From IMG/VR virus record IMGVR_UViG_3300042013_000065: a stretch of 64,000 nt of DNA, one strand, 5' to 3'. The notes below the pieces were generated by a model, which did not search any database, was not told the DNA's origin, and saw nothing but the letters and a program-made list of their open reading frames with translations. The DNA is from a virus. The translations under genes were made by a program, and so were the position numbers. Below, in pieces: positions 1 through 64,000 of the stretch. Position 1 is the stretch's first letter. The number at the start of each line of letters is the position of its first letter.

Positions 1-681
1 AAATGGTTCGAACTTCAGGAATATTTCGACGTTGGTGAATATGAAATCGTTCTGGAACACAGCGATGATTTCGTGATTACACAGCAGGGTTCCACAACTG
101 AATGGGGCTTTGAAAACGGCGAACGTTTATCGGTAATGTGCAAACAAACTGCAACGTCTCCGCTGAACATTAGCCTGCGTGTGGATAGCAAATCCATATT
201 CGATGTGAGCATTGTCGGTCGTGGCCCTGAAGTGTTGGCTGTGATGGATGTTCCACGTGAGATTACGGATACAGAATTCACATACAACAAAGATCCAGAC
301 GGAACCAATGCAGACGTTATATGGGATGTTGATTCCGAAGAGTTTGGCCCGTACGGAATTACCACAACCACAAGCTTTGCAAATGATTTGTTTGAGGATC
401 ATCGCGTTGAATTGGATTTCAAAGGAACGGTTACGTTTACCGAACCATTGTACGATCCAGTAGCAGCCGCATTTACGCAGGCTGAATTCGATGTGAGCCG
501 TGTTATCAGCGGGCGTTTCATTACTGCTGAAGATCCATTAGAAAACAATGTGATTGCGCCTAATAGCTCCATTGTCCTGTTGCCTAAAACCATGCTCTGG
601 CGTAATGCAGACATATGGTCGGACATGTATGTTTACGAACCTTTAACGTTCACATACACAAACAAATGGAGCATACCGTAA
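1..681 (+). CDS. 5'-truncated probable virion/baseplate structural protein
   Basis: Frame is open from base 1 (KWFELQEYF...) to TAA at 679-681; acidic and beta-rich; lies in the structural cluster. Confidence 0.75.
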   Translation, partial: KWFELQEYFDVGEYEIVLEHSDDFVITQQGSTTEWGFENGERLSVMCKQTATSPLNISLRVDSKSIFDVSIVGRGPEVLAVMDVPREITDTEFTYNKDPDGTNADVIWDVDSEEFGPYGITTTTSFANDLFEDHRVELDFKGTVTFTEPLYDPVAAAFTQAEFDVSRVISGRFITAEDPLENNVIAPNSSIVLLPKTMLWRNADIWSDMYVYEPLTFTYTNKWSIP

Positions 682-685
682 TTTA
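678..685 (+). promoter_or_regulatory. Candidate phage late promoter motif GTAATTTA, followed by a hairpin (693-717)
   Basis: Same octamer recurs at gene-block starts 8199, 31311 and 39220(-). Confidence 0.45.
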
Positions 686-741
686 CTAATAGAAACGGCG
701 TGATGTTTGCGCCGTTTAACCAATTGATTTGAGAGGGAAAC

Positions 742-963
742 ATGACAGAGCGCAAGATTTTTAACCCGTTCAATGCCGCACCTAAAAAGGTTGAGGCTGC
801 ACCAAAAGCAGAAGACCAAGAAGTTGCAACGGCGTCCGCTCTTACCAACGTTGATCCTTCTCAATGCCCGAAGTGTCCGGCGAAAATGTCCACGGCAATG
901 ATCTATGATCGCCGACAGGTTTACTACTGTGACGCGTGCCGTGTAACACACCCAAAGGAATAA
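742..963 (+). CDS. Small zinc-ribbon protein
   Basis: CPKC...CDAC; GAGGG RBS. Confidence 0.8.
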   Translation: MTERKIFNPFNAAPKKVEAAPKAEDQEVATASALTNVDPSQCPKCPAKMSTAMIYDRRQVYYCDACRVTHPKE

Positions 964-964
964 A

Positions 965-3268
965 GTGATGGTTGATAAGCTGGTATTACTTGATGCGGGC
1001 GAATCCGCAATTAACAATGCGAATGCTGGCGGGCTTTTAATTAACCCTGCAAGTTTTCGCATGGGCGATTCAGACCTTTATCCGTCGTCCACACAGCACA
1101 CGAACATTGTCGGAAATTTCGTAACCGGTGGCGAGATTCACCACGTCGAAGTTTTGAGCGCGAAAACAGCTCGCTTTGTATTGAGTGTTGATACCCGTTC
1201 GCTGGCGGGGCCAACCACTGTTAAAGAAGTGGTGATTTTCTTCGAAGGCAACATTGCTTTTGCACGTTGTGTATTTGCAAAGCCTTACATTTTGCAACCT
1301 GATGAACCGCTGCGTTTGAGCGTTGTTCTCGGTACAAGCCGCGCCGACCTGACTACAATCAGTGTGATTATCGGCGAGCATGATTCGATTCCGGCCACGC
1401 CGTTTTTGTATCGTCTGCCACCACCGGGTAACTCCGAATTCAATGCCATTTCTGTTCTGAATGGTATGCGTCACTTTGATGGAACAAACGGCCCTGTACT
1501 CGCTCAGCGTTACGGGGCTGGTGCGTTTCAATGGGCTTTTAGCGAACACCAACGCGTCTTTAACGGTGTTCCAACGTCGGCCACTGCAACATCTTTCAAA
1601 ATCCCTAACCAATCGTGGGCAGCGAACGAACAGGTAATTGTTCACGTTGTTTCCGGTAGCGGTGAAGGTAAAACGCGACGTTATCGCTACAACACTGCGG
1701 CGGCTGAATTCCGCGACGTGGATAATCAACCGATTCCGAATCTGCAAACATGCACAATTGCTGTATGGCGCATGGTTGGAACTTCTACAGGTTCGGGCGC
1801 ACCGGGCGCGGGTTTGCCACCTACCGATAACATTCCGAACGATTGGGTATTAACTCCCGGCCCTGACGGAACAGGTACATGGCAACCGCCGAAAGCAGCA
1901 TCGAAAATCATTGCAACGCTGTACACGAAACCGACTCGCCTTGAAGTAAATGCTCTGACGTTTATGGGCACGGGTGATCAATCTCGATACAGCACCGGTG
2001 AATTGATTGCGGAAAACGCAAACTATATTTACCCTGCACTCGGTATGGCAACGCAGCACCGTACAGCTTTCGAATTGAACGGTTCTGAATTGGAATTCGC
2101 AGAAGTTTTGCCGTCCACCATTCCAGTTGATTTGCGTGTATTTACGCGCTCGCCTTCGACCGGCACACGTGTACTGTTCAAAACCATTGACGCAGTTGGC
2201 GATGGTGAAACAGTTGAATTCGATATCGGTTTCGCAGTCGATAGCGCCGCGCATGTTTTCGCATTTATTTCGAGCATGCTGCAACCGGTTTCCACATACA
2301 CGTTTGACGCAATCACCAAAAAGATTCGTTTCATTTCTCCACCGGCTGCGGGTCTGCCAATTGAATTCCGCTGTCTGACCTACGTTAACGATACCGGCTA
2401 CAGCACGCGGATTGTGACACGCCTGTATAACACCGATAGCGATACATTCTTCCTGAAGCTGCCGACCACACCGCAAAGCATCGAACAGGTATTTGTTTCG
2501 CAATCTGGTGCGCACGTACACCAAGAAAACTACTCTTTGATTGAAGACGGTCTGGTGTTCACTGAGTCGCTTGAAAAAGGCGTCGAAGTGGAAGTAATGA
2601 TCTTCGAAAACATTCAAGCACAGGGTAGCGAAGCAACCGGTTTGAACGGCATTGTTATTGACGGCTATGTGACGAATAAAAACATCACATTGCTGCGCCA
2701 CGGTGCACCTGCTGTAATGCTTCCAATTCCAGCGCCAGCAATCAGCGTTGGTAAAGGTCTGCAAATTGATGCGTCCAGCGGCCAAGCTTTAATCAGCATT
2801 GATGCCGCAAGTTTCCCGAATGCGCCAGTGTTCACGAAATGGAGTATCGACCAGATTGAAAAGAATCAGGCCACGATTATCGTTACACAACGAATCGACC
2901 TGACGAAACCGTGCATCATTTTTGTGACTTGTGACTTCGCCGCGAAACTCGGGCCGGGTTACGTTTCAACAGAAGGCGCGGAAAACATGGAATACGTTGT
3001 GGGGATTCGTTCTTCACAATCGAAAGAGCCTGATTTTGGTCGTGCAATTCGTGGTACGAATACAGCCGGTTTGTTCACTGGCTCACAATCGAAATCCACA
3101 ATTGGTTATGCCAACGCCAGCATGACGCAAATGTTTGAACTTGATCCGTCGAACCACAACACAGGTTATGTGGAACTGGTTGCAAAAATGCGGATTAACA
3201 ACGCAAACACTTCGCAGTTCACGTCGTTGCTGACACTCAATTTTAACGCACTTGAGATTCCGAAATAA
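965..3268 (+). CDS. Baseplate wedge / tail fibre attachment protein
   Basis: Tail-collar-like N-terminus; about three internal repeats G.G..F...V...S...Q...Y.....F..P..G..VE. Confidence 0.7.
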   Translation: MMVDKLVLLDAGESAINNANAGGLLINPASFRMGDSDLYPSSTQHTNIVGNFVTGGEIHHVEVLSAKTARFVLSVDTRSLAGPTTVKEVVIFFEGNIAFARCVFAKPYILQPDEPLRLSVVLGTSRADLTTISVIIGEHDSIPATPFLYRLPPPGNSEFNAISVLNGMRHFDGTNGPVLAQRYGAGAFQWAFSEHQRVFNGVPTSATATSFKIPNQSWAANEQVIVHVVSGSGEGKTRRYRYNTAAAEFRDVDNQPIPNLQTCTIAVWRMVGTSTGSGAPGAGLPPTDNIPNDWVLTPGPDGTGTWQPPKAASKIIATLYTKPTRLEVNALTFMGTGDQSRYSTGELIAENANYIYPALGMATQHRTAFELNGSELEFAEVLPSTIPVDLRVFTRSPSTGTRVLFKTIDAVGDGETVEFDIGFAVDSAAHVFAFISSMLQPVSTYTFDAITKKIRFISPPAAGLPIEFRCLTYVNDTGYSTRIVTRLYNTDSDTFFLKLPTTPQSIEQVFVSQSGAHVHQENYSLIEDGLVFTESLEKGVEVEVMIFENIQAQGSEATGLNGIVIDGYVTNKNITLLRHGAPAVMLPIPAPAISVGKGLQIDASSGQALISIDAASFPNAPVFTKWSIDQIEKNQATIIVTQRIDLTKPCIIFVTCDFAAKLGPGYVSTEGAENMEYVVGIRSSQSKEPDFGRAIRGTNTAGLFTGSQSKSTIGYANASMTQMFELDPSNHNTGYVELVAKMRINNANTSQFTSLLTLNFNALEIPK

Positions 3269-3690
3269 TGTACTGGTACGTCGAAGGTAGAGGACTCGTT
3301 TCAGGAAACGTTGAGCCAGAAGGCCGTGCATTTCCACTCGACGAAGCTACCTTCGCGCACTGCCGCGACAACTACGAATTACTGGATATTTTTGTACGGG
3401 ATAATCAACTGCATATCACAATCGACATGCCTGCGTTTCGCGCAACAGCATTGTCGAAATTGGTTAACGTTGATTATATCGTGCACAACAACGTGAAATA
3501 TTATGACGATGAACTCGGCTACTTGAGTGCCACGTACATAACACGTAGTGGGTATCCGTGCGTTCTCAGTCAGAAACAAATGATTGATAAAGTGACCGAA
3601 AGGAATCGGTTATTCGCATACAAACGTAGCGGCATAAACAGTGCGCGAACACCTGAAGAGATTGAGGGGTATCTATGTCAAACGCCCTAA
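3268..3690 (+). CDS. Hypothetical protein, possibly tail fibre assembly chaperone
   Basis: TAATG coupling to the upstream gene; C-terminal INSARTPEEI resembles fibre-chaperone endings. Confidence 0.6.
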   Translation: MYWYVEGRGLVSGNVEPEGRAFPLDEATFAHCRDNYELLDIFVRDNQLHITIDMPAFRATALSKLVNVDYIVHNNVKYYDDELGYLSATYITRSGYPCVLSQKQMIDKVTERNRLFAYKRSGINSARTPEEIEGYLCQTP

Positions 3691-4472
3691 CGATTGCGCA
3701 GTTAGACAATAACTCTGTGACGGTTCCAATTGGCCGCACGGTATTTACGAACACAAAGAAACAGAACTCAAAAGTCGTGCAAGCCGCACAGACTGGCGAA
3801 GAATTAAAAGCGCCTACGTATCAACTCATTGAAGCCCCCGGCTACGATGGTGAACAGGCGTATCGTTCGAACATTGACGAAGTTTATTTCGATAAGCCTT
3901 TGGATCGTGAAAGTCGTCAAATTGCTGAATGCAGTTTCGATAATGACAAAGGGCTTTTCACAATCGTTCGAAAGAATGGCGAAGTAATTACCGCTTCTAG
4001 TTTTCTCCGGCAAATAGATTTCGGTGTTGGCCCACAAGGCCCACGCGGTGATTCTGGAAAAGATCAAGAAGACGGCGTAGACGGTCGCGACGGTGCGGAC
4101 GGCGTAACAGGTTGCGCGGGGCCAAATGGTGCAGAAGGTCGTCCGGGGCCAATGGGTGATTTCGGTATTGAAGGCCCTGTAGGTCAGCAAGGAATGTTCG
4201 GGCCATTAGGCCCTACCGGCCCGCGTGGTGATCGTGGCCCCGCTGGCCCTCCCGGATTCGAAGGCAAACGCGGTTTGTGTGGCCCTAGTTGCCCAACCAC
4301 AAGCCAAGGCCCGTGCGGCCCTGAAGGCATGACAATGAAGAAAGAAGTTTCCCTGTTAGAACATCCTCAACCGGATGAATTGATTTGGGCCGCTGCTGAA
4401 GATTGTGTTTGCCCAATTCGTCCGAACGAAGTTTATCCTGAGTACGTCAGGAAACTTGTTATTTTTGCATAA
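3675..4472 (+). CDS. Collagen-like fibre protein 1
   Basis: Long Gly-X-Y run with GCAGP; Cys-rich C-terminus. Confidence 0.9.
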   Translation: MSNALTIAQLDNNSVTVPIGRTVFTNTKKQNSKVVQAAQTGEELKAPTYQLIEAPGYDGEQAYRSNIDEVYFDKPLDRESRQIAECSFDNDKGLFTIVRKNGEVITASSFLRQIDFGVGPQGPRGDSGKDQEDGVDGRDGADGVTGCAGPNGAEGRPGPMGDFGIEGPVGQQGMFGPLGPTGPRGDRGPAGPPGFEGKRGLCGPSCPTTSQGPCGPEGMTMKKEVSLLEHPQPDELIWAAAEDCVCPIRPNEVYPEYVRKLVIFA

Positions 4473-4482
4473 GGGGAATTGA

Positions 4483-6966
4483 ATGCTTTGTACGACTATT
4501 CCAGTCGTAGCGAAATCCCCCGTACCCGTAGCGAAAACAATTGCTGAATGCGGCAAATGGATTACGTTTTGCGGTAAGGGAAAGCACTCAGTTTCATTAT
4601 TTTTGGGAACGATTCAGGCCCCCGTTGTTATTTGGTATGAACGGGACACGCCGGAAGACGCTTTATACGTTCACCAATTCGATGAAATTGTGGCCGCTGC
4701 GCCGTTGGACGATGCCGTTGGTTCGTTCACGTTTCAATATGCGCCACTGGATAAAAAACCCGGTAATGACGAAATCATTATCACGCACGAAGGCAATAGC
4801 GTTAATAGTCGCGTGCATGTCCGTGTGGATTGTCCTGAAAGCTTGTGTCTTCCCAACAACGTTAAGCCGCCACCGCTGCAAGAAACGTCGATCAAATGCG
4901 GGAAGCAATGGCACCAAGCAGGATACGTAAAAAAGAACACAATTTTGCTCGGCGATGAACCGGGTTTTGTTGAAGTTATTTGGGAAGTGATTGGCACAGC
5001 AGAAGTTCGTTTCTTCCAAGACAAAACTTTGCTGAAAACGATTACTTCCAACCGTGACGGAACGTTTAGCTTTTTCTACGATCCGGCATTGGGCGATGTT
5101 TATGCAACCACGCAGGGCACCGGCTCTGTCGATTACATTTTCACTTGCCCATACATTCCAATTGATCCAGAAGTTCCGGTGTATGAATTCACGTGTGGTG
5201 CAGAACCATACGCGTACGAAGCACCGCGCAGCGTGGAAGTTAAACTGCCTGTAGAAATTGGTACGATTGACATTGAAGTAACGCTAGTTGAAACGGTGCG
5301 TGTTGAATTCCGTCAAAACAACGTTCCTTTTTACGTCCTTTCGAATCACGCGGGTACAGTGACATTCTCGTATGACTTCGATCCCGATAAAGGGAAAGTG
5401 ACAATTGAAACCACGGGTTACGGTGCAATCAGCGTCAAAGTGAAATGCCCGTACAACGCGCCCGATCCTGATCCGACTGACGTTTTGGATAGCTGCGGAA
5501 CAACACTCGAAACATTCCCCGGCTGGTCAAACGTTACGCTCGACATGGGCGGCGTGAATGGCAAAACGATTCTGGATATCGTGTTAACTGGAACGCCTGT
5601 AACCGTCGAACACACAGTGGTTCAAACAATCACTGAATCGGGTTCCTACGAATTCGATGTGAATAAAGACGTTTCTTTCGTGATCAAAAGTCGCGGCAAT
5701 GATTACCGTATGCGCGCATCTTGCCCGGTACGAATTCCTACCGAAGAGGTGATGGATTGTGGCACTCAAAAAACAGTTGATAGTTTCTCAAATACGGTCG
5801 TTCGTTACGGCAGCTCGCCGGGAAATACAACGATTACAACAAACCTCGACGTATCTGTATATCGAGACGGTGTTCTCCAAGGCATGGGCCAAAACATCAC
5901 GTTCTTTTACGCAGGCACTGGTGTGGTTAAAATCGTTTCGTTAACAACTGACCAACAGTTGACGATTAACGCGACATGTCCGGCAATTAACCATTTGCCG
6001 TGCAACGATCCACTGACACAATTCAACGGCGGCGATAGCGTAATCGTAGATTTTGCGATTCCAAACATTCGTGGTCACGTGAAATTCGAAGTAGAAATAA
6101 CCGGTTCTGTTTCCATTGCGTGGCGTGTGGGTAACACCACTGTTAAAACGTCCACGGCCACTGAAAATTTTGAATTGATTCTGCGTACAGTTGACGGCCT
6201 GCGTGCTGTTAGCTCGGGCACAGGAACATTCAAAATCAAAGTGTATTGTGCAACACCGATCGTACCTGTAACGGTTACGCCATTTACTGAAGTAGTGAAT
6301 TGCCAACCGGGTCAAACGAGTGGTGGTGTTCCGGGCGGTGATCCTTTTGTCACAGCGTCTTGGACAGTCACAGAATGGAGCGATGGCACCACAACAACGT
6401 CAGAGAAAGTTTACGACGGTGTGTGTATGCCAGTGACTGAGGTTCCTATTCGTCCTGCGCGTTGGGGCGTTGCAATGTTTGCTAACCGTTTGTTTACCGG
6501 TGGCCCGATTGCATCGGAAATCACGGAAGAAGAAGAAATGTATGGTGTGAATCCGAACGTAACACCAAACGGAAAACCATACACGCGTTGGACAGGCATT
6601 CAGGATTTTGCTGATAGTGTGATGACCAACACGATTGTTCCGACAAGCACAACGCCTGTGCAAATTGACGCTGTGATTCCGGCAGACGATTACATCTATT
6701 TGATGTGGGATAAGCGCGCAGGAACAGACGTGGACATCGTTCTGCTGCCAAACTTTACCGCATTCTGGAAAGGTGTTGCTTGGCGTAACGATATCATCCC
6801 GAACGCTGACGGTTATCCTGAATACGATCCAAATCTTCCTGAAATTCTTACTGTTCGTTACGACGACGGTACGGGTGAGCGGGATTGGTTGATTCGTAAG
6901 AAAGAAGACACCGCATTGCCGGGCGGAACGTTGCACGAATCGTACACGGTTAAGTACAAAGTCTAA
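4483..6966 (+). CDS. Cys-bounded beta-sandwich repeat virion/fibre protein
   Basis: About six 85-100 aa repeats, each starting near C(G) and ending in xxxCP. Confidence 0.8.
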   Translation: MLCTTIPVVAKSPVPVAKTIAECGKWITFCGKGKHSVSLFLGTIQAPVVIWYERDTPEDALYVHQFDEIVAAAPLDDAVGSFTFQYAPLDKKPGNDEIIITHEGNSVNSRVHVRVDCPESLCLPNNVKPPPLQETSIKCGKQWHQAGYVKKNTILLGDEPGFVEVIWEVIGTAEVRFFQDKTLLKTITSNRDGTFSFFYDPALGDVYATTQGTGSVDYIFTCPYIPIDPEVPVYEFTCGAEPYAYEAPRSVEVKLPVEIGTIDIEVTLVETVRVEFRQNNVPFYVLSNHAGTVTFSYDFDPDKGKVTIETTGYGAISVKVKCPYNAPDPDPTDVLDSCGTTLETFPGWSNVTLDMGGVNGKTILDIVLTGTPVTVEHTVVQTITESGSYEFDVNKDVSFVIKSRGNDYRMRASCPVRIPTEEVMDCGTQKTVDSFSNTVVRYGSSPGNTTITTNLDVSVYRDGVLQGMGQNITFFYAGTGVVKIVSLTTDQQLTINATCPAINHLPCNDPLTQFNGGDSVIVDFAIPNIRGHVKFEVEITGSVSIAWRVGNTTVKTSTATENFELILRTVDGLRAVSSGTGTFKIKVYCATPIVPVTVTPFTEVVNCQPGQTSGGVPGGDPFVTASWTVTEWSDGTTTTSEKVYDGVCMPVTEVPIRPARWGVAMFANRLFTGGPIASEITEEEEMYGVNPNVTPNGKPYTRWTGIQDFADSVMTNTIVPTSTTPVQIDAVIPADDYIYLMWDKRAGTDVDIVLLPNFTAFWKGVAWRNDIIPNADGYPEYDPNLPEILTVRYDDGTGERDWLIRKKEDTALPGGTLHESYTVKYKV

Positions 6967-6978
6967 AGGAATGCAGAA

Positions 6979-7605
6979 ATGCTAACGAAAATCCCAACGC
7001 CGATGATTCGTGCAAAGGGTGAAAAAGATTCGAGCGTTCTTGAAGTTAAGAACGAACGACTTGCCGCCACTTCGCCGAAAGATACGGAAGTTTCAGAAGT
7101 TGCTTCAATGTTGTTCGATGCTTCGCAGGGTGTTTTAACTCTGCGTTTCGCGAACGGCCAAGAAATTCGCACTTCGGGTTTTCCTACTCCAGACAAAATT
7201 CCAGCAGGCCCTACGGGGCCACAAGGTTTAGCGGGAAAGGATGGGAAAATTGGAAAAGATGGTCGCGATGGTGCAGCCGGTGGCCCCGGTTGTGCTGGCC
7301 CTCAAGGTGCAATTGGACAAACAGGCCCGAAAGGTGAAACCGGTCGTACTGGTCAACCGGGGCCAATCGGCCCAACTGGCCCTGTCGGCCCTACAGGTTT
7401 GCAAGGCCCAATAGGCCCCACCGGCCCACAAGGGCCACAAGGCCCGAAAGGCCCGCGTGGTGATCAAGGCCCACAAGGTAAACCCGGCCCGCGTGGCCCT
7501 GAAGGTTATATGAATATCGTTGTTTCAACGGTTGAACCGGCAGAAGAAGCACGCGTACACGGAATGCTTTGGGTAAATCCAAACGCCGATTATAACTGCG
7601 GTTAA
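6979..7605 (+). CDS. Collagen-like fibre protein 2
   Basis: Gly-X-Y run; N-terminal LTKIP..MI; C-terminal GMLWV. Confidence 0.9.
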
Positions 7606-7617
7606 AGGAGCATTTTT

Positions 7618-8136
7618 ATGGGTGAGTTAACACGGGTGCCCGTGGAAATGGTTCGTGCACGCGGTCGCGTTGGTGCAAACCTGAAAAACACGGGTACAAG
7701 TTTGCAAGTTGCCGAACAGGATGAATCACAAAGTCCTGTTTTGGTATCCGGGCATTTGGAACAATTGACGGGCGTTCTTCAACTTACATTGAGTGATAAC
7801 ACATTCATTAAAGTTGATGGATTTTTTACAACGAATAGCATTGTGCAAGGCCCCGCTGGCCCACGTGGTTTAAGCGGAATGAATGGTGTTGACGGTGCAG
7901 ATGGTCGCGATGGTGAACAAGGGCCAACCGGTTGCCAAGGCCCAGCAGGCCCTCGCGGTGATGTCGGCCCTGAAGGCCCGCGTGGGCCACAAGGTATTCA
8001 AGGCCCACCGGGGCCACAAGGAACACCGGGGCCACGTGGCGAAGACGGATTTGTTCAAATCTTTATTCAAAGCGAAGACCCAAGCCAAGCGGAAGGCAGT
8101 TACGTAAAACCCGGAACATTGTGGGTGAAACCGTAA
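7618..8136 (+). CDS. Collagen-like fibre protein 3
   Basis: Gly-X-Y run; LTRVP..MV; GTLWV; AAGGAG RBS. Confidence 0.9.
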
Positions 8137-8164
8137 TAAACGTTTGTAAAAAAGCTACACAATT

Positions 8165-8196
8165 AAAGGGGCCTTTGCGCCCCTTTCGTTGTTTTT
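8165..8196 (+). terminator. Intrinsic terminator
   Basis: AAAGGGGC-loop-GCCCCTTT followed by a T-rich tract. Confidence 0.7.
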
Positions 8197-8198
8197 CG

Positions 8199-8206
8199 GT
8201 AATTTA
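8199..8206 (+). promoter_or_regulatory. Candidate late promoter GTAATTTA
   Basis: Directly after the terminator and 28 nt before the ATG at 8234. Confidence 0.5.
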
Positions 8207-8233
8207 AACATATTAAAACCGAAGGAAATTGCT

Positions 8234-11200
8234 ATGAGTCAGTTGACCATACGCACTCCACAAGATGCCAATCTGGACATTTGTGAAAGTGAATGGAATG
8301 TTTATCAGGATGATGGGACGTGGTTTCGAATTGATCCGGTTAACGATTTGCGCGTTCGCCATGGTTCAAATGAATATTGGTTAACGATTGAATGTGATAG
8401 CGGCGTTGACTATTGCCCACCAGAAGAAATGGTTGAATGCTGGCCGGGTTACGCGGGAGATTTTGATAGCGGGGAATTTAAAACCGGTGGCCCAACTGGC
8501 TATTTGGTTTCAACCTGCGACGGATTGGCACCGAAAACATATACAGGACACACACCGAATTTTGATGTGGCTGGCGGTCGTTTCTTTGCAACCGCGCCAT
8601 TGCTGCCAAACACTGTAGCCGAGGCATTGCCCGTTACGTTGTATGGGGAAACAGCAGAAATAAATGAAATGTTGGTTTGGGCCGGTTCTGCATCGGGTGC
8701 AATTGACGTTAGCGCACTTGAATTAGATCCCGGCGTTCGTTTCCGTATTTATCACGGTTGCGAATTGCTTGGTGATAGCAAAACCAGCGGCAATTACTTC
8801 AACATTTTCTACAATGCCGAACCACCTGAATTGCGTGAAGTTGATTGCGGTGTTCCGCGTCCTGCAAACAATTTCCTAACCGTTCGCGTTGATGCTCCTG
8901 CGAATGCGCGGTGGCGAATCAAATTGGGCGAAGTAAACGTCGTTCAATTGACGAACTATGAACGCCCAGCACCATGCTTCGGAACATTTGGCCCTAATCT
9001 GCCATGCCGCGTAAATGAAGATCATCGCGTTGTTCCCGGTGCAGCAAGTTACGAAATGGTACACCGAATTCCCGCCAACGGTATCATGCACATTGACCTG
9101 ACTGTTCAGGGCGTGGCGCCTGTTACCGTTTCTGTGTTTTACAACGGCGGAATGATTGCACAAGCAGCCAGTTTGAATTCTGGTACGAATCAATATTCGG
9201 CGATTTCCATTCCGTTCAATTTCACTAGCGTCGGCGGCGATGATTTCATTATTGTTCGTTACGATGCACCACGCAATTACAACAAATGGCAATATTCGAT
9301 CTACTGCCCTGAGCAACGCGGTAGCCGAGTGTTTCCAATGTTCTGCATGCCAGTGCCGGACGACGTTTTGTGCTTGCCGTTGAATCCAACGCTCGATCCT
9401 GTTTACGCACAAGTCGGACAGGGTGCGCAATACAACGACATTTACTACGATTATTCAGGCAAAGCAGAAGGCGATGTCGTCGTAGAATTCTTTGCTGCTG
9501 ATCCTGTGCAAATGATCTTTTACCAAGGCACTTACCCGAATGATATCGTGGTCGGTGGTACTGATGGATTTGTTCAAGGCCACCAGCGTTTCTACTTTGA
9601 ATTCTATCCGAAAAACGGTACGACAATTCACGTGCGTGTTCTCGGCCCGTGCTGCCCTGATTGGGCAATGACTGTTAGTTGCCCGGTTCCTTTTGCGCGT
9701 TTGATCATCGACGACGGTTCGAAAGTTCGTCTGAAGAAAGGCGAAGTGAATTACCTGTGTTTCCGCGCACGTTTGAATCATCGCACTCCTCGTGACGTGA
9801 ATTTTAGTTTCAAAACAACACCACTCGATGCAATTGAAGCGCAGGGTGATTGCATTATTCCCGGCTCGATTACACCTTCGCTTTATTGCGACATTTTGTC
9901 TGAGACTGGTGTGCAATTTGCCTACTCGACAAACGACGTAAACATTGGCGGTTACGGTGCGTATCGAATTTGCTCGCAAGCTCACGGCTACAACTGCGCG
10001 CAAGGTGGTCAGTATTACGTAATGGAAACAGAAATCAATCTGCCCTACGACGGCGTTTATACGTGGGTCGGAACAGCGGACGATAACTGCTACATCTATC
10101 TGGATTGCGAATTGAAGGTGCAAAAATCTTCGACGTGGGAAGCAAACCAGCAAACAAACTTTGTCGGTCGTAAAGGTCTGCAAACACTTTCGATCATGTA
10201 TCAAAACGTTCCGCATTGCACACCGGGTTGGGTTAAGTGTGCGATCCTCGGAAACGGACAGGTTGTATTTGCAACGAACGCATCCGCATATCAATGGCGT
10301 TCTAAAACAGGCTCGCTGACTTCGGAACCTGTACCAGAACCGCTGAACTACGGCGCCGATTACAACAAAACTCAAAGCACCGGGCACATTCCTGCATGCT
10401 CTGAAAATGGCATTGATATTTGCGTTCCAATTTGCGGCACGGATTTGATGGGGCCGAACGTACAGTTCAAGGTTGAGATTTATAACCTGACTGGTGTGAA
10501 AGCTGAACGTCCTGCGGCAATCGGAACAATCATCAACGAAAACAATTACCAGTGTGATCAAGCGACTTTGGTAGCGGTTAACGATGGTGGCGCGTGTGAA
10601 TTCGTAAACCGTTTGTCTCGCCGAATGTTCGTACAAAAAGCGCTCGCTTCTTACGGCGGTGCTTCGTACGTGATGGAAAGAGAAATGACGTTCCCGGTTT
10701 CGGGTATTTATACGTTCATTTTCTTCGGCAAAGATGGTGCACAGCTTTACATGGATTGTAATCTGATCGCGCAGTCGAGTGGTGGTTCTGTCGCACGTGC
10801 AACCCGTGTGCGTACAGCGGTGAATCGTGGCACACGTCATTTGTTCATCAATTATCAATCGGCGGGCGGTGGTCGTCGGAACGCATATGCTTCAATGTGT
10901 GTTCTCGATCCTTCGAATCAGATTATTTATTCGTCGAATGCTGCGGATTGGCGCGGACGTATTATCAACGGCGGTGTGAAACCAACGTGTAATCAATTCG
11001 CTACTTCTTGCTTGATTAGTGGCAACACAATTGAGAAGCAACAAAGTGGCGGTGGTGGTTCTACAAACTACACGGTTGGTTATGGCAGCGTACAAGTGCG
11101 GACTTCTTTGCACGGAAACGGAAGCCAGCCAAACGGAATCAATTATTCGTTGCAGTACACACCAAACCTTCCAGCCGGAACATACACCGTTAAATGGACT

Positions 11201-11845
11201 GCGGACGACGTTGCAAGTTTCTACGTCAACTGTAATCACATTCGCGATAAAAATTCGAACTGGCGAGATATTGATACATTCACTTTTGCGCATCCGGGCG
11301 GTGCAGTTCCAATCACAGTTATTTATCGCAACACAGGCGGTAACGTTGCGTGGTGTAACTGGGCAATTTTGAATGGCGCAGGTCAAGCCGTTTCTGTTTC
11401 GTTGCCGGGTCTGCCGGGACAAGCTTCTGCAATTGGTGATGTTGTTGCGGGCACTGTAGGTGTTCCACTTTATCAATCGTTTTACGGCGGTCGCACAGTG
11501 ATTCACATTTCCCCAAGCATCGGAAGTGGTGGCCCGAATTACAATTGGTGGAGTGCAGAACGTGATATCAACATTCCAGCGGATGGTTTGTATTACGTTG
11601 TAGGCGGTGCAGATGACCAGCTCGGCGTTTATGTAGGCTGCCAAGCTGTTTCCACTGCTGGCGGATTGTTTGCATTGGAAGCAGGCCCGCAAAAAATGCA
11701 CATTCGTTGCTACAACCTGAAATCGAAGAATCCGAACTATTGCTGGTTCACACTTTACAACCAAGCAGGACAGGTTATTTATAGCACTGCCGCTGCTGGC
11801 TGGAAAGGGAAATGGTCTGACCTCGATTTTTCCGGCATGAGCTAA
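8234..11845 (+). CDS. Large Cys-rich fibre/adhesin: Cys-bounded repeats, split Calx-beta-like domain, four PA14-like domains
   Basis: ATG at 8234 with AAGGA RBS; repeats Y.....ADD....Y..C; GADY..G.I...I.VPI.G.D Calx-beta-like C-half. Confidence 0.8.
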
Positions 11846-11852
11846 TCAATTC

Positions 11853-11878
11853 GCCCTTCAGAAATGGAGGGCAATTTT
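11853..11878 (+). terminator. Intergenic hairpin, possible terminator or processing site
   Basis: GCCCTTCA-GAAA-TGGAGGGC followed by AATTTT. Confidence 0.5.
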
Positions 11879-11891
11879 AAGGAATATTTTT

Positions 11892-13907
11892 ATGGCTGGC
11901 GGATTAACAAAAGTACCACCGTCGATGATTAGCACGTCTCGCTCTGTACCGGGCGCAGTGCTGAAAGATACGGGCGTTGAATTTGAACCGAGTACCGACG
12001 AAACGGCGGCACAAGGTGGCGTAAAAACTGCGGTTTACGATAAAGAAACTGGCGTTTTCACAATTACAAATACTGACGGAACTGTAATTCGTTCCGAAGG
12101 TTTTCCAACAGTAAATAATATTGGTGTTGGTGCAACTGGCCCGACTGGCCCTGAAGGTGCGCAAGGTTTAAATGGTCGCAACGGCAAAGACGGACGCGAC
12201 GGCCCGATGGGATGTATTGGCCCTAAAGGTGATGTCGGCCCCGCTGGCCCTGCCGGTGGTTATGGTGGTATCGGCCCGCGTGGCCCCGTTGGCCCTACAG
12301 GCCCGCAAGGCGCACAAGGCTTGCCCGGTAGCATTGGCCCAACCGGCCCGACTGGCCCACAAGGTCAATTAGGCCCACAAGGAACACCCGGACAACAAGG
12401 CCCAACCGGCCCACAAGGTTTGCAAGGTTTGACAGGCGCAACAGGCCCACAAGGTCAAATCGGTGAAACTGGTTTGAATGGCCCAATAGGCCCGACTGGC
12501 CCACAAGGCGAACGCGGTTTGCAAGGTCAACAAGGCCCGCAAGGCGAAACAGGCGCACCCGGTCAAGGTATTCAAGGCCCGCCCGGTGTTTCTGCATTGT
12601 TCACAAATAACCCGCGACAAAATGCTGATCCGCGTGTAGGTGAATATCACACGCTCGAAACGAATGATGCAACGTTGGAAGTTTACGGCGAATTCAAATC
12701 GGTTGCGCCTGTTCAAGCGCTGACAATTACCTATGAATTTGACGGTGAAACTGCACGGCTTCCACGCGTGTATATCAGTTTCAACAAATATTCCGGCGCA
12801 CAATCGTACGTGCTTGCAACTAGCACCGATCAAGGCACAACAACCGGTTCGTTTACTGTGACATTTGGTGAAGCGGTTGCGGATGTAGATTTCAACTGGC
12901 GCGTAGTTTTGCTGGATACCGAACCGTTCTCCGCTGTACAGGTTTACGATACAACTGCTGTGCGTCCTGATGATCCTGCAACAACCAACGTCATGTTCTA
13001 TGATCTTGTGTTGAACACTGCTGCAAAACGCACATGTTTGGTTGATTGGGAAACCGTTTCGAATGATGCGAAAGGTTCAGGAATTCCGATTCCAAATACC
13101 TACGACAATTATCAGAACTGGTCGCATGCTTCTGGTGCAGCGCTTTATCTGCCGGGTATGCAAATTCCTGCCGCCGATGACGCGAACAATATGGTGCTGA
13201 CTGGCGATCATATTGAGTCGATTAAAAACAGCGGTAATTACGTTTCGTTGTTGAGTCCGAATGCTTTCAACTTCTTCTCGGCACAAGCGAAACTCAGTTC
13301 TACCGATGCGGACGACGATGCAATGGGTCTGGTGTTGGCATTTGTTCGTGATGCTGGCGCAAACCACATGATCGTTGCAAACCGTAACCAAGGTGGTATG
13401 GCTGCTGGTTCGACATCGAAAAACTTCCAACTTTCTTACGTAAGAAACAATGTCGTAATCAAAGTGATTTCTGAAGTTGATATCGGTGCAACTGGTCACG
13501 CATGGTCGGGCGCATATTCCACGGTGAAAATTGATCGTGACGGCCCTGTTCTGCGTGCGTTTGCAACGCCGTTCGGTTCTGATGTTCTGGACGCAACGCC
13601 GCTTACTTGCAACGTGAGTACCGATCCTGATTTGGCAGTGTTTAACACAAGCTGCAATTTCGGCTTCTTCACTTACTCGCAAGCAAGTTCTGCATTCACC
13701 GATATGGTGTTCGATTTCGGCGAACCAGATTACGAAACAGCGAGCGGCACAATGATGTTTGAAGCGGGCGAATCTGAGAAACAAATCCCCGTAACGATCA
13801 TCGGCACAGACGTTCCAAATCCGCCACAGAAAACGGTACAAATTCGGCTGTCGAATCCGCGTGGCGTAACCATTACACCTCCGGGTACTGCAAACGGTAC
13901 GTTCTAA
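11892..13907 (+). CDS. Collagen-like fibre protein 4 with lectin-like domain inserted in a Calx-beta-like domain
   Basis: About 50 Gly-X-Y triplets; DADDDAMG lectin-like motif; [23 protein letters not shown] Calx-beta signature. Confidence 0.85.
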
Positions 13908-13914
13908 ATAAAAT

Positions 13915-13942
13915 GGCGGGGAGCGTAAAAACTTCCCGCCTT
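13915..13942 (+). terminator. Intergenic hairpin
   Basis: GGCGGGGAG...CTTCCCGCC; weak T-tract. Confidence 0.45.
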
Positions 13943-13952
13943 CGGAGTTCGT

Positions 13953-16900
13953 ATGGCAACAGAAATAATTGGGACAGCGTTTTGCGATAAAAACGTATGG
14001 TACTCCAGTAACAACGTGAACTATGCGCCATCGTCAATCAATGATGGTTTGGCGGATGGTCGGCGCTGGATTGGTTCGAACGTAGACGCAACAACATCGC
14101 TTTTAAACTTTGTTGGTATCAAATTTGTAGGCCCGAAAAACGTAGAAGACATCGTAATCAACTTCGCGTCTTGGGGTAACAGCATTCGCATTGGTACGTG
14201 GGCACAAGGTGCCGATCCTGCGTCTGCAAGTTTTACAAAAACAGATATTATTCCGCTGCAAAGCTACACCGTAAACGGACAGACTGATGCAGATGGCAGC
14301 GTAATCAACGTCAGCACGAATTTACGTTTTCTTGTTAACGCTTCACAAATTCCCGGCATAGTTCTGTACAGTGACAGCAACAGTTTCAGTGCGCTTACGA
14401 ATACACCGGGCAGTGCTAACACAAACCTCAGTATCAACGAAGTAGTTGTCAGAGGCGTCAACGCATTAGAACCTGAATGGGCTAAGCAAATTGGCACAGC
14501 TATTTGCTCTTCGCAATACAACGATTTCGGTACAGTTGCAGCGGTAAACGATGGCAACACTGCAAGCGGCTGGTCTGGTGGTAACGTTGGTGCAAACGCT
14601 ATTATTGATTGGGTTGCGCTTCAATTTCCAAGCCCAATAAAACCACGAAAAGTTGAGTTCTATTTTTATTCGTGGGGTAAAACAATTGCACTCGGTTATT
14701 CAAACGGTACGCCAACGGTAAAAGGCGATTTCACTGTACACCGTTTGATTGACGTTACGGTTACACCTACCGATGACCTCGGCGTTCCATGGGGTCGCGG
14801 CAAAGTAAACACTCTTTTGATTCCAGCCGATGGGCCTTCTGGTTCTGTTTGGGGTACGTGGACAAACGATTTCGGCGCCAGCATCATGGGTTACAACAAT
14901 GGCGGGCTTGATCGTACACGTTTGATGGAATTAAGTGTTTACGGGCCAGTGCAAACAAGTGCAGACGGTTTGAACCCGAAACCTCCTGCAATTGTTCCTG
15001 TTTTGCCATTCAGTGCAACGCCCGCAAGTTGGGTACGTACTGAATACAATACGCCCGGTGATTTTGTTTTCACCCCGGCTGCTGACACAACGTTAGTTTT
15101 AGCAATCGTTCAAGCGGCTGGTTCTGGTGGCCGCACCAACATGAACGTAAACGGAACCGTTACACAGAACGATTCCACGTTGAATGGCGGCGCTTCCACA
15201 ATTGCTACAACAGAAGGTTTGTTTTTAACTGCTCCCGGTGGTACAGGCGTATCAGGCGGCGGTGTTGCAACTTTCAATAAAGGTATTGATTGGCTACGTG
15301 AAGTTGATACAGGCTCACGCGCAGGCGGTACAAGCGCGAGTGCAAATACCGTGGCTGGTGCGCAATCTTTCCTTACGGGAACGGTTGGTGCGGCTTTCAC
15401 AATGGTTGCGCAACAAACAAACCTGCCAGCTACAGCAGCACTCAATACATTTACTGGCGCAGGCGCGTTACAACTGACGCCGATTTATACGGGTAATGCG
15501 GCACGAAACGCGACTTATGGTTTGTCTGTTTCTGCTGCAAATGATTCCGTAACGCTCAACTTCAAAGGTTTTGCAGGACAGCAATTAACGGTTCCGTATA
15601 ACAGCACAGGCACAACGCAATTCACAGTTACACTCAATGGTAATGCCATTGACGGTGCTACCGCTTCTTCAGGTGGTTTTTCGCGCACATACACCCTCGC
15701 AACTACAGGTGATCAAACTCTCGTTTTAACTAAAGTTGATAGCTCTGTCGGAACGTTGGGTATCGCGTCGATTACGTTCGGCAACTTCGGCCAAGCAGGT
15801 TCTATTTCTGGTGGTTCTGGTCGCCTTGCACAAGCCTACATAATTCCAAAAGTTTTAAACGTTCACGTTGGTGCTGGTGGTATTGGTCAAGCCGGTGGCC
15901 AAACTGTAGCGGCTGCACAAAATGGTTTGCGTGGTTCTGGTGGTGCACCGGGCGGTAAAGGTGGTGACGGCGTTGTCGTCATTTACGAATTCAAAGGCTC
16001 TGTAGTTTTTGAAAGGCCCATCGTTCCACTGTTTCCAAACTACAACAATTTGACGGCTGAACTTGTCGGTATTTACCGCACAAATTTTATCGGTCAAGGG
16101 TTGGGAACAAAGCAAAACTATGTGCACAAATTGCGTCCGCGTACCAAATACGTTTACGTGATTATGACTGGTGCAGGCGGTGGTACGGTAAACACGTACA
16201 CAGGCCCTTCAGCATCGGTTCCGAACGATCCTGCAATTGTCAGCATAGGCGCGAAAACGTTCACTGCTGGTTCTGGTTCTTCTAGTTATCGGATTATGTC
16301 TGGTACGTCTGGTCAGTATCCGTGTAATGCTGGTGATGGTGGTATTTTCACAAGTAATGCCGAAACGATTTACCAAACAAACGGCCCCGGTGGTTCAAAC
16401 TTTGCCAGTCCAAATAGTTCTGGTGTTGTGGGCAATTACGGTTGGTCTGGTGGTGGTGTTCAAGGTGCTGGTGACGGCATTAACAACTCTGCTTGGCCGG
16501 GTGGTGCTGCTGCTACTGCAATGTTCATCCTTTCTGGTGACGATATTGCGAGCGGTACAATTGATATTCAGGTTCCCGGTGGTGGTCGCGCGCCTGCAAC
16601 TGGACAATACGACGTAGGTAATCCCGGCGCCGTGTTTATTTTCGAAACTGAATCTGGTTTCGGATTTGCCACAACGCAATTGTCTGAATTACTTCTGACC
16701 AAATCGGCTATTGCTGCAACAACCGTTACACAAACTGCTGAACTTGTTTTGCAGAAAAGTGCACTCGGCCCTATTCGCACCTCACAGGTTGCGGAATTGG
16801 TTTTGGTGAAAGATACGTCCGTTCCTGATATGCAGGTAGCGAACGTTTACGCAACGCTGGTCTATGATGCACCGCCTACGGGCATGAACATCACGCAAAC

Positions 16901-18611
16901 TTCTGAATTGGTTTTGCAGAAGGAAAAGATTGGCGGAACGGCAACCACACAAACTGCACAATTGGTTCTCCAGAAAACAGCACGTAGCCCGTATCGTTTG
17001 ACGCAGGTTTCGGAACTGTTTTTGGTCGCAGAAACACCGACCATTTTCTGGTTGAATTTCGGTACACTGGATAATCCGATTCGTTTCCAACTGTATGATT
17101 CTGCAATTGGTCGTGCATCTTCGGTTCCACCGAATTGCAAGATTCAAATTGAGGGTTATTTCGCAGAAGGGACGCATCTGGTAATCAACGGTGTTCCAAG
17201 TGGCATTGTTGCAAACGTGCAAAACAATGATCGCGTTTACATTCATGGCGGCGTGACAAACTACTGGCAGAAAACAATGCCGGTTTATGCCTACTACGAA
17301 GAGAACGGCGAGACAGCGCGTTTGTTGGTTGGTAGCTGGAATATCAATCAGCCTGTATTGGTGCCGAAACATACCCAAGCTTACTACGGTTCGAAAATCA
17401 CACCGTCGTGGCTGCAATCGCGCACAGGATTCAGCGCGGCTGCATTGCAATCCTTTGTGACGAAAGCTTTGATGTCACTTGTGCAACTCACTACAGAAGC
17501 GGTGCATAACCTGTTCGGTAGTCTCGTTGATTTGATTCAGGAAAAAACGAGTGTTAACACACGGATTGCAGAAGTAACAATTGGTTGGGACATGTCGAAA
17601 GCGTTGTCGAAAGTTTCCGATACTGTCGTTTGGGATTACGTGCAGGCATTGAGTACCGACGTGAAAAACGTTGTGACTTGGGGCACACTGAAAGCACAAA
17701 CCAGCGATTTCAAACAAGCTGATTTCATTGACACAAAAGCTTTGTATGGAAATGTTGGAACTTCCTACGATGTTCGCAGTGGTTCGGGTCTGTCGTACTT
17801 TGCAAGCAGCGGCGTTACATTGCTGTCAACGAATTACGCACATTTCGAATTGGATACCACATTCACCCAAGCGTATTACGGGGAATACAACGCTGCTGAA
17901 TTCGTCGATCAAAAGGCGGGTTACGGAAACGTTGATACTGAATATGTGTATTACGCTGTCGATCATTCAGTTCATTACACAGTGGTTTATGTCGCTGTTC
18001 CAAGTAGCAGCACAACCATTCTGTTTGATATGGAACCAATGAGTACCAAAGCCTATAGCGTTCTTTCGGGAATGTTGTGGGAACGTAGCGTGGCACAAGG
18101 CACCGGCCATTGGGTAATTCCAACGGATGTTGCTTTGCACACTCAAACGTATTACGGCTTGTTTGGTGCTGACGGCGTGGATGCGAATTCCGGCCATAGC
18201 GAATATACAGAACGGGAAACGCTGGCAATCAACGGCCCGCAACAGGGTTATTTCGGCACGACTTCTTTGTGGATGCAAAACTATTCCGCATATGCTGAAC
18301 GAAGCCCAACCATTAAACGTTCGGAAAAAACCGCACTGTTTGACGTAACGCCGATTAAAACCACTGCGCAAAACGGTGTCTATAATCTGAAACCATTCCT
18401 TGATATGCAATCGGTCAACCAAATCGGCCCTGCTTCGTTGTACAAAGGGTTTGATTCGTTGTCAGACATTGAAGCTTTCACAGAGAATTTTGCTGGTGTT
18501 CACATTGGCATGAAATACAACGGTTACGTTTACACATTGGATGTAGACAAATCGTTTATTTGTGAAATATTCAACAATGGCCCGGTCAAATGGTTGCTGC
18601 AAGGTGGTTAA
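13953..18611 (+). CDS. Large tail fibre/structural protein: two discoidin-like repeats, two Gly-rich domains, 18-aa shaft repeats
   Basis: Duplicated NDG...W.G.NV.A..W/FV...F..P...SWG; GAGG..G Gly-rich motifs; TQxxELVLxK repeats. Confidence 0.8.
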   Translation: MATEIIGTAFCDKNVWYSSNNVNYAPSSINDGLADGRRWIGSNVDATTSLLNFVGIKFVGPKNVEDIVINFASWGNSIRIGTWAQGADPASASFTKTDIIPLQSYTVNGQTDADGSVINVSTNLRFLVNASQIPGIVLYSDSNSFSALTNTPGSANTNLSINEVVVRGVNALEPEWAKQIGTAICSSQYNDFGTVAAVNDGNTASGWSGGNVGANAIIDWVALQFPSPIKPRKVEFYFYSWGKTIALGYSNGTPTVKGDFTVHRLIDVTVTPTDDLGVPWGRGKVNTLLIPADGPSGSVWGTWTNDFGASIMGYNNGGLDRTRLMELSVYGPVQTSADGLNPKPPAIVPVLPFSATPASWVRTEYNTPGDFVFTPAADTTLVLAIVQAAGSGGRTNMNVNGTVTQNDSTLNGGASTIATTEGLFLTAPGGTGVSGGGVATFNKGIDWLREVDTGSRAGGTSASANTVAGAQSFLTGTVGAAFTMVAQQTNLPATAALNTFTGAGALQLTPIYTGNAARNATYGLSVSAANDSVTLNFKGFAGQQLTVPYNSTGTTQFTVTLNGNAIDGATASSGGFSRTYTLATTGDQTLVLTKVDSSVGTLGIASITFGNFGQAGSISGGSGRLAQAYIIPKVLNVHVGAGGIGQAGGQTVAAAQNGLRGSGGAPGGKGGDGVVVIYEFKGSVVFERPIVPLFPNYNNLTAELVGIYRTNFIGQGLGTKQNYVHKLRPRTKYVYVIMTGAGGGTVNTYTGPSASVPNDPAIVSIGAKTFTAGSGSSSYRIMSGTSGQYPCNAGDGGIFTSNAETIYQTNGPGGSNFASPNSSGVVGNYGWSGGGVQGAGDGINNSAWPGGAAATAMFILSGDDIASGTIDIQVPGGGRAPATGQYDVGNPGAVFIFETESGFGFATTQLSELLLTKSAIAATTVTQTAELVLQKSALGPIRTSQVAELVLVKDTSVPDMQVANVYATLVYDAPPTGMNITQTSELVLQKEKIGGTATTQTAQLVLQKTARSPYRLTQVSELFLVAETPTIFWLNFGTLDNPIRFQLYDSAIGRASSVPPNCKIQIEGYFAEGTHLVINGVPSGIVANVQNNDRVYIHGGVTNYWQKTMPVYAYYEENGETARLLVGSWNINQPVLVPKHTQAYYGSKITPSWLQSRTGFSAAALQSFVTKALMSLVQLTTEAVHNLFGSLVDLIQEKTSVNTRIAEVTIGWDMSKALSKVSDTVVWDYVQALSTDVKNVVTWGTLKAQTSDFKQADFIDTKALYGNVGTSYDVRSGSGLSYFASSGVTLLSTNYAHFELDTTFTQAYYGEYNAAEFVDQKAGYGNVDTEYVYYAVDHSVHYTVVYVAVPSSSTTILFDMEPMSTKAYSVLSGMLWERSVAQGTGHWVIPTDVALHTQTYYGLFGADGVDANSGHSEYTERETLAINGPQQGYFGTTSLWMQNYSAYAERSPTIKRSEKTALFDVTPIKTTAQNGVYNLKPFLDMQSVNQIGPASLYKGFDSLSDIEAFTENFAGVHIGMKYNGYVYTLDVDKSFICEIFNNGPVKWLLQGG
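16671..17033 (+). repeat. About seven tandem 18-aa repeats (TQ[TLV][AS]ELVL[QV]K)
   Basis: Visible in the translation. Confidence 0.8.
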
Positions 18612-18638
18612 TTTATAGGAAACCCCGGAGAAAAAACA

Positions 18639-19067
18639 ATGGCTGCACTTATACCTCGCAAGAAGTTAAGTGAAGTCGGCAATCGGCCAAGAAAATTGTT
18701 TGAAATAACAACTCTTTTGTTGGCCCCAAATGCCTCTGAGTCTTTTGTCATTCCTTGCGGCGCAACCGCGATAGTGCAAAGGCTCAGAGTTTCCGCCCCT
18801 TGTATGGTGGAAGTGTACGGCGTAGCGGATCATAGCCCAATCATTGACCCGACGCCGTACAAGTTTTTGGCAACCGCTGACCACTTATTTGATGATGGTT
18901 CTACCGTTATGCGGGACGGGACAATTATCAAAACTCGACAGTATTCGATGTTCGTAAATTTGGACACGCCTTTGAAGCCCCAAATGTACGGCGTCATCAC
19001 AAACACAACCGCGCAAAGTGTCGCGATTAAACTTACACTCACATACCTGACCGTTGAGGATTTCTAA
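18639..19067 (+). CDS. Virion structural protein
   Basis: GGAG RBS; operon context. Confidence 0.75.
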   Translation: MAALIPRKKLSEVGNRPRKLFEITTLLLAPNASESFVIPCGATAIVQRLRVSAPCMVEVYGVADHSPIIDPTPYKFLATADHLFDDGSTVMRDGTIIKTRQYSMFVNLDTPLKPQMYGVITNTTAQSVAIKLTLTYLTVEDF

Positions 19068-20237
19068 ATGGGTATTGCAATCCGCAAAGAGGGTTTTACC
19101 ACAGCCGGTAAAATCACTCTCGCTGTAATTGACGACATGTTGGCGAATGGTTTCAAAGCCATTTTCCCTGTCGATGGAACTGGCGCCTACGTAAAACCTG
19201 TTGGCGCAACTGCTGAAAAATTCAGCGTTACTTTGGAAGCTGGGCCAAGCGTTGACCCATTGAATCCATTGATTCCCGGCGCTACTCCGAATCAACCGTG
19301 GCGCGTTGCGTTTTCCGTAACTGACAACGCCACAATGGGTATGTTCGCAGGTTCGCCTACTGCACTGCCTAACGACGGTTCGCTGCCTTACACAACCGAT
19401 TCCGTTACTGAAATCACCACGACCACCGTTCGTATTATCGGTGCACGCGGGATTGTCGGTGAAGATTACACCCCGTATCGTTTGACGCAAACCGCTGACA
19501 AACCGTATTTCCAAAATGCTGGTCTTTTCCAGCCGCATTGGAAAAACAAAACAGAAGGTTTCATCAACCGTCGTACCAAAGTTTGGGTTGATTCGATTGT
19601 TGGTAACTCCCAATCGCAAATCGAAACACCACCAGTTTTCCCGACTGATCCAACCAAAGACGTTAGCGCGACCTACCCAATGTCGTACTATCTGGCAATC
19701 ACTCCACGTGGTTTCTACTTGTCGATTTGGCAAGGCGCCGGTACAAACGTAAGTGGTACAGATTTTTCGTGGGTTCTGGTTCAACGTCCTGTGCATCGCG
19801 ATACAGGCATCGTTGTTGTTGAAGGTAAAGCTCCTGTATTTTGCGTTAACGCAGTGGGCAACCAAATCAACCGTTTCGTGGTTCGTGAAGCCGATTTGGT
19901 TGACGCTTCCACAATTACTTCGGCTGTTCTGGATACCAAAGATACAACCGCAATCATCAACGACAAAAAACAAATCGGTGTTTCCGAAAACAACCAGTAC
20001 ATCGTTAACTATCCGTCGCGCCTGAACACTCCGCGTTACGCATACACTTACGAACTGGACATGATCGGCTACACGTCTGCAACCGTTGTCGGTGGCACCA
20101 CAGAAGTTCCGCAAACTCTGTACGGTGAAGAAACTCCGCGTAAATACATTGGTATGCACGCGAACATTCTGAACAACAACGGCATGCGAATTGTTGCGCT
20201 CAAAGAAGGCGGCGGCATTGCTGCTCCTGCACCTTAA
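19068..20237 (+). CDS. Virion structural protein, paralogue A
   Basis: Shares PSRLNTxRYAYTYELDMxGYTS and many other blocks with the next gene; strongly biased codons. Confidence 0.85.
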   Translation: MGIAIRKEGFTTAGKITLAVIDDMLANGFKAIFPVDGTGAYVKPVGATAEKFSVTLEAGPSVDPLNPLIPGATPNQPWRVAFSVTDNATMGMFAGSPTALPNDGSLPYTTDSVTEITTTTVRIIGARGIVGEDYTPYRLTQTADKPYFQNAGLFQPHWKNKTEGFINRRTKVWVDSIVGNSQSQIETPPVFPTDPTKDVSATYPMSYYLAITPRGFYLSIWQGAGTNVSGTDFSWVLVQRPVHRDTGIVVVEGKAPVFCVNAVGNQINRFVVREADLVDASTITSAVLDTKDTTAIINDKKQIGVSENNQYIVNYPSRLNTPRYAYTYELDMIGYTSATVVGGTTEVPQTLYGEETPRKYIGMHANILNNNGMRIVALKEGGGIAAPAP

Positions 20238-20253
20238 TCAAGGGGAATAAATC

Positions 20254-21300
20254 ATGGCTGGAATTTCCATCCGTCGCAGCGGTTATACCCACGTGGGTGA
20301 ACTGATGCTCGCCGTTGTTGCCGACCTTACGGACAACGGTTTTTCTGTAATCAATCCGGTGCCTTGGGTTCCGCCTGTAGATGCAACCGGGCGCGCCAAA
20401 TTCAAAGTGATGTTGGAAGCAGGTATTGCGGTTGATCCGTTGAATAACCCTGCACTTCCTGCAAAGCAACCATGGCGCGTACAAATCGAAGTTTTCGATA
20501 AGCACACTGCCGGTATGGTTCTCGGTTCTAACCAAAGTTTGCGTACCGATGGTTCGCTTTCTTGGACTACCACAGGCACCACCACAAAGGTTCTGGCTGG
20601 CCCCATCGGCGTTGTCGGCGGTCGTTACACCAAAGGCACTACGCCAGCGGATAAAGCGCCTGATCCAACCAAACCAGAAGACGGTTTTATTAACCGTACT
20701 TCGCGTGTAGTTGTCGGTTCCGCTGACATTTCCGATTCTGCACCAATGACCTACTACCTCTGCATTGCAGAACGTGGTTTTGTTCTGTGCGTTTGGGAAG
20801 ACTTCACTTCTGACCTCGGCGCGAAATCGGTTTCGTGGGTTGTTGCACAGCGTCCGGTTGATCGTGTTTCCGGTGCCGTTGTTATCACTGGTAAAGCACC
20901 AGTATTTGCAATGTTTTCCACCGCTGAAAAGATTCAACGTTTCACCGTTCGTGAATCCGACGTTATGCGTCCTTCCGATGCAGTGGACGCGGGCATTGAT
21001 ACCGAATACAACAATGCAATTATCAACATTGCGGAACAGGTAGCAATTTCCGAAGGCAACCGCTACGTGGTTTCGTTCCCGTCGCGTTTGAACACCACGC
21101 GTTACGCATACACCTACGAACTGGATATGCTCGGTTACACCAGTGGTGACGTTGTTTCGGAAAACACCGACGTTCCGTTGAAGGTTTACAACGAAGCTGA
21201 TCCACCACGCAATTACGTTTCGCTTCTGGCGAACGGGCCGAATAACACCGGCATGCGTATTGTCGCACTGAAATCTGGCGGCGGTATCACAGCACCGTAA
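20254..21300 (+). CDS. Virion structural protein, paralogue B
   Basis: Full-length paralogue of 19068-20237. Confidence 0.85.
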   Translation: MAGISIRRSGYTHVGELMLAVVADLTDNGFSVINPVPWVPPVDATGRAKFKVMLEAGIAVDPLNNPALPAKQPWRVQIEVFDKHTAGMVLGSNQSLRTDGSLSWTTTGTTTKVLAGPIGVVGGRYTKGTTPADKAPDPTKPEDGFINRTSRVVVGSADISDSAPMTYYLCIAERGFVLCVWEDFTSDLGAKSVSWVVAQRPVDRVSGAVVITGKAPVFAMFSTAEKIQRFTVRESDVMRPSDAVDAGIDTEYNNAIINIAEQVAISEGNRYVVSFPSRLNTTRYAYTYELDMLGYTSGDVVSENTDVPLKVYNEADPPRNYVSLLANGPNNTGMRIVALKSGGGITAP

Positions 21301-21322
21301 GCAACACCGGGACGCGTTCCCT

Positions 21323-21356
21323 TGGAAGGGGGATTTATTCCCCCTTTTCCATTTTT
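21323..21356 (+). terminator. Intrinsic terminator
   Basis: GGAAGGGGGA-TTTAT-TCCCCCTTTTCC followed by ATTTTT. Confidence 0.65.
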
Positions 21357-21369
21357 CGGAGAAATATTT

Positions 21370-22461
21370 ATGCTTTTACAACACGATGGCTTCGATAACT
21401 ACGGAACCACTGCCCTGCAAACGGCCACGAACGAATCGTCGAAGCAATGGGTTAGTCGTGGTTATGTTTTGCCTACAGCCGGTGTAACTCCCGCCACTGC
21501 ATACGGTAAAAACTCTGGTAGTTTTGGCCTCGGTTTGAACGGTGCTACCACTGATCAAACTTGGATCAAACGTCCAATTCGTCACGAATCGAATAACACT
21601 GGCGCAGCCTTTACTCCACAAGGGAAATTGGTTCACGCTTTTGCAGTTCGTTTTGTTTTGCAGCCAACCGGTTCGCTGAACTTTGCACGTCTGGCCGGAT
21701 TCAATCTGAACATTGGTTCGGACTGGTTCATTTACGCAGACGGCGTGGTCACAGATTATCAATGCGAATTGAACATCTGGAACTTCGTTGAACTGGAATA
21801 CGAAATTGCTACAAAAACAATGCGCGTTTACATGACTGACACGCTTGTTGCCACCAAAGTTTTGACCGGTACACCAGTTCTCGATTTTTGGGAAATTCGT
21901 TCGCAATTCACCAGCGGCGGCAACACCAGCATTTACATGCACGTTGACGATCATTATTTGCTGGACAGTAACCCGACTAGCCCGAATGGTTCGGCAACTA
22001 CGAACATTGAACGTATCGGAAAATGCAACACGATCACGCAATATCCAACTGCGGATAGCGCCGTTGCAATGACACCGTTTCCTGCTTCGCCTGCAAACAA
22101 CTTCTCGAAAGTTAACCAACCGACGCACGATGGCGATACCACTTATGTCAGCACAAACGTTCCCGGTACAACCGATTTCTACGTCAACCCAACTGCATTT
22201 CCAACGGTTGATGATGCGGCAATTCGCGCAGTTACTATCTGCCCGGTCGCCCGTATGCTTGAACCGGATTCCATGAGCTTGACGGCAGTTGTGCAAGTTG
22301 GTGCGACGATTAAAGAAGGGCACCGAATGAAGTTGAAAGCAGGTTCTTACACTGCTGAAAACCACATCTTCGAAGTCAACCCGGCGACCGGTGTGCAGTG
22401 GACTCCAACCGAAGCACAGAACGTGAAATTTGGTCAGCGCCTTCTGCCTAAACCAACCTAA
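21370..22461 (+). CDS. Tail fibre-associated protein (ConA/LamG-like)
   Basis: ATG at 21370 with GGAG RBS; LLQHDGFD start; WNFVELEY, YMHVDDHYL. Confidence 0.75.
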   Translation: MLLQHDGFDNYGTTALQTATNESSKQWVSRGYVLPTAGVTPATAYGKNSGSFGLGLNGATTDQTWIKRPIRHESNNTGAAFTPQGKLVHAFAVRFVLQPTGSLNFARLAGFNLNIGSDWFIYADGVVTDYQCELNIWNFVELEYEIATKTMRVYMTDTLVATKVLTGTPVLDFWEIRSQFTSGGNTSIYMHVDDHYLLDSNPTSPNGSATTNIERIGKCNTITQYPTADSAVAMTPFPASPANNFSKVNQPTHDGDTTYVSTNVPGTTDFYVNPTAFPTVDDAAIRAVTICPVARMLEPDSMSLTAVVQVGATIKEGHRMKLKAGSYTAENHIFEVNPATGVQWTPTEAQNVKFGQRLLPKPT

Positions 22462-22478
22462 AATACGGTAGGTGATTT

Positions 22479-23831
22479 ATGGCCCTGATTTACGCAGACG
22501 ATTTTCAACAGTTTGCAAAAAACCAAAACAACGCAGCGAACGTTTCGAACGCTGTGTCTGCGGGACAAGCAATTGCAATCAGTGATGCCATAGAAGCGAT
22601 GGGGTTTTACCGCCCCTCCGCTTTTGTTTGGGGCACCGTTTTGCAATACTGGTCGTCGGTTGCATACAACACTGTAACAGGTAGTCTATTTTTCATAGAC
22701 CGTGCAAACGCAAATAACCCGTACCTTGCTACGTCAACAACAGTAGACGGATTGAAACGTGACGTTGTGCAAAAAGGCGACACGTTTTTCCTAAGCATTC
22801 AATGGGCCTGTCAGCAAAGCGGCTATTTACCGGCTACGAACCCCGGCCCGTTCCTGCGTTTGAATGATGGTTTGTTTTCTGTAGAAATTTCTACAAACTA
22901 CACGTACATTTTCAATGGCGTGGACACCGGATACGATGCTGTATTTGATGTAGAAATAACTCAGTTTCTGGAAATCATTGTCGGCCCCGGCTACGCGGAA
23001 TTGTGGAACGGTGATAACCTGATTACTCGCCAAATCACGACAACAGTTCCAATCAAGAATTTCCAAATTCGCATGCCTCGCGCAATCACATTTAACAGCA
23101 CGGCAAGCGGATTCAAATTGTTAGGGATCATCGTTTCGGACAGTTCCGGCACAGCGTTGAATACACGCATTGGTCGAAAGCTTCCGAAATCCATTGCGCT
23201 TTCCAGTGTTCCAAGCACGCAGCATTCGTTTGAACAATTGGGTGGCGTAACATTTGCGCAGACGTTGCAAACGCCTATGCAAACACCAGATTTGAACACC
23301 ACGGCAGCGCTCGGTTACGGCAACGTTTATTCCGCCGTTCCTTTTGCCCGCACGTCTCTTATCGGGTCGATTGGCACACCGAAAAAGATTTATGCAGCGG
23401 CGATAAACATTCAGGCAAAACGTCGTGAATTGGCGTCTGATGGCATGGCGCTTTTACCATACATCAAACTTGCGGCTACTGAAGAATACGGCGGCACGTA
23501 CACACCACGCGCACGCTGGAAAGCAACGTGTATGCCGATGTCGATCACGCCTGATTTAACAGTGGACACTTTCGAATTCGGTTTCCAAAACGATTTCCCT
23601 GCATCGACTGCGAAAGTCTATGTCGATGATCGTGCGAAAGTTGAAGTGTACGGCGAAACGGTTGTGCCTGTGTACAATCCAAGCTTGCCTTATCAAGATC
23701 GTGAGCCAACACAAACTCAAGTGACTTTGCAAACTGCGGCATATAGCGCATATGTGTTCGACTACGCGAAATCGAGTTTGGATATTGCCAACACGACAAT
23801 CAACAACCTGACTTATTTGCAGGAATCCTAA
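22479..23831 (+). CDS. Tail fibre-associated protein, distant paralogue of 21370
   Basis: LIYADDF start; NxxRIG hinge shared with 21370. Confidence 0.7.
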   Translation: MALIYADDFQQFAKNQNNAANVSNAVSAGQAIAISDAIEAMGFYRPSAFVWGTVLQYWSSVAYNTVTGSLFFIDRANANNPYLATSTTVDGLKRDVVQKGDTFFLSIQWACQQSGYLPATNPGPFLRLNDGLFSVEISTNYTYIFNGVDTGYDAVFDVEITQFLEIIVGPGYAELWNGDNLITRQITTTVPIKNFQIRMPRAITFNSTASGFKLLGIIVSDSSGTALNTRIGRKLPKSIALSSVPSTQHSFEQLGGVTFAQTLQTPMQTPDLNTTAALGYGNVYSAVPFARTSLIGSIGTPKKIYAAAINIQAKRRELASDGMALLPYIKLAATEEYGGTYTPRARWKATCMPMSITPDLTVDTFEFGFQNDFPASTAKVYVDDRAKVEVYGETVVPVYNPSLPYQDREPTQTQVTLQTAAYSAYVFDYAKSSLDIANTTINNLTYLQES

Positions 23832-25208
23832 ATGGCCTTCGTATCCATAGATAACCCGGCTGGCATTCAGCACCACGGCGGCCAAATGGATTGGTGCCGC
23901 ATTTCTCCTACACGCGTAGCAATCGTGACTTTCACGGCTGATAACAAAGCGTTGGTGCAGGAAGTAAACTACAACGCAGGCGCCACGGAATTAGGCCCTG
24001 CATCGTTTCTGAAACAAGTGACATTGCGTAGTCAGACCAACTACACGTATTTTAAACCACGAATTAAAAGTTTGGGAAATGACAGACTTTTCATAATGGT
24101 TCCTGCGTCGTTTGCTCAGACTCCAACAGCCGCTGGCACCATACGCAACGTAGGGACAGCAGATTACACAGCATTGAATGCAACGCTGGATATTCCGCTT
24201 ACGCATACGTGCATTGTTGCTGTGCGTAATGCAGACGGGACGTACACGGTAGATTCACAAATTGACACACGCACACAAAACATTGCCGAGGGTAACTCGT
24301 ACCCAACGTATGGTGCACCAATTGATATCGACGTGAATCCAAACGGTTTGCAAATTCTTCTACGTCAGCCTGTAGGTGCGAACAACGTTGCACAGCGTTT
24401 GGTGATGAAAAATACACTGACACTTGCAGCGGGCAAACTCACAGCACAGGCTGTCGTGGTAGAACAAGCGTTTTCAACGCAACCACAAGCAACATTAGCA
24501 ACTGCCGTGCGTGAGGTTTTAACTCCCCAACTTGTGCCACTCAAAATATATTCGGTAGCACCGAACTTTGCACAGCCGTGGGTTGCAGTTTACAACGCAG
24601 CAACGGCTATCCTTGCGCGTGAATATTTCAACCCTGCTGCATTGGATTCGTGGCCCGCTGCCGGGGCAAACGCCACCGGAAACTTCCTGAATTTGAATGC
24701 GTATTTACCAATTGATATTGTGGCGAAAACGTTTCTGTACACAGGCGGGCGTCAATTGAATTTGGGTGGTAACTGCTATCTAAATAACAACCTGCTGAAC
24801 GCTGGTGCACAAATTGTCAACCCATTAGATTCAGCGTGGGTTACAAACGATGTCGCTGCTGTTATTGGTATGGCGGGTGAAATAAGTGCTGGTGAAAACC
24901 CTGCGACATTTCCAACGCCGGTTTACGACCATGACGCGGCACTGAGTTTGAATCCTCTGTATCACGCTACGCCATACAACACGGGCAGCAGTGTGCGGCG
25001 TTTAAGTATCGCTTTCAAAAAGATTGTCGGCGGCGGTTTGTACGTAGGCCCATTCGATCCTGTTTCCACACCATATTTCACAAAAGATTTCTACAATCGT
25101 GGTGCAATGATTCACAGGATTAATGACACAGCCTTTTGGGTCATTGGCTGTTTCAGAGAGGGCGCGGCGGGCGCAGACAAACTCGGTGTTATCACCGTAA
25201 AAGCATGA
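23832..25208 (+). CDS. Tail/receptor-binding-associated protein
   Basis: 458-aa beta-rich ORF abutting the upstream gene. Confidence 0.7.
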   Translation: MAFVSIDNPAGIQHHGGQMDWCRISPTRVAIVTFTADNKALVQEVNYNAGATELGPASFLKQVTLRSQTNYTYFKPRIKSLGNDRLFIMVPASFAQTPTAAGTIRNVGTADYTALNATLDIPLTHTCIVAVRNADGTYTVDSQIDTRTQNIAEGNSYPTYGAPIDIDVNPNGLQILLRQPVGANNVAQRLVMKNTLTLAAGKLTAQAVVVEQAFSTQPQATLATAVREVLTPQLVPLKIYSVAPNFAQPWVAVYNAATAILAREYFNPAALDSWPAAGANATGNFLNLNAYLPIDIVAKTFLYTGGRQLNLGGNCYLNNNLLNAGAQIVNPLDSAWVTNDVAAVIGMAGEISAGENPATFPTPVYDHDAALSLNPLYHATPYNTGSSVRRLSIAFKKIVGGGLYVGPFDPVSTPYFTKDFYNRGAMIHRINDTAFWVIGCFREGAAGADKLGVITVKA

Positions 25209-25218
25209 GTAATCATTT

Positions 25219-27798
25219 ATGAGCATGGCACTTTTAAACACAGTCGCGCTGCCAAACGTTTTGCTTGCTCACGGGAAAAACCACGTCGCTGTCTATCAGA
25301 ATGGCGTGGTTTCAACCTACGCAAAAGACGAAGCAAACAATACGCTAACTCTTCAGCCAACCACGTATGCGCTGGCTGACGTTCTCGCATTGAAAATGTC
25401 GAATGACGGAACCGTAATCGCTGCACAAACAGTAGATAAAACGTATCGCCTGACCGGTGGTGTACAAACCCCAATCGACATTGTTGGCGCGTTCGACGTA
25501 GCGAGCAATGGCACAATTGTTATCGTCAGCGTGACTGCACAACAGATTAGCGTGGTGCAAACACTGACCCGAAATTTCAGTGTGGCTGTCACAGCAAATG
25601 ACAAGATTGCAGTTGGCTCAAGCACGTTCATCGTCTACAACAAATCGCGTTATCTTTCCGGTTCCTTTATCGGATCGACTGTAGCACAAAACGTCTTTGC
25701 ATATTCAGCAGCATTTGTAATCGCTGCAACGGGTGACAAATTCGCATTCTTTTTCGAAAACGGCAGCGTTCAATACAACGGCCTTACGCGTACAGGAATG
25801 CCGAAGCTTTACTACCATCGCAACGTTGGCAACTTTATTGTGGCGAATGACGGTGCATTTGATTGGGCGTACCAGCGGCTGTACCCGCAAAGCAATCCGG
25901 TTAAACTGCGTGCAAATGTAATGGAGATTCCAGCCTCTGAAGACATGACGCCGTATGTTTGGTCGCAATTCAGTTTCCAAAATAACCAAGCGATTGAAGA
26001 CGTAACCGAAGCAGCAGTGCTGCTGACGAACGCCACCGTTTCCAGCAACAAATTGGTGAACACTTCTGCAACAGGATATCCATTAGACCGCGCCACACCG
26101 GTTTACTTTTCAGCCTCCGAAGATTTCAGTATCGAAGGTTGGTTGAATATGTCTGCAATTCCTGATGCGGCTGCATTGTTGTCGATGTATGCACCTTCTG
26201 GCTCTACAAACTTCGCGTTCTTTGTGGGTGCGCAAATTGGCAACGTGCTTGTAATCGTCAACGCAGACGGTTCGAATTCTAGCACCGGACGAATCAACGT
26301 AAGCGCCGCTGGTTTGACGCTGAACAATGATCACCATATCGCGGTGTGTCGTGTTAGTGGTGTATTGAAAATTTACCTCAACGGTGCACAGATTTATTCT
26401 GCGGCAAACAACACTGCGACGTTCAAAAGTACGGAATTTTTGAACATTCGTAACGGTGCAATTGGTCGTCGTTGGGGCATGCGTATTTGTCGCGGTAAAT
26501 CTGCGTACACGGATGCGTTTGAACCGTTGGCTACATTGCCTGCGTTGACGCCTCAATACTACGAACCTGCTGTACGTGACGACATTGTTTTCCAAGCTGC
26601 ATTCCGAAACAATTCGCTGCTAAACGAAATGGATTTTGTGGGCGGTCGGCAAATCGTTATGGCTGGCCCAACTTCGGTTGCGAATGGTCGTTTGCAAACC
26701 ACGGCAGCAACAACTTCGCGATTCAGTGCGCCATGTAAGTATTTCGGTGCTGGCGATTTCACAATTGAATTGTTATTCCGTTTGCCTGCGTATCCCGGCA
26801 CAGCGGAAAACTGCGTGTTGGGTCAGTACATAGATCCCGGAAATCCAAACAGTTGGTTGCTCTGGTACAGCAGCGGTGGCGGGATGATTATTTATACCGC
26901 ATCGCAAGCCAGTGGCGGCACGGCTTTGCAATCTCTGTCTTTGGGTTCGAATCTGGTTCCATTAAACAGAGACGTTCACCTAGTTGTTGAGAAAGTTAAC
27001 AATGTTTTGAATGCTTATATGGATGGTGTATTAGTGGGCACACAAGCTCACACGTTCCCGCTCATGGACAACACCGATACAGTGCCTATGCGGAACAATT
27101 GGAATTACACCGCTAGCACTAACCCGCTGTCGATCAAATGGATTCGAATTGCAAAACGGGCGATGTATAACGGCGTGATTAAACCACTCGTTGCACCGCC
27201 GAAAGTTAAAGCAATTCCTACATCTTTGATCAAAGAAGGTGTGGTTGCAAAAGGCATTACAGCAACTGGCGGTTCTGCTTCTGCTGGATCTTGGCGCATG
27301 CCATTCAACGCGTATTTGACAATGCCAAACGCGCCTGAATTGTGTCCGGGTTCGAAAGACTTTGTGTGTGAAGTTGATTTCAGTGTGCAAACGGCGACAA
27401 CCGTTTCTGGCAGCGCAATTACTCCAATGGTTTATTGGGGCACGTGGGCAGCACCGGGAAAACTCGTCAACTACGAAATCCAATACAGCCATACAGCGCA
27501 ACAGTTCGTGATTTCTGCATCCCATGATGGCACTGCTGGAACATTCGTTGTTTTCCCGTTTGCATTGGCATTCAATACTCAGTATTTGGTGAAGTTTATC
27601 CGAACCGCTGGTGTATTGGCCTGCTTTGTAAACGGAACTAAAATTGGCGAATCTCCGTACACCGAAAACCTTTTGAACGATGTTTCTTCACCGTTCTATA
27701 TTGGTCGTCGCATTGGTGGTTCAACCGGAAACGTATTCTGGTACGGTGATTGGACTGTTAAAAACTTTAGCATAGGTGTTATTGACCAAACGCCGTAG
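25219..27798 (+). CDS. Receptor-binding protein with three LamG/ConA-like domains
   Basis: Three DF[ST]IE/DFVCE ... H..V.R..G....Y.NG repeats. Confidence 0.8.
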   Translation: MSMALLNTVALPNVLLAHGKNHVAVYQNGVVSTYAKDEANNTLTLQPTTYALADVLALKMSNDGTVIAAQTVDKTYRLTGGVQTPIDIVGAFDVASNGTIVIVSVTAQQISVVQTLTRNFSVAVTANDKIAVGSSTFIVYNKSRYLSGSFIGSTVAQNVFAYSAAFVIAATGDKFAFFFENGSVQYNGLTRTGMPKLYYHRNVGNFIVANDGAFDWAYQRLYPQSNPVKLRANVMEIPASEDMTPYVWSQFSFQNNQAIEDVTEAAVLLTNATVSSNKLVNTSATGYPLDRATPVYFSASEDFSIEGWLNMSAIPDAAALLSMYAPSGSTNFAFFVGAQIGNVLVIVNADGSNSSTGRINVSAAGLTLNNDHHIAVCRVSGVLKIYLNGAQIYSAANNTATFKSTEFLNIRNGAIGRRWGMRICRGKSAYTDAFEPLATLPALTPQYYEPAVRDDIVFQAAFRNNSLLNEMDFVGGRQIVMAGPTSVANGRLQTTAATTSRFSAPCKYFGAGDFTIELLFRLPAYPGTAENCVLGQYIDPGNPNSWLLWYSSGGGMIIYTASQASGGTALQSLSLGSNLVPLNRDVHLVVEKVNNVLNAYMDGVLVGTQAHTFPLMDNTDTVPMRNNWNYTASTNPLSIKWIRIAKRAMYNGVIKPLVAPPKVKAIPTSLIKEGVVAKGITATGGSASAGSWRMPFNAYLTMPNAPELCPGSKDFVCEVDFSVQTATTVSGSAITPMVYWGTWAAPGKLVNYEIQYSHTAQQFVISASHDGTAGTFVVFPFALAFNTQYLVKFIRTAGVLACFVNGTKIGESPYTENLLNDVSSPFYIGRRIGGSTGNVFWYGDWTVKNFSIGVIDQTP

Positions 27799-27816
27799 AT
27801 AAAAAGGTTTGTAAAA

Positions 27817-28578
27817 ATGCGATTAATCCTAGCCTCGTTAATTTACTTGTATAGCCTGATAGGCATTGCCAGTGCGGAAACGTTGGTTGTGCAAAGCCAT
27901 GTGATTACTGATCTTTACGGCACAACATTCGCCGAAGAGCTTAGTAGTCAAGTGGTAATGTTGGATCGACGCGCACGGCCAAAGGACGTAACCCACATCC
28001 TAAATCAATATGCCCAAACAGAGAAATACAAGGAAGTTACGGTGCTTGGGCAGCTCTACCCAATTGAATCCAGTAAGCGCTTTTCGATTGTGTCTCAGTT
28101 CACGCTGAACAAAGTCATAAAAGATAAAGTGTACGTGCTTCAGGGCGCGGGAGAATTGGAAACCGAGCGATTGGCAGCGATCAAAGAACAGACGACAGTT
28201 ACAGAAGTGTTCGAAATGAAAACAGAACACGACTTGCGCTTAGCACTGATCAAATTGAAACGAAAAGATAAGGGCTTCCTAATCATCAATGTATTTAACT
28301 TACGTGATAATTGGAATGCCAAACTCTCTTACCCTGCCATCGAAGAAATTGTGGTTGAAGCTAACAGAACGCATGTGGACGTGGGAATCTGCTACAAAGA
28401 TTTCCGCACAGCATTAGCCATCGGGCCGACGCCGGACGATGCAATTATCGTTTTGACTGGTGGAAAATCTACAAGCATCTGCGCCTCGTTAGAGCGACTG
28501 AAAAAGTTGGGTAGTATGGATATATATGACCAACTGTCGGGGACTTTCTACCGTGTCATTACAAACAAAAGGGAGTAG
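27817..28578 (+). CDS. Secreted protein resembling a degenerate ABC-type substrate-binding/sensor domain
   Basis: Signal peptide ending ASA; LVVQSH, VMLDRR, KVYVL, SLERLKKLG. Confidence 0.6.
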   Translation: MRLILASLIYLYSLIGIASAETLVVQSHVITDLYGTTFAEELSSQVVMLDRRARPKDVTHILNQYAQTEKYKEVTVLGQLYPIESSKRFSIVSQFTLNKVIKDKVYVLQGAGELETERLAAIKEQTTVTEVFEMKTEHDLRLALIKLKRKDKGFLIINVFNLRDNWNAKLSYPAIEEIVVEANRTHVDVGICYKDFRTALAIGPTPDDAIIVLTGGKSTSICASLERLKKLGSMDIYDQLSGTFYRVITNKRE

Positions 28579-28834
28579 GGCACTGCTGCTACTTCTGCTA
28601 GCGATTATGTTTGGATCGTGGGCGGTCACGGAATTTGATTCTGCTGGGCCTAAACCAGTTGTGACAGAATTCGTAGATTGTGTAGAAGCCGTTTGCAAAA
28701 ATCTGCCGGGTGCTGGACTTGCGTGCGCAATTCAGAAACCCCTGATAACAAAGATCGTCGTTACCAATAACGATGGCGTAAAAACATACCAGTTCACTCC
28801 AACAAACGATAGGTGCAAATATGGGGATGATTGA
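28553..28834 (+). CDS. Small secreted or membrane-anchored protein with 4 Cys
   Basis: GTG start after a GGGGA RBS; hydrophobic LLLLLLAIMF segment. Confidence 0.6.
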   Translation: MSLQTKGSRALLLLLLAIMFGSWAVTEFDSAGPKPVVTEFVDCVEAVCKNLPGAGLACAIQKPLITKIVVTNNDGVKTYQFTPTNDRCKYGDD

Positions 28835-29306
28835 CACAATATTCTCCAGTCCTATCCCCACGATTATTGCAATGATGCTGGCGCTAGCCTTCGGCGCTGT
28901 TATCTGGTGGTTTGCAATTCCACAGGCTGCGCAGCTCAAGGAAGCGCTGGCAACGATTGTGGATAAGGATGAAGAGATAAAGGAGCTTCGCACAACACAT
29001 ACTGATGACCTTAAAAAAATGAGCCAAATGCTGAGCGAAATCTTAGCAATTGTTGAACGCCCCGTCAGTATTCCTGCCCTAGAAGAATTGCGCAGTTTGC
29101 TAAATTCAATGTCGGGGGCACTAAACGGTAATCGCCATTTGGATTCGACGACAGTTCGTGAACTTCAGAACTGTATGAACACCATTGACAGAAACACTGA
29201 GCGGCTTTTGCGCACATTGTCAGAAGTCAGTGAGAAACAAAGCCAAGTGTCGGGTATCATTCTAGGACTCAACATGCACCGTGGTGAAGCGCCGAGAGGC
29301 GTTTGA
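28821..29306 (+). CDS. Single-pass membrane protein with coiled coil
   Basis: N-terminal TM segment; heptad-rich remainder. Confidence 0.75.
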   Translation: MGMIDTIFSSPIPTIIAMMLALAFGAVIWWFAIPQAAQLKEALATIVDKDEEIKELRTTHTDDLKKMSQMLSEILAIVERPVSIPALEELRSLLNSMSGALNGNRHLDSTTVRELQNCMNTIDRNTERLLRTLSEVSEKQSQVSGIILGLNMHRGEAPRGV

Positions 29307-30103
29307 GGTTACTCATGTCATTCGTTCCGAACAATATTCGATTCCGTTCCGTCAGTTCAAAAGCCATGTCGCTTTTTTACGGGAACAAGGCATTTATCCT
29401 CAATGATTTGTTGATGGAACGCAACCAATTCAGCGAGGTTGCTAGAGAAACGCTGCTGCTTTTATTCAATAGCTACACGAATTGGGCGCAGCGGGTCGAG
29501 TATACCTTCCTCAACAATAGCACCGTGACAGAAGCAACAATTGACGCGGTGTTAGCTGATGACGACAAGGTGCAGTCATATCACCTTGAAATATTTGAGC
29601 TTTATCCGACTCTGTTTTGTGAGGGTTTTGTTGACCAGTGGTATACGGTTAACGTGCACACTCGCAATGCTTTCAGAGCCATGATTAAAAGTACAAATGG
29701 AATGCACACCCTTGAAGCCTTCCCGATTATCGTCGCCGGGTTAAGCTCAATGCTTCAAATGTGCTTGTACGAGTTATACGAAATCGACTGCCTGTTAGGA
29801 AGCAACTACGTTCCGAATCAGTGCACGACAAATCGTTCCAATGCTGATCGACTGATTGTCTACATCGACAATTTTACCATTGATTACTATTTCCAGTCGG
29901 GGATTTTTATGTGTGAAGAACGCATAAAATATTACCTGACAATCGCATGTGGATCTTTCCCCGTGTTGATAAAGAACTATTCGACCAGCAGGCTTAGCTT
30001 TGCTGGCGTAATCGAAGGTGACGAACCGCTGGCGTCTCTTCTGAAACGCTGCACGGAATACGTTGATATTGTTGATGTTATTTCGTGCCCACCAGCACTA
30101 TGA
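29303..30103 (+). CDS. Hypothetical helical protein
   Basis: 266-aa ORF coupled to the upstream gene. Confidence 0.7.
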   Translation: MRLLMSFVPNNIRFRSVSSKAMSLFYGNKAFILNDLLMERNQFSEVARETLLLLFNSYTNWAQRVEYTFLNNSTVTEATIDAVLADDDKVQSYHLEIFELYPTLFCEGFVDQWYTVNVHTRNAFRAMIKSTNGMHTLEAFPIIVAGLSSMLQMCLYELYEIDCLLGSNYVPNQCTTNRSNADRLIVYIDNFTIDYYFQSGIFMCEERIKYYLTIACGSFPVLIKNYSTSRLSFAGVIEGDEPLASLLKRCTEYVDIVDVISCPPAL

Positions 30104-30126
30104 AATAAGCAAAGGATACACATAAC

Positions 30127-31257
30127 ATGGCAGAAATTAATGGTTCACTGTTAGTCAAGGGTGACGTTACCCTGACTGGCGAAATCAAAAACTTGCGCAT
30201 CGAACAATTGGTGGAAGATCCAATTGCCGGTGATCTTACTGCGCCGCGTTTGTGGGTAAACACTACCACTGACACGCTGCGCTTCTACAACGGCACCGCC
30301 ACCGTTAGCCTCGGCGCTGCTGGTGCTGGCGGCGTTACTCCTGAAGAGCTGGACACAGCACTTGCGGATTACACCACAACCACCGCACTGACTGCCCTTT
30401 TGGGCGGTTACACAACCGATGGCGAATTGACAACCGCCCTCAGTTCGTACGTGCTGACAACTGCTTTGACTGCGGCGCTCGCACCGTATGCGCAAAGCAC
30501 CGATGTAACTGATGAAATCGCAACTGCTGTTACCGGTTTGGTAAACACTACCCAACTGAATAACGCAATTGATAACGCACTGGCCGGTTTGGATTTCCAA
30601 GCCGACGTTCTCGGTCGCGAAGCTGATTTCGCAGGCGTTGCAGGTCGTTACATTCTGACTGATGGTTTGAGCGGTATTACTCCAACAGTCGGCAATGCAA
30701 ATGACATCGTAGAAGTTACAGCAGGCGGTGAAGCAACCGTACTCGCTTACGACGTTTCTGCACAAGGCCCCGGCGCCCTCGTTTGGGATCGTGCCGATGG
30801 TATGTGGCTGCGTTGGAACGGCACTGATTGGGCAGAATTCGGCGGCATTTCTGGCATCACTCCCGGCGACGGTATTGAAACTGCCGGTGATGTTGTTTCC
30901 GTGAAACTGGACGGCGCCACGCTGACCAAATCCGCTGCGGGTTTGAAAGTTGGCGATCTTTCCGGCACCTACGTTACTCCTGCGGCATTGACTACTGCGC
31001 TGGAAGACTACCCAACTGAAACGGAAATGAACACGAAAGTTGCTGGTCTGTTCTTTCCAATCGACAGTGCTTCTGCAACCACTCACACAATCACTCACAA
31101 CCTCGGCTATCGCTGGCCGAACGTGATTGTCGTTGATGCTGCAACCAACAAACAAATCACTCCTGATGACGTTGAATTCACCACCGTGAATGAACTGGTT
31201 ATCACCCTTGGCGTTGCTGCGGCAATCAAAGGTGGCGTGAGCTGGCTGAACACGTAG
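30127..31257 (+). CDS. Virion fibre/decoration protein
   Basis: About 13-aa L..AL..Y repeats; C-terminal THTITHNLG motif; highly biased codons. Confidence 0.8.
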   Translation: MAEINGSLLVKGDVTLTGEIKNLRIEQLVEDPIAGDLTAPRLWVNTTTDTLRFYNGTATVSLGAAGAGGVTPEELDTALADYTTTTALTALLGGYTTDGELTTALSSYVLTTALTAALAPYAQSTDVTDEIATAVTGLVNTTQLNNAIDNALAGLDFQADVLGREADFAGVAGRYILTDGLSGITPTVGNANDIVEVTAGGEATVLAYDVSAQGPGALVWDRADGMWLRWNGTDWAEFGGISGITPGDGIETAGDVVSVKLDGATLTKSAAGLKVGDLSGTYVTPAALTTALEDYPTETEMNTKVAGLFFPIDSASATTHTITHNLGYRWPNVIVVDAATNKQITPDDVEFTTVNELVITLGVAAAIKGGVSWLNT

Positions 31258-31276
31258 GCACATAGTGGTATAGATT

Positions 31277-31308
31277 AAGGGGAGCCATTTGGTTCCCCTT
31301 TTTCTTTT
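31277..31308 (+). terminator. Intrinsic terminator
   Basis: AAGGGGAGCC-ATTT-GGTTCCCCTT followed by TTTCTTTT. Confidence 0.85.
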
Positions 31309-31310
31309 GC

Positions 31311-31318
31311 GTAATTTA
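31311..31318 (+). promoter_or_regulatory. Candidate late promoter GTAATTTA for the lysis cassette
   Basis: Directly after the terminator; followed by hairpin AGGAAC-ACAC-GTTCTT. Confidence 0.5.
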
Positions 31319-31360
31319 ATGCTATGAGGAACACACGTTCTTTCGCATATGGGGAATGCA

Positions 31361-31525
31361 ATGCTTATTTTGATTGATGCAAAACCCGTGAGAAACAAGA
31401 AAGTTATTTCGAAAATGCAGCGATTGAATCGACGCAAAATGCTTAACCGTCAAGACACCATCGACGACGAAGGCGAAAAGGTTGGTTCGAATCGCGGTCT
31501 GGAACACACTTTCACATCACGGTGA
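31361..31525 (+). CDS. Small basic protein, 54 aa (MLILIDAKPVRNKK...), not in the ORF track
   Basis: GGGGA RBS; fills the gap ahead of the lysis genes. Confidence 0.6.
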   Translation: MLILIDAKPVRNKKVISKMQRLNRRKMLNRQDTIDDEGEKVGSNRGLEHTFTSR

Positions 31526-31529
31526 ACAA

Positions 31530-31784
31530 ATGGAAACGCTAAAGAAATGGGGTTTGTGGATTGTGGGCGCAGCAATCTTTTTGCTGACTCTTTTTGCGGC
31601 TGTAGGTCGGACTAAAGAAAAGCCACAACCGCCAGCACCAGAAGTAGAGTTGCCACCGGATTACACAGAGCAGAACGAGAAAATCGAAGAGGCCCATGTA
31701 GCCGTCGTCGAAAAAACAAAACCCGTTCCGAAGTCGGATGCGGCTTCAATAAGCGCAGCGATAGAGGAATACAACAAAGAATAG
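31530..31784 (+). CDS. Inner-membrane protein, i-spanin-like
   Basis: N-terminal TM, then Pro-rich linker and helical tail. Confidence 0.55.
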   Translation: METLKKWGLWIVGAAIFLLTLFAAVGRTKEKPQPPAPEVELPPDYTEQNEKIEEAHVAVVEKTKPVPKSDAASISAAIEEYNKE

Positions 31785-31794
31785 TGAGTGCGCG

Positions 31795-32298
31795 ATGATG
31801 GAATGGTTTGTAAAAGCGATTGAAAAAGCCATCGAAATTCCCCTCGATGACGCGTTCGGTTTTTTCTTTTGCACCCTTGCAGGTGTGATCGTAAACTGGA
31901 TTTGGAAATGCAAGAAAGAGGGAATCAAACTGTCGTCGTACTGGCTCGACGATGTTAAATCTACCTTTTGGGTTTTTGCTGGTGCGTTCGCAACGTTTCT
32001 GACGACTGTGATCATCGAACCGGGTGTGGGAAAGATTACCTATTTCGCAATCGGTATTGCTGCTGATTCCATGATTGGTAAACCACCAATGCCATTGGCA
32101 GTACGCACCGCGCTGGAACGCTTACAAGCGAGTACAGAAAATGCGGCTAATCCTGTTATTGTTGATTCTCATGGTGCCGGGATGTCAAACGTCCCAACAG
32201 TGGAATCCACCACCGCCACTGCCATTGCAGAAATTGGAAAAGCTTACGTTGGAAGCGTCCCTGCCGGACAAACCAGCGATAAGCCAAGCGCAAGTTGA
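31795..32298 (+). CDS. Holin-like membrane protein
   Basis: 2-3 TM segments; lysis-cassette context. Confidence 0.55.
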   Translation: MMEWFVKAIEKAIEIPLDDAFGFFFCTLAGVIVNWIWKCKKEGIKLSSYWLDDVKSTFWVFAGAFATFLTTVIIEPGVGKITYFAIGIAADSMIGKPPMPLAVRTALERLQASTENAANPVIVDSHGAGMSNVPTVESTTATAIAEIGKAYVGSVPAGQTSDKPSAS

Positions 32299-32587
32299 CG
32301 GAAAAGAAGTTGCCGTACTCGATCTGAATAACACGCGAAAGCTTACGGATTACGTGCGGCAATCGAAAGCAAATACCGAAGGCTTAAATCTTCTTGTGAC
32401 AGCGCACAATCAAACGATCCAGCAACACAACACGGTCGTAGATATTGCGCTGAAACAGGAGGTACGCGCCAACGAAAACTACGCGCTGTATCTGAAGGAA
32501 CAGCAAGAACACGAACGCGATAAAACGTGGTTCGCAATTGAAAAAGTATTCTGGCAAGCGATTGCCATTATCGGCCTTGCGTTGTAA
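32141..32587 (+). CDS. Lipoprotein, spanin-like, with hydrophobic C-terminus
   Basis: MRLILLLLILMVPG-C lipobox; Pro-rich stretch; coiled coil; ends FWQAIAIIGLAL. Confidence 0.65.
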   Translation: MRLILLLLILMVPGCQTSQQWNPPPPLPLQKLEKLTLEASLPDKPAISQAQVDGKEVAVLDLNNTRKLTDYVRQSKANTEGLNLLVTAHNQTIQQHNTVVDIALKQEVRANENYALYLKEQQEHERDKTWFAIEKVFWQAIAIIGLAL

Positions 32588-32598
32588 AGGAAAACGTT

Positions 32599-33042
32599 AT
32601 GAATATCAGTCCAAACTATACCGATCTTGACGTGGGTTTCGACCTCGTTGCGATTAAAAACAAAATCGACAATACGCCGCCCCGCAATGTGCTGCGCGCT
32701 GCCGAGGACATGGCAGAGTTTGTGCTGGAACCATTGCGCAACGCTTACAACTTTCGGATCGTCAGTTGGTATCGCTCGCCTACACTGGAACGCGAATACA
32801 GCAAACCGGGTTTCTTCGATTGGTGCCGTCAAAACAAATTGACGTGCAGTGATAAAAACTGGTTTGATTACATACAGCAAAAACAACACGTCACAGGGCA
32901 TGCAGTTTCTATCGTGTCCAATGACCTCGAAATGATTTACGAATATTTGCAGTCGGAAGAATTCGACATTTTGCAGATGCGTGACAATTACATTCACATA
33001 TCGTTTGTGAAGGGTGCCAATCGGCGCCTGATTCTGAAGTAA
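32599..33042 (+). CDS. Peptidase M15-like protein (endolysin candidate, atypical active site)
   Basis: LEPLR..SWYRS..QHxxGxAxS..IHIS. Confidence 0.75.
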   Translation: MNISPNYTDLDVGFDLVAIKNKIDNTPPRNVLRAAEDMAEFVLEPLRNAYNFRIVSWYRSPTLEREYSKPGFFDWCRQNKLTCSDKNWFDYIQQKQHVTGHAVSIVSNDLEMIYEYLQSEEFDILQMRDNYIHISFVKGANRRLILK

Positions 33043-33051
33043 ATTCGAAGC

Positions 33052-33093
33052 AAAAAAAAGCCCCGTTTCCGTGATTGGATTCGGGGCTTTTTT
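33052..33093. terminator. Bidirectional intrinsic terminator between convergent regions
   Basis: A8-GCCCCG...CGGGGC-T6. Confidence 0.9.
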
Positions 33094-33103
33094 CGTTTCT
33101 GCG

Positions 33104-33697
33104 CTACGTGTACAGTGTCCACTTCTTGAAAATGTGTTGCGCTGCTGATTCCCAAATTCCCAATCCGGTAGAAGGCAATTGCATGCACAACGTTTTGAAT
33201 TTGTCTGCGTTGGGAATATCGTTTGCGTTCCACGCCATGCGTACGAATTTCGGATTCAGTTCAATGAACGAAGTGAACACCGCGTGGTACGTCGCCACCT
33301 CTTCGTCAGTACAACCCTGTAGGAAGGCCACAGAGAGCGCCTGAAGGTCGTTAGAACGCGCCACAGGGCGACTCATGGCACGATGTAGGGCGTTGACCAC
33401 CGTACGCATGTCGTGCGCCACCATCGTGTCGAAATCCGGGTACACGAACATAGGGTGAAAGTTCGTCGTCTCCGGCATTACGCACGTGTGCACAGCAGTC
33501 AACCACGCACCGGCTTCAACAAACGGTTGGTTGTGCACAATGAATGGTTCAGGGCAATTCAACTCCGCAATCGCTTCAGGAAACATGCAATTGTGCGAGT
33601 AATACGTAATGCCTTTGTCGATGTACGCAGGCAGCAAATCAATTCGCCCGGTAGTCAACAAGCGATCAAGTTGCGACAAGGATAAAAACAATCTCAT
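33104..33697 (-). CDS. Hypothetical protein
   Basis: 197-aa ORF with ATGA coupling. Confidence 0.75.
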   Translation of the reverse strand: MRLFLSLSQLDRLLTTGRIDLLPAYIDKGITYYSHNCMFPEAIAELNCPEPFIVHNQPFVEAGAWLTAVHTCVMPETTNFHPMFVYPDFDTMVAHDMRTVVNALHRAMSRPVARSNDLQALSVAFLQGCTDEEVATYHAVFTSFIELNPKFVRMAWNANDIPNADKFKTLCMQLPSTGLGIWESAAQHIFKKWTLYT

Positions 33698-33939
33698 GCA
33701 GTGATTTCCTGTAGGCGAATCGCGAACCTGTCAAACTTCAAATAGTCGGCGAGCGCTTTCGCAGTATCCAATTGAGAACACGTCAGGCGGTTCGGTGAAT
33801 CAATCCGCCACAGCGTGAATATCTTTCCAGACTGGTGAAGCAATTCGTAACCGTACGTTTTCCCATCAAGTGCAACAACGCTAAGTGAAAGCAGTTCGCC
33901 GCGCATTTTAAGCGCTTGTTTTTTATTTAGTGAGAGCAT
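33694..33939 (-). CDS. Hypothetical protein
   Basis: ORF in the packed - strand array. Confidence 0.7.
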   Translation of the reverse strand: MLSLNKKQALKMRGELLSLSVVALDGKTYGYELLHQSGKIFTLWRIDSPNRLTCSQLDTAKALADYLKFDRFAIRLQEITA

Positions 33940-33988
33940 TCATTTCTCGATCTTACGACCGGCCTGTGTAGTGGATGATACCTAGAAA

Positions 33989-34234
33989 TTACTGTGAATC
34001 TTTTTGCAGGATTGCCAAGGCCCAATCCGACCGCGACGGCATTTCGACTTCGACAAACACACAGTCTTTGTATTTGATCGCGAATTTAGGAACGACATCA
34101 CCTTCGACCAGAATGTATTGATAGCGACCACCGCACGTATGCCGAGCGCGACACATTGAAGTCTGCCCTTCGTCAATATCGTGCTTCAGGTAGGCTTTGC
34201 CGTCTTCCAATTCATCCCAATTCAGAACGTTCAT
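33989..34234 (-). CDS. Small paralogue family A, member 4
   Basis: L.WDE..DG.Y ... FVEV..P. Confidence 0.7.
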   Translation of the reverse strand: MNVLNWDELEDGKAYLKHDIDEGQTSMCRARHTCGGRYQYILVEGDVVPKFAIKYKDCVFVEVEMPSRSDWALAILQKDSQ

Positions 34235-34506
34235 TGCTCGCCCAATTCGTAATGTTCGTCACAGATGGTCACAGCACCACCGGGGCCAGAACCTGTACCG
34301 GGCCGACCGACGTTGTGTTCTGTGATTGGCACGAAGCGCAACAGAGGCAATTCCACATCGCTGACAGCCACGGTGTTACGGTTGTCGATGAAATGCAAAT
34401 AATTGCCGAAGTAGCGAACGCGCAAAGCTTGTGCATCTGGCAAATTCGTTTGCGTCATCCAGTAAAGGCCGTGTTCGATTTCTTCGAACGTTAATGCGCC
34501 GCTCAT
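34231..34506 (-). CDS. Small paralogue family A, member 3
   Basis: LTFEE..GLYW ... LRFVPI. Confidence 0.75.
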   Translation of the reverse strand: MSGALTFEEIEHGLYWMTQTNLPDAQALRVRYFGNYLHFIDNRNTVAVSDVELPLLRFVPITEHNVGRPGTGSGPGGAVTICDEHYELGEQ

Positions 34507-34733
34507 AAATCCAGTTCTCCAAACATTGGCTCGACCACCGGAACGAAACGCAGAATTTCCAGCTTCAGTGCTTTCGCTGGTTCACGCCATGCGCGGCCCA
34601 TCGCAGCGAAGTAAACAGCGCCATCATTCACGGCCTGATACAGCTCGACCAGATTGGGTCTGTCTTCCGGGCGTTGGATATTGAAACACCAGTAAAAACC
34701 CATCGGACATTCTTCGAATTTAAACCCTTTCAA
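34503..34733 (-). CDS. Small paralogue family A, member 2
   Basis: FKFEE..GFYW ... LRFVPV..P.F.EL. Confidence 0.75.
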   Translation of the reverse strand: MKGFKFEECPMGFYWCFNIQRPEDRPNLVELYQAVNDGAVYFAAMGRAWREPAKALKLEILRFVPVVEPMFGELDL

Positions 34734-34978
34734 AATTCCAACTCCGAGTATTTTGGTGGAACGATGGGAACGAAAACGACTGTATCAACAATGTCGTCAA
34801 TGTGTGCAATGTCTGAATCGTCGAGGCCAGCATTTGCACCGATTACGTAAGTGCAGCCGTCGTTCTCGACAATCGTAACGGATGATGGGTCTTCGTGCTG
34901 GTACTCAGGATCTGAATCAAACATCCAGTATTTACCCGGCCCAACATCTGCGTGACGAATCGCTTTAATCTTTTTCAC
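34730..34978 (-). CDS. Small paralogue family A, member 1
   Basis: GKYW ... FVPI.PP.Y.EL. Confidence 0.75.
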   Translation of the reverse strand: MKKIKAIRHADVGPGKYWMFDSDPEYQHEDPSSVTIVENDGCTYVIGANAGLDDSDIAHIDDIVDTVVFVPIVPPKYSELEF

Positions 34979-35301
34979 AAACGACCCTCAATTAAATCCT
35001 TCACAGTTAGGCCGTGGCACTGCTTCGGAAAGCAATGACAAAGTAACCGAATGTTTTGACCGGCGTTGTAAAGTGCCCGTAACTTTTCGATACGCCGGAA
35101 ATACTTACCACGTTTCGCCATACGCTTGACTGCATAGACTTTGTACATCTGGCAGACTTCTTTCCGTGTACCGTTAACGCCTTTCGGATTTGGATTACCG
35201 AAAATCGTTTTGCGATCAACACGAACGTCTAGCACACCGGGCAACGGATCATCACCGACACGGCCAATTATGACTGTGCCGGTAGAAAACATTCCTGCCA
35301 T
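34975..35301 (-). CDS. DUF4326-like protein
   Basis: VDR..IFGNP ... L.CHC.P..CHG. Confidence 0.8.
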   Translation of the reverse strand: MAGMFSTGTVIIGRVGDDPLPGVLDVRVDRKTIFGNPNPKGVNGTRKEVCQMYKVYAVKRMAKRGKYFRRIEKLRALYNAGQNIRLLCHCFPKQCHGLTVKDLIEGRL

Positions 35302-35897
35302 TACCCAAGCGATTTCAGCAGGGATTTCAGGGAGCGCAGTTTTTCCAGCTCTTCCGAATTCGAGGACAAATCATTTTCGATCTGTGCCGAGATATCAACC
35401 AGACGCGAAGCGAAAGCTTTGTGACTTTTTGCAACTTGTTCGGCGAAGTCACCGAAATCTACAGCCAGTTCAGTCAGCAGCTCGACAGCGCTAACCGTTT
35501 TGGCTTCAGATGCAACAACAGCCGGGGCTTTATTGGACACGTCTTTATTTCCTTGCGGGGGATTTTTTGGAACAAACTTTTCTTCGCGAATGATCATACC
35601 GTTAGGCGTGTAGCCTGCGGGTGTTGCATCACGCAAATACGGCTGTTCGACAGTCTTGTGTTTCACGGCTTCACGCTGGAAAAAATCAGGCTTTGGCTCG
35701 CGAATCAAACCAGCGTCTTTCATTTCACCCAAGCATGCACGCACAACGCGAAAGGCTGTACTTGTGGCGCCACCTTTTGTCATTGCGCGGTGAATGTCTG
35801 TGCACGACCACGATTCCTGAATGGGAACAAACGGAAACGTTTTCTGCGCTAGCGTAGATACGCCATTGAGTAATTGCGTTTGTCTGGATTCTTTCAT
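35301..35897 (-). CDS. Putative wHTH plus coiled-coil protein
   Basis: Helical N-terminus ending L.EM..AGLIRE; C-terminal heptads. Confidence 0.7.
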   Translation of the reverse strand: MKESRQTQLLNGVSTLAQKTFPFVPIQESWSCTDIHRAMTKGGATSTAFRVVRACLGEMKDAGLIREPKPDFFQREAVKHKTVEQPYLRDATPAGYTPNGMIIREEKFVPKNPPQGNKDVSNKAPAVVASEAKTVSAVELLTELAVDFGDFAEQVAKSHKAFASRLVDISAQIENDLSSNSEELEKLRSLKSLLKSLG

Positions 35898-36217
35898 TAC
35901 GCAGACGCCGTGAATTGCTCGGGATAAATCAGTGGCGACGACAGCATGTGAAAATCAGTGCCTGTCGCGTCTTCACTATGGTTGAAAAGGTACAGCTTGT
36001 TTTCCTCGGTCACGGAAATGACGGCGAGCAATTCAAGCTGCGTGGTGGCCGGATAATTGCTAGCCCCACGTACAGAATGTTTGCGGTGAACGATCATGAC
36101 AGGTTTGTCAGGAAACACTTCACTCAAATACGTTTGAATCGGGAAACCAATATGTGGTCGCGCCGCTTCAATGCGGTCACAAAGGAACTGACCTTGTTCA
36201 TGCTTATTCATCTGCAT
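35897..36217 (-). CDS. Hypothetical protein
   Basis: Coupled ORF. Confidence 0.7.
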   Translation of the reverse strand: MQMNKHEQGQFLCDRIEAARPHIGFPIQTYLSEVFPDKPVMIVHRKHSVRGASNYPATTQLELLAVISVTEENKLYLFNHSEDATGTDFHMLSSPLIYPEQFTASA

Positions 36218-36219
36218 TT

Positions 36220-36489
36220 TTAGTCTCGCTGAAGTTTGTTCGTGTACATGTAGAGCTTCATTCGTGCGATAACTTCAGCACGATAATCGCGATCAAGAAT
36301 CGTCATGCCAAGCGCGGTTTCCACCAGCTCCAGAATCTGAAAATCCCACCACTTGTTCAAACGTGCCTGATCAACAAATTCGCCCCAGCTAATGCGAGCG
36401 CCGCTATCGACAATTTCCTGAATGGCTACGTCGAGTGGCATACCGTGCGTGGCCTTCAGCTCAAACAGCTTCTTACCTGAAAAGATCAT
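36220..36489 (-). CDS. Small protein resembling an alanyl-tRNA synthetase helical segment
   Basis: SGKKLFELKATHGMPLD vs the AlaRS G..AF.LYDTYGFP.D motif. Confidence 0.65.
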   Translation of the reverse strand: MIFSGKKLFELKATHGMPLDVAIQEIVDSGARISWGEFVDQARLNKWWDFQILELVETALGMTILDRDYRAEVIARMKLYMYTNKLQRD

Positions 36490-36501
36490 TTTGATTGCCT
36501 G

Positions 36502-37239
36502 TTAGGGTACGGTGTACTCAATAACCTTTACAGTTTCTTCACTGCACAAACTGTCGTAAAAAGCGTGTGCAGAATGCTCTTCCTGAATGGCTTTCTTCAG
36601 CGTGAGTGTACGCGCTGTGACAATGCAACCCGGTGTGAGGAATGCCCGCAAACCAAACGGTGCGTAACAGTCACGTACACCATTCGGGAACACATGAAAA
36701 CCGGAAGGAAGTTCACGGCCACGCTCTTCAACGTTGGCGACACGCAGGTCAAAGCCATTGTAAGAAGCGTTGCCAATTTCGTCGAACGTGTCGTCTTCGT
36801 TGAACTGCGCGAAAATGGTACGGAATTTTGGAATCAGACCGAAGAGCGGAACGCCGCCAATTTCAACGCGAACAATAGGACTGATTGTGTCGAACTCTTC
36901 AACGAAACGTGCGCCGATGCAATCCAGTTTCTGCATCGTTGTAACAGCCTCACGCAGCAGCAAAACTTTTGTTTCGAACTTGACCTTGTGTTCGAACATG
37001 TTGCGTACAACGAAATCGTAAACGTCTTCGAAAGAATCTAAAAACTCCATGTTGTCTTGGTAGTTTCCATTACCTTCAAAACGGATGCGGGCCTTGCCGT
37101 AAATGGTCACGTTCCCGTTCGGTGTTTTCAGGAAGTGACGGCCAACGTCGCAGAAGTAATTGTCTTCTTCTGCTTCACGGAAATAAAACTTGCCGCCCAG
37201 CAATGATTCCAATGCAGCCAACAGCTTTTCAAAATCCAT
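36502..37239 (-). CDS. Paralogue family B member
   Basis: FEK..LG N-terminus; V.IGG.PLF.L. Confidence 0.75.
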   Translation of the reverse strand: MDFEKLLAALESLLGGKFYFREAEEDNYFCDVGRHFLKTPNGNVTIYGKARIRFEGNGNYQDNMEFLDSFEDVYDFVVRNMFEHKVKFETKVLLLREAVTTMQKLDCIGARFVEEFDTISPIVRVEIGGVPLFGLIPKFRTIFAQFNEDDTFDEIGNASYNGFDLRVANVEERGRELPSGFHVFPNGVRDCYAPFGLRAFLTPGCIVTARTLTLKKAIQEEHSAHAFYDSLCSEETVKVIEYTVP

Positions 37240-37928
37240 TACAGCACCTCGAAATCAACAAACTTGCGGTAGCGGGGCGTCGTCAATTCACGGTACGTAT
37301 CGTTGTTGGGCAACGGCTTGTTCGTGATAATCGTAGTGATGAATTCATTGATGTTGTAGCGGATATTGCTACCCAACAAACCCTGAATATCGTCACACAT
37401 TGCGAAGCCGTTTTCGTCTACTTCCATCGAGCCTGTTTCGCCCGTAGGCCATTTGCGGCGATGAATGTATTCAGGACGAATCGACCAGCCGTCACCAGAA
37501 CCGTGCGCCTCATGGTGTGCATGCTCGCCGTACATGGTGAACGCATACAAAGCCACACCAGTGTCATGCAAAAAGAACGTCGCTTTCGGGTGACATTTTT
37601 CTACGCTTTCCAACACGCTGATTTGCAGCGCAGGATTGATCGCGGCCAAATGTTCTGCAATTTCAGCACGCAAAGCAAGCACGTTTTTATCAAAGTCGAT
37701 TCGTGCTTCGTCAGCCAGTTTAACCAGCTCTTCGTAGCAAATCGTCCAGTCTCCATTTTCCGTTTCCAGAAAGTCAGTGCGTTCCGGCGTCTGGATAAAC
37801 AGGCTGTCTTCGTTGTTTGCCATTTCGATAATTACGTGAGGGCCGTCGATGCACATTTCATTATCACGCATGCCAACTGCAACGCCGATGTAGGCGCTTG
37901 CCTTAACCAGAAATTCTTCGCGATTCAT
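37239..37928 (-). CDS. Paralogue family B member
   Basis: ATFFLH....LYAF. Confidence 0.75.
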   Translation of the reverse strand: MNREEFLVKASAYIGVAVGMRDNEMCIDGPHVIIEMANNEDSLFIQTPERTDFLETENGDWTICYEELVKLADEARIDFDKNVLALRAEIAEHLAAINPALQISVLESVEKCHPKATFFLHDTGVALYAFTMYGEHAHHEAHGSGDGWSIRPEYIHRRKWPTGETGSMEVDENGFAMCDDIQGLLGSNIRYNINEFITTIITNKPLPNNDTYRELTTPRYRKFVDFEVL

Positions 37929-38416
37929 TTACCGTCTCTCGCTTTGTTGTAGGCCACGCGCATTGGCGTATGCAGGTCTAAATGTGGGCCGAGCATCGTG
38001 ATACCTATTTCGCATTTCCAATCGTTCACGTAAAGCCGTGCAATGGCTTCTTTCGTTTCGAAGTCGGCAATGGTGATGGTCAGGCTTTGTCCTTCAGTCC
38101 CATGCACTGCAAAAGTTTTGAAACGTTTTGGGAAGTGCGGACGCATCAGAACATAGCGCTCTTTAATAGCCGTAGCCATCACGCGATAGTCACCGTGAGA
38201 ATTGATAACACGGCGGCGCAGCTCTTTGAAATCAATTTCATCGTCTGCATAAAAACGCAGCTTTTCCGAACCCGTGAACGCGATGTCAACCAAACCATTT
38301 CGACCAAATTCCGCACGTAGATACGGCGTACAAATGATCACAAAGTTTTCGTTAGATCGGCGCAAGAACTTTGTTGGCAGGAGCTGGCAAAATTGAGTAA
38401 TCAGGTCTTCGTTCAT
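37925..38416 (-). CDS. Probable shortened family B member
   Basis: Similar helix-strands-helix layout. Confidence 0.65.
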   Translation of the reverse strand: MNEDLITQFCQLLPTKFLRRSNENFVIICTPYLRAEFGRNGLVDIAFTGSEKLRFYADDEIDFKELRRRVINSHGDYRVMATAIKERYVLMRPHFPKRFKTFAVHGTEGQSLTITIADFETKEAIARLYVNDWKCEIGITMLGPHLDLHTPMRVAYNKARDGK

Positions 38417-38729
38417 TTTCGTAGCCTATCTGGATTTCCAACAGGCGGGCACGCATCCGGTCAGCGATCAATTCGCTTTCCGCGTTATCCCAACCAGTTT
38501 CAATTTTGAATTTGTTGTTCGTGAAATAGTGTGCCATAACAGCGACACGCCGGGAAATATTTATCACACGAACACTGGCCCACGTTACGTTAGCGATGTT
38601 TGGTTCGTTACCGATTCCGTTTGTTGTACTTTCCACATGAACACTGGTGGCGCCCGACGCTTTTACCGCTTCGTGCAAAGCAACCTGCGCACTGTTCAAA
38701 TAAATATCGTGGGGCGTCATCCAGTTCAT
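38352..38729 (-). CDS. Hypothetical protein
   Basis: AAGG RBS; overlaps the next gene. Confidence 0.65.
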   Translation of the reverse strand: MNWMTPHDIYLNSAQVALHEAVKASGATSVHVESTTNGIGNEPNIANVTWASVRVINISRRVAVMAHYFTNNKFKIETGWDNAESELIADRMRARLLEIQIGYENERRPDYSILPAPANKVLAPI

Positions 38730-38737
38730 GTTTTACC

Positions 38738-39169
38738 TTACGCGAGTTTGCGAATTTCAGTCAGGAAGTTGTGATGCTCACGGCTCAACTTGTCACGAGC
38801 TTCTGCAAGGGTGAACCACTTGCGTTTACGTACGGTTTTTTCATCCCAATGTTCTGCTTCTTCACGGAACTCCATAGCGTACATATCGACGATCTGGAAA
38901 GCAGAATCTTTGATGTAGGTGAACTGCCCAAGTTTCTTGGTCACTTTACCGTACACGCCCGCTTCTTCCATGCACTCTTTTGCCGCGTTTTCTTTCTTGG
39001 TGATACCCTTTTCAACACCACCTTTTGTGAAGCCCCACCACGCGCCTTTCTTCAGCTTCTTGACCAACAACACTTGGCGCACGCCGTCAACATCACGGTA
39101 AGGAATGCAGCCAGATTGAAAACGCGTTTTGGTTGGAATGTTACGAGCGATTGCGATTTGAACTTGCAT
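38738..39169 (-). CDS. Nudix hydrolase
   Basis: SGCIPYR, LLV, W.F.KGGVE..G....AAKEC.EEAGV Nudix box. Confidence 0.92.
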   Translation of the reverse strand: MQVQIAIARNIPTKTRFQSGCIPYRDVDGVRQVLLVKKLKKGAWWGFTKGGVEKGITKKENAAKECMEEAGVYGKVTKKLGQFTYIKDSAFQIVDMYAMEFREEAEHWDEKTVRKRKWFTLAEARDKLSREHHNFLTEIRKLA

Positions 39170-39223
39170 TGTAAACCCTGTGCAAAAGTTGGGAAAACTC
39201 TGTGTCTCCCCTTCCCTTTTAAA

Positions 39224-40117
39224 TTACCCTACGCACATAGGTGCAAGCATGCTGATTTCTGCAAACTCACGTCCATTCGGTTCGAAGTCGTCGGGCAACC
39301 GGAAAGCGAAAACTGTTTCTGTAATGTCTTTGGACAAGTGATAGTCGTACAGACCATTCACAACGCCGAACAAGTCACGTGCAACAACTTGTTGAATCTT
39401 CAGCGTGTCGATCATCATTACTTTACAGTTTCTGAAACCGAGGATTGCCTTGTCAGCTTCGTCACCGGGGTAAACTTCGTACCATTCCGTTCGGGTTTGA
39501 TGCTCGCCGGTAAGCGTGTGTGGAAAACTGACCGTTGCTTTGCGCAAACAGCCTTCGTGTCGATGTTCAAACCACGGCATAACTTCGTCGAGGAACCGTT
39601 GTGGTTCAGCCACGGGATCGTAAGGCAACCGGAACGAACGACGACGGGTAACGCGGCCTTGCTTGGCAATCAAAAACAGTTCGTTGTTATCCAGCAAACG
39701 AACGCGGAAACTCAGCACGTCCACGTCGTTCCAGATTTCAGAATTACGCAGGCTCAATTCCATATCTTTCTGACGAACACTGACAACGACTTTCGTTTCA
39801 ATACCCTTCTGCTCAATGCGCAGGTCATACGGTGCGTCTTTGTACTGGTCAACAATGAGGTTTGCCAGCTTGGTGTTAATGCCCACGTATTTTGCAGCGT
39901 GTTTGTTTGCCTTGCTAACCAGCAGCGCGAGTGCAGTAGGGTCGATGTCGATAGGGTGAACATCCGTACGGTGGTAGCCATCAACACGTACAACGACGCC
40001 AGCCAGTCTCATTTCGTCAAAGGAAAGTTCTACAAAATCTTTTTCGTAATACTGATCGTAGGTCTTCTTAGCACCGATGGCATCCATCAATTCTACGAAC
40101 TTTTCGAATTCAGTCAT
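39224..40117 (-). CDS. Paralogue family B member
   Basis: Start MTEFEK with GAGG RBS. Confidence 0.75.
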   Translation of the reverse strand: MTEFEKFVELMDAIGAKKTYDQYYEKDFVELSFDEMRLAGVVVRVDGYHRTDVHPIDIDPTALALLVSKANKHAAKYVGINTKLANLIVDQYKDAPYDLRIEQKGIETKVVVSVRQKDMELSLRNSEIWNDVDVLSFRVRLLDNNELFLIAKQGRVTRRRSFRLPYDPVAEPQRFLDEVMPWFEHRHEGCLRKATVSFPHTLTGEHQTRTEWYEVYPGDEADKAILGFRNCKVMMIDTLKIQQVVARDLFGVVNGLYDYHLSKDITETVFAFRLPDDFEPNGREFAEISMLAPMCVG

Positions 40118-40907
40118 TGCAATCTTCCTCACGCACACGGAACACTTTCGGCTCACGTACTACAAGCGGCGTTAAAGTTACATCGTTTGCAAAGCTGATT
40201 ACGAACATGTCCTGCTTTCGCGAACGACCTTCGAAATTCAGAATGAGTTGCATGTTTTCATCGTCGCAAACTTCACGAACTACACACGACTTTTTCTCGA
40301 TACCGATGCACGGATTTTCCAGCATGACTGCGGCGAAAACGTGTGGTTGTTCAGTGGTGATAATCTTGGTGCCTTCACTGATCAATTGCCCACGACGATA
40401 TTTATGTGCGTGCTGGCAAGCCTTGACGATATCTTCTGGAACTTCCAGTTCTTCGTCGAGGTCAGGGCACCAAATATCCATAACCAATTTTTGGTCACGG
40501 CCTTCGTGATCAAAAGAAGCCTGTAGCGCGAAAAGATTGGTGCCATGCAACGTGAACGAAGCGCGTGCGCGTGACTCGACTTTAAGATCCAGTTCCAACC
40601 CGCGCTGACTCAGAATGCTTTGTACATTCAAGCAAAACGCTTTGAATTTATCCATGCAGTCGTTACGAATTTCGATGCAGGTTTCAACGTGCTTTTGCAT
40701 GTACCGTAGATTTTCTACGCGTTTCCCGCGCTGTACGTTGTCGCGAATCATTACGGAAAAACGACGTGATGTATTGCGCAGACCAACAGCAGGTAAGGTC
40801 ACACGGATATCGCCGAGCGCCAATGTGGTGCCGTTGACTTTCGAGAAACCTTTTTCAAGCAGATATGCTTCTGCCTGTGCGCACAATTCTTTAATTCCGT
40901 TATCCAT
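40110..40907 (-). CDS. Paralogue family B member
   Basis: LLEKGF; ASFTLHGTNLFAL. Confidence 0.8.
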   Translation of the reverse strand: MDNGIKELCAQAEAYLLEKGFSKVNGTTLALGDIRVTLPAVGLRNTSRRFSVMIRDNVQRGKRVENLRYMQKHVETCIEIRNDCMDKFKAFCLNVQSILSQRGLELDLKVESRARASFTLHGTNLFALQASFDHEGRDQKLVMDIWCPDLDEELEVPEDIVKACQHAHKYRRGQLISEGTKIITTEQPHVFAAVMLENPCIGIEKKSCVVREVCDDENMQLILNFEGRSRKQDMFVISFANDVTLTPLVVREPKVFRVREEDCND

Positions 40908-41713
40908 TATTCGTTCCAGTTTTTAGGAGGGTGAATAGACGCTTTGAAATCCACGCAGTAATCGGTAATGGTGCCGATTACATCAGGCCGGAAATGCTTT
41001 TTGCAATTGGTGATTGGCTTGCGTAGTGCCGTGACGATTTCAACCGTCTCTTTGCGAACCTTTTTGATGCCGACACGCAGCATATCAGGCAGCGCATTTA
41101 CAATGTGCCGATAGTGGTACGTCGAAGAATAATCGACACGATCAACAGGATTTTCTGGCGAAATGTCGCCCAGCGATTCCACACAGAAAACTTCTTTGAT
41201 GTTGCGGTCAACGTCTTCACCATCAACGACAATGCTGCTGTCGCCGAAGAAAAATTCCATACCGAAATCATGACGTACTTGCATACGGAAAAGATCAATA
41301 GGCTCAGGGCCGCGTACGAATTCAGGTTCGACACGGAAACGAGAGTAGCCGTCGATTTCGTAATACTGAACAGGAACGCCGCACGCGTTGAAATGCTTTG
41401 CAACTTTGTCGGCGTATTCCATCTGGAAACACTTACGTTTTGTTGCGTTGGAGCAAATCAGTTTGAATACAACTTCCGGCGATTTTACTCCCTTTTGACG
41501 GTAGTATTTTTCCATCAGGTCACGCGGTTCAAAATTCTCCCAATCAAGGGAAGCGTAAAGCTCTTCGTACGAATATTCGAAAACCGCGACACGCCCCTGA
41601 ATTGTGGCAATCACTTCACCGAAATAAAACGAATAGTCGTCCCCGGTGCCTTCAGTCATACCCAAGGCGAGCAACGCGTCTTTCAACGCGGCATGTTCAA
41701 GCAACTGTCCCAT
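40907..41713 (-). CDS. Paralogue family B member
   Basis: LLALGM; DLFRM; ALPDMLRVGI. Confidence 0.8.
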   Translation of the reverse strand: MGQLLEHAALKDALLALGMTEGTGDDYSFYFGEVIATIQGRVAVFEYSYEELYASLDWENFEPRDLMEKYYRQKGVKSPEVVFKLICSNATKRKCFQMEYADKVAKHFNACGVPVQYYEIDGYSRFRVEPEFVRGPEPIDLFRMQVRHDFGMEFFFGDSSIVVDGEDVDRNIKEVFCVESLGDISPENPVDRVDYSSTYHYRHIVNALPDMLRVGIKKVRKETVEIVTALRKPITNCKKHFRPDVIGTITDYCVDFKASIHPPKNWNE

Positions 41714-42440
41714 TGAAACTCTCCGACAAAAAGGTGATGGCAAACGCGTGAACTTCAGGGAATTTTGTTTCGCGAAGAATTTGCATAACGCGTTGTGTAT
41801 GGTGTGCGTCTTCGACTTGAATCTGCGCCACTTGGTGGCCGATACTGCCTACGCCATATTTCAGGCATTCCGCCAGTGCGTGGGTCATGTTGGAATACAC
41901 GACGGTTTTGCCTTCAGCCTTCACACGGTTATGCGTGCGTACACCTTCTTTGCAGTGAATGTCGTAATTCGTTTCCGTGTGCATCACATCGAAAATTTCA
42001 GGCAGTTCAACACTGACCGGATTCTCTTCTGCGTAAACCATGCACTCCGGTGTTCTGAACATAATTTCATCAGCGCGATTCATGCCCAGCGAGAACAAGA
42101 AGATTGGGTCAGTCAGCCACGTTTGCGTACCGTTGTAGAAAAACACGGCTTCGTTTTTGTGCACGCGGTAAAGCACAGGGAACGCATTCAGCAGGCAGAC
42201 GGCCTTCACACCTTCTGCATAATCAATTGTTTTCTGGTGACGAACTGCGCTGGCTTCCATGGCGAGGTCGATAGCCGTCTGGATGTCTGCGCTGTCGTCG
42301 AGGTGTTCTCTGCGTGGGGAGTACACGTCGTCGCTGTAAACGGTCGCGAACATTTCGCACACTTGAACGCTAACGCGATCTTTCCACCAGCGTTGTGTTT
42401 CGGCGTCGAACATGAAACCATTTTCGGTTAGGAGTTGCAT
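41697..42440 (-). CDS. Paralogue family B member
   Basis: LTENGF; AVFFYNG; ALAECLKYGV. Confidence 0.8.
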   Translation of the reverse strand: MQLLTENGFMFDAETQRWWKDRVSVQVCEMFATVYSDDVYSPRREHLDDSADIQTAIDLAMEASAVRHQKTIDYAEGVKAVCLLNAFPVLYRVHKNEAVFFYNGTQTWLTDPIFLFSLGMNRADEIMFRTPECMVYAEENPVSVELPEIFDVMHTETNYDIHCKEGVRTHNRVKAEGKTVVYSNMTHALAECLKYGVGSIGHQVAQIQVEDAHHTQRVMQILRETKFPEVHAFAITFLSESFNGTVA

Positions 42441-43180
42441 GCTTGCTCAACCTCTGTAGGGATTACACCGTCAACAAAACGGATGGAAAAATAATTCTTT
42501 TTGCACGGCAGTTCATTGCCCAGCAAAATATTCAAAATCGTGTCGCCACTGGTTGTCCAGTACGTGCCAATGTGCTGGTTAACGTTTTCCACACCGTGAC
42601 GAATCATCGCCGGAATCAGATAGGCAATATCGCCGATGTAGTAAATGTTGTTGTACGGGCCTTTCACCATCCATGGCGCTTCCACGTCTTGCTGCGTGGT
42701 CTTGTTCAAACATTCGATAACTTCGTCGAGTGTTTCCACGCCGTAAACAGCGATACCTAAGTGCAGTTCGTACGGGCCACCATCGAGCAAGTAATCTGCA
42801 TCGAGGCTAAACAATTCGCGGTCGCCAAGCAGGAACTTTGCGTAATCGCCATCGGCACGGCGCACTTCTACCTGAATCTTTTTACTGCGCAAGAATGCTG
42901 CGACATCATTAACCAGATGTTGGAAGCGCTCAACCTGAACCTTCGCGATTTTATGAACCTCTGTAATCTTGATAAGCGCGAGGTCTGTATCGCCGTGATG
43001 AAAAATACTTGGCATTTTACTGCCGTAGATTTCGTTCACTTCGACCATACCCGTAGTCGGCCCAATGCAAACGCGCAGACCTTCAATCTTGCATTCCAGC
43101 CAATCCAAATCATTCATGGCCCATGTACCGCCGAGCGATTCGCAAAGAGCCTTAACGCGATTACAGAGAACAGTGTTCAT
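42428..43180 (-). CDS. Paralogue family B member
   Basis: AKFLLGDRELFSL; LIPAMIRHGV. Confidence 0.8.
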   Translation of the reverse strand: MNTVLCNRVKALCESLGGTWAMNDLDWLECKIEGLRVCIGPTTGMVEVNEIYGSKMPSIFHHGDTDLALIKITEVHKIAKVQVERFQHLVNDVAAFLRSKKIQVEVRRADGDYAKFLLGDRELFSLDADYLLDGGPYELHLGIAVYGVETLDEVIECLNKTTQQDVEAPWMVKGPYNNIYYIGDIAYLIPAMIRHGVENVNQHIGTYWTTSGDTILNILLGNELPCKKNYFSIRFVDGVIPTEVEQACNS

Positions 43181-43183
43181 AGC

Positions 43184-43870
43184 TTAGCCTTTTCTTGGGC
43201 AAATAAATTCAACGTAGGTCTGCGACATAGTGTCCGCAAATTCCGATGCCAGCAACGGTGGGCACGTCGGGAACGTTGCAACAATTTTGTGAACCTTCAC
43301 TTCGGACACGTTGCGGAGTTTCCACAAGTCGATATTTCGCAGGCATTTGATATCTGCAAAAATGTTGATCGTGTCAGCAGTGGATTTAACGAACGGTGTT
43401 GTCACAGCAGGTTGCTCTGCCATGTACGCTTCCACAAGCTCCACGTAAGACATCGAGAAATTCTTCGCCCGCGTCCTGTGCATAAAGCTCATGAATTTGT
43501 TGTAGTTCGAAAAATTCGAAGTCAGGTTGGAACGTGGATAGCGAACCTGCAACAGAGGCACACCGTTGTTGCCTGTAACGTAACTGAATTCAGCGTTCGG
43601 ATAATGCGAATTCAATTCGTCGCAAATCTCTGTCAACGTGGCGACGGCAAAGGTGTACTGCCGTGTTAGGTCAGGGCACACTTTGTATCGCTCAATTGCT
43701 TCAATCGCGCTTTCTTCGTCGCGAACGGTACGCGGTTTATTCATGAACCCACGAATAGCAGCCGTTTTATCGGTGCGTGTACCGGTGCACGTAATCCATG
43801 GAAACTTAGGGTGATACCACATTTCGTTTTCAAGGATAAAACCCTGCGTTTCCAGAATCTTTTCGAACAT
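43184..43870 (-). CDS. Probable family B member
   Basis: FEKILETQGF N-terminus. Confidence 0.7.
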   Translation of the reverse strand: MFEKILETQGFILENEMWYHPKFPWITCTGTRTDKTAAIRGFMNKPRTVRDEESAIEAIERYKVCPDLTRQYTFAVATLTEICDELNSHYPNAEFSYVTGNNGVPLLQVRYPRSNLTSNFSNYNKFMSFMHRTRAKNFSMSYVELVEAYMAEQPAVTTPFVKSTADTINIFADIKCLRNIDLWKLRNVSEVKVHKIVATFPTCPPLLASEFADTMSQTYVEFICPRKG

Positions 43871-44190
43871 TACTCAATCCTTGTTGAATTCAGATTTGCG
43901 CAGCGCATAAAGGCGGCTTCGTCAGCCTTGCCACGCGATTTGATTTCGAGCGATTCGCTCTCACCCCAGCAGTTTACAGTTGCGTTGCCCTTGTCATCCA
44001 CACCGACCGAACAGAAGCCCGCGCCCAATACTTTGTTAACGCGGTAATCGCCGCCGTCACCGGTTGCATACGTGGTGATGTCTGCCATGTCTTTGTGCAC
44101 GATGTTGTGCGGGAACATGATCGGAAATTCGAACTGTTGCAGACCGGTACGGAAATCGTTTGCACGAACAACGATGTATTTCATTTGCAT
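43870..44190 (-). CDS. Small phage protein (GAGF...C.G.SESL..SR..D family)
   Basis: Paralogous to 49420-49656. Confidence 0.75.
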   Translation of the reverse strand: MQMKYIVVRANDFRTGLQQFEFPIMFPHNIVHKDMADITTYATGDGGDYRVNKVLGAGFCSVGVDDKGNATVNCWGESESLEIKSRGKADEAAFMRCANLNSTRIE

Positions 44191-44388
44191 TTACAGATGC
44201 TCCAAAAGCTCGCCGGTTTCAGCGAAGTGTTTAATGTGAGGCCACAGAAGGCGGGCCTTGTCTTTGTTCAGCAGCATGCACATTTCTTTCACGCCGAGAC
44301 GCAGAAAATTATCGGGAGAACCCGCCTGTACGGTTTGCAAATGACATTCTGCACCCAAGGCATCTTTAAACGATTTGATTTCGCTCAT
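44191..44388 (-). CDS. Hypothetical protein
   Basis: GAGG RBS; packed ORF. Confidence 0.7.
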   Translation of the reverse strand: MSEIKSFKDALGAECHLQTVQAGSPDNFLRLGVKEMCMLLNKDKARLLWPHIKHFAETGELLEHL

Positions 44389-44389
44389 G

Positions 44390-44632
44390 TCAGCCTCGTT
44401 TGTGTAACATGTAGCCGGGAATGTACATGCCGTTTGGAAAGTTTTCTTTGATGAAATCTTCCATGGTGCGTTGCTTGCGACCGGTCGGTGTACCTTGCCA
44501 AGTCGGCGGCTGTTCTACGAATTTCATGCCTGCAATTTCTTGCGGACTGAAATCGGTTTGGCTGCCACACAACCGGTGTTCCGGCGCGCTGTAGAAATCA
44601 GAATCAGGTGCTTCGTACTCCTTCGACATCAA
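44390..44632 (-). CDS. Hypothetical protein
   Basis: GGAGG RBS. Confidence 0.7.
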   Translation of the reverse strand: MMSKEYEAPDSDFYSAPEHRLCGSQTDFSPQEIAGMKFVEQPPTWQGTPTGRKQRTMEDFIKENFPNGMYIPGYMLHKRG

Positions 44633-44895
44633 TCCTCCAAGATATATACGAATTTTTGATTGGGGAAAAGCGCAGGCAGCGTAAACGTTTGTTGCATCTT
44701 GTTGGAAGTATCAACGTCGGTTACGACGGTGTGTTTGTGATATTTACGCAGTTTGAATTTTGCACCGTCGCTCGTAATGCAGTCAGGGCGCGCAGCTACA
44801 CTGCCGTAACAGTCCATCTGCTTTCCGAATGCTTGCGCCTCTTCTACGGAAGCGAAGCGTTTTTCAACAGTTGTTTCGAGAAACAATCCAGACAT
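44629..44895 (-). CDS. Hypothetical protein
   Basis: Packed ORF. Confidence 0.7.
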   Translation of the reverse strand: MSGLFLETTVEKRFASVEEAQAFGKQMDCYGSVAARPDCITSDGAKFKLRKYHKHTVVTDVDTSNKMQQTFTLPALFPNQKFVYILED

Positions 44896-44898
44896 AAA

Positions 44899-45045
44899 TC
44901 ACCGAACAGGAATAGAAACCCAACGCCCGCGAACGATTGCGAAGCGCACACGATCACGAACTAATTCACCGTTTGCGCGAATCTTCACTGTGCCACTACT
45001 CCAGCGGAACAACTCACGCAAATATTTCGTTCGGCGTTTGTTCAT
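44899..45045 (-). CDS. Arg-rich 48-aa protein (MNKRRTKYLRELF...), not in the ORF track
   Basis: ATGA overlap with the upstream gene; fills the gap. Confidence 0.6.
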   Translation of the reverse strand: MNKRRTKYLRELFRWSSGTVKIRANGELVRDRVRFAIVRGRWVSIPVR

Positions 45046-45647
45046 TCGTCACCCATTTTGCGACCGTCTGCATCGTCCCACGCAGCGGCGTCTTCGCACA
45101 GCTCACGGAAACCTTCGCTGAAATCTTGTTCACCGATTTCAACAACGGCTGGGTTTGGTGCAAGCGCCGGATCGAGGTGCGTAGTACCGGCCAACTGCAT
45201 TTCACAGCAGTACGGGCAGTGGTACATACCGGACGGCGTACCCAACAGCATTTCCGGGTGTTCTTTGCATTTGAAATCTTCGTTGCGGTAGAAACGAACG
45301 TACAAAGTCCGAATCATTTTCGTTTCTTCGTTCAGCAGCGCCCGTTCCGAAACGTGAAACTTGTTGTGGTCGATTTCCACAGTCGCAATGTAATCGCGAA
45401 TGGCGTCAAGGTTGATGTCCTGATAATCGCCAGCCAGTTTGAAAACAAAGCACAAAGTGTCGATGCTTTCTTCGGGCAGAACCTTGCAGAAATCTTTACC
45501 GGCTTCGTATTTCAACGGCACGCAGTTATGCGGCAGATTGATTACGTCCATCGAAACGCGAGCGGCTGCTACTGGAACAAACTCAGGAACGTTGATGCCG
45601 AAAGCAGTTTGGCGGCAAGTACCGGTATATGCGACTTGAGTTTCCAT
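45042..45647 (-). CDS. Protein with C-terminal zinc finger
   Basis: CxxH...CPYC. Confidence 0.75.
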   Translation of the reverse strand: METQVAYTGTCRQTAFGINVPEFVPVAAARVSMDVINLPHNCVPLKYEAGKDFCKVLPEESIDTLCFVFKLAGDYQDINLDAIRDYIATVEIDHNKFHVSERALLNEETKMIRTLYVRFYRNEDFKCKEHPEMLLGTPSGMYHCPYCCEMQLAGTTHLDPALAPNPAVVEIGEQDFSEGFRELCEDAAAWDDADGRKMGDE

Positions 45648-45883
45648 TGGAATTTTGGCCCGTAGTAAATTGGTAGGGAATAATCACCGCTGTATTGCGG
45701 CTCTAAATACATTGCATGCGGCGGCTTTCGCCAGCCACGTTCATTTGCTTCTGTGCGCGGATACACAACGCACAGTGCAGGGTGAACACCGTACAACGAA
45801 ATCAACGAACGTTCGTCTACGAAATGTTCTTGCCCGTCCGTGCGACTGGTCACGGTGCCGGGACAAATAACGTACAGCGCCAT
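45569..45883 (-). CDS. Hypothetical phage protein
   Basis: Start MALYVICPG.V.S..DG..H. Confidence 0.7.
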   Translation of the reverse strand: MALYVICPGTVTSRTDGQEHFVDERSLISLYGVHPALCVVYPRTEANERGWRKPPHAMYLEPQYSGDYSLPIYYGPKFQWKLKSHIPVLAAKLLSASTFLSLFQ

Positions 45884-45884
45884 G

Positions 45885-46313
45885 TCACGCACCGAACGGC
45901 TCCAAATGTTTATGCAGGCAAGTGATACAACGGCGTCCGTTATCGTATTCGAATTCCGAATCTGTACGCTCCAAATCCGCCCACACAGCGCCGTCTTCAA
46001 CGTTGAGTTTTACCACCAGCCAAACGTGGCCTTCAAACATTACCGGAATGTTGATTGCGTACGGAACGCGTGGGCCTTGTGCAACCACGATTGCGCCGCC
46101 CGGTTCATCCGACAGCAACGCTTCCAACAAACCGAAGTTTTCCGCCTCTTCCAACTTCAGGCACGCTTCGATATAGGTCAGCAAATGACTGTTCATGCTG
46201 CGGTGGTTTACACGCGCAAAAGCTTCAATCTTTTCACGCCAGCCGTCCGGCAAACGAACAACGAATTTGTCGGCGGTGCGGCTGTTGTACAAGGCTTGTT
46301 TAACTGGTTTCAT
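45885..46313 (-). CDS. amrZ: AmrZ (AlgZ)-like Arc/ribbon-helix-helix transcription regulator
   Basis: MKPVKQ..YNSRTADKFVVRLPDG.RE.I...AR..HRSMNS closely matches the Pseudomonas AmrZ N-terminus. Confidence 0.9.
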   Translation of the reverse strand: MKPVKQALYNSRTADKFVVRLPDGWREKIEAFARVNHRSMNSHLLTYIEACLKLEEAENFGLLEALLSDEPGGAIVVAQGPRVPYAINIPVMFEGHVWLVVKLNVEDGAVWADLERTDSEFEYDNGRRCITCLHKHLEPFGA

Positions 46314-46957
46314 TTCTTTGTCCGTTTGGCGAGTTTTGGAACGGCCTGCATTGCGTTGGTAACGAGTTCGACTTCTGCATCACTCAGCAATTGGTGCATG
46401 GTGGCCGGTGTGCCGCGCTTGAACATGAACTTGATGATTTCAGCAGCACGAACAGACAAACGTTCCGCAAGAATCGCCACGGTAATATCTGACCTTTCTT
46501 CCGGTCGCTCTTCTGTCGCTGCACCTACAACGTGATTTGCAGCAGCGTCGATTGCAGCCAGTTGGCGCAACAGCATGTCTTTTTCCCAATTGTCGCCGAA
46601 AAAGAATTTGTTCAAACCTTTGATGTCGTGGCCGTCCAGACTGAATTCACCGTTCACACGATCAACGCTATCGAGCGAGATATGTTCCATTGCGTGGTAA
46701 GCGGCTGCAACTTCCATCACGTCGATGCCGTAATACTTTGCCCAATTGTTGATCGTGACATCACTGAATGGGAAATACCCGTTGCCGGGAACTTTACGTT
46801 CTTTGCCAGCCTGCACAGCGCGATCTTTTTCAATGCCTTCGCGAATGTAGCGCAGCGTCAGTTCATGCAAACCTTTGAATGTGCCGTCGCTGAATTTTTT
46901 CAGCTCTTCAAACAGGTCATCCGGCACACGTGGGCGGTAAGGAGTTGGACGATTCAT
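46310..46957 (-). CDS. RHH-like N-terminus fused to a translation initiation factor IF2 N-domain-like segment
   Basis: RPRVPDDLFEELKK...L..RYIREGI; ITVAILAERLSVRAAEIIKFMFKRGTPATMHQ. Confidence 0.75.
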   Translation of the reverse strand: MNRPTPYRPRVPDDLFEELKKFSDGTFKGLHELTLRYIREGIEKDRAVQAGKERKVPGNGYFPFSDVTINNWAKYYGIDVMEVAAAYHAMEHISLDSVDRVNGEFSLDGHDIKGLNKFFFGDNWEKDMLLRQLAAIDAAANHVVGAATEERPEERSDITVAILAERLSVRAAEIIKFMFKRGTPATMHQLLSDAEVELVTNAMQAVPKLAKRTKK

Positions 46958-47341
46958 TTAGATAATCCCGTAGTCGATGGCGACAGGCTTGCCGTTAATC
47001 ATGCCAATGGAACACACTTTGTTTTCCACAATCTTTTTGATCGTGTCTTTGTTGAGTCCTTCGACTTGTTCAACAAGCTTCCAGAATTCTTCAACATATG
47101 CGAAACGATCTTCGGCGTCGTAGCTTTTCACGTCAGCACGCGGCATGACGATAACGATACATCCCCACGAACGCCACAGCACAGGAGCCAGCAGCGGCGT
47201 ATCCAAATGGCTGAACGAATATTCTGTGTCATTGCACAAAATACCTTGCAGGAAATTCCGCCAGTGCTTAATCATGGGAAACTTGATCGCGTACTTACCA
47301 ATCAGCAAAACACTTCTGGTAGAGCCGTGCTTCCATTTCAT
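46958..47341 (-). CDS. Minimal protein-kinase-like protein
   Basis: GSTR.V...AIKFP, N..E, LAPV, ENK...G...VAIDYG. Confidence 0.7.
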   Translation of the reverse strand: MKWKHGSTRSVLLIGKYAIKFPMIKHWRNFLQGILCNDTEYSFSHLDTPLLAPVLWRSWGCIVIVMPRADVKSYDAEDRFAYVEEFWKLVEQVEGLNKDTIKKIVENKVCSIGMINGKPVAIDYGII

Positions 47342-47601
47342 TTTCTTTTCCTAAAAGAATTCAACTTTCGCATTTCTTCGACTGTTAAAACGGTGCTGGC
47401 TTCGTATGGAACTCTTTTGCCTTTGTAATGGTTGATAACAATACCCAAGCCATTATATTTCACACCGTTCAACAAATCGAGAATCAACGTCAGTTTTAAT
47501 TTGCGTTGCCGAGCATACCAATCAACGGTGGTAATTCCTCCCGTCGAAAGGTCATGCTGTTGTGGATACCAGTTTGCTCCCGGTGTGGATTTCACCGGCA
47601 A
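47338..47601 (-). CDS. Hypothetical basic protein
   Basis: Packed ORF. Confidence 0.65.
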   Translation of the reverse strand: MPVKSTPGANWYPQQHDLSTGGITTVDWYARQRKLKLTLILDLLNGVKYNGLGIVINHYKGKRVPYEASTVLTVEEMRKLNSFRKRK

Positions 47602-48446
47602 ATGTCGTTGAACGAAAGCTCTGCAAAGTTTTTGCCGTTGTCCATAAAGAACGAATACTTTTCAGCAGGCGTCAGCAATTGGCGATATTTTTCACCGTCC
47701 GAAATTGCTAGCTTTTCAGGCTTGCCGTTCACGTACTGGATAACGGTCATACCATTACCGCTAACGTCCAAACGGGTTTCGGTTTCAACTGTGCTTTCAT
47801 CGTGTGCACGCCAGTCAAGAATCTGATAATAGCGATACGAAACCGTGCGTGTTCCGGTGACGGTGCGTTCACCCACTTTGAAAATGCAGTTCTTTTGCGC
47901 CGACGTGTATTTGTCCCATGCTGGCACAATCGTTTTGAAATTGTAGTAGCCCCACACGCCAGCACCGACGATGCACAGGAACACCAGCGACCACACGGCG
48001 AACAGGAAGGCCCGTATACGCGTTTTGAGGCGTTGTGTGAACGCTTGGCGGGCTTCCATGCGTTTCTTTGCCCGCTCTTCAGCAGCAGCGTTTGAGCGGC
48101 CATCCTCTAGGGACGTTTGCAGCTTCGCAAAAGTGGCGTCGAGCTTGGCGCGGTGTTCCGGGTCATCAATGCGCGAATAGTCGCCGAGACGGCCCACGAC
48201 ACCATCGCGCCCCATGTCTTTCAAATCAGCCGGGTCACGTTGAACGCGATCACCTTGCCACGTGCGATTTATATCGTCGTAATCGGCAATTAAATTGTTC
48301 CTTGCCTCTTCGGATACAGGAGGAATAGAACGATCAATTTGTTCGATAAAAGTTTTACGATTTCTTGCCTGTGTGTCTGCGCGAAGTTCTGCGTCCAGCG
48401 CCAAATCCAATTCACGGTCGGCGTCACGGGTGGCTTGATCAGTCAT
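47592..48446 (-). CDS. Single-pass membrane protein
   Basis: Start MTDQ; central TM segment AFLFAVWSLVFLCIVGAGVWGYY. Confidence 0.8.
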   Translation of the reverse strand: MTDQATRDADRELDLALDAELRADTQARNRKTFIEQIDRSIPPVSEEARNNLIADYDDINRTWQGDRVQRDPADLKDMGRDGVVGRLGDYSRIDDPEHRAKLDATFAKLQTSLEDGRSNAAAEERAKKRMEARQAFTQRLKTRIRAFLFAVWSLVFLCIVGAGVWGYYNFKTIVPAWDKYTSAQKNCIFKVGERTVTGTRTVSYRYYQILDWRAHDESTVETETRLDVSGNGMTVIQYVNGKPEKLAISDGEKYRQLLTPAEKYSFFMDNGKNFAELSFNDICR

Positions 48447-49044
48447 TGGTAAATTCCTTGTACTTGGCGAAGTGAGCGATTTTCTCGGCGTTGTGTTCTG
48501 CAATCGCGGCATCGTTGGTTTGCACGATGTCACACGGATAAACGACCGTGTTCTCGCAGATGAAACGGCAGCGATTAGGCATGTCTTTCACGAACAGCAA
48601 TTTGTTGCACAGAATGTCGTAGTTAACGATCAAACTGGTATCCGCTACAAGATACACATTCGCATCGGTGCGTGGAATGAAGTTGTACAAAACTGCTTGG
48701 CTGGTGCCTTCAATCCAGAACAAATGTGCAGGGCGGTCGCGGAAAATATATTTCGGCAACCAGCGGCCTTTGTCGTTCAGAATCGAATGCTGAATGCTGC
48801 GGGCGTACGTGCGCAAATCGTAATCGCGCTGATATTGCACACCGTCGAAATGCTTCTGCAAAACATCCCACGTTAATTTGCAACGTTTGCGGGCCTGCAT
48901 GATACGATTGGCAACACGCTTTTTCGCAATGTCATCGACCGTCAGCCTTTCGCACCGACTTTCTAAAAGCTTGCGAACTTCTGAAACAGGCATCATCTGC
49001 ATACCGACTTGGTGCATTGTGCTGTGTGTAAATGAATCCGTCAT
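48439..49044 (-). CDS. Hypothetical protein
   Basis: Coupled ORF. Confidence 0.75.
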   Translation of the reverse strand: MTDSFTHSTMHQVGMQMMPVSEVRKLLESRCERLTVDDIAKKRVANRIMQARKRCKLTWDVLQKHFDGVQYQRDYDLRTYARSIQHSILNDKGRWLPKYIFRDRPAHLFWIEGTSQAVLYNFIPRTDANVYLVADTSLIVNYDILCNKLLFVKDMPNRCRFICENTVVYPCDIVQTNDAAIAEHNAEKIAHFAKYKEFTND

Positions 49045-49406
49045 ACCTTGCGTCCTAATGTCGTTAAGTCCATATCGTCAGTAATGTACTGCAAGCCGCC
49101 TTTGTTGTAGAGCGGCGCAATACGTTTTTTCTTACGTTCGATTTCCACTTGAGCCAACTTCTCGCGCATTTCGAAATCATCAACTTCGAACGCGAATGTA
49201 TCGGGTTTGTCTAACACTGTGCCAGCGAGACTTTTGTACGGTGACACGTCCGAACGGTAAGCGACAGATAAATCATTGTCCTTTGCCTTTTTTCGTACGG
49301 CTTTCCCATCAGGATTGCGGCCTAGCTGCTTGGACAAGCGTGCGATTTCTGCCGCCTCTTTTTCTCTCGCTTGTTTGCGCTGCTGTTGCTGTCTGCGTGT
49401 AAGCAT
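49041..49406 (-). CDS. Conserved-type phage basic protein
   Basis: APLYNKGGLQYI motif of a kind seen in large myoviruses. Confidence 0.75.
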   Translation of the reverse strand: MLTRRQQQQRKQAREKEAAEIARLSKQLGRNPDGKAVRKKAKDNDLSVAYRSDVSPYKSLAGTVLDKPDTFAFEVDDFEMREKLAQVEIERKKKRIAPLYNKGGLQYITDDMDLTTLGRKV

Positions 49407-49419
49407 TTTATGAAACCTT

Positions 49420-49656
49420 TTACTCGATGAAATCCGCGTGGCGCAGCAGCACTTCGTCTTTCATGCCACGGCTACCAACCTCGTTACCCTTTACAGTTAT
49501 TGTCCCTTGGCACGTGATGAACATTTGGTGAACAACTGCATCGCCACCGCTGACCACTTTGGCGCCGAGTGCATCAACGATCTTGTCAACGTCGATGCCT
49601 TTGCCGATGATCATAGACGCTTCTTTACCGTCGATAGAAACTACGAGATATTTCAT
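49420..49656 (-). CDS. Small protein, paralogue of 43870-44190
   Basis: MKYLVV; VVSGG; C.G; SRG..DE. Confidence 0.7.
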   Translation of the reverse strand: MKYLVVSIDGKEASMIIGKGIDVDKIVDALGAKVVSGGDAVVHQMFITCQGTITVKGNEVGSRGMKDEVLLRHADFIE

Positions 49657-49892
49657 TATTTGCTCCGGGGAATTTGTTGCAGTTGAGGGGAAACTTTGTG
49701 ACGCTGTTCGCGATCAAGATCAGCCAGCGCTTTTATTGCAGGGAACGCCGCGTCGAATTCAGCCAGCAGTTTTGAAGCGTTTTCGATTACCTGCGGCGTG
49801 AAATCTACCAACGTCTTTTTAGTGGTTGCGTATTTCAGCGGCCACAAAGCGTTGTCGAGCGCGGAACCTTTTGGAAAACCTGTTTCGTTCAC
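49656..49892 (-). CDS. Hypothetical protein
   Basis: GAGG RBS; GTG start. Confidence 0.65.
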   Translation of the reverse strand: MNETGFPKGSALDNALWPLKYATTKKTLVDFTPQVIENASKLLAEFDAAFPAIKALADLDREQRHKVSPQLQQIPRSK

Positions 49893-49894
49893 GA

Positions 49895-50191
49895 CTACCT
49901 CAACAGACGGATAAATTCTTCGTTGATAGGTGCGTCAACGCTAACGTCTTCGCCTTCAAGGTCTGGCAACTGAATTTGAAAACCTTCAGGATGAAAAACA
50001 ATACGGTATTCGTACGTATGATTTTCGTAGAACCAGAAAGACGCGGTGAATTTGTCGGTTTCCCACTCCACTTGCACGGCGTGTGGGTCGTCAACGATTT
50101 CAACGGTCGGTGCGTTCTTCGGCTGCAATGCAATCGTGAATTTGATCGCTGCGGAAAACGCTGCGGAAAATACTTCGTGCCATTCTTTCAT
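49895..50191 (-). CDS. Hypothetical acidic protein
   Basis: AAGGA RBS. Confidence 0.7.
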   Translation of the reverse strand: MKEWHEVFSAAFSAAIKFTIALQPKNAPTVEIVDDPHAVQVEWETDKFTASFWFYENHTYEYRIVFHPEGFQIQLPDLEGEDVSVDAPINEEFIRLLR

Positions 50192-50205
50192 GTTTACAGT
50201 TCCTT

Positions 50206-50613
50206 TTAGCTGTTGCGTTTAACCGTAGTACCGCCATCAACCAGCAGTGTTACGGTGTAATTCTCGTTACCCATTGACCAGCGATACAGGGCACGCCGCC
50301 ACGCCGCTTTTTTGCGGTTCGTCATACGTTGTTGTTCTGGTGTAAGCAGATAGTCGAAGGAACATTTTTGCCCGACTTCCAAACGCTGCACAGCTTCGTA
50401 CAAACGATTAATGTTCAACGCCCAATTGACGCGGAACATTTCATCGCGGTCAGTGTCGGTCATCGGTTTAAGCGCCACACAAACCGTACGCTCTACGGGC
50501 AGCGCTTTATCCAGTGTTTCAAACACGACTTCTTCAAACGTTTTCTTGTTCTTTACTGCGTAGCTTGCAATACGACGTGCGAGATTGTCGTCGTAATCCA
50601 TAATAATATTCAT
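50206..50613 (-). CDS. Protein with RHH-like N-terminus
   Basis: MNIIMDYDDNLARRIASYA...TFEEVV. Confidence 0.65.
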   Translation of the reverse strand: MNIIMDYDDNLARRIASYAVKNKKTFEEVVFETLDKALPVERTVCVALKPMTDTDRDEMFRVNWALNINRLYEAVQRLEVGQKCSFDYLLTPEQQRMTNRKKAAWRRALYRWSMGNENYTVTLLVDGGTTVKRNS

Positions 50614-50684
50614 ATGTAATCCTTATAGCTTGTCCCACATGCCAAAAAGGCGGTCGAGTTCTTTTGACTGCGCAGCGTTTGGAA

Positions 50685-50879
50685 CTATGGGATTCGTTCC
50701 CAATGTGCGGGTATGATTTCGCACGCTATCTTTGCTTTGATTTTCTCGGCTTCGGGAAGTGTGAACTGCTGCGCCCGGATTCTGCTTTTGCACGACATTA
50801 CCTTTGTATGTGTTTCGTCAAGTGAGTGAATGTATTCGCCGCCAGCAAGACGGCATACGTACCATTTACAGTTCGCCAT
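50685..50879 (-). CDS. Hypothetical protein, possible C-terminal frameshift
   Basis: GGAG RBS. Confidence 0.6.
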   Translation of the reverse strand: MANCKWYVCRLAGGEYIHSLDETHTKVMSCKSRIRAQQFTLPEAEKIKAKIACEIIPAHWERIP

Positions 50880-50884
50880 GGCTG

Positions 50885-51472
50885 TTACTCCCGCGCTGCC
50901 ATACGCCGTCTGTGACGGGCATCTTCTTCGTCTTTCAATTTCTGCCGCTGTGCTTCTTCTGCATCACGTGCAGTGACGTACGAATACGACGTGTGCAGAC
51001 TGACTAAACAAATCATGGCGATAACGCAGGTAATGATTGCGAAAAAGATTCGCACCAAATCGAAAAAGACTTTGTAGTTTTCCATGCCTTCCGCATCATG
51101 AACACCAGCACGCGAAGCCAGCATGTTGACCTGTACCTGAATGCCATGACCGCTCTTTTCACGCAGGAATTTTTGATACAAACCGCCGCTCATTTCATAC
51201 GTGTAAAACTTTCCCGTTTCATTATCGCGAAACGTGCCTTCCCACTGCTCACGACCGGTTCCGTATTTGCCTGTGTTGTATGGCCATGCGTCAACGATGG
51301 TCGCATCACGAACGGACTTGGTATTGACCGTTTCGTAAAAGCTGACGCGTTCCTGCGCGATGCAGAAAATCGCTAGAGCAAGGCACGCAGCAACGAACCA
51401 GTAAAACGGTGCGCCGTAGTAGCCGAAATATTTATAGTTTTGTGGAACCTTTGGTTCGTCTTCACCGTACAT
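50885..51472 (-). CDS. Two-TM membrane protein
   Basis: Hydrophobic segments near both ends. Confidence 0.8.
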   Translation of the reverse strand: MYGEDEPKVPQNYKYFGYYGAPFYWFVAACLALAIFCIAQERVSFYETVNTKSVRDATIVDAWPYNTGKYGTGREQWEGTFRDNETGKFYTYEMSGGLYQKFLREKSGHGIQVQVNMLASRAGVHDAEGMENYKVFFDLVRIFFAIITCVIAMICLVSLHTSYSYVTARDAEEAQRQKLKDEEDARHRRRMAARE

Positions 51473-52280
51473 TTTCGTTTTCCTTCAGAGCTTCTTCGTA
51501 CCGGGCACCGCACGCATCCAACTGTTTCATTGCTGCTTTACGGCGCTTCTTGATCGACTTCAATTCTTGCTTGCAAATCTGCGCGTGGGTTTTGCCATCT
51601 TCCCGTGCAAATTTGTAGCGAATGTCTAAGCCCCACGCCAGCGCAGAACGTACAGGGTTTCTGTCCCACACATGCGCTTCGTCAATGACCATATGCGAGC
51701 GCATCATTTCAGAATAGTTATCCTTCATGATTTTTATGCCACGCGGATTCGTAATCAACGGTCGAAAGTTTTTCAGAGTGTGCGCTTCGATGTCGAAAGC
51801 CACATCACCGTGAATGCCAATGCCGAGGTCGAGCGGTTTGCAGCTATCGAGTTCCATAACAACATATGGCAACGTTTGAACATGACGCAGCGCTTCTTCT
51901 TGATGCGGATAAAGACGCGGAACAAAGCGTGGCATGTCTTTCATTGCCCGCATGCGTGCGACTTCGCCTTCAAAAATGTACGGCAGGTTGTCGTGGCCTA
52001 CAACAATTGGCAACAGGGCGTGCATACGCTCTTCAGCAGCCGAATAATCAAACGTCATTTCGTCATGAAAACCCCGGCGAAAATCTGCAAGGTGTTCGTA
52101 TGGGTTGAACGGTGCACGCACGCGGTCGATTTGTTCACGCGTGGAGAAAACAAGTTCTGCGTCTGGATACTTTTCGCGGATGGCGATCATTGGATCAATG
52201 CCGGTTGCTTTCCTGCTCGCTTCCAGCACTTCGCTATCCAGCAAAACAGCGTTACCTCTGGTGCGGCTTTTGTAAGTCAT
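51462..52280 (-). CDS. Protein carrying isolated polymerase/exonuclease/helicase-like motifs
   Basis: DYSAAEER, VVGHD, LYPHQEEAL, VAFDIE, VIDEAH. Confidence 0.75.
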   Translation of the reverse strand: MTYKSRTRGNAVLLDSEVLEASRKATGIDPMIAIREKYPDAELVFSTREQIDRVRAPFNPYEHLADFRRGFHDEMTFDYSAAEERMHALLPIVVGHDNLPYIFEGEVARMRAMKDMPRFVPRLYPHQEEALRHVQTLPYVVMELDSCKPLDLGIGIHGDVAFDIEAHTLKNFRPLITNPRGIKIMKDNYSEMMRSHMVIDEAHVWDRNPVRSALAWGLDIRYKFAREDGKTHAQICKQELKSIKKRRKAAMKQLDACGARYEEALKENENVR

Positions 52281-52498
52281 TTTGCTGCCTTCGCTTTCAG
52301 TTTGGCTTCAGCCGGGGCCACGTTCTTTGCCAGTGCGCGAGACGCATCAGCGAAAAGCTTTTGGCGTTTGCGAATTTCAACCTTCGCATATTCCATGTTC
52401 AATGCGGCCATGATTTGTGCTGCGGTCTTACCGCTCTTCGCCAACATGACCATGGATTTTTGCACGTCGAGAACCGTAACCTTGATTACGCCTTTCAT
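52277..52498 (-). CDS. Small basic helical protein
   Basis: ATGA coupling. Confidence 0.7.
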   Translation of the reverse strand: MKGVIKVTVLDVQKSMVMLAKSGKTAAQIMAALNMEYAKVEIRKRQKLFADASRALAKNVAPAEAKLKAKAAK

Positions 52499-52878
52499 AC
52501 CTTGAATTCCTTACGCAGTTGCGCGACCACACGACGGAATGTATCGGCGTACAGTGACACAGAACCGTTTGGATTTTTCCTGAAGTATTTGTCGAACTGC
52601 GACTCAGGTAACATGATGTTGATATAAGCCACGCCACGCGCTTTCCGTTTGACATTGACTTTGGATTCAGTGAGGCGAACGATTTCCTCGGCCAGTTCCA
52701 CGATGCTGTCAGATTGAAACGTGCCGTCGTCACCCGCGTTGAACACTACCAGTTTTTCTTTCACTTCGAACGCGTACACTTGGCGAGCCAGTGCGCCTGC
52801 GTCGGTCGGCTGCATGGCCGTCATAACCAGTGCGCCAAGATCGAGGACTTGCAACGCGAATTCTTTTTCCGGGGCCAT
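52495..52878 (-). CDS. Hypothetical protein
   Basis: ATG at 52878 after GGAG. Confidence 0.7.
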   Translation of the reverse strand: MAPEKEFALQVLDLGALVMTAMQPTDAGALARQVYAFEVKEKLVVFNAGDDGTFQSDSIVELAEEIVRLTESKVNVKRKARGVAYINIMLPESQFDKYFRKNPNGSVSLYADTFRRVVAQLRKEFKV

Positions 52879-52924
52879 ACAATTCTCCAAAGTAAATGCG
52901 GCTGGAACACCCAACCGCACTATT

Positions 52925-53431
52925 TCACTTTTTCTTCTTTTTCTTTTCAGTCAGCTTGTGTGCTTTACAAGCTTTCCAAATATCTACGCCAATCATGCTG
53001 TCACGAAATTCCGTTGTCAGAATGCCGTACTGATCACCGCCTTTACCTGCTGCGTTCACGCCCCAAAAATCATCCCACTCAGCAAGGTGCGAAAGTTTTG
53101 CTTTTCCCGTATTCATCAGCGCAATCAAACGCCACGGGTTTTGCATGTACGATTCGCGAATGCCGATACGCATGATGTCGAAACGTTCAACGTCATGTTT
53201 GCTTGAAGGTTTGCCACCAGCTTTCTTGCTACCAAAATGCTTGGCTTTGTACGGATCGAACGCTGCGAGAATTTTCCCGCGCAATTCTGTTTCCGTTTTA
53301 TCCAGCTTTCGGAATTGATAATACGCTTCGATGCTTTTGTACACCGTGCCTTTATACATAAAAGGCGCAGGCCACATCGCCGAGAAAATTTCATTCTCGT
53401 ATGAATTAAACAGAATTACCTGTTTACTCAT
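52925..53431 (-). CDS. NADAR/YbiA-family N-glycosidase
   Basis: FS..W..PF...G..Y.S.E.YYQ..K, P..AK..G, Y.QN...L..TG...L, D.FWG. Confidence 0.9.
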   Translation of the reverse strand: MSKQVILFNSYENEIFSAMWPAPFMYKGTVYKSIEAYYQFRKLDKTETELRGKILAAFDPYKAKHFGSKKAGGKPSSKHDVERFDIMRIGIRESYMQNPWRLIALMNTGKAKLSHLAEWDDFWGVNAAGKGGDQYGILTTEFRDSMIGVDIWKACKAHKLTEKKKKKK

Positions 53432-54147
53432 TAGTCACAACCACCGCCGCCACCGCCGCCCGAATCACCGCCGTAACTGCCGCTATCCGGGGAACTATAG
53501 GACGGCTCCGACCGGGTAGGCTCAGGGGCGCAATATGCAGGCTCAGAGCGTTGTTCCGGCGTGCTGTACGTCTCACGGTAGGTATGGCAAGCCGCCTCAG
53601 AGCGCGTAGGGGCGCTATCAGAAGCCAACACCGTGTGCAGAACTGCCGCCTGCATCAAAAGGCCGCTACCGCCGTCTTGTGGGGTACTGCCGACTTGCCC
53701 GCTAGTGGCATGCGCGCCGCTGTTCGGTGCCACGTAACCACGACCACGACCCTGTACGTCACGGCCCAATTGTTGAGCGCGTTCCGGTTTAATCAGAACC
53801 GGTTCCGGTGTGAAATGCGCTGCGCGTGCATTACGTCGATCCTCACGCGCATTTTCTTGAATGCTGTAAGCAGCCAATTCGCTTTCCAGATCGCGAATAC
53901 GAACTTTCAACAAACCGATTTCGTCGAGGTGCTTTCCTTCTTGCTCCAGAACTTTCTCCGGTTGCAAATCATTTACCGCTTGGCGCAGAAGATCCAAATC
54001 TTCTTCTTTGCTTTCGAGGTACGCATTGCGGATGTTTACTTCTTCGATCCAGTGAGCGCGACCGAACAAACGATCCCAAAAAGAAGCCGTGTAACGTACA
54101 CCGTGTTTGTGTCCGCTCATGATACTTTCACCGTGGTATTCAGACAT
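53431..54147 (-). CDS. Coiled-coil protein with Ser/Gly-rich tail
   Basis: Three RSE[PA] repeats; ends SYGGDSGGGGGGGCD. Confidence 0.75.
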   Translation of the reverse strand: MSEYHGESIMSGHKHGVRYTASFWDRLFGRAHWIEEVNIRNAYLESKEEDLDLLRQAVNDLQPEKVLEQEGKHLDEIGLLKVRIRDLESELAAYSIQENAREDRRNARAAHFTPEPVLIKPERAQQLGRDVQGRGRGYVAPNSGAHATSGQVGSTPQDGGSGLLMQAAVLHTVLASDSAPTRSEAACHTYRETYSTPEQRSEPAYCAPEPTRSEPSYSSPDSGSYGGDSGGGGGGGCD

Positions 54148-54173
54148 GTTTTATTTCCATGTACCCATGTGAG

Positions 54174-54204
54174 AAAAGGCGCCTACCAAAATTGATAAGC
54201 GCCC
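54174..54204 (-). terminator. Intrinsic terminator
   Basis: GGGCGCTTATCA-ATTT-TGGTAGGCGCCT followed by TTT on the - strand. Confidence 0.7.
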
Positions 54205-54210
54205 GCGTTT

Positions 54211-54993
54211 TTACACCACGTGACCGGGCAGGTAACGCAGCAGATCGTATTTCGGGTTTGGAGCATCAGCATTACACAGATGGAAAGCAAACAGCAGCGA
54301 CCAGCTTTCGAAAGTCACGTTCGGGTAAGTTGCGCCGATGTCTTGAATGCGTACAGGCGGAACGAAGTCGATAACTTCTTCGCCGCTGGAAACGGTCACG
54401 CCTTCTTTCAACTTGATGCGCAGGGCCATTGCAAAATGCAGACGGCCAACCGGATCGCTGTTGTCGAAAATGATACCTTCGAAATGCAGCGTGGCAATAT
54501 TTGCAAAAATCTGCAAATCAGTCGCCACGTCGCCGCTCAGGCCGACACGAATGCCATTCACGTAAACGGCGCATTCTTCGAAGAATTCGCGCACCACGTT
54601 ATGCAGAACGGTTTGGCGCAAATCAATTACGCTTTTGTGTGCGACGATATCAACGAAGTCGGTGTGCCCACCAACGCCGATGCTGCCACGGCCTTGCAAA
54701 TCGCTTTCGCCATTGCCTTCGCGAGAACGCATGTAAGGGTTGATCGTGTCGTCGTAGTTTTCCACAACGAAATAATTCAACCACTGCGAATAGTCGCGGT
54801 CGCCTTTGTGGCTTTCGCCCCACGGACGGTATTCGTCGAGGTGGTTACGCTGGCGAATAACCACACCGCTTTGAACCAGTGTCAGAAACTCTTCGAAATT
54901 GAATTGCGGATTGAAGCCTTCGCGAATTCCGATTTGCAGAAAAGTTTCACGGCTCAGAGCCAAGATGAATTCCGGGTATTTGTATTGAGACAT
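54211..54993 (-). CDS. Nudix-fold phosphoesterase (COG4112-like)
   Basis: Q...Y, Y.R, E..L.G..SIGVGGH, RE..EE, VG..HF. Confidence 0.8.
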   Translation of the reverse strand: MSQYKYPEFILALSRETFLQIGIREGFNPQFNFEEFLTLVQSGVVIRQRNHLDEYRPWGESHKGDRDYSQWLNYFVVENYDDTINPYMRSREGNGESDLQGRGSIGVGGHTDFVDIVAHKSVIDLRQTVLHNVVREFFEECAVYVNGIRVGLSGDVATDLQIFANIATLHFEGIIFDNSDPVGRLHFAMALRIKLKEGVTVSSGEEVIDFVPPVRIQDIGATYPNVTFESWSLLFAFHLCNADAPNPKYDLLRYLPGHVV

Positions 54994-55008
54994 GTGCGTC
55001 AGGTTTCC

Positions 55009-55491
55009 TTATTGGGGCATGATGTAGTTTTGAATGGATACAGCGTGAATGCTGTAGTTCTTTACAGTCTCGCCGAGTGGGTCATTGATGTTCACACCCA
55101 TACGGAAACGCTTACCGTTATTCCCGGCGCCGAAGGTGTTCATTTCAACGGCACACATCAGCGGCGCATCCAGAAAGATTGCGATGTTCGTTCCAGCTTC
55201 ACCGGTAGGGTTCAGCTTTTCCAGCAGCCGTGGCAAAGCACGTGGTGTAGTCAGATGCGGGCCAGCACGCAACGCAGCTTCTGCTTTTTCTTTGTCGAGG
55301 TTTTCGTCGCTAACGTCGATGCCTTTCGCAATCAAAACACGCTGTGCAATTTGCAGCAGATTGTCTTCGTCGTTCACGAAAATTGTTTCGTGTCCGGTCT
55401 TCTCTTTGTGCGCCATCGCTGCCGCAAGAATCGAAGCAGTTTTACCGCTGTGCGTATGCCCGTTAACGATCAATTCTGGATAGCGAATCAT
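55009..55491 (-). CDS. Small P-loop NTPase-like protein
   Basis: Walker A GHTHSGKT; IAIFLD. Confidence 0.65.
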   Translation of the reverse strand: MIRYPELIVNGHTHSGKTASILAAAMAHKEKTGHETIFVNDEDNLLQIAQRVLIAKGIDVSDENLDKEKAEAALRAGPHLTTPRALPRLLEKLNPTGEAGTNIAIFLDAPLMCAVEMNTFGAGNNGKRFRMGVNINDPLGETVKNYSIHAVSIQNYIMPQ

Positions 55492-55784
55492 GAAAACTCC
55501 AAATCGTGTTTTGTTAGTTGGCCGTCTACGTATTCCGTCAATTCAGCAAACGCTTCAAGGTAACGTTTACGCAATTGGTGGAAACGTGGATCTACGATTG
55601 TCGCGGAACTGCTACCGTCCCAACTTGAGAAATCGACGACGGCGTAATGCAGGCTGATTTGACTCGCCATGCGGCGTGCTGAATAGACATCCCAATCAAC
55701 CGATACAGCAGGTTGCTCAGGCGCTTTTACGTACTCGACGCCGTGAATGTACACACCCATGCACGGCTTTTCATTTCCAGACAT
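55488..55784 (-). CDS. Hypothetical protein
   Basis: V.I.GVEYV motif; ATGA coupling. Confidence 0.7.
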   Translation of the reverse strand: MSGNEKPCMGVYIHGVEYVKAPEQPAVSVDWDVYSARRMASQISLHYAVVDFSSWDGSSSATIVDPRFHQLRKRYLEAFAELTEYVDGQLTKHDLEFS

Positions 55785-55796
55785 AACACACTCACT

Positions 55797-56330
55797 TTAC
55801 AGTTTTTTGTAGTTGTCCCACGCGGCCACGTAAGCCGTATGCAACTCAGCGTGAACGAAATGCTCGGCGCCGAAACGTTCTTCTGCCTTGATCACCATGT
55901 ACGACAAATCGTCGAGTGGTTCCAGCATTTCCTCTTTGGACAATCCCGCAAACGCTTTAGGGATTTCAGCAATGACGTGTTCCAACACTTTGCGTTGATC
56001 ACCCGCTTTATCAGGCCACGCCAAATTGCAGTCCAACAATGCGCGACCGTAATACACAACTGTATAGTAGTCGAGTGCACGCATAGCCCCGCCGCCGTAT
56101 CCAGCTTTGGTAAAAGCGTCTTCAGGACTGGAACCGGTGCTGATTGTCATGTCACCGGAACCGTTCCAGAAAAACCAGTAGGTGCGCAGTTCGTTGAATT
56201 CAGCGCGCCCACTTTCCAACTGTTCCAAAAGCTCTTTGGCGCGTGCGTGCAATGCAGCACGGTTTGCTGGCTCACCTTCGCCTTCTGCAAAACTCAAATA
56301 CGTTTCGATGCTTTTCAGGAAATCTTTCAT
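55797..56330 (-). CDS. Hypothetical protein
   Basis: DAF..AGYGGGA.RALD motif. Confidence 0.75.
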   Translation of the reverse strand: MKDFLKSIETYLSFAEGEGEPANRAALHARAKELLEQLESGRAEFNELRTYWFFWNGSGDMTISTGSSPEDAFTKAGYGGGAMRALDYYTVVYYGRALLDCNLAWPDKAGDQRKVLEHVIAEIPKAFAGLSKEEMLEPLDDLSYMVIKAEERFGAEHFVHAELHTAYVAAWDNYKKL

Positions 56331-57724
56331 GACTTCACCGGAACTCGATCAAGTGGGACGTTGACGGTGTGGTATTCTTTTTCGCGAGTTTCCGCACCGA
56401 TTTTCAGGCCGAACGAATTCAGCAAATCGCGATTGGTTGTGTACGAAACCTCTTCACACTCAATCGACATTCTCTTCGTCGGGGTTTTCGGGTTCCAGTA
56501 ACGACTGTTCCAGATGTCGTTCAATTTGTGGCACGTTACGCTGGCGGTCAACTGCTTTTCCGACATGTTCACATTCTTCGGCAGTTTTTGACCTTCCTGC
56601 GTAATCAGATCGTTACGACTGTACCGAATGGAACGGACTTGCTGCATGTCGTCTTTGTCGTGGTTGAAACCTTCCACGCGATAATTGATCGAAATGTAGT
56701 GGGTACTCGACCGGTAATGCGGCAACTCTTTTCTGTCGGTGATGAAATTGCATTCCGAATGAGAGAACGCAATTTCAGGAATGTTGAAACACGCCATCGT
56801 ACGCAGTCGCGCCACCTCTTTGCAGATTGCCAACACGTCAGCAATCACGCCGCATTGATCGTGTTCGTATTTGCCGGAAACCCACGTGGCGTAGAATGGA
56901 ACCGGTTTGTCATCCTTGCCTTGAAGCCATTCAACCAGCGCCGACACTTTCAACATGGTGCCGCTGAAAGTAATGGTGATGCCTTCGAACGAATACGCCA
57001 CGCCATGTTTGGTCGGAGTCTTTTCAAAAGCGAGGCCGCTTTCGATCAACATTTTTTCCATGGTGACTTTGTGTGGGTTTTCACGTTTCGAACGGGCAAC
57101 ACTTTGTTCGTAACTCGGTGGCGTGAAACTCATATCGCCACTTTCCAGCAATTCGTTTTCGGTGAATTTAACCACCGGGATTTCTTGCCCTTCGACAACG
57201 GCAGTGCCTGCGCTTTCGATCACGGTTTCTTTCAGCTCAACCGGTGCGTCTTTCGGGTTGAACTTCTTCCCACGCTTTGGAGCCGCTACACGTTGCACAA
57301 TGCCGCTAGGGGCCTTTGCCGCACCCGCGCTAACGGTCACAGCGACATCGCTGCCCTGTGAGCCTGTCAGGCCGCGTACAGCTTCGGAGAAACGACGGTC
57401 GGCGCGGTTGGTTTCGTCAGGCGACAGCGCCGGGGTGAAGTTGGTCAGGATGTCTTTCACGTGCAGCCAGTCGGCACACTGTTTTTCGTTGATTTCGTGA
57501 AGCACTTTCCATTTGCCTGCAAACTCTTCGGCAATCGTAATGGATTTGGTGTTGAACGAAACTTTGAAATCGCGGCGTACGACTTTAGTGTCGGGCCAGC
57601 GTTCATTGTTGTAGACCAACGAAGTGCCGTAGCGGGTTTTCACTTCCGACCACATGCCTGCGTATTGAACGATTGCCAGACGTTCTTCGACAAAGATTTT
57701 TGCTTTCTGAATATTGAGGTTCAT
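56327..57724 (-). CDS. Hypothetical multidomain protein
   Basis: 465-aa ORF; GGAG RBS. Confidence 0.8.
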   Translation of the reverse strand: MNLNIQKAKIFVEERLAIVQYAGMWSEVKTRYGTSLVYNNERWPDTKVVRRDFKVSFNTKSITIAEEFAGKWKVLHEINEKQCADWLHVKDILTNFTPALSPDETNRADRRFSEAVRGLTGSQGSDVAVTVSAGAAKAPSGIVQRVAAPKRGKKFNPKDAPVELKETVIESAGTAVVEGQEIPVVKFTENELLESGDMSFTPPSYEQSVARSKRENPHKVTMEKMLIESGLAFEKTPTKHGVAYSFEGITITFSGTMLKVSALVEWLQGKDDKPVPFYATWVSGKYEHDQCGVIADVLAICKEVARLRTMACFNIPEIAFSHSECNFITDRKELPHYRSSTHYISINYRVEGFNHDKDDMQQVRSIRYSRNDLITQEGQKLPKNVNMSEKQLTASVTCHKLNDIWNSRYWNPKTPTKRMSIECEEVSYTTNRDLLNSFGLKIGAETREKEYHTVNVPLDRVPVKS

Positions 57725-57729
57725 GGTTT

Positions 57730-58791
57730 TTACTCCGGCTTCCAGACAGTGGCTTTGGTTGCGTTAAGCATTTTTTCGATATACACAACGAACGCATCAA
57801 AATCACGCACAGCCTGAAGCGTTGCGGTGACAAGTTTGCCGCCCAAATCAAAGTTGGCAACGACGCTGCGTTCTACGAAGTGCACGCTGATTTTGCTGTC
57901 GAGTTTGAAAGCTACAAGTACGTCACCTTCAATTTCGATGTCATGCACGGACGAATCAAGTTGCTGTGCAATCGAACGGAACATACGCTCGCCAACAAAC
58001 GGGCCTTGCACCGGGCGTACGTCGCGCAGCAAATCAATCACAAGGTCTTTCGTGCTGTCGAGTTTGGTTCGCCAGTTGCTTTCGCCTTTGCTGTTTCGCA
58101 CAGTGAGGCGAGTTGCGTTAACCGTGATTTTGGAACCGTTGTGGAAATCGTACACGGTCGCTTTAGGCCCGTGGATTTCGCTATACGGTCTTTTGCTGAA
58201 GTAGTTAATCACTTCGCGCACTTGTTCGTTTGCCTGTTCACGGAAACTTTTTACAGGCGGTGGCGGTTCGTCGTTTACGTCCGGCGCAATGTAACCAACC
58301 ATGGCCGAAGGGAAACGCGTTTTGAAATCGTACAACGCACGTTCCGGGTCTTCCATGTTCAGGCCGTTTTCCAGTTCGCCGAGAATTTCGCAATCCCAAT
58401 CGGAAAGGCTACTCGACGGGAACGGATCACAAACCGTTTGCGGTTCACCGTCCACGTTGATCGCCAGACCGCCACGAACGCAAAGCATGGAAATTCGTTT
58501 TTCGAAGAAAGCGAGCAACGATTGTTCCCGGAATTGCGCATCGGGTTTCATGATCACCACAACGTCAACGATTTTGTATTCGTTGCGAACCCCGGCCAGA
58601 TAATCAGCCAGCATATAAGCCAGCGTATCAGGATCGTAGGTTTCGACCGAATCAACTTCACGCGGAACGATGGTGCCGTATTCACGCGGGTAAATTCGTG
58701 CGTAAGCATCAACGCGGGTGTAAGCGAAAGACGGCAGTTCGTTTTCAGGAACGTTCAAACGAATGTCGTAAAACTCTTCAAAGGCTTGCAT
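57730..58791 (-). CDS. Hypothetical protein
   Basis: Start MQAFEE after GAGG. Confidence 0.8.
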   Translation of the reverse strand: MQAFEEFYDIRLNVPENELPSFAYTRVDAYARIYPREYGTIVPREVDSVETYDPDTLAYMLADYLAGVRNEYKIVDVVVIMKPDAQFREQSLLAFFEKRISMLCVRGGLAINVDGEPQTVCDPFPSSSLSDWDCEILGELENGLNMEDPERALYDFKTRFPSAMVGYIAPDVNDEPPPPVKSFREQANEQVREVINYFSKRPYSEIHGPKATVYDFHNGSKITVNATRLTVRNSKGESNWRTKLDSTKDLVIDLLRDVRPVQGPFVGERMFRSIAQQLDSSVHDIEIEGDVLVAFKLDSKISVHFVERSVVANFDLGGKLVTATLQAVRDFDAFVVYIEKMLNATKATVWKPE

Positions 58792-59218
58792 CTTTGCTTT
58801 CCTCAACCAATTGTTTTTCGGCATCACCGAAATACGATTCCATGCTGTCAGCGAATTTGTTCGCTTCGGCCCGCGTGGTGTATTTGTTGCCGAGCGCCAC
58901 ACCGTGACCGCGCCCGTGTTCCTGCAAATCAGTAGGCGGGATAATCCGCACGAACCAATGAACGCCGTTGCTATAAACGTGCGCCCAACGTGGTTCAGTT
59001 TTGCGCACGTGCGTGTGAAGCGCGTCAGGATCGGTGTTAGTGAATCCGCTGATTTTGAGCTTCAACATTTCACTGTCGTTTGCAGGACGCAGCGCATATT
59101 CCAGCTCAGAGAAATCACGACACATCACAACCTTTTGACAGCAAGGCGAAGCAAACCACGGTTCAACCATAGCAGCCGGTGGAATTTCTTCGTTGCAGTA
59201 GGGGCAATTATGCTCCAT
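58778..59218 (-). CDS. Protein with N-terminal zinc ribbon
   Basis: CPYC...PCC. Confidence 0.75.
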   Translation of the reverse strand: MEHNCPYCNEEIPPAAMVEPWFASPCCQKVVMCRDFSELEYALRPANDSEMLKLKISGFTNTDPDALHTHVRKTEPRWAHVYSNGVHWFVRIIPPTDLQEHGRGHGVALGNKYTTRAEANKFADSMESYFGDAEKQLVEESKDASL

Positions 59219-59555
59219 GAGGTTCTGCCTTCAATTCAGCTTCCAGATTATTCGCCATCACAGAACCGGCGAACATACCGGAACGAACGACAGCGCGTTT
59301 TGCCAGCGTCAAAGCGTATTGGTGTTTTTCCTGAGTCTGTTTCGACTTCGGCACCAAATCCAGCAGCATCACCACAGCGGTTTCCGCATCGGTGCGCATT
59401 TCGTTCACGCTTTCGTAACGGTTCTGCATGCCTCGGGTGCAACGCTCAATCACACGCGTCTGCATTTCCGGGTACTGCGTCACCAGCACTTCTACCATGT
59501 TCAGAATTTGCATCTGTTCATCGTAGGTCATGTGTTTTTTGATTTCGCGTTGCAT
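59208..59555 (-). CDS. Hypothetical helical protein
   Basis: AAGGA RBS. Confidence 0.75.
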   Translation of the reverse strand: MQREIKKHMTYDEQMQILNMVEVLVTQYPEMQTRVIERCTRGMQNRYESVNEMRTDAETAVVMLLDLVPKSKQTQEKHQYALTLAKRAVVRSGMFAGSVMANNLEAELKAEPHGA

Positions 59556-59566
59556 TTCCGAATTCC

Positions 59567-59821
59567 TTATTTGCTTTCTTTGACGATGGCAGGAGGGTTG
59601 CCTACGTACGGCATTTCGAACACCGGGTTCAGTTGCGGTTTGCGTGTGTCGGTCGGCTCTACGCTAAACGACATGGAAGCAGAATCGTAAAACGCTTTTG
59701 CATTGAAGCTGTGCGTCTTCTCACGGCCTTTTGGAATGTTCACAGTCATCGGGCGATCCTCGTTAGATTTGGAATGCTGCCACATGAATACAACGTCGGC
59801 CATTTCGCGAAAGTCACTCAT
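59567..59821 (-). CDS. Hypothetical protein
   Basis: Start MSDFRE; ATGA overlap. Confidence 0.65.
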   Translation of the reverse strand: MSDFREMADVVFMWQHSKSNEDRPMTVNIPKGREKTHSFNAKAFYDSASMSFSVEPTDTRKPQLNPVFEMPYVGNPPAIVKESK

Positions 59822-59991
59822 GCGACCGGCCCTTGGAAAAAGTATAGGGCACTTATGATAGCGCCCCAAAAATACCAGCCACACACCACGTGTGCCGAAG
59901 CGCCGCGCTTGTTAATGTCGCGATGAATTTGGAACCAGCGAATAACAGTGATAATTAAGCACACAACAAAAACAATTACGGCGGACATCAT
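59818..59991 (-). CDS. 57-aa two-TM protein (MMSAVIVFVV...), not in the ORF track
   Basis: ATGA overlaps on both sides. Confidence 0.65.
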   Translation of the reverse strand: MMSAVIVFVVCLIITVIRWFQIHRDINKRGASAHVVCGWYFWGAIISALYFFQGPVA

Positions 59992-60368
59992 GATTCGTTA
60001 TATTCCTGTAGGAAACGATTTCGTAGTTCTATGGCTTCGGCTAATTTACGCTCCCAATTGGCTTCATAGGTATTGTCGTTTCCTATGTGAACCATTTGAG
60101 GACGGCCAGTGTTTGGATTGCAGACAGCGAAACGGTGCTTAATCTCTCGCTTGTCTTTCACGGTGTAATGCGTGATGCCTACCGGTGTAGGACTTTGTTT
60201 GTTGCTGCGTGGTGCGGTTTCCGTTTTTCTTCGCGGGCGTTTGTCGGCGTCTTCTTTGATTGCTCGAAAAGCTTTCACAGAGTCGCCGAAATCTTCATCA
60301 AGATAAACCGCCTCAACGTCGTAGGTTGCGCACCAGCCGTTATCGGAGTCGTTACGTTTTATGCTCAT
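59988..60368 (-). CDS. Putative AP2-like DNA-binding protein
   Basis: PVGI...F.V.....IG....A.A.E.RN pattern. Confidence 0.55.
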   Translation of the reverse strand: MSIKRNDSDNGWCATYDVEAVYLDEDFGDSVKAFRAIKEDADKRPRRKTETAPRSNKQSPTPVGITHYTVKDKREIKHRFAVCNPNTGRPQMVHIGNDNTYEANWERKLAEAIELRNRFLQEYNES

Positions 60369-60993
60369 GGTTGTACATATAAATAATCACCTCTGTTGCT
60401 GGAATTACAGCGCGTAGGAACTGGCCTTCATTTACAAATTGCAGGCCGCTTTCTTTGATGTCGTCTTGCAAGTGAAACCCGATACCGGGGCACGTGCTGT
60501 CAAACGTCAGAATGTGCACACCATGCCAAAGCTGTGTCAGCACGTACGAACGCCCACACAGCACCAGCTTGTTACGGCGGCTGTCGAAGCTCACAAGCTG
60601 TTTAGGCGTTTCGACGTACACATAGCGCGCTTCTTCAGGAACGACGCTGAAATCGAATCCTGCGGCCTTCAGGATAGCGTTGCTCTCCTTATTCGGCATA
60701 ACCATTTCTTGCGCCCACCGGGCAATCTTGCTCAGCGTGAAACCGGCTGCGCGCAGTTCTTTCTTGCGGGTGGTGGCGTAGTAGGCAACCAACGCCCGTT
60801 TCCATTCGTTGTGCAAATCTTTCTGACCCACGAACGCCATCAGCATGACGTTGTAATCAGGAAAATATTTCCCTGTTGCAAAGGCCAACAATTCGGCCTT
60901 TGCTTGTTCTTCTGAAATCTTGCGGGTGCTTGCGTAATCGCGGATCGAAAAATACTGACCCGCTGCCTTGCGCATCGAATGTTTGAATATCAT
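60352..60993 (-). CDS. Hypothetical protein
   Basis: AAGGAG RBS before the ATG at 60993. Confidence 0.8.
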   Translation of the reverse strand: MIFKHSMRKAAGQYFSIRDYASTRKISEEQAKAELLAFATGKYFPDYNVMLMAFVGQKDLHNEWKRALVAYYATTRKKELRAAGFTLSKIARWAQEMVMPNKESNAILKAAGFDFSVVPEEARYVYVETPKQLVSFDSRRNKLVLCGRSYVLTQLWHGVHILTFDSTCPGIGFHLQDDIKESGLQFVNEGQFLRAVIPATEVIIYMYNHEHKT

Positions 60994-61007
60994 AAAGCTC
61001 CTTAAAC

Positions 61008-61042
61008 GAGGGACAATGAAACTGTCCCTCATTCTTTACAGT
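61008..61042 (-). promoter_or_regulatory. ACTGTAAA motif followed by a GAGGGACA/TGTCCCTC leader hairpin
   Basis: Intergenic; 8-bp perfect stem. Confidence 0.45.
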
Positions 61043-61067
61043 TTAAAATTCCGTGTTTGGTTTGGCG

Positions 61068-62546
61068 TCAGCAGTAGACGATAATCTCGCACGGCCTTTC
61101 TTGATCGTTGTTGAAGGTTAGAACGGCGCGCTCTTTGTTCAGGTCGAGTGCAAAACCACGTTCGCGCAATTCGTCGGCGCTGTCATGCCATCCCATGTGG
61201 TCGGTGTACTCTTCCATAAAACTTACAGCGTCATCACCACGCATTACGTAACGAATTACGCCACCATTGGAAACACGCACGGTTTCGTAAGACACGCCGT
61301 TAATGTCCAGAATCATTTCGCCAGATGAATCAGTGTTCATCAAGCAACCGCGTACGCCGTCCAGCATATGACACAACGTGCTGTAGATCGTGTATTCGGC
61401 ACCATCCCACGAACACGGACGCGCTTTGATGTCCATGCACAAAATCGCTTGAGGGCCACTTGCAACGGATTTCAAATGCAGCGGTTTGCCCGCTAACATC
61501 AGTTCATCTTCGTAGCGGAAACCGATTGATTGCAACACGGATTTTGCACGGCGAATATCCCACGTCTGGAAAAAGTATTCGGCCTGTTCCATACGGGATG
61601 GTTGATCCTCCGACACTGGAATCGTGTAAGCGACTTCGCCCAAATCCCACTTATCAACGAACGTCATTTCATTGCGGGAAATGATAACGTCGAAGTGACG
61701 GCACGACACACGCAAAACATTGTCGTTGCCTTTGTGTTCGATGCAATCGAATTCGAACGACTGCGACCAGAAGTCGGCCATGATTCCGGCCAGCGGCGAT
61801 TTGGCGAATTCCTTGAACAGATACGGAACGTTGTCGTTGTGGTACGCCAGCATTTCGTCGAAGCACTCGGTCAATTTCTTGCCCGTGCGTTTCATCGCGT
61901 GTTTGCTGAAATACGATGCAACGTCGGCTTCGTCCAGTGGCGGCTCTTTCTTTTGATACGGGAGTAAAGAGGTGCCGGTTTCTTCGTCGCCCTCTTCCAT
62001 TTCTTCGTGCGATAAACCCGGTGGCGCCATTACCGGTGCGACGTGTTCACGCAGCATCTTCAATTCTTTTGCACCTTGAACCTCTTTCACAACTTCGGCA
62101 GCTTTGCGGCCTTTGCCTTTGTTGCGTTGTACAATCCCGGTCACGGTTGGCAGTTGGCTGTTTTCGAAAATCGAAACGCCGAATTCATCCGCGTACACGT
62201 GCTGCATATCGTTGCTGATCAAACTGAATTCAGTCAGCCAACCTTTCAGCGTGCTTTCTTTGTACATCTTTGCCAGCGTTTCCTGATTACGCTCCGACAA
62301 ATTGAGCGCAACCAGTTCCAACGCGTAAGTACGGTCGAACTGATATTTGTTGTTCGTGTACACGCGCATTTTCGCCAGCAGCGGCGCGGCCAGTGCAGTG
62401 ATTGCCACGTAGCCATTCAGGTACTCGACCAGCGAATCTTTTTCAGCTTTGGTCAGATTGATTTTCTTTGCGTACTGCTGCGCGTTGTGATTTGGCAGAT
62501 CGCCTTTGACGTAGCTGACGAAACTGCGTTTGCGTTTGATAGCCAT
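61068..62546 (-). CDS. Hypothetical multidomain protein
   Basis: 492-aa ORF; AAGGA RBS. Confidence 0.8.
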   Translation of the reverse strand: MAIKRKRSFVSYVKGDLPNHNAQQYAKKINLTKAEKDSLVEYLNGYVAITALAAPLLAKMRVYTNNKYQFDRTYALELVALNLSERNQETLAKMYKESTLKGWLTEFSLISNDMQHVYADEFGVSIFENSQLPTVTGIVQRNKGKGRKAAEVVKEVQGAKELKMLREHVAPVMAPPGLSHEEMEEGDEETGTSLLPYQKKEPPLDEADVASYFSKHAMKRTGKKLTECFDEMLAYHNDNVPYLFKEFAKSPLAGIMADFWSQSFEFDCIEHKGNDNVLRVSCRHFDVIISRNEMTFVDKWDLGEVAYTIPVSEDQPSRMEQAEYFFQTWDIRRAKSVLQSIGFRYEDELMLAGKPLHLKSVASGPQAILCMDIKARPCSWDGAEYTIYSTLCHMLDGVRGCLMNTDSSGEMILDINGVSYETVRVSNGGVIRYVMRGDDAVSFMEEYTDHMGWHDSADELRERGFALDLNKERAVLTFNNDQERPCEIIVYC

Positions 62547-62555
62547 GATGATTCC

Positions 62556-62963
62556 TTAACCTAAATGGATTGGTAGAGTTTTGTAAAAAGCTTGTTCGTC
62601 GGCAGTCAGTGCCCAACGCCCGTTCGTGATGTTGCGGTATTCGGTGAAACAGGCACGCAACCATTCGTGCGTTCGGAACGATACGTAACCCTGTGCTATG
62701 TCAGCACGTTCCTTTTCGTCTAGGGCGCTCTCTACGGCACCGCCAAGCGATTCTTTCACAACGGCAATGGCATTGATGCGGGAAGCGTTAATAAACGCCT
62801 CAGACCACACCGTAATGACCGTCTGCGTCACGTGCGAAATGATCCACAGGTGTTCCGCCTCGGGAATCGTTGTGAACGTGTCGCGCAGGCTGCGATTCAA
62901 TTCGGGAAACGGCAACAGCGAAAGCTTGTCACCGTGCAGCGCCATCAACGCATTAAAGTCCAT
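62556..62963 (-). CDS. Hypothetical protein
   Basis: GGAGG RBS before MDFNAL. Confidence 0.75.
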   Translation of the reverse strand: MDFNALMALHGDKLSLLPFPELNRSLRDTFTTIPEAEHLWIISHVTQTVITVWSEAFINASRINAIAVVKESLGGAVESALDEKERADIAQGYVSFRTHEWLRACFTEYRNITNGRWALTADEQAFYKTLPIHLG

Positions 62964-63150
62964 TTCTTTGATCCTCCAATTCTTGGATTGTGTGGCGGTA
63001 GTCAATCACGATTTGAGCGATGGGCAGATCAACCCAATTCACCGGCCACCACCACACGAAATTTGCTTTGTTGGTAATGTGGTCGCCAAAACGTAACAGG
63101 CTGGCACCCTTGTATTTGATCAATGTATTGAAACGACCGAACCTGTACAT
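62953..63150 (-). CDS. Small hypothetical protein
   Basis: GAGG RBS before MYRFG. Confidence 0.6.
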   Translation of the reverse strand: MYRFGRFNTLIKYKGASLLRFGDHITNKANFVWWWPVNWVDLPIAQIVIDYRHTIQELEDQRNGL

Positions 63151-63178
63151 TTTACAACCCTCATATTGCGCTGCGCAT

Positions 63179-63400
63179 TTAACGCGGCACAAAACGGCAT
63201 TTATGTTTTAGGGCGAAGTCTATGGCGACCTTGTAGGCGTCGTTGTGTTCCATCGAATTCATACCCGGCAACGTTCGCCAGAAAAGGCAACCGTAGTCAC
63301 CACCTTTAACCTGCACGCAGAAAATGAATGGGCCAGCAAAGCTAACCTCTTCCTTAATGCGCACGCGGAGTTCTGCTTTACCAAACAAACTCATTTGCAC
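63179..63400 (-). CDS. Small hypothetical protein
   Basis: GAGG RBS. Confidence 0.65.
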   Translation of the reverse strand: MQMSLFGKAELRVRIKEEVSFAGPFIFCVQVKGGDYGCLFWRTLPGMNSMEHNDAYKVAIDFALKHKCRFVPR

Positions 63401-63414
63401 CTCGATTGTTTAGG

Positions 63415-63717
63415 TCAGCACACCCTTACCGATTTAATTTGTGACTTTGGTTTATACGCACGGCCACCAGTAAGCCAATCGCGGTTCTTCCCCAAACATT
63501 CCTGTTCCAGCATGACCCAAAAATCTTTGTGATTGGTTTTCACCAGATACAAAGCTTCTTCCAAGGTCAGTGCTTTCACGAACACTTCTAATTTCGTGAA
63601 CGTGCTGTCATTCCGGGTACTGAAAACAAAACGGTAGTCGTAACGCATTGCAGAATTATTGCCGAGCGTCCTTTCTAACGGTGTGCCTTTGCCGCCATCG
63701 CGATACTTGAGTGCCAT
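63415..63717 (-). CDS. Hypothetical protein
   Basis: AAGGGA RBS. Confidence 0.7.
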   Translation of the reverse strand: MALKYRDGGKGTPLERTLGNNSAMRYDYRFVFSTRNDSTFTKLEVFVKALTLEEALYLVKTNHKDFWVMLEQECLGKNRDWLTGGRAYKPKSQIKSVRVC

Positions 63718-63736
63718 GCGTATTCCCTTACTTCAA

Positions 63737-64000
63737 TTATTGCCAAACTGCGGCGAAAAGGTCGGTGTCCAATTTGTTGTCAGGGCCACCGTCTGTGTTG
63801 TCACGCTTCTGTTCGTTCCACGCCGATTCATACGCCGCTTCGGTTGGGAAACCGTTGGGGAACATCATAACGAAATCGTTCAGCGTGTAGACGGTGCCAA
63901 GCGTATCACGGCGTTTTGCATCGTGATAAATGGCGTGCACGACTTGCGTACTCTGTGCCGGGTTTTTCAGCAGACCGAAAACCACGAACGCGACCAGATT
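63737..64000 (-). CDS. 5'-truncated hypothetical protein
   Basis: Frame is open to the window end. Confidence 0.7.
   Translation of the reverse strand, partial: NLVAFVVFGLLKNPAQSTQVVHAIYHDAKRRDTLGTVYTLNDFVMMFPNGFPTEAAYESAWNEQKRDNTDGGPDNKLDTDLFAAVWQ

What the first reader, a model, noticed from the sequence alone, without database searches (positions are those of the whole stretch)
46310..46957. RHH protein fused to a captured IF2 N-domain: possible transcription-translation host mimic
Seen: the N-terminus looks like a ribbon-helix-helix. The C-terminal ~46 aa (46349-46486, ITVAILAERLSVRAAEIIKFMFKRGTPATMHQLLSDAEVELV) closely resembles the second IF2_N repeat of bacterial infB (ITV..LA..M.VK...VIK.M.K.G...TINQ..D.ETA.LV). 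The gene is translationally coupled to amrZ and directly follows a mini-kinase. Inference: a three-gene host-takeover cassette in which a stolen ribosome-associated IF2 module tethers a DNA-binding protein to 30S subunits or acts as a decoy for IF2-targeting factors. I know of no description of this fusion.
Basis: partly seen in the sequence, partly recalled or inferred. Interest (0 to 1): 0.8.

Follow-up and report, generated by a model that had tools for sequence, protein, structure and literature searches.

The report
Phage regulator carrying IF2's ribosome anchor
A giant Pseudomonas phage has copied the small piece of the host's initiation factor IF2 that clamps IF2 to the small ribosomal subunit and attached it to one of its own DNA-binding-type proteins, which may let the phage reach host ribosomes; this has not been tested.

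Summary
The 215-aa ORF at 46310-46957 (-) passes Pfam IF2_N above the curated cut-off. Its residues 157-205 are a copy of the N2 sub-domain of Pseudomonas IF2, not N1. N2 is the three-helix bundle that docks IF2 on helix h16 of 16S rRNA (PDB 7UIU).

In an exhaustive search of 1.84 billion proteins, every credible non-self hit was IF2 or an IF2 fragment. All but the two weakest carry the Pseudomonas KFMFK motif.

The N-terminus is probably a ribbon-helix-helix dimer, supported by prediction only. The gene overlaps an AmrZ-like gene by 4 bp and directly follows a 127-aa protein with a kinase-like fold.

Among 11 homologue clusters, the N-terminal 135 residues are the conserved core. N2 is an accessory tail. 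It appears to have been gained once and cleanly lost twice, and it is under purifying selection where kept (dN/dS 0.20-0.37).

The core + AmrZ-like pair is invariant; the kinase-like gene is not.

The host origin is well supported (about 0.9). Binding to the 30S subunit is inferred from the source domain only (about 0.4). Repurposed DNA binding is a serious rival.

I found no paper describing this fusion. This scan has already reported the same family on other DNA (e1-5408939, e1-5408947). Verdict: real, unusual and directly testable.

The parts
46310..46957 (-). Whole gene, 215 aa plus stop: RHH-like domain, acidic middle domain, flexible linker, IF2-N2 copy, basic tail.
   Evidence: 11 homologue clusters; alignment A1.
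46793..46957 (-). Residues 1-55: ribbon-helix-helix-like dimerisation and DNA-binding domain, nearly invariant in all homologues.
   Evidence: dN/dS 0.02-0.11. hhalign in register with the Arc partner's RHH, E 0.0038, probability 8.8%. Homodimer model scored 0.48 against a best control of 0.00; the runs share at least 88% of their contacts, partner pLDDT at least 72; residues 6-12 pair across the interface. RHH structures match at Z 3.4-4.3. No Pfam hit.
46553..46792 (-). Residues 56-135: conserved acidic (net -6), mostly helical middle domain of unknown fold; part of the family core.
   Evidence: A1; dN/dS 0.14-0.33; charge; no Pfam, Atlas or fold match.
46490..46552 (-). Residues 136-156: variable, acidic, low-confidence linker.
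   Evidence: pLDDT below 50 at residues 142-155; length and sequence vary between homologues.
46343..46489 (-). [quoted passage not shown] S168-V169-R170 correspond to the h16-contacting S277-V278-K279.
46313..46342 (-). Residues 206-215: basic tail AVPKLAKRTKK-type (net +5), conserved in all long forms and kept in P0009, which lost N2.
45885..46313 (-). Downstream partner gene with a 4-bp ATGA overlap: AmrZ/Arc-like RHH plus a beta-rich C-terminal domain. It follows the core gene in every locus examined.
46958..47341 (-). Upstream 127-aa gene with a minimal protein-kinase-like fold (invariant K20, E40, D123). Frequent but not obligatory neighbour.
   Evidence: absent in L089, L002/L003 and L004.

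Best explanation
The gene encodes a phage regulator built on a conserved 135-residue core: an RHH-type dimer domain plus an acidic middle domain. It always works beside a translationally coupled AmrZ-like protein.

In one sub-lineage of Lu11/HRDY3-like jumbo phages of Pseudomonas, this core acquired a roughly 60-residue piece of the host infB gene. That piece is the N2 sub-domain of IF2, which in the host docks IF2 onto helix h16 at the shoulder of the 30S subunit. The piece sits on a flexible linker and is followed by a short basic tail.

Shown by sequence and fold comparison:
- the domain's identity as N2 and its Pseudomonas origin;
- its accessory status;
- its maintenance by selection.

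Inferred: the copied module, helped by the basic tail, gives the dimeric protein an affinity for the h16 site of host 30S subunits. The protein could then bring ribosomes to the DNA or nascent transcripts it binds, or it could compete with IF2's auxiliary anchor. My odds are about 0.9 for the origin and about 0.4 for 30S binding; the figure in the confidence field is for the whole statement.
For: Identity of the domain:
- Pfam IF2_N passes above its cut-off.
- The best solved relative is the P. aeruginosa IF2 N2. N2 scores E 3e-11 against E 0.8 for N1.
- Fold matches: 7UIU/7UNV at Foldseek probability 1.00; T. thermophilus IF2 N domain at Z 6.5, rmsd 2.1 over 53 residues. All Atlas shape neighbours but two unnamed clusters that carry IF2_N are named IF2.

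Origin:
- The exhaustive phmmer search of 1.84e9 representatives found, apart from the phage's own cluster and one repeat-protein hit (P0013), only IF2 or IF2 fragments. All but the two weakest carry KFMFK, at 44-69% identity.
- The 8-mer EIIKFMFK occurs in Pseudomonas infB.
- Among 200 evenly drawn Gammaproteobacteria, the Pseudomonas genome scores 46.6 bits at 57% identity and the next best 40.4 bits at 46%.
- Over 49 core columns, 26-27 residues are identical to Pseudomonas against 18-22 for the others. F177, F179 and P184 are shared derived residues.
- The phage is a relative of Pseudomonas phages HRDY3 and Lu11.

What N2 does in the host:
- It binds h16, with S277, V278, K279 and R259 forming the interface (PMC9192638).
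- It docks on h16 in E. coli 30S and 70S complexes (bioRxiv 10.64898/2026.06.26.734871).
- The IF2 N-terminal region anchors IF2 to 30S without IF1, GTP or tRNA (PMC4611024).

In the phage copy:
- S-V-R is kept at the SVK position in 4 of 6 long forms.
- The bundle is less acidic than the host's (net -1 vs -3), and a +5 tail follows it.
- dN/dS is 0.20-0.37.
- The phage copies fall on one side of a branch in the tree (support 92/82).

RHH dimer: the homodimer model scored 0.48 against a best control of 0.00. That mark was reached by 20 of 30 proteins solved as pairs and by 1 of 23 solved as single chains. The runs share at least 88% of their contacts, and the partner pLDDT is at least 72. RHH dimers are common in the PDB, so this pass shows likeness to them.
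Against: - No experiment bears on 30S binding.
- The IF2 tail that wraps the h16 minor groove (residues 248-265, with R259) is replaced in the window by an acidic linker, TEERPEERSD.
- Two long forms have lost the SVK-type motif (SLH in P0005, KTS in P0006).
- N2 was lost cleanly twice, and basal family members never had it, so it is not needed for the core function.
- The fold is also that of MerR-type HTH DNA binders, which match at similar scores (pSK1 Par Z 5.9, GlnR 5.0, RacA 5.0).
- The tree could not place the phage clade inside Pseudomonas: long branch, 78 columns.
- The Pseudomonas loci were picked through the EIIKFMFK pattern, so they over-represent that variant.
Confidence: 0.42

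Rival explanations
1. The captured N2 bundle was repurposed as a second nucleic-acid-binding module (DNA, or RNA other than rRNA) or as a protein-contact module of the regulator. The ribosome plays no part.
For: - The fold equals MerR-type winged-HTH DNA binders at similar scores.
- The SVK/SVR surface lies at the turn and start of helix 2, which is the surface that HTH proteins use on DNA.
- Extra arginines (R166, R181) and a +5 tail were added.
- The h16-wrapping IF2 tail was not kept.
- The protein already has a DNA-binding-type RHH domain and an AmrZ-like partner.
Against: - The closest sequence and fold relatives are IF2 N2 itself, not any DNA binder.
- The rRNA-contact motif is retained as SVR in four lineages.
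- No DNA-binding role is known for N2 in IF2.
Confidence: 0.3
2. The N2 copy is a decoy or substrate mimic. It may draw off a factor that recognises IF2: a host defence sensor, or the phage's own neighbouring kinase-like protein.
For: - The gene directly follows a kinase-fold gene in most loci.
- By language-model features, the 127-aa protein's nearest named clusters include the T7 0.7 kinase family at 0.92. This is a lead only.
Against: - The kinase-like gene is absent next to one long form (L089) and present next to forms without N2 (L005, L123), so the two do not co-vary.
- No factor that targets IF2 N2 is known to me.
- The kinase-like protein lacks a canonical catalytic loop.
Confidence: 0.1
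3. The N2 tail is a neutral passenger from an old illegitimate recombination event and has no function of its own.
For: - It was lost cleanly at least twice without loss of the gene.
- It diverged strongly in P0006 (pN about 0.5, against 0.12-0.15 in that protein's core).
Against: - dN/dS is 0.20-0.37 across four lineages, with synonymous sites near saturation.
- The frame is intact in all long forms, and the basic tail is conserved.
- Base composition is already phage-like (GC3 0.57 against 0.67-0.80 in the host), so the tail has been kept for a long time.
Confidence: 0.06
4. The similarity to IF2 is convergent or due to chance, and the domain is a generic helix-turn-helix.
For: The domain is short (49 residues), and the tree does not nest it inside Pseudomonas.
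Against: - E 5.2e-9 to Pfam IF2_N, above the curated cut-off.
- Up to 64% identity over 42 residues, with the 8-mer EIIKFMFK identical to Pseudomonas IF2.
- Apart from the phage's own cluster and one repeat-protein hit (P0013), only IF2 was found among 1.84e9 proteins.
Confidence: 0.02

Closest known systems
N2 sub-domain of bacterial IF2 (P. aeruginosa residues 266-312; PDB 7UIU, 7UNV; Basu et al. 2022, PMC9192638)
   Same: - Same three-helix bundle: Foldseek probability 1.00 at 44% identity over 52 columns.
- 48% identity to P. aeruginosa and up to 64% over 42 residues (26-27 of 49 bundle columns) to P. fluorescens/putida-type IF2.
- KFMFK.G.P motif shared.
- The h16-contact motif SVK is kept as SVR.
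   Different: - No GTPase or any other IF2 domain.
- The upstream h16-wrapping tail (with R259) is not kept in the window.
- A new basic C-terminal tail follows the bundle.
- It is attached to a phage RHH-type protein by a flexible acidic linker, and is predicted to be present in two copies per dimer.
N1 sub-domain / Domain I of IF2, the NusA-binding module (Metelev et al. 2025, PMC12297416; PDB 1ND9)
   Same: Same Pfam family (IF2_N) and same general fold.
   Different: The phage copy aligns to N1 only at E 0.8, against 3e-11 for N2. The beta-strand segment 57-90, which helps bind NusA, has no counterpart.
Ribbon-helix-helix regulators (Arc, AmrZ, CopG, TacA/ParD-type antitoxins)
   Same: - Strand-helix-helix pattern in residues 7-46.
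- Predicted symmetric dimer, with residues 6-12 pairing across the interface.
- Adjacent to, and co-translated with, a bona fide AmrZ-like RHH gene.
   Different: No RHH Pfam model matches, and the similarity is below significance. The domain carries an 80-residue acidic domain of unknown fold and the IF2 module.
Phage proteins that dock on host ribosomes (PhiKZ014 and other PhiKZ early proteins; Gerovac et al. 2024, PMC10914614)
   Same: A jumbo Pseudomonas phage with a small non-structural protein that is a candidate ribosome binder.
   Different: Those proteins are not host-derived, were found by co-sedimentation, and PhiKZ014 binds the 50S subunit. Here the candidate site (30S h16) is inferred from homology only.

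Membership tests
IF2_N (Pfam PF04760), N2 type | Match to the family profile above the curated gathering score. | tested here: met
   36.2 bits against a cut-off of 25.3, E 5.2e-9, residues 156-203.
IF2_N (Pfam PF04760), N2 type | Three-helix bundle fold of the IF2 N domains. | tested here: met
   AF2 pLDDT 84-87 in the bundle. 7UIU/7UNV at probability 1.00. 4b3x_A at Z 6.5, rmsd 2.1 over 53 residues.
IF2_N (Pfam PF04760), N2 type | Closer to the G-domain-proximal repeat (N2) than to the N-terminal repeat (N1). | tested here: met
   BLASTP gives N2 at E 3e-11 and N1 at E 0.8.
IF2_N (Pfam PF04760), N2 type | h16-contact residues S277, V278, K279. | tested here: met
   S168-V169-R170 in the window and in P0002-P0004. 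Not kept in P0005 (SLH) or P0006 (KTS).
IF2_N (Pfam PF04760), N2 type | Preceding tail (residues 248-265, R259) that wraps the h16 minor groove. | tested here: not met
   The window has the acidic TEERPEERSD. Relatives keep a possible remnant PV(V)KEK.
IF2_N (Pfam PF04760), N2 type | Actual binding to the 30S subunit. | not testable with these tools
   Needs co-sedimentation, footprinting or cryo-EM.
Translation initiation factor IF2 (whole protein) | GTPase G domain and C1/C2 tRNA-binding domains. | tested here: not met
   Only residues 156-203 match IF2, and no other Pfam domain is found. The protein is not an IF2.
Ribbon-helix-helix superfamily | Match to an RHH sequence profile. | tested here: inconclusive
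   No Pfam hit at E up to 10. hhalign to the Arc partner is in register but weak (E 0.0038, probability 8.8%).
Ribbon-helix-helix superfamily | Intertwined dimer with an antiparallel N-terminal beta ribbon. | tested here: met
   Prediction only: score 0.48 against a best control of 0.00. That mark was reached by 20 of 30 solved pairs and 1 of 23 single chains. The runs share at least 88% of their contacts, and the partner pLDDT is at least 72. Residues 8-8, 8-11 and 11-7 pair across chains. The pass may reflect likeness to solved RHH dimers.
Ribbon-helix-helix superfamily | Structural match to solved RHH domains. | tested here: inconclusive
   TacA, MatP, MazE-mt9, KacA, PutA52 and ParD match residues 9-54 at Z 3.4-4.3. 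This is within the range of common helical arrangements.
Arc/AmrZ family (downstream neighbour) | Arc-like RHH domain. | tested here: met
   PF03869 at E 1.8e-14. AmrZ 3qoq at E 8.6e-14 over residues 1-57.
Protein-kinase-like fold (upstream neighbour) | Kinase fold with the beta-3 Lys, helix-C Glu and DFG-type Asp. | tested here: met
   pLDDT 93.5. Every one of the 47 PDB matches listed is kinase-fold, at probability 0.97-1.00 and TM 0.45-0.64. K20, E40 and D123 are invariant.
Protein-kinase-like fold (upstream neighbour) | Catalytic loop (HRD / D-x-K-x-x-N) and a sequence-profile match. | tested here: not met
   No Pfam kinase hit. The loop is replaced by the conserved VE.K.DSFG. Activity is unknown.

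The most novel reading that the evidence does not exclude
The RHH-N2 dimer is a phage-made transcription-translation coupling factor. It sits on phage DNA through its RHH ribbon, together with the AmrZ-like partner. With its two IF2-derived anchors it holds 30S subunits at the h16 site next to the emerging transcripts. Phage messages are thereby loaded with ribosomes ahead of host messages, in analogy to the NusA-IF2 and RfaH bridges.
Probability: 0.13. Interest if true: 0.85.

Novelty: new variant of a known kind. Interest (0 to 1): 0.64.

Why it matters
Phages are known to carry whole translation genes (tRNAs, IF3, ribosomal proteins) and to make unrelated proteins that dock on ribosomes. 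I found no published case in which a phage copied only the ribosome-anchoring module of an initiation factor and attached it to a DNA-binding-type regulator.

If the copy still binds h16, three things follow:
- It would be a natural, portable '30S tag'.
- It would point to a new route of host takeover, either ribosome recruitment to phage templates or interference with IF2 anchoring.
- It would give a direct handle on what the N2-h16 contact contributes in vivo.

The Pseudomonas-specific signature also serves as a host marker for an uncultured 312-kb phage.

Natural variants with and without the tail exist side by side, which makes clean comparative experiments possible.

Tried and rejected
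- **Other phages carrying the fusion.** tblastn of the whole protein against 50,697 phage records gave one hit, 'Pseudomonas phage Y6'. That hit is host nusA-infB DNA in an unverified record. The core alone gave nothing at E up to 1, and megablast of the 6-kb region gave nothing. A scan of IMG/VR with the family alignment found no relative. HRDY3 and Noxifer have an Arc-like gene, but the gene before it is unrelated.
- **Tree of N2 domains** (44 rows, 78 columns). The phage copies fall on one side of a branch (support 92/82), but they sit on a long branch that attaches outside all the bacterial rows. The tree therefore neither nests them in Pseudomonas nor excludes it. I relied instead on scores and shared derived residues.
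- **Middle domain (residues 56-135).** No Pfam match, no Atlas feature hit, and it is barely covered by the fold searches. Its fold stays open; this does not show that it is new.
- **Pfam, PHROG and Atlas on the core** gave nothing.
- **Promoter and terminator scan of 43-53 kb** found nothing above shuffled expectation.
- **Own assembly.** It is not held, and the nearest virus record, G001, lacks the gene.
- **Recent capture.** I considered this and rejected it: nucleotide identity to host infB is only 59-62%, and GC3 is already phage-like.

Full report
**What is there.** The minus-strand ORF at 46310-46957 encodes 215 residues. It lies in a tightly packed run of small minus-strand genes. The upstream 127-aa gene ends TAA immediately before its ATG. 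Its own stop overlaps the ATG of the next gene (ATGA).

The window belongs to a jumbo phage. A 767-aa protein at 965-3268 is 66% identical to proteins of Pseudomonas phages HRDY3 (314 kb) and Lu11 (281 kb), and 43% identical to one of PaBG. A near-identical copy of the target protein sits on a 312-kb metagenomic contig.

**Is the IF2 resemblance real?** Yes.
- Pfam IF2_N matches residues 156-203 at E 5.2e-9 and 36.2 bits, above the curated 25.3.
- Among all PDB sequences, the best match is P. aeruginosa IF2 residues 266-314 (E 7.8e-7). E. coli IF2 residues 315-361 reach only E 0.042.
- Against a full P. aeruginosa IF2, the match is to N2 (267-312, 48% identity, E 3e-11) and not N1 (E 0.8).
- The AlphaFold model has pLDDT 84-87 in this part and below 50 in the preceding linker.
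- Foldseek puts 7UNV/7UIU first ('N2 sub-domain of IF2 bound to the 30S subunit', probability 1.00).
- An independent aligner puts the T. thermophilus IF2 N domain first (Z 6.5, rmsd 2.1, 53 residues).
- All but two of the nearest Atlas shapes are named IF2; those two are unnamed clusters that carry IF2_N.

**Where did it come from?**
- An exhaustive phmmer search of residues 150-215 against 1.84 billion representatives returned three kinds of hit: the phage's own cluster, one repeat protein matched in ten short stretches (P0013, not examined), and IF2 or IF2 fragments. All but the two weakest carry the motif KFMFK, at 44-69% identity.
- A pattern scan of 185,579 species genomes found the 8-mer EIIKFMFK in Pseudomonas infB, with up to 64% identity over 42 residues. 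That scan is biased towards exactly this motif.
- As an unbiased control, I searched 200 genomes drawn evenly from the class. The Pseudomonas genome scored 46.6 bits at 57% identity. The next best scored 40.4 bits at 46%, and the rest 38 bits or less.
- Over the 49 bundle columns, the window shares 26-27 residues with Pseudomonas and 18-22 with the best 22 other sampled genomes. F177, F179 and P184 are shared with Pseudomonas but rare or absent elsewhere (18%, 9%, 0%).
- A tree keeps the phage copies on one side of a branch (support 92/82). It leaves them on a long branch whose attachment is unresolved.
- Nucleotide identity to host infB is 59-62%. GC3 is 0.57, close to the rest of the gene (0.55) and well below the host's 0.67-0.80. 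The capture is therefore old.

Two unpublished genomes (G144 and G042) were among the 200 sampled. G144 (L102) was one of the 22 outgroup rows.

**How it sits in the family.** Only 11 homologue clusters exist among 5.8 billion. All share residues 1-135. Six clusters are long forms (208-221 aa) and carry the N2 tail. Five are short forms (135-157 aa) and do not.

On a tree of the core, the two most distant members and P0008 are short. A well-supported clade (97/99) holds all long forms plus two short ones. The simplest reading is one gain and two later losses.
- P0007 is a clean deletion that still overlaps the next gene by 4 bp.
- P0009 lost the bundle but kept the basic end, AKRTMK.

Where kept, the bundle evolves under purifying selection: dN/dS is 0.20-0.37 in four lineages. 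The comparable figures are 0.02-0.11 for residues 1-55 and 0.14-0.33 for residues 56-135. The copy in L001 (P0006) is far more diverged than its core. The refutation criterion 'decaying in orthologues' is therefore not met, but the module is clearly optional.

**The rest of the protein and the neighbours.**
- Residues 7-46 have the strand-helix-helix pattern.
- They align in register with the RHH of the neighbouring Arc-type protein, though not significantly (E 0.0038, probability 8.8%).
- A two-copy model of residues 1-58 scored 0.48 against a best control of 0.00. That mark was reached by 20 of 30 proteins solved as pairs and by 1 of 23 solved as single chains. The runs share at least 88% of their contacts, and the partner pLDDT is at least 72. 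Residues 6-12 pair across the interface. RHH dimers are common in the PDB, so this shows likeness, not binding.
- RHH antitoxins, MatP and PutA52 match residues 9-54 at Z 3.4-4.3.
- Residues 56-135 are acidic and have no recognisable relative.
- The downstream gene is AmrZ-like (Pfam Arc E 1.8e-14; 3qoq E 8.6e-14). It follows the core gene with a 4-bp overlap in all ten loci examined.
- The upstream 127-aa protein folds with pLDDT 93.5 and matches only protein-kinase folds. K20, E40 and D123 are invariant, but there is no canonical catalytic loop and no Pfam hit.
- That upstream gene is present in seven loci and absent in L089, L002/L003 and L004. It occurs next to both long and short forms, so it does not co-vary with N2.

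**Mechanism.** In IF2, N2 is the bundle that docks on h16 at the 30S shoulder. S277, V278, K279 and R259 form the main interface, and the preceding tail lies in the minor groove (PMC9192638). The same docking is seen in E. coli 30S and 70S initiation complexes (bioRxiv 10.64898/2026.06.26.734871). The N-terminal region anchors IF2 to 30S without IF1, GTP or tRNA (PMC4611024). N1, by contrast, binds NusA (PMC12297416).

The phage copy differs from the host's N2 as follows:
- It keeps S168-V169-R170 in four of six long forms.
- It is less acidic than the host bundle (net -1 vs -3).
- It has gained R166 and R181.
- It is followed by a +5 tail.
- In the window it lacks the IF2 tail with R259.

My best reading is that the tail gives a dimeric regulator an affinity for the h16 site (about 0.4). 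The main rival is that it now serves as an HTH-type DNA or RNA binder (about 0.3), because MerR-type HTH domains match almost as well. Decoy and passenger readings are less likely.

**Known or new.** Full-text searches found no description of a phage protein with an IF2 N domain. This scan has, however, already reported what appears to be the same family on other DNA (e1-5408939 and e1-5408947), as well as other captures of IF2 N domains by phages and satellites. My tests agree with those notes.

Noticed in passing
window 46958-47341 (-): A 127-aa protein with a confident (pLDDT 93.5) minimal protein-kinase-like fold. K20, E40 and D123 are invariant, there is no HRD/DxKxxN loop, and no Pfam hit. 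Homologues occur in T4-like and jumbo phages (PHROG 4301). It would be among the smallest kinase-fold proteins.
   Followed up: partly
window 45885-46313 (-); L002:5414-6049; L004:1737-2366: The AmrZ-like partner has a beta-rich C-terminal domain in place of the host's. In two loci where the core gene lacks N2, the partner carries an extra helical insert of about 70 aa between the RHH and that domain.
   Followed up: partly
L086 (OQ572408.1, 'Pseudomonas phage Y6', UNVERIFIED) 1694-5725: This 'phage' record holds intact host nusA and an 840-aa infB. It is host DNA (a mis-assembly or a transducing fragment), not a phage IF2 gene.
   Followed up: yes
L001:4928-5593 (P0006): The C-terminal bundle of this homologue is far more diverged than its core (pN about 0.5 against 0.12-0.15). 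It has a 13-residue insert before the basic tail and no longer passes Pfam IF2_N.
   Followed up: partly
L047 (NZ_JBEGED010000012.1): A contig labelled Xanthomonas sp. WHRI 1810A carries a Pseudomonas-type infB N2 with EIIKFMFK. The label may be wrong, or the assembly contaminated.
   Followed up: no
window 47338-47601 (-) and 47592-48533 (-): The 87-aa and 313-aa genes upstream of the kinase-like gene have no family. The 313-aa protein has a predicted membrane helix region and only faint DotU/IcmF-like hits (E 0.04-0.1). The relatives' loci carry a 66-aa gene directly before the kinase-like gene, or directly before the core gene in L089.
   Followed up: no
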